Assembly: GCA_044356215.1 (NCBI GenBank)
Contig: JBIKWQ010000061.1
Span: 1-21,751 of the forward strand
Length of the DNA: 21,751 nt
Source: Bdellovibrionota bacterium
GTDB lineage: Bacteria > Bdellovibrionota_C > UBA2361 > OMII01
Direction: 5' to 3'
Numbering within the stretch: position 1 is the stretch's first letter; each line of letters opens with the position of its first letter. A model generated the notes under the pieces. The model ran no database searches. It was not told the origin of the DNA and worked only from the letters and a program-made list of their open reading frames with translations. Positions 1 through 21,751 of this stretch are shown piece after piece. Position numbers and translations under genes: made by a program.

Positions 1-114
1 TTCAGAAGTTCAGAAGTTCAGAAGTTCAGAAGTTCAGAAGTTCAGAAGTTCAGAAGTTCAGAAGTTCAGAAGTTCAGAAGTTCAGAAGTTCAGAAGTTCA
101 GAAGTTCAGAAGTT
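1..114. repeat. Perfect tandem array of the 8-mer TTCAGAAG (14 copies plus TT), cut by the window edge; candidate partition centromere
   Basis: Read directly. It lies about 200 bp upstream of the HTH-parA operon, and an inverted 11-nt copy (TGAACTTCTGA) sits at 307-317. The centromere role is inference. Confidence 0.95.
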
Positions 115-316
115 GTGTCAAGTAGCTCGCAAGCTGCAGGACATCTTGCACCAGACAACCCTACACAGCCTAAACTATCTAGACAACCACAGAACTGTGA
201 AACTTAATCCCCTTTAGTGCATCTTTGGGGCTTACTGTGCGTTCTTGTGCTACTCTGTGTAATCAGCAGCCATTTTAGGCATTGCCGAGCTCCCGCCAAC
301 CTGTTATGAACTTCTG

Positions 317-565
317 ATGGAAGGAAATTCTCTCAGACCGGTCACGACAACTAAATCCAGTCAGAGTCCCGCACGAAGAGACTCCGATGTGATCTCTACA
401 AATGAGGCATGTTTAATCCTGGGAGTTCATCGCAACACACTCTACAAGCTGCTTGAGACCGAGGAATTGCCGGCTTTCCGCCTTTCAAAGGGCGGGCGGT
501 GGAGATTTCGGCGCAGCGAGCTTCAAGGATGGCTAGAAGACAAGGAGGCCAAGAGAAGGCTATGA
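317..565 (+). CDS. Excisionase-like helix-turn-helix DNA-binding protein (HTH_17 type)
   Basis: Motif ISTNEACLILGVHRNTLYKLLETEELPAFRLSKGGRWRFRRSELQGWL. The stop overlaps the parA start (ATGA at 562-565). Confidence 0.85.
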   Translation: MEGNSLRPVTTTKSSQSPARRDSDVISTNEACLILGVHRNTLYKLLETEELPAFRLSKGGRWRFRRSELQGWLEDKEAKRRL

Positions 566-1398
566 CCCCAGTAATAGTTAGTGTTCTAAATCACAAAGGG
601 GGATGCCTCAAAACAACCACCACTGTAAACCTTGCTGCTGCTCTAACCAGAGAAGGTAAGAGAGTGCTTGTTGTCGACCTAGATGCTCAGCAAAACCTCA
701 CGCAGAGTCTCATAGGGCCTGTTCCAATTGAGGAAGGGGTGCCGACCCTGTTCGACGCTCTGATGGACGAAACTGGTCTTGGCCATTTAATCACCCCTAC
801 AAATACAAGGGGCCTAGACATTATTCCGTGCTCGGAGGATTTCGCTGGGGCAGACATCAGCCTTGTCAGTGCCGTTGGAAGGGAATCCATCCTAAAAGGG
901 TGCTTTGATCGCACGCCAGAGTTGGCGTCGTATGATTTTGTTTTGCTCGATAACGCCCCTTCCATTTCACTTGTTGTCATGAACGCCCTAGTAGCGAGTG
1001 ACTTTTTTCTGGTGCCATGCAGCGCCGAGTACCTCCCTATGGTTGGACTAACCCTTCTTGGCAACTCAATTGGCCGAATGGAGAAGGTGGCCCCTCAATT
1101 AAAACCGTTAGGTGTAGTACTCACCATGTATTCTCAGTCAGAAAAGATCTGCCGAACTGTAGAGTCTACCCTGCTTAAGCAACTTGGAACCATGTTGTTT
1201 AAAACCAAGATTCGCGTAAACACCAAGGCCAAAGCGGCGCCAAGCCTTAGAAAGACTATTTTCGAATATGAGGATTCAAAAGATGGCAGGGGAACCTTAG
1301 ACTACACTGCTCTAGCTGCTGAGTTCCTTGAGCGCCTTGGAATGGATGTTCCAAGCAAACAGTCAACAGACCCACGGGAGGAAGTAGCAAATGGCTAA
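562..1398 (+). CDS. parA: ParA/Soj-family partition ATPase (start moved to ATG 562; 278 aa)
   Basis: Deviant Walker A NHKGGCLKTT, A' motif VLVVDLDAQQNLT, Walker B YDFVLLDNAPS, and NALVASD..LVP. ATGA coupling with the upstream HTH gene supports the start. Confidence 0.93.
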   Translation: MTPVIVSVLNHKGGCLKTTTTVNLAAALTREGKRVLVVDLDAQQNLTQSLIGPVPIEEGVPTLFDALMDETGLGHLITPTNTRGLDIIPCSEDFAGADISLVSAVGRESILKGCFDRTPELASYDFVLLDNAPSISLVVMNALVASDFFLVPCSAEYLPMVGLTLLGNSIGRMEKVAPQLKPLGVVLTMYSQSEKICRTVESTLLKQLGTMLFKTKIRVNTKAKAAPSLRKTIFEYEDSKDGRGTLDYTALAAEFLERLGMDVPSKQSTDPREEVANG

Positions 1399-2116
1399 GC
1401 CCACCATCACAGAAAAGGACCTGGACGCTGGCATCTCATCGCTTGGCGGTTTTGGGAACTTAACAAAAGCAGGTAGCTCCTCAACGAGGCGAGATAGCCC
1501 CTTTGGCTCAAGCTACGCCAAACCTGCCGCGGCCACTACTCCAACACAGCAGACTGTCGTAGCACCTAAGAAGCAGGTGGAAGCTCTTAACAAAGAACCT
1601 GCAGAGCCCCTGCAAGCTCCCTTACCTCCGCAAATTGAGTCAGTAATCCCCGCTATAGTGGCGCCGGTCGCAGTCCACCAGCCGATAGAAGACACTCCTC
1701 CTCTTTCCACAACTGCATTGCCTGCAAAAGAACCTGTTGCCTCGCCACTTAGCCCATCTGAACCAACGCCCAAGACTACAACTCCCCGGGCGGCCAAGAT
1801 AAAGCCATCCACGAATGAAGTCGGGCTAGCAGCAGTGTCATCATCCTCAGTAAAGAACTCAGTTCCAAAAACTCAGATCTTTACCGAAAGAGTAACAATG
1901 GTCATGGACTCTCAGACTAGAGATGAGCTCAATCAGCTAGCTCTAGTCCTCCAGCGGCGTAAATCTGACTCTAGCGAGCGTATTACGACAAATACCCTTA
2001 TGCGTGTTGCTATAAAGCTTTTTCTTGAAGAGCTAAGGCCTCAGGAAACAGACTCCCCTAATTCTGAAGCAGAGTTGTACCAACTAACCAAGGCTAGGGT
2101 TAAGCGGAGGTGCTAG
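1391..2116 (+). CDS. Putative centromere-binding partner of ParA: Pro/Thr/Ser-rich N-terminus and compact C-terminal RHH-like domain; not a Spo0J-type ParB
   Basis: Overlaps the parA 3' end by 8 nt. The C-terminus ERVTMVMDSQTRDELNQLALVLQRRK...ERITTNTLMRVAIKLFL has a strand-helix-helix pattern and resembles RITxNTLxRVA proteins recalled downstream of plasmid parA genes. Confidence 0.65.
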   Translation: MAKPTITEKDLDAGISSLGGFGNLTKAGSSSTRRDSPFGSSYAKPAAATTPTQQTVVAPKKQVEALNKEPAEPLQAPLPPQIESVIPAIVAPVAVHQPIEDTPPLSTTALPAKEPVASPLSPSEPTPKTTTPRAAKIKPSTNEVGLAAVSSSSVKNSVPKTQIFTERVTMVMDSQTRDELNQLALVLQRRKSDSSERITTNTLMRVAIKLFLEELRPQETDSPNSEAELYQLTKARVKRRC

Positions 2117-2130
2117 GGGAGGCAGAGAGA

Positions 2131-2191
2131 TGCTTAGAGAGCTTTGGGAGAGGATAAAAACATGTTCTTTCTCACAAAACTCTTAAAAGCA
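2131..2191 (+). terminator. Long imperfect stem-loop right after the par operon; possible terminator
   Basis: TGCTTAGAGAGCTTTGGGAGAGGA can pair with TCTTTCTCACAAAACTCTTAAAAGCA using G-U pairs and mismatches, followed by a T-rich tract. Confidence 0.4.
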
Positions 2192-2274
2192 CTGCTTTTA
2201 TTATAGTTTTAGTAGCCAGATTTACATGTGGGCGAGTACTGCGTGTCCTATCTCTGGTAAAGACAGAAAAGCTA

Positions 2275-2791
2275 GATTAACGGGCCACATTTTTGCCGCG
2301 TCGTTCGAATTTGTGGCCATATTTTTAAGTTTTATTCGATGGATGAGCCATATTTTTGCTTAAAGCGCTCGATTAACGAGCCACATTTTTACCCTCTCTC
2401 TGATACTTCGTGGGGACCATCGCGCTCTATTACTCACCTTGCCAACCAGCGTGTCAGGCAAAATTACCCTAGCTTTCGATTAACGAGCCACATTTTTACA
2501 TTAATCTCATGTCTTTTCTGCTCTAAGGCTTGGGGTAGGGGAGATACCTATCACTCGATTCAGCGGCCACACACAAAAGCCGCTTGGCGTGTATGTATTA
2601 GAAAAGCGGCCTGTTTTAAAAATACTAGATTACCCAGCCACATTTATCGCTTCTCTGCTCTCGATGATTGCGCCTCTTTTTTTGCCCCTCATTCGATTAA
2701 CCGGCCACAATCAATCGAGGCTCTGGCCACAAATTTCTCCCACCCTCTAGAGTATCGAGCCACATTTGATCGATTATCCAGCCATAAAATT
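2275..2791 (+). repeat. Iteron-like array of the replication origin: about 12 direct repeats, consensus GATTAACGAGCCACATTTTT
   Basis: Copies start at 2275, 2307, 2338, 2371, 2478, 2557, 2628, 2663 (degenerate), 2695, 2717, 2750 and 2772. The copies at 2371 and 2478 are identical. The array lies directly upstream of rep. Confidence 0.88.
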
Positions 2792-2805
2792 CCCGGTAAG
2801 CTACT

Positions 2806-2896
2806 AGTTTCTTTCTGTATTTCGCTGCTTAAACTTAAAACTATTTGTTATATAAAAAACAAACAAAACAGAAGCTGTTTGCTGTTTTCTTAATAA
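2806..2896. other. AT-rich segment between iterons and rep; candidate unwinding element or rep promoter region
   Basis: Runs such as CTTAAACTTAAAACTATTTGTTATATAAAAAACAAACAAAA directly after the last iteron. Confidence 0.5.
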
Positions 2897-2908
2897 GGAC
2901 ACATATCC

Positions 2909-4363
2909 ATGATAGAGAATACAGCTGTTATACCAGAACTCATTACCGTAACGCTTGATGATGATGCTAAGCCTAAGCTTACTCTTGTCCCCTCCAAAAT
3001 CACCCACGGTCGTGATGAGCTAAACTTTGCCGAGTTTCCTCTAAGCGCACTCTCAGAGAAGAGCGACCCAGCCGTTAAGACCATCTATTTCGAGGATCAA
3101 ATATTTGATCGTTCCAAGAATCAGCACATACCGCGACGAGTAACAATCACTGGTAGCGATGCCTTTGGTCTTCCTACCCCACTTGATGAGGAGGTTCTGC
3201 TTGCCATCATTCAACTCTCAAAGATGCAAGGCTTTAGTTCCAGAAGGGTTCACTTCACAAGACATCAACTACTACAGATTCTAACTTGGGCCCCTAACGG
3301 ACAAAACTACGCACGTCTTGAGCAGGCCTTTAATAGGTGGATGGGAGTTACCATTTACTACCAAGGTGCATGGAGAGACCGACAAACGCAGAGCTGGGTG
3401 GATGAGAGCTTTCATATGCTTGAGAGGGTAAAGATCTTTCGTGATGAAAGTGCGGGCGGCGGCACCTCGTACTTTGAGTGGAATGAGGTCGTGTTTCGAA
3501 GCTTTCAAAACGGGAACGTTAAACCGCTCAACTATGATTTCCTCTTATCGATCGAAAGCTCCATAGCGAAACGTCTCTATCGTTTTCTAGATAAGCGCTT
3601 TTACCATGCGTGGGAGCTTGAGTTTGAACTAAAATCGCTTTGTTATGAGCATATCGGGTTTTCACGGAACCTTTTGCTAGCGGACCTGAAACGAAAGTTG
3701 TTAAAGGCCATAGGAGAGCTAGAGGAAAAGGGATTTTTGGTCCCCATGACTAAGGATGAGAGGTTTAGAAAGGACGCTCCTGGGCTGTGGAAGGTCTTGT
3801 TTAGAAGAGCTAAGCAGGCAAGCCTTGCGGAGCCTGAGGCAAAAGATGAAGCAGCGCCATCGCTAAAGGATCTCGTAGTTGATTTTGGAGTGAGGGAGCA
3901 AAAAGCTTTAGAGCTACTGGAGAATTTTGGAGAGGAGCTTGTTAGGACGAAGCTTCAAGTTGCCTCGTGGTTAAAGGAAAAGGGAGATGCGAATCTGATC
4001 GCAAATCCACCGGGGTATCTTATCGCTTCAATAGAGAGGGGGTATGAGGCTCCAAGATTGTTCGCGGAAGAGGCTCAGGCGGCAGAGCGTAAGAAGACAT
4101 CAGATTTGGTAGCAAAGAAGATAGCAGCGGCAGAGGCAAAAAAAATACAACGACAAGAAGAGGAGTTCGCTCGTCGAAGTAAGATAGTTGAGAACTACCT
4201 TCTGACATTGACGGCTAAAGAGCACGAGGCGCTCGTAGAGAAGGCACTGCATGAGGCAGATTCGGCGAAGAAGAGAATACTTAACTTAGGGGGCAAGGCT
4301 TCTGAGGCATTAAAGAACACAATAGTAGAAAATTATGTACTAGAGATACTGGCGGCAGGGTAG
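2909..4363 (+). CDS. repA: Plasmid replication initiator protein (replication initiator protein A-like)
   Basis: N-terminal GRDELNFAEFP and GLPTPLDEEVLLAIIQL; later IAKRLYRFLDKRF and NPPGYLIASI. These are motifs recalled from plasmid initiators. Flanked by iterons and a par operon. Confidence 0.85.
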   Translation: MIENTAVIPELITVTLDDDAKPKLTLVPSKITHGRDELNFAEFPLSALSEKSDPAVKTIYFEDQIFDRSKNQHIPRRVTITGSDAFGLPTPLDEEVLLAIIQLSKMQGFSSRRVHFTRHQLLQILTWAPNGQNYARLEQAFNRWMGVTIYYQGAWRDRQTQSWVDESFHMLERVKIFRDESAGGGTSYFEWNEVVFRSFQNGNVKPLNYDFLLSIESSIAKRLYRFLDKRFYHAWELEFELKSLCYEHIGFSRNLLLADLKRKLLKAIGELEEKGFLVPMTKDERFRKDAPGLWKVLFRRAKQASLAEPEAKDEAAPSLKDLVVDFGVREQKALELLENFGEELVRTKLQVASWLKEKGDANLIANPPGYLIASIERGYEAPRLFAEEAQAAERKKTSDLVAKKIAAAEAKKIQRQEEEFARRSKIVENYLLTLTAKEHEALVEKALHEADSAKKRILNLGGKASEALKNTIVENYVLEILAAG

Positions 4364-4427
4364 GGGGATTACTCCAGTAGATACGTAAAAAGACAAATTA
4401 AATTTATTGATACAAGAGAACCTCGCT

Positions 4428-6215
4428 ATGACACATCCGTTAATCATAAACCCAGACCTGACTATATTTGTCATGAGAGAATCAGAACATTACGCTAGGG
4501 CGCGAGATCTTCTGCTTATCTGCGCAGAGCTGCAGAAAAGCCCCGGGCACGTGCAGATCTACTCGGTTACCCCGGTCTCTCTTTGGAACGCGGCCGCGAT
4601 GGGAACTGAGCCGACTGAGCTGCTGAAAAAATTATCTGAGCTATCACAGTTTCCAATCCCTGAATCGGTTAAAGTATTTATATCAGATACCATGGGACGG
4701 TGGGGATCTATGCGACTCCAAAAAATAAAGGGGGACTATATTCTTCAGGCCCTTTCGGCACCTGCGCTCTTATCAGTTAGATGCGCCCCGGAGTTGGCTC
4801 ATTTTTTTGTTAATCCGGTCGGGCCTGACTCATTCCTGATTCAAGAAGAGGATCGCGGTCCACTGAAATTAGCTCTGATAGAGCGTGGATTACCTGTGCA
4901 GGATCTTGCTGGATACTGTGATGGCGATCCTCTTTTTACAAGTAAAGTAGAGATTGATTCGATAAGAAATTTCTCAATGCGCGATTATCAACTAGAGGCT
5001 GCTCAGGCGTTTATGGGCAGTGACTATAGCGCGAGCGGGAGTGGGGTGATCGTACTTCCGTGCGGAGCCGGAAAGACCCTTATTGGCGCGGAGATATTGA
5101 TGCGCATGCAGATGAAGACACTTATTCTGACGGCTAACACTGTCGCCGCTAAGCAGTGGAGGGCTGAGTTGGTAAATAAGTTTAACGTGCCAAATTCCCA
5201 TGTAGGCGAGTATCATGGTCAATCAAAGCAGATAGCCCCAATAACAGTGGCGACATACCAGATTCTAAGTAAGCGAGATAGAGATACTAATGGATTCGAG
5301 CACCTCGCGTTAGTAAACGCTGAGAATTGGGGACTAATTATATATGACGAGGTCCATATGCTCCCAGCGGAACTATTTAGGATGACCAGTCAATTACAAG
5401 CACGCAGGAGACTTGGACTTACAGCGACGTTGGTTAGAGAAGATGGAAAGGAGCCTCAGGTTTTTAGCTTAATAGGCCCAAAGCGATACGAGGTGCCGTG
5501 GAGAGTGCTTGAGCAGCAGGGATGGATAGCTAAGGCTAAGTGCATTGAAATAAGAGTCCCGTTTTCAGCTACAGATCAGGCGATTCATGACGCGGCGGAG
5601 AAGCGAGCTAGGTTCAGATTAGCTTCGGAGAACAGGGCGAAGATCGAGGTGGTTGAGAGGCTATTGAGAGCACATCCAAACGAAAGGGTTCTTATAATCG
5701 GCACCTTTGTTGAACACATACAAACCATAGCCACGGCTCTTGACTGGCCTATCCTAGACGGCAGCTCAAGTCAAAAGAAGAGAGACGAGATTTTTGGCCG
5801 ATTCAGGGCCGGAGAGATTAGAGGTTTGGTTCTGTCTAAGATAGCGAATACGTCAATCGACCTACCAGACGCCTCAATGATTATTCAGGTATCGGGGCAG
5901 TTTGGATCACGTCAAGAGGAAGCCCAGCGGCTGGGAAGGGCTTTGCGGCCAAAGGCAGGAGCTAACCAAGCGCTCTTCTTTAGTTTAGTGACAGATAACA
6001 GCGCGGAGGAGCCTTTTTGCCTCAATAGGCAGATGTTTCTTATTGAGCAGGGTTATGACTATGAGAGAGTATCGATTGGCGAGTGGCAAAGCAGGTGGGA
6101 GAATTTAGACTCTCAGGAAGGAGAGCTAAACCAATCAGCAGGAAATGTTTTTGGAAGATCCGTGGCAGCGGCGGGAGCGCTACTAAGCGATTTAAACTCT
6201 GAGGTAATTCACTGA
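4428..6215 (+). CDS. XPB/Rad25 (ERCC3)-family SF2 DNA helicase, bacterial type (likely start ATG 4428)
   Basis: N-terminal Helicase_C_3-like domain (AELQKSPGHVQIYSVTPVSLWNAAAMG), Walker A LPCGAGKT, DEVH, RRLGLTATLVREDG with the XPB RED motif, and QEEAQRLGRALRPK. Confidence 0.93.
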   Translation: MTHPLIINPDLTIFVMRESEHYARARDLLLICAELQKSPGHVQIYSVTPVSLWNAAAMGTEPTELLKKLSELSQFPIPESVKVFISDTMGRWGSMRLQKIKGDYILQALSAPALLSVRCAPELAHFFVNPVGPDSFLIQEEDRGPLKLALIERGLPVQDLAGYCDGDPLFTSKVEIDSIRNFSMRDYQLEAAQAFMGSDYSASGSGVIVLPCGAGKTLIGAEILMRMQMKTLILTANTVAAKQWRAELVNKFNVPNSHVGEYHGQSKQIAPITVATYQILSKRDRDTNGFEHLALVNAENWGLIIYDEVHMLPAELFRMTSQLQARRRLGLTATLVREDGKEPQVFSLIGPKRYEVPWRVLEQQGWIAKAKCIEIRVPFSATDQAIHDAAEKRARFRLASENRAKIEVVERLLRAHPNERVLIIGTFVEHIQTIATALDWPILDGSSSQKKRDEIFGRFRAGEIRGLVLSKIANTSIDLPDASMIIQVSGQFGSRQEEAQRLGRALRPKAGANQALFFSLVTDNSAEEPFCLNRQMFLIEQGYDYERVSIGEWQSRWENLDSQEGELNQSAGNVFGRSVAAAGALLSDLNSEVIH

Positions 6216-8722
6216 TGAAAGGCAACAAGAAAGGCGCCCTAACGATCGAGGATGTTTTTGATTCTTTGAGCAGATATATAGGAGCCGCTAACCAGGTGGA
6301 TCCAAATCTTGGTAAGTGGCCTTCAATAAAAATTGATCGAAATGAGTCGCGGCGAACGGAGAAAGATCGCGCGGAGATCTTAGATTCCATAATGGGAGTT
6401 GATACTAGCGAGGAGTCCTTCCAATTTTTCACGGAAGCCCGTCAGTCTACCCAGGATACAGCGCTTTTTACGACTTACAGGAATCTTTTACCGGTGCGTT
6501 TTGATAAGCGCGCCTTTAAGATGTTACAGAACTCTGACTGTTTATCATCTGATGTTATTCACCAGATCTCATCACTTTTTTCCGAGCGACTAGTTTATAG
6601 TTTAGACGACGCGCGGAGGGTTTTTGGATCATACCTTCAACCCCTTTTAGCCGGGCAACTGCTCTATGGCGACGTAGCTTGCGCCGAATCTATCTGGGCC
6701 TTGAAAGCAAGTAATCAAGATAGTCATCAGGGTACTCCGATGATAGTCTTTCCAGGTATTCGACTATTTAATTTGATCCGTCATACATCATACAAAATTG
6801 ATTTTCTCTTTAATTTTGCCGTCTCCGAAATGCAGAGTGAGGCCATAGCCGCCAAGGAGCGAGGAAGAGCCCCTTCATATCCCGAGATCGCGCTTAAGAT
6901 AGCAGCTCTTTTAGCAGAGCCTAAGTCATCCCTGAACAGAGCGCTGCAAGCTACGTCGTTCCCCGCAGAGGAGCTCACAATATTAAGGAGTATACTCGGT
7001 TTGGAGGGTCGCCACGGTTCTTTGAAGAGAGATCTACTTCCGCTAAAAGATTTTATCAGAGCAGAGCTCTTAGGTAAGCTTCAAGCTCTTTTAAAAGTAA
7101 GCGCGCCTAGTATCGCAATTGTTGATGAACTAGGTGGTAACGAGAAGAGCTGGGGGCTTAAGTGCTCACCTAACCTCCTAAAGGCTGTGCTCGACTCGGT
7201 TCCGCGAATAGATCTATCAGCGCATAGCGGTAGCCAGGTGTTCTCACCGCAGGCAGTGTCTATAGCGTTAGGGAGCGTCGACCGTGAGGTATTTTTAGGG
7301 AATGTCTACGGGGCGATAATGAGAAACGAGGTCTCTCGGCTTCAAAGTGGGGAGATTTCTCAAGCATCTTTCAAAAAGATTTCAAGTGTTACGTGGTCCA
7401 GTATATCACCAAATAAGACTCGCTCGCTTATCGATAGATTGCTCTCACTTTACTTCGCTAACTTTAGAGGCATAGCTTCTACAGACAAGGCACGGACTTG
7501 TTTGCCCTCTGATTTACTCCGAGCGGAGAGTCTTCGCTTCCGGATACTCGATCGGTTTTCCCTAGCTACAGACCTAGTCAGATTTAGCGAAGCTAGCCCG
7601 GATGGAAAGTGGATCTCCCTAATTGCAGTTAAGCCCCAGGAATGGGGTAGGTCAAATATAACAAGCTCTTTAAGTTTAGTAGATCAGCACGAGCAACCTG
7701 TCCTCGAGGTAGCGTGCTTGATGGGCTGGTTTCTAGGATTTATCGATATCGCCTGGGAGCTCGATTCAAAAGGAATTAAAACAGCAATTAAAGCCGTCCG
7801 AGTAAATAAAGCAAAGTTTCGTGAGGTTATTAATTTAAGGGAAGAGGAAAAAGACACGGCAGTTGCGATAGGAGCGGATCCAACATCAGGTAGAACCGTT
7901 ACAGTCAATCGATACTCAACCAAGGTTGATGTATTGCCATCTGGTGACATATTAGCCGCTCCCGATCTTCATCCAGCGCTCAGATTTTGCCTGTCTACTT
8001 TATTTAGTCCCTCCGCGGGGAATGGGTTCGTCATTCCCACAAAGCTCCCTCCCACCGGCTTCCCCATGGATCTTGAATCAGGAGAAGTGTTGGCCTTTCT
8101 TGAGATAATAAGCAAAAATCCGATTCCGTCTGTGATATCCAGTCGGTTTTCTAACATAGGATCGGAGGGCAATAACGGTAAGAAATTAGGGATATACACA
8201 CCTAGTTTTGTCGTAACCCAAGCCACTAAACAAGAAGCGCAGCGTATTTTAGAGCAGTTTGGGGAATATAAATTGTTTACAGCTGAGATTTCTCCAGGGG
8301 TATGGGGTTTTTATCACAGGCCTGGGTTCGGAGGTCATGACACCGTGAGTATGTACGCAGCTGACTGGGGAGACCCTCGCCATAATCCTACCCACAAGGT
8401 AATTAGCAAAATTAGAAAAGCTGGGCTCAAATTTGATTGTAGCTTTTCAGGTCTAGATCTTATCGCTTCGTTTAATGATGAGCAGTGGGTCAGTATGAAC
8501 GCGTCGCCGACCGATTGTTCTGAAGATTGTGACAGCTTGCCCGAATTGGGGCAGTTCTTAGATTTTCTTGAGGTTAAAGGAACTGATCCTGGGTGGGAGA
8601 AAGACGAGGTAGGAGTTAACATTTTTTCTCTACTGCCTAGTGAGGTAACTAGATCAAAGGTATTTAGCCAGGTTATGTTTCCTTTTTTTGCTTTTATGAA
8701 GACCACAGAGCGTTATCTTTAG
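6215..8722 (+). CDS. 835-aa hypothetical protein, probable XPB partner with a degenerate Helicase_C_3-like domain
   Basis: TGATG stop/start overlap with XPB. The segment VDVLPSGDILAAPD...EVLAFLEIISKNPIPSVI echoes the XPB N-terminal domain (LIINPDLTIFV...ELLKKLSELSQFPIPESV). No Walker motifs seen. Confidence 0.6.
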   Translation: MKGNKKGALTIEDVFDSLSRYIGAANQVDPNLGKWPSIKIDRNESRRTEKDRAEILDSIMGVDTSEESFQFFTEARQSTQDTALFTTYRNLLPVRFDKRAFKMLQNSDCLSSDVIHQISSLFSERLVYSLDDARRVFGSYLQPLLAGQLLYGDVACAESIWALKASNQDSHQGTPMIVFPGIRLFNLIRHTSYKIDFLFNFAVSEMQSEAIAAKERGRAPSYPEIALKIAALLAEPKSSLNRALQATSFPAEELTILRSILGLEGRHGSLKRDLLPLKDFIRAELLGKLQALLKVSAPSIAIVDELGGNEKSWGLKCSPNLLKAVLDSVPRIDLSAHSGSQVFSPQAVSIALGSVDREVFLGNVYGAIMRNEVSRLQSGEISQASFKKISSVTWSSISPNKTRSLIDRLLSLYFANFRGIASTDKARTCLPSDLLRAESLRFRILDRFSLATDLVRFSEASPDGKWISLIAVKPQEWGRSNITSSLSLVDQHEQPVLEVACLMGWFLGFIDIAWELDSKGIKTAIKAVRVNKAKFREVINLREEEKDTAVAIGADPTSGRTVTVNRYSTKVDVLPSGDILAAPDLHPALRFCLSTLFSPSAGNGFVIPTKLPPTGFPMDLESGEVLAFLEIISKNPIPSVISSRFSNIGSEGNNGKKLGIYTPSFVVTQATKQEAQRILEQFGEYKLFTAEISPGVWGFYHRPGFGGHDTVSMYAADWGDPRHNPTHKVISKIRKAGLKFDCSFSGLDLIASFNDEQWVSMNASPTDCSEDCDSLPELGQFLDFLEVKGTDPGWEKDEVGVNIFSLLPSEVTRSKVFSQVMFPFFAFMKTTERYL

Positions 8723-8752
8723 GCAGAGAAGCGTTCTTTGCCTATAGAGATT

Positions 8753-9934
8753 TTAATGAGACCTACCGGATTGTTTTTCGCGAAACAAATTTTCCAGACC
8801 CTCGCGCCAAGGCATGACTTCGATGCCTTCTACCAATCGTGGGTGAGATTCACGACAGAGGCAGATATATCGACACCGCGGAAAATCCACCTGTAAAGAG
8901 CGAAGATGAGCGAGATGGGCTTTGGTGATAGCATCACTTGATTTAACCTCGATAAAGATATGCTCTTCTCGTGGTCGCGACAGGACGAGATCAATCTCCA
9001 GGCCACCGGCGGTAGCGAGGTATGAGAGAGAGTACTTGGCGCGAAAGTAGTCGTTCAAGCGACGTGTTTCGTTGATGATGAACTGCTCGAATAGTGGTCC
9101 CCGTTCCTGGCTCGAGAGAGGTGTAAAGCGCAGAGTTTCATCGATGGCCCTCTTCACTCCGCAGTCGAAAAGATAGAATTTGGGAGCATGAAGCTGCTGC
9201 TTCCGCACTGAACGATTAAACGCGGGGAGAAGAGATCCGAGCAAAGTATCCTCTAGAATAGAGAAATAGTTCTGTACCGTTTTCACATCGACCTGAATAT
9301 CGCGCGCGATTGCGGAGAAGTTTATGATTGTTCCGCTAGCCTGGGATGCGACCTCCAAGAAATGCCTAAATGGTTGGATATTCCGCACAAGCTGCTCAGC
9401 GGTTATCTCCTCACGGAGATAGGTGTGAACGTAGGCATCGAGGAACATCTCCTTTGATGAGTCGCTTGATAATCCGAAGATTCGTGGGAGAGTCCCCCAC
9501 TCAAGCGCCTCGTCGAGCGAGAAGCTTGAAGCCATTTCGAACGCCGCTAGCGGATGTAGCGAGAAAACAAACGCGCGACCGGCAAGAAGATTCGCCGCCC
9601 CACGTCGTAGTTTGCGTGCACTAGATCCGGTCAGCGCAAATAGCACCCCTCGAGATTCGATTTCGTGATGTACCACATCAAGCAGGGCGGGGACTTTTTG
9701 CACTTCGTCTATAACTACCCAAGAGTTCTTTTGGTTACGGCGCGCGCTGATTCGTTCGCTTAGCAGGGAGGGATTGTCAGCAAAGCGGCGCTCCTCTTTT
9801 GGGTCAAGGAGATCAATCCAAAGAGCCTTATTACGAGGGTAGCGCTCCTCTAGAAGAGAAGTTTTTCCGGTGCCGCGTGCGCCAAACAGAAAAAAACTGT
9901 TATCTTTCGGTAGGTTAATAGCTCGTGGAAACAT
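8753..9934 (-). CDS. AAA_14 ATPase with DUF4143 and a C-terminal PD-(D/E)xK-like domain
   Basis: Walker A GARGTGKT, Walker B VVIDEVQK, LTGSSARKL, PKFYLFDCG, and EIDLV...IFIEVKS. Confidence 0.9.
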   Translation of the reverse strand: MFPRAINLPKDNSFFLFGARGTGKTSLLEERYPRNKALWIDLLDPKEERRFADNPSLLSERISARRNQKNSWVVIDEVQKVPALLDVVHHEIESRGVLFALTGSSARKLRRGAANLLAGRAFVFSLHPLAAFEMASSFSLDEALEWGTLPRIFGLSSDSSKEMFLDAYVHTYLREEITAEQLVRNIQPFRHFLEVASQASGTIINFSAIARDIQVDVKTVQNYFSILEDTLLGSLLPAFNRSVRKQQLHAPKFYLFDCGVKRAIDETLRFTPLSSQERGPLFEQFIINETRRLNDYFRAKYSLSYLATAGGLEIDLVLSRPREEHIFIEVKSSDAITKAHLAHLRSLQVDFPRCRYICLCRESHPRLVEGIEVMPWREGLENLFREKQSGRSH

Positions 9935-9963
9935 AATCCAAATATCGATTCGATTTATGGAGT

Positions 9964-9992
9964 ATTGTCCACGAACATGAGAGAGCAGTCAA
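9964..9992 (-). promoter_or_regulatory. Putative sigma70-type promoter for the AAA ATPase gene
   Basis: Minus strand reads TTGACT-N17-GACAAT about 30 nt upstream of the ATG at 9934. Confidence 0.5.
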
Positions 9993-10066
9993 TACCCTCG
10001 AACATTTAGTGGAGTTTGTGCCACTTGATGAGGTAGAGTCCCCCTGGCCGCGTATCGGTCGTATGT

Positions 10067-13000
10067 GTGAGGTATTTGATGTCAACCGTGCCCGTTAGTT
10101 CGCCACAGGACTCGCAACCAAACGATCCTCGTTACGGACAGCTATTTAAGGTGCTAGCCGATCTCTTGTTTAATTTTTACGACTTTTTTAGCGCTAAACG
10201 ATCAGAGAAGGGCTTTGAATTATCTGAGCAGGGTAGGGTGTCTGAGGTCGTAATAGTAAGGTGCTCTCCCGAAGAGTTAATTCTTTCAGGAGCAGTACGC
10301 GATAAGCGCACTATGACAGCGACGATCTCGATTAGCGTGGTGGGGAACTTGGCTGGCTTTGAAATTTGCACTTTATGTGATTGTAGAACTAACAGATATT
10401 GCGAGCATGGGGCAGCTATCCTTGAGAGTTTTTTCGATGAGGCATGGAGCGATAAAGTAAACGAATTTATCGCGCACTCTTGTCATACAATAGTAGTTCC
10501 TAACCAAAGTACTAAGGAGCTCGCGAATATTTCTGGAATCGTTATTCCAGGATCCGATGGTCTGCCACTCTCCAAAGAAATGCAGCAGCGTCTTATACGG
10601 CTTAGTTATTCAGAAATGCCGCTTTCTCCTCATAAGATGGCGCCCCGCTATCAGGTTGGATACGAATTACATCTAATTGACTCTAATTCGAAAGGTCAAC
10701 TTCGCAAGTGGATGATAAAAGCAGTAGTGATTGATAGCGCAGGAGGACAGCTAGTAGTTTCTCAGTACGACCGCGATAACTTTGAAGAGATAGCCTCTGC
10801 TGGGGGTGTATCTTTCGCTCCCCATGACGGAGCGCTCTTACTTGGACTTGATGCGCTCGCCGTTAGAAAACTCGAGCGCTACAGCTCTTATCATTCATTT
10901 TCGTCGTTACGGACATCAGCTAGGGGAGATCTCCTTTTGCAAGCTGTAGAATTGGGTAGATGTTTTATCCCAATGAGGAGGGCACCGCTTAAATTAGGGG
11001 GGCAATTGGCGGTGCGGCTCGGCTGGAATGTAACCGCAAATGGGTATCGCAAGCCTGAGATTATCGGTGTGCCAGAAGGCACAGTGATTCTCAATGCCCA
11101 GCCGACACCGATGTATATTAATTCTGCGACCGGTGAGGTTGGTCCGGTCTTTGTGGATGGGACATCGGTGCAGGTCGAAGATTGGGTGAGCCTGCCAAGG
11201 GTTAAGATCGAACAGTCTCCATCTTTACTGAGATCCCTCCGCAGTAATGGCCTACCGACGGCTGGACTTGAAGATATAGTCCTAGCAGGCGAGGCGCTCG
11301 ACCCCACAACACCGCGTGTTAAGCTCACCGTGTTCTCCACTGACTTTGTGTCCCCGTATAGCAGCGATACGGATTGGTCTCCGCCTATCAGCGAGGAAAC
11401 GGAGTTGCTTCGAGTTGGTGACGTAGCCGCTAAAGTATATGCTATCAAATTATCGTTTTTCTACGCTGATACTGAAGTCACTCGGGCCGATACCGCGATT
11501 GCATTTGCCGATTCCAGAGCCCCGGGAGGCAGAATTTTGCGAAATATGAACTTTGAGCGAGCCGCGGCGGGTAAACTCCTCGGCCTGGGAGTGAAAGATT
11601 TTCACACTCTTTTCTCTGGAGAGATATCCTCCTTAAAGTCAAAAGGGCTCTACGGCGTCCCCTCATACTATTTTGATCACCTCTCTACGCAGCTGCAGTA
11701 CGTGCCTAAATTAGTGCAATGCGCGAACGAAAATGGCTGGGATATAGAATTAGCTCCGGAATTAATGCCTAACTCCATACAGGCTTCTGATTTTAGTGGT
11801 GAGTTGCTGGAACACGAGGAAACCGGTTGGTTTGAGGCTAAACTCCGCGTTGAGTCCAAGGGCGTGTCGTTTGATCTTGGCGAGGTTCTTTTATCTTTAC
11901 TAAACGCCCGGACAGGCAAACTTGCTCTCCTTGAGAGGAGTAGGGCAAGTAATGTAGTTGTCATGCTGCGGGATCGCAGTATCGAGATTGAGCGTGAGCG
12001 GTTACTCCAACTCGTGCGAGTTGTGGGTGAGCTAGCGGACCCTGAAGAGAAGCAGAGATTGCGATTTAACCGCTTTTCCGGGTACGCGCTTGAGAACGTG
12101 CTTGGTGATAGTCTAGGTAGATGGCAGTCCAGTAAACAGATTCAAGCGCTGCGAGAAAGGATTAAACGACTTGAGCAACCTACAAGTATCGCAGAACCCT
12201 CTGGTTTTAAAGGATCATTGCGTGACTATCAGCAACATGGACTGGCCTGGCTGGCGACCTTGGGAAAAGTTGAGCTAGGGGGGATCCTGGCTGATGACAT
12301 GGGGCTTGGAAAGACCGTGCAGATAATCGCTTTCCTGCTCTTAGAGCAGTTACAGGGCCGGACCGGACCTAATCTTGTGGTATGTCCAAAAAGTGTTGTG
12401 CCAAACTGGATTGCGGAGCTATCGCGCTTCGCGCCGGGGCTCACAGTGCACCAATCAACTGGCACAAACCGAACCAAGAGCGTAGAGACATTACAATCCG
12501 CTAACGTAGTAGTTACCTCGTATGCATTACTTAACAAAGATAGTGAAGTTCTAAGGAACATCGAATTTAACCTAGCTATCTTTGATGAGGCCCAAGCGAT
12601 TAAAAATCCAGTAACGGTCTCCTATCAGGCCGCGAGCGCTCTCAAAGCCAGGCTCAAGCTCCCCGTGAGCGGCACACCACTTGAAAATAACCTACAGGAT
12701 CTCTGGGCACACTTTAATTTGACGATGCCTGGGTTCCTTTATTCTCACCGAACATTCAATAAAGTCTACCGTAAACCGATTGAGAAAGATGGCGATTCGC
12801 GACTGCGTGAGCACCTAGCTGCGCGGATTAAACCCTTTGTACTACGGCGCACCAAGCAGGAGGTTGTCAAAGAGCTGCCACCACTGACTGAGATCATCAA
12901 GCGTTGCGAGCTAGAAGGCGCCCAAAGAGACCTCTACGAAACGATTAGGCAGCTGACGACAAAAAAAGTCCGTGAGGCTCTTGGAAGCAAAGGAGCAAAG

Positions 13001-13630
13001 CGCTCTCACATTGAATTTCTCGATGCTCTGTTAAAGCTACGCCAAGTCTGCTGCGACCCGCGACTTGTTAAGACACAAGCTGCCCAGGCAGTGCAACAAT
13101 CAGCTAAGCTCACGCTACTGATGGAATTATTGACCCAGCTCTTATCTGAGGGGCGGTCAGTGGTGCTCTTCTCGCAGTTTACCTCAATGCTGGCTCTGAT
13201 AGAAAAAGCCGTGCAAGCCGAAGGAATTACCTACTGTATCCTTACCGGAGAGACTACCGATCGAGAATCGCAGATCAAATCTTTTCAGGCAGGGGAGAAG
13301 CGACTTTTTCTCATGAGCCTTAAAGCTGGCGGTGTTGGCATTAACCTTACCGCGGCTGACACCGTGGTGATGTACGATCCTTGGTGGAACCCCGCGGTAG
13401 AGGCCCAGGCGATTTGCCGTGCGCACCGTATCGGCCAGAAGAATCCAGTTTTTGCCTATCGACTGATCGCTCAAGGTTCGATAGAGGAGAAGATCCTCGA
13501 TCTTCAAACACGCAAGCGTGATTTAGTGGAAAACATTCTGAGCGACAATGAACGGCCCCCAGAATTAAGCACTGAGCTAGTTGATTATCTGTTCGCTCCT
13601 CTTGGCGAGGGAGATATATACGCATCCTAA
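10067..13630 (+). CDS. SNF2-family ATPase with an N-terminal SWIM zinc finger (start may be ATG 10079)
   Basis: SWIM motif CDC-x5-CEH; LRDYQQHG, ILADDMGLGKT, DEAQ, SGTPLEN, LFSQF, SLKAGGVGINLT, DPWWNP and QAICRAHRIGQ. Confidence 0.93.
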   Translation: MRYLMSTVPVSSPQDSQPNDPRYGQLFKVLADLLFNFYDFFSAKRSEKGFELSEQGRVSEVVIVRCSPEELILSGAVRDKRTMTATISISVVGNLAGFEICTLCDCRTNRYCEHGAAILESFFDEAWSDKVNEFIAHSCHTIVVPNQSTKELANISGIVIPGSDGLPLSKEMQQRLIRLSYSEMPLSPHKMAPRYQVGYELHLIDSNSKGQLRKWMIKAVVIDSAGGQLVVSQYDRDNFEEIASAGGVSFAPHDGALLLGLDALAVRKLERYSSYHSFSSLRTSARGDLLLQAVELGRCFIPMRRAPLKLGGQLAVRLGWNVTANGYRKPEIIGVPEGTVILNAQPTPMYINSATGEVGPVFVDGTSVQVEDWVSLPRVKIEQSPSLLRSLRSNGLPTAGLEDIVLAGEALDPTTPRVKLTVFSTDFVSPYSSDTDWSPPISEETELLRVGDVAAKVYAIKLSFFYADTEVTRADTAIAFADSRAPGGRILRNMNFERAAAGKLLGLGVKDFHTLFSGEISSLKSKGLYGVPSYYFDHLSTQLQYVPKLVQCANENGWDIELAPELMPNSIQASDFSGELLEHEETGWFEAKLRVESKGVSFDLGEVLLSLLNARTGKLALLERSRASNVVVMLRDRSIEIERERLLQLVRVVGELADPEEKQRLRFNRFSGYALENVLGDSLGRWQSSKQIQALRERIKRLEQPTSIAEPSGFKGSLRDYQQHGLAWLATLGKVELGGILADDMGLGKTVQIIAFLLLEQLQGRTGPNLVVCPKSVVPNWIAELSRFAPGLTVHQSTGTNRTKSVETLQSANVVVTSYALLNKDSEVLRNIEFNLAIFDEAQAIKNPVTVSYQAASALKARLKLPVSGTPLENNLQDLWAHFNLTMPGFLYSHRTFNKVYRKPIEKDGDSRLREHLAARIKPFVLRRTKQEVVKELPPLTEIIKRCELEGAQRDLYETIRQLTTKKVREALGSKGAKRSHIEFLDALLKLRQVCCDPRLVKTQAAQAVQQSAKLTLLMELLTQLLSEGRSVVLFSQFTSMLALIEKAVQAEGITYCILTGETTDRESQIKSFQAGEKRLFLMSLKAGGVGINLTAADTVVMYDPWWNPAVEAQAICRAHRIGQKNPVFAYRLIAQGSIEEKILDLQTRKRDLVENILSDNERPPELSTELVDYLFAPLGEGDIYAS

Positions 13631-13692
13631 AAGCGAGATATACCCGTATATTTTTTAACGTTATTTCGGAATAATTTGCTGAGAAGTTACGT

Positions 13693-14076
13693 TTAATCCA
13701 ATAGCTCCGATGCGCGCAGCGATCTTATATTACTGTTAAAGCCTGAGCCGCACTTTCGAAGTACTCGAGGACTCAGTATACAAAAAGTTAGGCGACTAGG
13801 ATCGGCAGTCACTCGATTGGATTTTAGCTGCGAATACAACTCGCCGTAACGCTTGGCGAACTCACGTTCACTTGAAAGGGGTGAGCCAGAGTCCGCGGCT
13901 GGGCGCATAAACTTTGTCCAAAAATCTGTCGCGAGCCCCATGATAACCTCGTGTCCCAAAGTAAAGACGATCATCTTTTCGTGGACCTCAAGAAAGCGAT
14001 AACATCCGGCGGGTATCGCGTTAGCATCCACCAGTAACTCAACAGCATCGCCTGAGTGTAGTTTTGTAATATCCAT
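13693..14076 (-). CDS. Hypothetical protein (127 aa)
   Basis: ATG with a GGAGA ribosome-binding site; non-overlapping; co-oriented with the upstream ORF. No family recognised. Confidence 0.6.
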   Translation of the reverse strand: MDITKLHSGDAVELLVDANAIPAGCYRFLEVHEKMIVFTLGHEVIMGLATDFWTKFMRPAADSGSPLSSEREFAKRYGELYSQLKSNRVTADPSRLTFCILSPRVLRKCGSGFNSNIRSLRASELLD

Positions 14077-14106
14077 AGTTAAATCTCCATGATTAGATCT
14101 ATACTG

Positions 14107-14655
14107 TTACCAGCCCTTTTTTAAGTATAGAGACGGGTCGTTTGATACCATTGAGAACCCGATAGCTTCCTTGCAGTAGTTGAGAGCCTCCCGACTAAAT
14201 GCCATAGGTGGCCCTTCCGTTGCCTTACCGAGTTCTCCTGCAAATCTCTGGAACAATACCTCCTTGCAGTACAGCATCGTGTTACGGAATGCACCGGTCG
14301 CTCGAGGCGATAGGTCTACCCCATCAGGGATCTCTGCTTTTGTCCCGTGCAGCTTTATCACCCTGCGCAGATCGTTGTTGAGCTTGGACATTTCGGGCTG
14401 TGTAATGCATGGATAGGATTGTATAGCTGAAATACCCAAGTGTGATTGCACGCCGTGCAGGTAGGCCCTATCGATTGTGCGATCGATAATTTTCGTGTCA
14501 CTACAACAGGTATTTCTGACTGCGGCATTGTTTGATCCTTGATAGCTACAGGTGAGCTTTTCGTTCCATGGGCTTGTGTGCGGGATGTAGTCGTTGCTGT
14601 GGTTCGTGTACGGAACGTATGATGCTGTTTGATTAACGGTAGTGGTAGGTGCCAT
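14107..14655 (-). CDS. Hypothetical protein (likely start ATG 14655; 182 aa)
   Basis: AAAGGAGT ribosome-binding site before MAPTTT. No family recognised. Confidence 0.6.
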   Translation of the reverse strand: MAPTTTVNQTASYVPYTNHSNDYIPHTSPWNEKLTCSYQGSNNAAVRNTCCSDTKIIDRTIDRAYLHGVQSHLGISAIQSYPCITQPEMSKLNNDLRRVIKLHGTKAEIPDGVDLSPRATGAFRNTMLYCKEVLFQRFAGELGKATEGPPMAFSREALNYCKEAIGFSMVSNDPSLYLKKGW

Positions 14656-14878
14656 AAAAACTTTTACTCCTTTAATTGATAAAATAGATATTCGTCTTTC
14701 TATATTAATCGTATACGGTAGGAGGAAGTTGCTAGGGTGGACAAAATTTGGGTGGTTTCCCAACGGATCTAAACTTATTGGAGGCGCATAGGGAAACGTA
14801 CCACCTACTAGCTATTTGCATATCAGCTTTATTCGGCGGATCCTGCCAGATAGGCGCTTTGAGTGGAGGAATTTTAAA

Positions 14879-15306
14879 GTGATCGAAGCTAATATTTTTG
14901 GAATAATGCCCGAGGATCGATTTATTCGGCGGGGAGTGATTGTTAGAGTTGTTGATGGAGACACTCTTGATGTCGAGAAAGACTCAGGCTTGAGCTAGTG
15001 GACACGCCCGAGATGAAGCGCGCAGCTGAAAGTAATGCGGCAAAGTGGGTATCCGAGCAGGTTCGCAAGCACTTCTACGAAAATACGCCGATAATTATCG
15101 CATCAATGGCGTTTGATAGGACCGGGCAAGTGAGGGGAAAATTTGGCCGCACCATGGCTGTCGTGTATAGAGCTAGAGATCAGTTATGTTTAAACGAGCT
15201 TCTACTCAGGGAGAAGTGGGCATGGCCAACCGACAATAAAGGAAAGCTTCTGAGTGCGCGCTCGCTGGATCTTTTAACGGGAATACCAGAGAGCGAGCGC
15301 GGATAA
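14879..15306 (+). pseudogene. Thermonuclease (SNase-like) gene broken by an internal deletion and frameshift near 14995
   Basis: The first fragment has VRVVDGDTLDV and a GGAGG site before GTG 14879. The second frame has DTPE, GKFGRTMAVV and LNELLL. The usual xRLxG segment before DTPE is missing. Confidence 0.8.
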
Positions 15307-15387
15307 GCGATACAGCTTTGATGGTGGTTTCAACGAACGGCGCGCCCCGATTTGACAGAGGAGGGGGGGGGTAACTACTCATATGGA

Positions 15388-16495
15388 TTAAAACTCTCCG
15401 TCCCACATCATATCGAGGAACTCTTCGATCGGAATAATTTCAGTGCCACGGTCCGTTTTTCTGCGAGTCTTCTCGTTGCAAACAATTATTCTTCGTTTCA
15501 GGGGTATCTCCTCAGCGAGAGCCAACATCGAATTCTCCTCCTTGTCTGCTACTCGCCCAGAAGATTTAACCTCAATAGCAATCTCTCTATTCAACAGAAA
15601 ATCCACTTCCAACTTGGTATGACTTCGCCAATAGTGCAAAGAGTAGTCATTACGTCGGTAGTCAATGAAAGCTTTCAGCTCTAGAAAAACGAGGTGTTCA
15701 AACATCTTCCCGTAGATCTCCGTTCCTGGCAGAACCTCGAATCGGTTTAAAATGCCGTTCGCAACTCCGGTATCAAAGAGGTAGAACTTTGGGATGGTTA
15801 CTGACTTTCTCCTCTTGGTGTCTTTGAAAGACTCTAGCTCATGCCCAATCAGCGTATCCTTGAGAATCTGATAATACGCGCGCACCGTGTTGATCTTGAC
15901 CTCCGCGTCATTCGATATGTTTGAATAGTTGAGTTGCTCTCCGTTGGTAAGAGCGGCCACCGTGAGAAATCTAGAAAAATTACCAACTGATCGCGTGACG
16001 CTCTCTACCCTGATCTCCTCCTCCAGATACAAACCTACATATTGAGATAGCTCTTCTTTGAAATGCTCCGAATCGATGATTCCGGGCAGAGAGCCGCGAA
16101 TGACGCGGTCTTGGATCCTAGCTTTTTGGAGCTCGCAGGAGACGAGAGTTTGAAGTACTCGTTGCCAGATTCGACAGCTTCCTTGCGCTGCTTTCGGTCA
16201 AAACGACGCAGATCCGAGGATCTCTATCTAAGATCACCTGAATCTCATCGAAGATCTCAGGGAGGCGCTGCGCTTCATCGACTATAACGGTCCTGGTGCC
16301 TTCGGGTAGCCGTTGCCTCAGTAGCTCAGGGTGGGCACTGTAGGCTCTGTAGGTATCGCGCTCCGCGAGGTTAATTGTAAAGGCGGAAGAAAACTCTCTT
16401 CCGATCAAAGTGCTCTTTCCCGTCTGGCGTGGACCAAGCAATAGAAGTGACTTCTTTTCTAATATCTCTTTTAAGTTTAAGGCTCTGTTGTACAT
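15388..16495 (-). pseudogene. Second AAA_14/DUF4143 ATPase, frameshifted by an approximately 29-nt deletion near 16175
   Basis: The 5' frame has GPRQTGKS, IVDEAQR and LTESSARKL. Another frame resumes RIWQRVLQTLVSCEL...RGSLPG...YLEEEIR...PKFYLFDTG...EVDF...IEVKS. Only 28 nt separate ARKL from the conserved L, versus 57 nt in the intact paralogue at 8753-9934. Confidence 0.85.
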
Positions 16496-16665
16496 TTCAT
16501 TATGGATAGTAATTATTATCGATAATTGTCAACTTAAATGAAACACACTTAAAAGAGCGAGAAGGATGGATAAGAAGATCGATTAATTCCGGAGTTATAT
16601 CAACAAACTAGGTAGTTGGGGTTTATTCGGAGGGCCCAATATAGTGTAGTCTAATCCGCGCTCAG

Positions 16666-17643
16666 CTATAACCCAATCTTACTAGTCGGATTCCCCCTAA
16701 AGACCGTAGCATCTCTGATATACCGCTTAAGCATATCAAGCGACGCATGTCCTGAGTGCCTCTGAACATCAAGCGGGTCAACGCCTGCTTGAATCGCAGA
16801 CGTGACAAGCCCAGCTCGTAGTGAGTGCCCAGAGAACTTACTAGGCTCTAACCCAATATCAGACCCGTAGCGTTTCACCATGCGGGCGACCGCTTTATCC
16901 GAGAGTCTAGCATCCTGCACCTTACTCCACCTAACCGGCCGAAAAAGCGGCCCATCTCCAATCCCTCCAGCCTTCATCCAAGCAGTAACTGCCTTCACAG
17001 GGCAGGTCTCCCCATGGTCTCCAAAGCACACACCAACTTTTCTCCCAAACGAGTACTGGTCGGTCTTACTTTTCTTAATCGTCACCACTAGACCTTCTTT
17101 GCACAGTGCAAGGTCCTCAACGTCAATCCCAACTAGCTCGCTACGCCTTAGCGCCCCAGAGAACCCAAGCAGTAATAGCGCCTTGTCGCGTAAGCCTTGA
17201 AGAGTAGGGGGGATCTCTCCAACCATCTCTTTTATGTGTAGAGTGACGGTAGGTTGCTTTTGAGTAGGAGCACACTTTTTCTTGCGCTTAATACCTTCAA
17301 CAAGCTGCCTAACCTTAAAATCCTTAACGGGGTTTGTTTTTTGCTGTGAGAATCTATGAGCTACGGAGATAGCAGCCAAGCGCCGTGTGATCGACGATAC
17401 CTTATGAGTTTTTGCAAGCGCTGTGAGATAAGCCACCAGCGTATTTGCTTCTGCTGGCATCCAGGAAGCTTTATGCTCTTCGCACCACAATCTAAACTCT
17501 CTTAGGTCGCTTGCATAGGCGCGCCTAGTGTTAGGAGCAAGGGAGGCGTCTAAGTATTCGCGAGCCTCGTGGAGTAGAGCCTCGATAATCTTTGAAACCT
17601 GATTGTTTTGAGATGTTGTTTCAGGTTGTAGTTTGTTAGCCAT
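16666..17643 (-). CDS. Cre-like tyrosine recombinase, probable multimer resolvase (likely start ATG 17643)
   Basis: N-terminal core-binding domain (APNTRRAYASD). Catalytic residues present: R (GALRRSEL), K (KSKTDQ), H-x-x-R (GHSLRAG), H (SGH) and Y (KRYIR). Confidence 0.93.
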   Translation of the reverse strand: MANKLQPETTSQNNQVSKIIEALLHEAREYLDASLAPNTRRAYASDLREFRLWCEEHKASWMPAEANTLVAYLTALAKTHKVSSITRRLAAISVAHRFSQQKTNPVKDFKVRQLVEGIKRKKKCAPTQKQPTVTLHIKEMVGEIPPTLQGLRDKALLLLGFSGALRRSELVGIDVEDLALCKEGLVVTIKKSKTDQYSFGRKVGVCFGDHGETCPVKAVTAWMKAGGIGDGPLFRPVRWSKVQDARLSDKAVARMVKRYGSDIGLEPSKFSGHSLRAGLVTSAIQAGVDPLDVQRHSGHASLDMLKRYIRDATVFRGNPTSKIGL

Positions 17644-17720
17644 ACGTTTAATTCCCACACATTACAGACAAGCAACTATACCTTATTTGATGCCGGAAAG
17701 CCTTATTTTGGTGCATTTAT

Positions 17721-17752
17721 TACGTCCGATAAGTAAAAGGTTATCGGACGTA
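17721..17752. other. lox-like recombination core site TACGTCCGATAA-GTAAAAGG-TTATCGGACGTA
   Basis: Perfect 12-bp inverted arms around an asymmetric 8-bp spacer, 78 bp upstream of the recombinase start. loxP has the comparable 13-8-13 geometry. Confidence 0.8.
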
Positions 17753-17754
17753 TG

Positions 17755-17782
17755 TATGACAAGCAATATGACAATATGACAA
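17755..17782 (+). repeat. Three direct repeats of TATGACAA beside the lox-like site
   Basis: Copies at 17755, 17767 and 17775. GACAAGCAA at 17758 recurs at 17667 on the other side of the core site. Confidence 0.7.
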
Positions 17783-17809
17783 ATAAAGCGTGAAAAAGTA
17801 GGGGAGGGG

Positions 17810-17818
17810 TGTTATACT
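17810..17818 (+). promoter_or_regulatory. Extended -10 promoter element (TGnTATACT) for the gene at 17865
   Basis: TGTTATACT about 45 nt upstream of the ATG. Confidence 0.45.
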
Positions 17819-17864
17819 GGTGTTATATTAACAGCCGCAAAAAAACGATATCGGGAGTAGCTGT

Positions 17865-18212
17865 ATGAAAGGTAGTAGTAGCAGTAACGGTAATAATGGC
17901 AGTAAAGACAACAAGGAGCCTAAAGCGCCAACAAGAGCTCTTCTAATGGAACGCCTCCAAGAGGCTGATAGCAAATCAAAGAGTAAAACCACCACAGTCA
18001 CTCTGCGTATCCCAACAGAGCTTAACGATTGGTTAGATGAGTACCGGCACCTTTCATACCCCCAGCGCATAGAGAAACAGGCGCTTGTAATTGAGGGCTT
18101 AAGGCTCCTTTATATGGCTAGGGGCCAGCCAGGGAGTGATGCGTTTAATTTAGAGGAGGTTTTACTATCAAAGGCTTTAGGGAGAAGTGTCAGCAAATCA
18201 AAGCGTAAGTAA
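17865..18212 (+). CDS. Small putative ribbon-helix-helix DNA-binding protein, divergent from the recombinase
   Basis: GGGAG ribosome-binding site. A low-complexity N-terminus is followed by TTTVTLRIPTELNDWLDEY...KQALVIEGLRLL, a strand-helix-helix pattern. Confidence 0.55.
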   Translation: MKGSSSSNGNNGSKDNKEPKAPTRALLMERLQEADSKSKSKTTTVTLRIPTELNDWLDEYRHLSYPQRIEKQALVIEGLRLLYMARGQPGSDAFNLEEVLLSKALGRSVSKSKRK

Positions 18213-18234
18213 CGTAACCCAATAGGAGGCTAAA

Positions 18235-18753
18235 ATGGATTTCACCATCTGGGATGTACTGCTTGGAATTATCTCGTGGAGTATCCGGATCCTGTTCTGG
18301 CCCCTTGGCTTTGTAATCAAGTACCGCGAGTTTTTCGCGACTGTAATCCCCTACATCGTTACGGGCATAGTAGCTTTGTTCCTTTCTGTCTGGGCGCTTG
18401 GTCTACTAGCCATGATTGCGCAGGCTGTATTCTTTGTGGTGAGTCTTATCTATCGGTTCTTTAAAGGCTGTTTTCTTTTGGCGTATTCGCTAGTAGCAAA
18501 ACCAAAGCTCGAAGCTAACCAAGAGTCCTATGACACTGCAGCACCTCCACCTCAAGAGGAATCTGATCCGTATTACATACTTGGAATAGACCGTAGCGTC
18601 ACCGCTAGTGAACTTACAGCTCGCTATAAGCAGCTTATCAAGGCAAACCATCCCGATAAGGTTGCGCAGGTTGATCCGGAGATCCAGGCGTTTGCGGAGG
18701 AACGATCCAAGAGGATTATCAAGGCGTATGAGGAGGTGGTGGCGGGGCTATAG
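18235..18753 (+). CDS. Membrane-anchored J-domain protein (DjlA-like C-terminal J domain)
   Basis: AGGAGG ribosome-binding site; hydrophobic N-terminal half; DPYYILGI...YKQLIKANHPDKV...IIKAYE with an intact HPD motif. Confidence 0.88.
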   Translation: MDFTIWDVLLGIISWSIRILFWPLGFVIKYREFFATVIPYIVTGIVALFLSVWALGLLAMIAQAVFFVVSLIYRFFKGCFLLAYSLVAKPKLEANQESYDTAAPPPQEESDPYYILGIDRSVTASELTARYKQLIKANHPDKVAQVDPEIQAFAEERSKRIIKAYEEVVAGL

Positions 18754-19017
18754 GCTACTCGGTGTTGACTAGGAGTAATACTATAACCGACAGATTGGGA
18801 CAGGGGTTGAGTAGCGCAGAGGAGCTGATATCCTCTTGATAGTACCAGTCGAATACCTGGTCACTGTCAACCATTAATATAGTGTGAGTGTAATATGCTA
18901 AAGCGATGTAATGGCGAGCTGTTTGGAGCGTTTCAGGTCGATGTCGGCGCAACTGACCTTAAGAACGAGTCCCTTTCAACTAGTATTCAGTTTGACTGCG
19001 GAGGCGGGCTCGCGCAT

Positions 19018-19755
19018 ATGCCAGACGCAGCCACCCCGAGCCAGGAAAGTCTTCCTCCTATACTTTCTAGTAAGGCTGTAAGGGACGCTAATCTAACAAA
19101 AGAAGATTTCAAAACAGTACTCGATCTAGTCCATGGAAGTTTAGAGTTAAGGCTTGGAAAGGACAGCGCCCTTGAGTGGTGCCTGACTTATAAAGATGTA
19201 GAGCCTGGAAAGATGCAAGAAAAAGTACAGGCCTTTGCGACTGAGCTAAACGAAAGACTTGCTAAAATGGTCGCTGCTTTACCTTATAAGGATAAGATGC
19301 AACGCGGCTGGAAAGTTTATTTGGCAGATAGGTGCGAACTTCCCGAAGTCTCTGAGAAGCAGAATGTTACGGTCTTCTCCACAACGCTAATTGAAGACTC
19401 ATTTAATAGGCACAGGTCAGAGGCAACCACGATCAACGGCGAAGTCCGTACTTCGATGAATGAGTTCCTGAATAATCGTGGTCAGCCTTGGGTAAAACAT
19501 CATCATGTACGATTGTCCATCGCTGCTTTCCGTTGTGTTGTAGGATTCCCTCAAGAGTTTGATGTATTAGCTACCGATAAGGACCCAGGAGCCTTGTGCC
19601 AAGGCAAGATAGTACTGACAGACATAGCGGGCTCTTCTTCTGGTTCTGCGGCGTCCTTTCGGTATGGCGTCTACGACAACTTCTGGCGCGACCGCGTCTT
19701 CGCTGATGACGTTGTTGGTGTTGTCGGCGGCCTCTCCCCGGAATCAAATAATTGA
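19018..19755 (+). CDS. Hypothetical protein with a C-terminal DGR-like variable repeat (likely start ATG 19018; ORF is open from 18895)
   Basis: GGAGG at 19000-19004. The last 40 or so codons are A-poor and NNY-rich (YGVYDNFWRDRVFADDVVGVVGGLSPESNN) and are homologous to 20300-20414. Confidence 0.7.
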   Translation: MPDAATPSQESLPPILSSKAVRDANLTKEDFKTVLDLVHGSLELRLGKDSALEWCLTYKDVEPGKMQEKVQAFATELNERLAKMVAALPYKDKMQRGWKVYLADRCELPEVSEKQNVTVFSTTLIEDSFNRHRSEATTINGEVRTSMNEFLNNRGQPWVKHHHVRLSIAAFRCVVGFPQEFDVLATDKDPGALCQGKIVLTDIAGSSSGSAASFRYGVYDNFWRDRVFADDVVGVVGGLSPESNN

Positions 19756-19866
19756 TAGTTGATCATTGGTTTTTTGATCCCCTCCCGACTTCGCCAAGGC
19801 TACGTCTGACAAGCCTCAGGAGGGGTTGGGGTTTTGATCATTGGTGCTTTGATCGAAATTTTTTTT
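19631..19866 (+). repeat. Cassette copy 1: putative DGR variable repeat, constant 3' block and hairpin
   Basis: 38 bp identical to copy 2 (19735-19772 equals 20394-20431). CCCCTCC/GGAGGGG stem at 19779-19825. TGATCATTGGT repeats flank the stem, and the cassette ends CTTTGATCGAAATTTTTTTT. Confidence 0.8.
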
Positions 19867-19895
19867 AAGCTTTAGCCTAGTGGACGGATCTGGTA

Positions 19896-19926
19896 GACTT
19901 GTCATTACCTTGGGTAATGACAAGTC
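19896..19926. other. Perfect 14-bp inverted repeat GACTTGTCATTACC-TTG-GGTAATGACAAGTC
   Basis: Read directly. Function unknown: operator, REP-like element or part of a structured RNA. Confidence 0.8.
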
Positions 19927-20018
19927 GGCTAAGGCTTCCTTGCACCCAAGGGCTGTTCCCACAGTAACAACTGTAAAGTAAACTTTGCAGGAACTGCCAG
20001 AGTCATTGCGTCCAGATG

Positions 20019-20042
20019 AGAGGCGGCGTAGCCGCCTCTTTT
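20019..20042 (+). terminator. Probable intrinsic terminator
   Basis: AGAGGCGGC-GTA-GCCGCCTCT stem followed by a short T run. Confidence 0.55.
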
Positions 20043-20300
20043 AGATTCAACGAGCGTGCAGAACTGTGATGGGAGCAGCAATTCTTGTCCAGGTCTCGTG
20101 AGGGGATCTTGCTGGTTGGTATCGGACGATACCAAGGCTGTGAAGCTTAGATAATGGCACCACAACCCCTCCAAATAAAATTCAACCGTGAGAAACGCGT
20201 AAAGGCGCTCAAACGGTGGTGGGTCCGTAAGGGCTTGGGCAATAGGATGTGCGTCTTGCTCGGGCGCCCTGGACATCGATGATAAGAGAATAAGAGTTCC

Positions 20301-20498
20301 GGGCGGGCTGTTTCTGGTGGTCGCATTTTCGTCTTCGACGACTTCTGGCACGACTTCGTCAATCGTCGTTATTGCGCGTTTTTCGGCGCCTCGTCCCCGG
20401 AATCAAATAATTGATAGTTGATCATTGGTTTCTTGGTCCCCTCCGCTAGGAGGGGTTGGGTCCATTGATGATCATTGGTCCTTTGATCGAAAAATTTT
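20301..20498 (+). repeat. Cassette copy 2: orphan DGR-like variable repeat with a 7-bp stem and GCTA loop
   Basis: Reads VFDDFWHDFVNRRYCAFFGASSPESNN* (stop 20412-20414), but in-frame TGA TAA at 20280-20285 cut it off from any upstream ORF. Hairpin CCCCTCC-GCTA-GGAGGGG at 20438-20455. Confidence 0.78.
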
Positions 20499-20503
20499 GT
20501 TCG

Positions 20504-20818
20504 TCAGGCAGCTAACTTCAGCGGCACATAAGCCCCGCCCCTTTTTACTGCGATCTCTCCCCCAAGGGCTGCAATCATCTTTATAAAGGTATTAAGAGTG
20601 ATGTTTTTGTGTTTCCCAGAACGAACACTTTGAACGACAGAAGGCGCTACCCCTATTTGCTTCGCCAGTTTCCTCACAGAAACGTTATCTTCTGCCATCA
20701 TTGCGAGAATGAGTTCAGAAAGTACAAGTCCGCCATACTCTTTCTCAAAGAGTTTTCGAAACTTTGGATTCTCCATCTCTTTTTCGTAGGTGGATTTAGT
20801 ATTAGCGCGCTTTTTCAT
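20504..20818 (-). CDS. Xre-type HTH antitoxin, HigA-like (likely start ATG 20818)
   Basis: HTH VSVRKLAKQIGVAPSVVQSVRSGKHKNITLNTFIKMIAALG; overlaps the toxin 3' end. Confidence 0.85.
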   Translation of the reverse strand: MKKRANTKSTYEKEMENPKFRKLFEKEYGGLVLSELILAMMAEDNVSVRKLAKQIGVAPSVVQSVRSGKHKNITLNTFIKMIAALGGEIAVKRGGAYVPLKLAA

Positions 20819-21197
20819 AATAGGTGCCTCTCTTAATCCGTAACTCAAAGTCTGCTTTTGCCTTCAACGCTCTCGATTTCTCTCCAGAAGGAAGTTTTTG
20901 GCCCTTCTTCTCGAAGCCGTTTGTGATGAGGATCTTTTTACCTGTCACAAAGAAGCAAAGGTAACGATCAGGTTGCGGCTTGAATGCGAAAATCTGATCT
21001 CCTTCGTTCCTAAACTTCGTTATATCGAAAATCTTCCCGATATCTCCCATTATCCGAACCAACTTAAGGAACTTAATTCGACGCTCGTCTGAGAGGCCCT
21101 CGTAATACTCACGAGCGGGGCAGTGACCCCGCTCATCAAAATACCACTCGATCGAAAAAGCTTGCCCCTTATAGACCAGGACGTCAGAAGACTTCAT
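20802..21197 (-). CDS. RelE/ParE-superfamily toxin (HigB/Gp49-like)
   Basis: KFRNEGDQIFAFKPQPDRYLCFF...ILITNGFEKKGQKLP; toxin-first gene order with the Xre gene. Confidence 0.85.
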   Translation of the reverse strand: MKSSDVLVYKGQAFSIEWYFDERGHCPAREYYEGLSDERRIKFLKLVRIMGDIGKIFDITKFRNEGDQIFAFKPQPDRYLCFFVTGKKILITNGFEKKGQKLPSGEKSRALKAKADFELRIKRGTYYEKAR

Positions 21198-21203
21198 ACC
21201 CTT

Positions 21204-21232
21204 AGTGTACTGATATATCGGTACAGTTGCAA
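21204..21232 (-). promoter_or_regulatory. Toxin-antitoxin promoter with a palindromic operator; probably leaderless mRNA
   Basis: Minus strand reads TTGCAA-N17-TACACT-N6-ATG. The near-perfect palindrome TGTACTGATATATCGGTACA (21206-21225) fills the spacer. Confidence 0.72.
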
Positions 21233-21262
21233 GGTTCTTTATACTTTGAAAATACCCCCTAT

Positions 21263-21487
21263 CTAAACCCTTATATCTTCGTGATAATCCAGTTTATCAC
21301 GAAGATATAGGCCGGACAGGAGACCGCATGACCAAAACCGAAATTGCATAAACAGATAAAGAGAACCAGAAAGTACATCCTCTTGTGCAACCAGCGACGC
21401 AACCGCCTGTAGCCCATCAAAGCTCTTACGCATATCAACAGGACTCTCATACACCAAGACTCTAGATGCTTGCCTACCGAATATCAT
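21263..21487 (-). pseudogene. tnpB: Truncated IS66-family accessory gene tnpB
   Basis: VLVYESPVDMRKSFDGL...SGSLYLF matches the IS66 TnpB N-terminus. Similarity stops near 21350, and no tnpC follows. Confidence 0.85.
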
Positions 21488-21751
21488 CAGCCGCTAATCC
21501 TTAATACAGTGCCATCAGGAAAAGAAATCTCTACCATCGTCGCTCTCGATGGAGCTGATGGTATCTCAAAAAACTTACCACCTCCCTCTTTCCTCTCTCG
21601 CATCCAGTTATGGATTGTCCTATCAGAGACACCCTGCTCGCGTGCTATATTCTCGACAGAGATCTCACCTGACTTTACTCGCTCAACTATCGCGGCTCTC
21701 TGCTCTGAGGTGTGCCTCGTCATGCCCATACCTACGTCTCCAAAAAAATAA
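21345..21751 (-). mobile_element. IS66-family remnant (tnpA and the 5' part of tnpB; transposase missing)
   Basis: tnpA-tnpB gene order. No terminal inverted repeat is visible in the window. Confidence 0.75.
21487..21729 (-). CDS. tnpA: IS66-family TnpA-like HTH protein
   Basis: HTH ISVENIAREQGVSDRTIHNW and C-terminal VEISFPDGTVLRI; TGATG overlap with tnpB. Confidence 0.78.
   Translation of the reverse strand: MGMTRHTSEQRAAIVERVKSGEISVENIAREQGVSDRTIHNWMRERKEGGGKFFEIPSAPSRATMVEISFPDGTVLRISG

Follow-up and report, generated by a model that had tools for sequence, protein, structure and literature searches.

VR-type DGR cassettes on a plasmid-like contig of an uncultured Bdellovibrionota bacterium: a probable decayed copy of a DGR locus

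On a contig of an uncultured Bdellovibrionota bacterium, the 3' end of a gene recurs downstream of that gene. What are the two repeats, and which enzyme, if any, acts on them? A preliminary description of the DNA analysed here (21,751 nt; hereafter the window) had taken them for variable repeats (VRs) of a DGR, a known bacterial retroelement of "targeted hypermutation". In a DGR, a reverse transcriptase (RT) copies the RNA of a template repeat (TR) and inserts bases at random wherever the template has adenine. The VR is then overwritten with this mutagenised cDNA, so that AAC codons of the TR turn into any NNC in the tip of a C-type-lectin fold. The analysis below indicates that (i) the window repeats are target sites of a DGR, (ii) a plasmid-like contig is the setting of both cassettes, and (iii) the TR and enzyme genes for these cassettes are elsewhere, or lost.

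A repeat search of the window returned three pairs: 19721–19785 with 20380–20444 (65 nt, 89% identical), 19668–19698 with 20330–20360 (31 nt, 84%), and 19835–19864 with 20469–20498 (30 nt, 90%). It also returned two occurrences of AGGAGGGGTTGGG, and bore out the described recurrence of the gene's 3' end (copy A) further downstream (copy B). The identical block reported earlier runs for exactly 38 nt from 19735 and 20394; an identical repeat of this length within 21.7 kb is not a product of chance (expectation ~1e-15, our own arithmetic). Direct reading of the ten codons compared previously gives five mismatches, all at codon positions 1–2, as described. Both copies are indeed poor in adenine, with 8 A in 19631–19740 and 8 A in 20301–20400, against 26.6% A in the window; only six of 21,642 segments of 110 nt are this poor in A (at most eight), with starts in 19627–19632. 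A CCCCTCC/GGAGGGG stem was found after both copies. A 4-nt loop, given in the preliminary description as usual for DGR hairpins, is present in copy B (GCTA) but not in copy A, where the loop measures 33 nt because of a 29-nt insert (a single unit, 19787–19815). The features of this region are as follows.

19735–19772, + strand: 38-nt block, first copy; last 9 nt of the TR/VR homology (TCCCCGGAA), stop codon, and VR-specific downstream part (IMH-like side).
20394–20431, + strand: 38-nt block, second copy, by identity to the first.
19779–19825, + strand: GC hairpin of copy A; 7-bp stem (19779–19785/19819–19825), 33-nt loop.
20438–20455, + strand: GC hairpin of copy B; 7-bp stem (20438–20444/20449–20455), 4-nt loop GCTA; DNA fold −8.3 kcal/mol.
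20469–20498, + strand: stretch shared after the hairpins (TGATCATTGGT.CTTTGATCGAAA), from the repeat search.

The number of such 29-nt units in the hairpin loops ranges from 0 to 3. A promoter and terminator scan of 19700–20560 gave one promoter-like site (0.7 expected) and zero terminators (1.3 expected), and is uninformative.

Copy A forms the 3' end of a protein-coding ORF, to which the following features belong.

18235–18753, + strand: membrane protein with a C-terminal DnaJ domain (Pfam DnaJ, 4.5e-08), conserved neighbour upstream of the target.
18895–19755, + strand: DGR target gene (P0001, 286 aa) with predicted C-type-lectin fold, from orthologue alignment and structure model.
19630–19743, + strand: copy A, VR of the target gene; hypervariable block 19657–19719.

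The ORF had been taken to start at 19018; a start at 18895 is most likely, since orthologues align from residue 1. An orthologue on a relative's contig (L018), with the same DnaJ-type gene upstream, differs from copy A at 19 of the 63 nt of the hypervariable block, distributed 7/12/0 over the codon positions. Outside the block, 37 of 762 nt differ upstream (4.9%) and 0 of 36 in the last 36 nt. The same limits apply in 11 aligned orthologues, which are hypervariable in the block and vary little elsewhere. In a congener (G046), a TR stands after the same spacer that follows the window's target gene and before avd; relative to this TR, which like that compared with copy B below is a related template and not the copy's own, copy A carries 17 A-to-N and 3 non-A differences (silent transitions) over 114 nt. 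The AAC template predicted in the preliminary description to lie beside avd and RT is thus present nearly as predicted in the congener, while none was found in the present assembly. Taken together, these comparisons identify copy A as a VR.

None of four target proteins gave a Pfam or NCBIfam match above cut-offs, in keeping with the earlier remark that the family is an unrecognised one. The 286-aa protein has 15 relatives, and the family has 32 cluster representatives among 1.84 billion proteins. An earlier model, built from 11 sequences, was poor (pLDDT 66.5; Foldseek best E 0.041, VIA best Z 3.0); the present one has a pLDDT of 83.6 and is confident over residues 50–283. VIA-align of this model over 48,161 chains gave PvdO as the best match (Z 6.6), with EgtB at Z 5.6 and TaqVP at Z 4.5; among the 50 matches listed, ~43 are, by title, C-type-lectin, link-module or FGE/EgtB-type domains. 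The model also matches two known DGR variable proteins of C-type-lectin fold, TvpA of Treponema denticola (2y3c; Z 6.3, rmsd 3.8, 137 aligned residues) and Mtd of phage BPP-1 (1yu0; Z 6.0, rmsd 3.2, 120 aligned residues). All of these fold matches are moderate (every Z <8), and Foldseek with the same model gave no match at E <= 0.001. The protein is accordingly only predicted to adopt the C-type-lectin fold proposed for it at the outset, with the VR as its C-terminal part.

The absence of an RT from the window had been noted before; Avd, a DGR-type RT and three A-rich TRs sit on other contigs of the same genome, with avd placed as follows.

Contig C123, 31313–31663, − strand: Avd gene next to TR and RT (PF22296, 1.4e-18; NF033474, 83.7 bits, cut-off 80).

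The genome has five VR ends in total, and three TR ends. Each local TR/VR pair differs at TR adenines alone, with 18, 20 and 18 A-to-N changes in the three pairs (56/56 substitutions). TRs part from VRs directly after GGAA, continuing as CTGCTGTCTCCCCC in TRs and TCAAATAATTGATAG in VRs. The IMH*-type pattern occurs at four places (the three TRs and one unrelated place, on C40) and the post-VR pattern at six (the five VRs and one unrelated place, on C96); the CCCCTCC/GGAGGGG stem appears after VRs only and not with TRs. Sequence comparison places both copies, A and B, among VR-type DGR cassettes.

Could the repeats have nothing to do with DGRs? A duplicated terminator, or an extragenic repeat of the REP or MITE type, might overlap a gene end by chance. 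The block is indeed multi-copy (five places in the genome), the hairpin is flanked by short direct repeats (TTGATCATTGGT), and in four runs the depth of bin 20362–20455 exceeds that of the target-gene bins by several-fold to about 30-fold. However, all genomic copies follow a VR, three of the five can be paired with an A-rich TR showing A-only differences, one adjoins Avd and RT, and variation among orthologues is limited to TR-adenine positions. The fit to the G046 TR and the three A-only TR/VR pairs contradict such an origin, to which we give almost no credence.

The genome's DGR RT (RVT_1 match on C12) shares 78% identity with RTs some 360 aa long. The assembled portion comprises residues 2–229 and stops ahead of the catalytic motif; residues 230–360, which include that motif, were not found anywhere in the assembly. 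N-terminal pieces of the RT lie at the ends of C123 and C43. The RTs on C121 and C115 are 26–31% identical to relatives of the DGR RT, and near-full-length relatives were found in 7 of 34 other genomes of the genus. In several genomes the RTs are truncated, and TRs are mosaic.

By similarity, the window locus is paralogous to the DGR locus of C123: positions 18110–18837 are 94% identical to C123 29272–29999, upstream of the C123 target, and the VR end and spacer are 86% identical, while the target bodies are unlike. The intact layout in the lineage comprises a DnaJ-type gene, a target gene with VR end, an IMH-like block and a GC hairpin, then a conserved non-coding spacer (~490 bp in the window), an A-rich TR, avd on the opposite strand, and RT. 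Downstream of its target gene, the window contains the following.

19756–20242, + strand: conserved non-coding spacer, by identity to other loci; in paralogous loci and the congener it spans the interval between VR hairpin and TR.
20243–20300, + strand: 58 nt at the site of the TR start in other loci; origin uncertain, with a faint resemblance to the 5' part of the C64-type TR.
20301–20402, + strand: copy B, non-coding repeat (no ORF) of VR type, whose 5' edge (GGGCGGGCTGTTTCTGG) is of TR type.
20504–21197, − strand: gene pair, HTH (HigA-like; Pfam HTH_3, 3.3e-05) and Gp49/HigB-like (Gp49, 5.7e-08), 3' of copy B.

The spacer is 86–94% identical to those of C123, C64 and C4, and is also present in G046. 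A minus-strand ORF (19929–20351) was rejected as a gene: its variable sites are spread 6/9/6 by codon position, with no third-position excess. An Rfam search of 19500–20700 returned just a PinT-like match (E 0.28, far under the gathering score). For the 58 nt, local alignment with the 5' part of the C64-type TR scores 12; shuffled sequences averaged 7.2 (sd 1.4), and 12 was attained in 2 of 300.

Copy B, whose 38-nt block was also placed across a stop codon in the preliminary description, is not the end of a gene: it has no ORF, and two stops lie 35 codons ahead of its stop. In a 63-nt core, copy B differs from the TR of C123 (TR_C123) by 15 A-to-N and 4 non-A changes. Its 5' edge, GGGCGGGCTGTTTCTGG, is that of TR_C123 and unlike that of VR_C123, while VR character is seen in its body and, with the IMH-like block, 7-bp stem and 4-nt loop, on its 3' side; it occupies, after the spacer, the place of the TR in paralogous loci. 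In our reading, copy B is the relic of a rearrangement in which the TR-avd-RT core was lost, and the window probably holds a decayed DGR locus copy from which that core has gone. An origin of spacer and copy B as one long read-through cDNA insertion was rejected, the spacer adenines being intact relative to three other spacers.

How might such a locus have arisen? Copy A is a VR that was diversified in the past. Most likely, TR, avd and RT were lost when the TR region recombined with the VR end of another target, or when the stretch between these two was deleted; the same event would have joined the spacer to a VR-type tail, copy B. On L018, a single VR is followed by the same junction to a HigA-like (antitoxin-like) gene as is seen after copy B, and no TR was found in that contig. 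The two identical 38-nt blocks may later have recombined to give this single-copy form. Either form, one-copy or two-copy, could come first, and passage from the window form to the L018 form requires a crossover confined to a stretch of just 13 nt. The window contig itself ends in a repeat.

A more unusual history would make copy B a former TR, which gained the IMH block and hairpin of the target side, after which its own adenine-mutagenised cDNA overwrote it. Copy B stands exactly in the TR's place after the spacer, its 5' edge is that of a TR and its 3' side that of a VR, and of the 22 adenines in the core of the nearest TR, 15 have been substituted (own count); in BPP-1, moreover, IMH and hairpin suffice for recipient status (PMC3240598). 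If true, copy B would be a natural DGR in which the direction from donor to recipient was lost, now a non-coding pseudo-target, and would point to DGRs dying by their own activity. Yet homologous recombination between TR and VR yields the same structure, 58 nt of other sequence separate the spacer from copy B, and neither avd nor RT follows it. Adenine retention (7/22) is also no lower than in an ordinary VR on C123 (4/22; own counts), and so gives no sign of repeated self-erosion. We consider this history distinctly improbable, and prefer the rearrangement relic.

It remains to ask whether copies A and B are still in use. An adenine-tolerant scan of all 131 contigs found no cognate TR for copy A, and for copy B only the imperfect TR of C123. 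The latter was rejected as last donor because its 3' 30 nt differ; the 4 non-A mismatches in the core are a second point against it. That neither copy is the template of the other, as originally argued, was upheld: mismatches lie off adenines, and there are indels between the copies. The assembly breaks exactly at TRs and within RT, so a missing cognate TR is not proof of absence. The metagenome scan gave two loci only. In one run (X4), a contig carries 20371–20402, the 3' end of copy B, after A-rich letters (AACTGGAACGACAACGACAATCGTAACA), and an IMH*-type loose end (CTGCTGTCTCCCC...) starts at 20402. Bin 20268–20361 has no cover in the X2 and X4 contigs, which is uninformative either way. The 24 metagenome runs found are in contig form; contigs from four of them carry copy A without change, although contigs hide minority variants.

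The preliminary description had both copies as remote targets, and part of this stands: they are VR-type cassettes, with machinery elsewhere in the genome. Are they live ones, diversified now in trans by a TR and RT elsewhere? The three pristine TR/VR pairs imply that an RT was recently at work in the genome, making service of A or B in trans possible; the stem and 4-nt loop of copy B are intact, the X4 contig joins its 3' end to A-rich letters, and non-phage DGRs with remote targets are on record (Wu et al., PMC5758913). Nevertheless, the assembly has no cognate TR for either copy, TR_C123 cannot be the last donor of B, copy B encodes nothing, the sole assembled DGR RT lacks the catalytic region, and copy A is invariant among the runs. 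Its 33-nt loop is a further difficulty: in BPP-1, two extra loop nucleotides cut homing to near background (PMC3240598). We regard live diversification of both copies as unlikely. With an assembled RT that lacks its catalytic half and a copy A unchanged in the contigs of four runs, present activity is unproven. Barring service in trans by an unassembled TR and an intact RT, which we think doubtful though a little easier to envisage, copies A and B are orphan or fossil targets.

The locus can be compared with three published systems. The BPP-1 DGR (mtd-VR, avd, TR, brt) has the same adenine-specific TR-to-VR differences, a VR at the 3' end of a gene for a C-type-lectin-fold protein, an Avd accessory protein, and, beyond a GC-rich homology end, a VR-specific block and then a GC hairpin (7-bp stem, 3–4-nt loop). 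Unlike BPP-1, avd here follows the TR on the opposite strand, VR and TR are separated by a conserved non-coding spacer rather than by avd, the hairpin begins about 35 nt past the homology end, the window has a second, non-coding VR-type tail instead of the TR-avd-RT core, and the element sits on a plasmid-like contig of an uncultured bacterium rather than in a phage. Order and strand of the intact C123/C12 paralogue and of G046 are those of architecture B3, TR-(avd)-RT, as given by Wu et al. 2018 (PMC5758913), who also describe non-adjacent and multiple targets; unlike B3, the window copy lacks the core, and the target family lacks a Pfam domain such as FGE-sulfatase. By the same source, the Treponema denticola DGR has several remote targets for one TR/RT, and carries an HRDC accessory gene where Avd is found here; its remote VRs match a same-genome TR with A-only differences, of which none was found for A or B.

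In a full-text literature search, no paper came up that joins DGRs with Bdellovibrionota. Raw sequence alone had sufficed to recognise the cassettes, and a congener then supplied the AAC-rich template that had been predicted. The locus adds a Pfam-less family of predicted C-type-lectin fold to the targets of DGRs, in an uncultured lake bacterium. Its hairpin loops, of zero to three units, are a natural series for testing the effect of loop size on target recognition. Finally, the paralogues would provide a snapshot of DGR turnover, in which one scaffold (DnaJ-type gene, target, VR, hairpin and spacer) carries unrelated target bodies and, at one locus, a VR-type tail replaces the TR.

A repeat search of the window found the tail of ORF 18895–19755 again ~660 bp downstream, in three segments:

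Repeat segments in the window
19721–19785 and 20380–20444: 65 nt, 89%
19668–19698 and 20330–20360: 31 nt, 84%
19835–19864 and 20469–20498: 30 nt, 90%

The first copy of the repeat, copy A (19630–19743), ends the gene for the 286-aa protein P0001; copy B lies at 20301–20402. The two share an identical run of exactly 38 nt, beginning at 19735 and 20394. On direct reading the preliminary description was correct in its ten-codon comparison of the copies, in its adenine counts (8/110 in copy A, 8/100 in copy B) and in giving both copies a CCCCTCC/GGAGGGG stem; windows of 110 nt with eight adenines or fewer number six of 21,642, all six at copy A. Two of its details needed correction. Firstly, the gene most likely starts at 18895 instead of 19018, because orthologues align from residue 1. 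Secondly, copy B is part of no ORF, there being two stops 35 codons ahead of its own stop.

The window is the complete contig C33, of 21,751 bp. It is plasmid-like, carrying a ParA-type ATPase, a PF10134 replication initiator, a tyrosine recombinase and a HigBA-like pair. Other features of the contig include:

Further features of the window contig
1–60: tandem copies of TTCAGAAG at the contig start
4407–13630: XPB/Rad25-type helicase (602 aa), family-less 835-aa protein and 1187-aa SNF2-family helicase
8753–9934: intact fused AAA_14/DUF4143-type gene
15388–16495 (minus strand): AAA_14 and DUF4143 domains split over two ORFs (16118–16495 and 15388–16032), probably a broken copy of an AAA_14/DUF4143 gene

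P0001 matches no Pfam or NCBIfam family; a word-indexed search gave 15 relatives, and 32 cluster representatives were found among 1.84 billion proteins. In an alignment of 11 relatives, variation is concentrated in GSAAS-xxx-GV-xxxx-W-xxxxx-A-xxx-VGVVGGLSPE. Against an 85%-identical orthologue on L018, a metagenome contig of a relative, block 19657–19719 differs at 19 of 63 nt (codon positions 7/12/0), the 762 nt upstream at 37 (14/15/8), and the last 36 nt at none. An A-rich template repeat (TR) had been predicted, and it was essentially found, albeit in another species: in this assembly an adenine-tolerant scan (up to 22% non-A mismatch) gave copy A alone. A 27-nt piece of copy A's invariant 5' part is present in 5/34 other genomes of the genus, and twice, ~770 nt apart, in the congeneric genome G046. 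The first G046 site is a variable repeat (VR) with a GTAA-loop hairpin; the second is a TR, followed by CTGCTGTCTCCCCC, an opposite-strand avd and the first ~25 codons of a reverse transcriptase (RT). This TR fits copy A, with 17 A-to-N and three other changes in 114 nt, the latter all silent transitions. Copy A is a true VR.

RT and avd had been placed elsewhere, and both are indeed on other contigs of the same genome (3.24 Mb, 131 contigs), together with three TRs, the RT being partial. A 35-nt block occurs at two further genomic places, on contigs C4 and C64, and the sequence lying between copies A and B in the window (the spacer, 19756–20242) has counterparts of 86–94% identity on C123, C64 and C4. 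There it links a VR hairpin to an A-rich, AAC-filled repeat ending in GGAA followed by CTGCTGTCTCCCCC. A scan for the TR-end pattern gave four places (TRs on C123, C64 and C43; an unrelated one on C40), and the pattern of the post-VR block gave six (VR ends on C123, C64, C4 and at window copies A and B; an unrelated one on C96). Comparing each of the three TRs with its local VR gives 18, 20 and 18 substitutions, every one of them at a TR adenine; two of the pairs also have one indel each, of 3 or 6 nt. The opposite-strand gene after the C123 TR is Avd (PF22296, 1.4e-18; NF033474, 83.7 bits against a cut-off of 80). The RT start behind it runs off the contig end and is continued on C12. This RT is 78% identical to metagenome RTs of ~360 aa, and its assembled part (on C123, C43 and C12) comprises residues 2–229 only; C12 beyond residue 229 is unrelated, and the C-terminal half was not found anywhere in the 131 contigs. 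In its order, target-VR ... TR-(avd)-RT, the locus corresponds to "architecture B3" of Wu et al. 2018 (PMC5758913).

RT genes of these diversity-generating retroelements (DGRs) are truncated at three different sites, which suggests frequent decay, or assembly breaks:

RT breaks
this genome, C12 ~543: after residue 229
G046, locus L023 ~190–260 (minus strand): after ~25 codons
L018, 8090–8449: 5'-truncated, beside a high-GC recombinase fragment

One DGR target (C4 1598–7792, stretch L010) is a giant diversified protein, an open frame of >2064 aa from near the contig start; its VR is the last ~40 residues, and its last 530 residues have no clear Pfam match.

The spacer, conserved at 86–94% in four loci and also in the congener, where it precedes the TR, matches no Rfam family. 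It appears to be non-coding, and may carry the promoter of the DGR RNA or part of that RNA's upstream end. On C4 it is broken at ~8128–8318 (stretch L003, ~1857–2047) by a ~190-nt insertion with internal inverted repeats; a similar end is seen by eye on C121 (~9500–9579), and the insertion may be a small mobile repeat.

Copy B stands after the spacer, with 58 nt between that weakly resemble the 5' part of a C64-type TR (score 12; shuffle mean 7.2; reached by 2/300 shuffles). Its 5' edge, GGGCGGGCTGTTTCTGG, is that of the C123 TR and not of the C123 VR. Over a 63-nt core it differs from this TR at 15 adenines and four other positions, and its 3' 30 nt are unlike it; a VR-type block follows, then a 7-bp stem capped by the 4-nt loop GCTA. 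Contigs of metagenome run X4 hold a form absent from this genome: in a 768-nt contig the spacer is followed by AGA, a 5' part resembling that of copy A, the letters AACTGGAACGACAACGACAATCGTAACA and the sequence from 20371 on, and a loose end, CTGCTGTCTCCCC..., which we infer belongs to it, starts at 20402. Together they indicate a TR of copy B's 3' type in the community. Copy B thus has a VR-type body and 3' side, and stands at a TR's place.

The window locus appears to be a paralogue of the C123 locus, with 94% identity over 0.7 kb upstream, including a DnaJ-type gene, 86% over the VR end and spacer, and unrelated target bodies. The product of the DnaJ-type gene (window 18235–18753; C123 29272–29999) is a multi-pass membrane protein whose DnaJ domain is C-terminal; the gene is kept upstream of unrelated targets in these two loci and also in L018. 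In L018, the single VR and hairpin of the orthologue are followed directly by the window's copy-B junction to a HigA-like gene, with a 5'-truncated DGR RT 1.2 kb beyond. Most simply, recombination or a deletion would have joined the TR region of a full cassette to the VR end of a different target, removing TR-avd-RT and leaving spacer, copy B and hairpin; later recombination between the two repeated blocks could then have given the L018 form. An origin of spacer and copy B in a long read-through cDNA is ruled out, because the spacer adenines are intact. Copy B could also be a TR that captured the VR-side block (IMH) and then mutagenised itself. The product would look the same, but copy B keeps 7/22 adenines, no lower than the C123 VR (4/22), and we rank this below recombination.

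The hairpin loops vary. The loop of the target hairpin holds from 0 to 3 tandem copies of a 29-nt unit (GACT.CGCCAAGGCTACGTC.GACAAGCC), and all four genomic matches of this unit lie in such loops:

Occurrences of the 29-nt unit
window 19787–19815: one copy, in the copy A loop
C123 30708–30765: two copies
C4 7824–7852: the unit
L018 ~6892–6980: three copies

Copy B, the C64 VR and the congeners have plain 3–4-nt loops. The unit could alter target recognition, yet the VR on C123, which has two units, still differs from its own TR at adenines only.

We consider it unlikely that A or B is being diversified at present. An RT was active in this genome recently, as the three pristine TR/VR pairs show, and near-full-length RTs occur in 7/34 other genomes of the genus (any match, 9/34). 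However, the assembly holds no cognate TR and an incomplete RT, and the copy A loop is 33 nt; in BPP-1, two extra loop nucleotides cut homing to near background (PMC3240598). Copy A also reads the same in contigs from four lake-metagenome runs, although all 24 runs found are contigs only, so that minority variants of it are invisible.

A first P0001 model (11 sequences) was poor; a second (39 sequences) reached pLDDT 83.6 and is confident at residues 50–283. With it, Foldseek returned nothing at E ≤ 0.001, while VIA-align against 48,161 chains gave:

VIA-align matches of the P0001 model
PvdO: Z 6.6
T. denticola TvpA (2y3c): Z 6.3, rmsd 3.8, 137 aligned
Mtd (1yu0): Z 6.0, rmsd 3.2, 120 aligned
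EgtB: Z 5.6
TaqVP: Z 4.5

Dozens of classical C-type-lectin domains stand below these. Judged by titles, which we take to denote one shared fold class, ~43 of the best 50 rows are of the C-type-lectin fold. Z is moderate, yet the list is one-sided, and the modelled structure supports the C-type-lectin-like fold foreseen for the target.

The DGR described here has a known architecture and a C-type-lectin-fold target, and remote and multiple targets are already known (Wu et al. 2018, PMC5758913). An uncultured freshwater Bdellovibrionota as host fits one RT relative, labelled Bdellovibrionales, and the lake origin of the metagenome runs. A full-text literature search combining DGRs and Bdellovibrionota gave no paper; relatives may be listed in the supplement to Wu et al. 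What is new, modestly, is (i) a target family that no Pfam model covers, (ii) the host lineage, Bdellovibrionota, and (iii) the odd VR-type tail at a TR's place.
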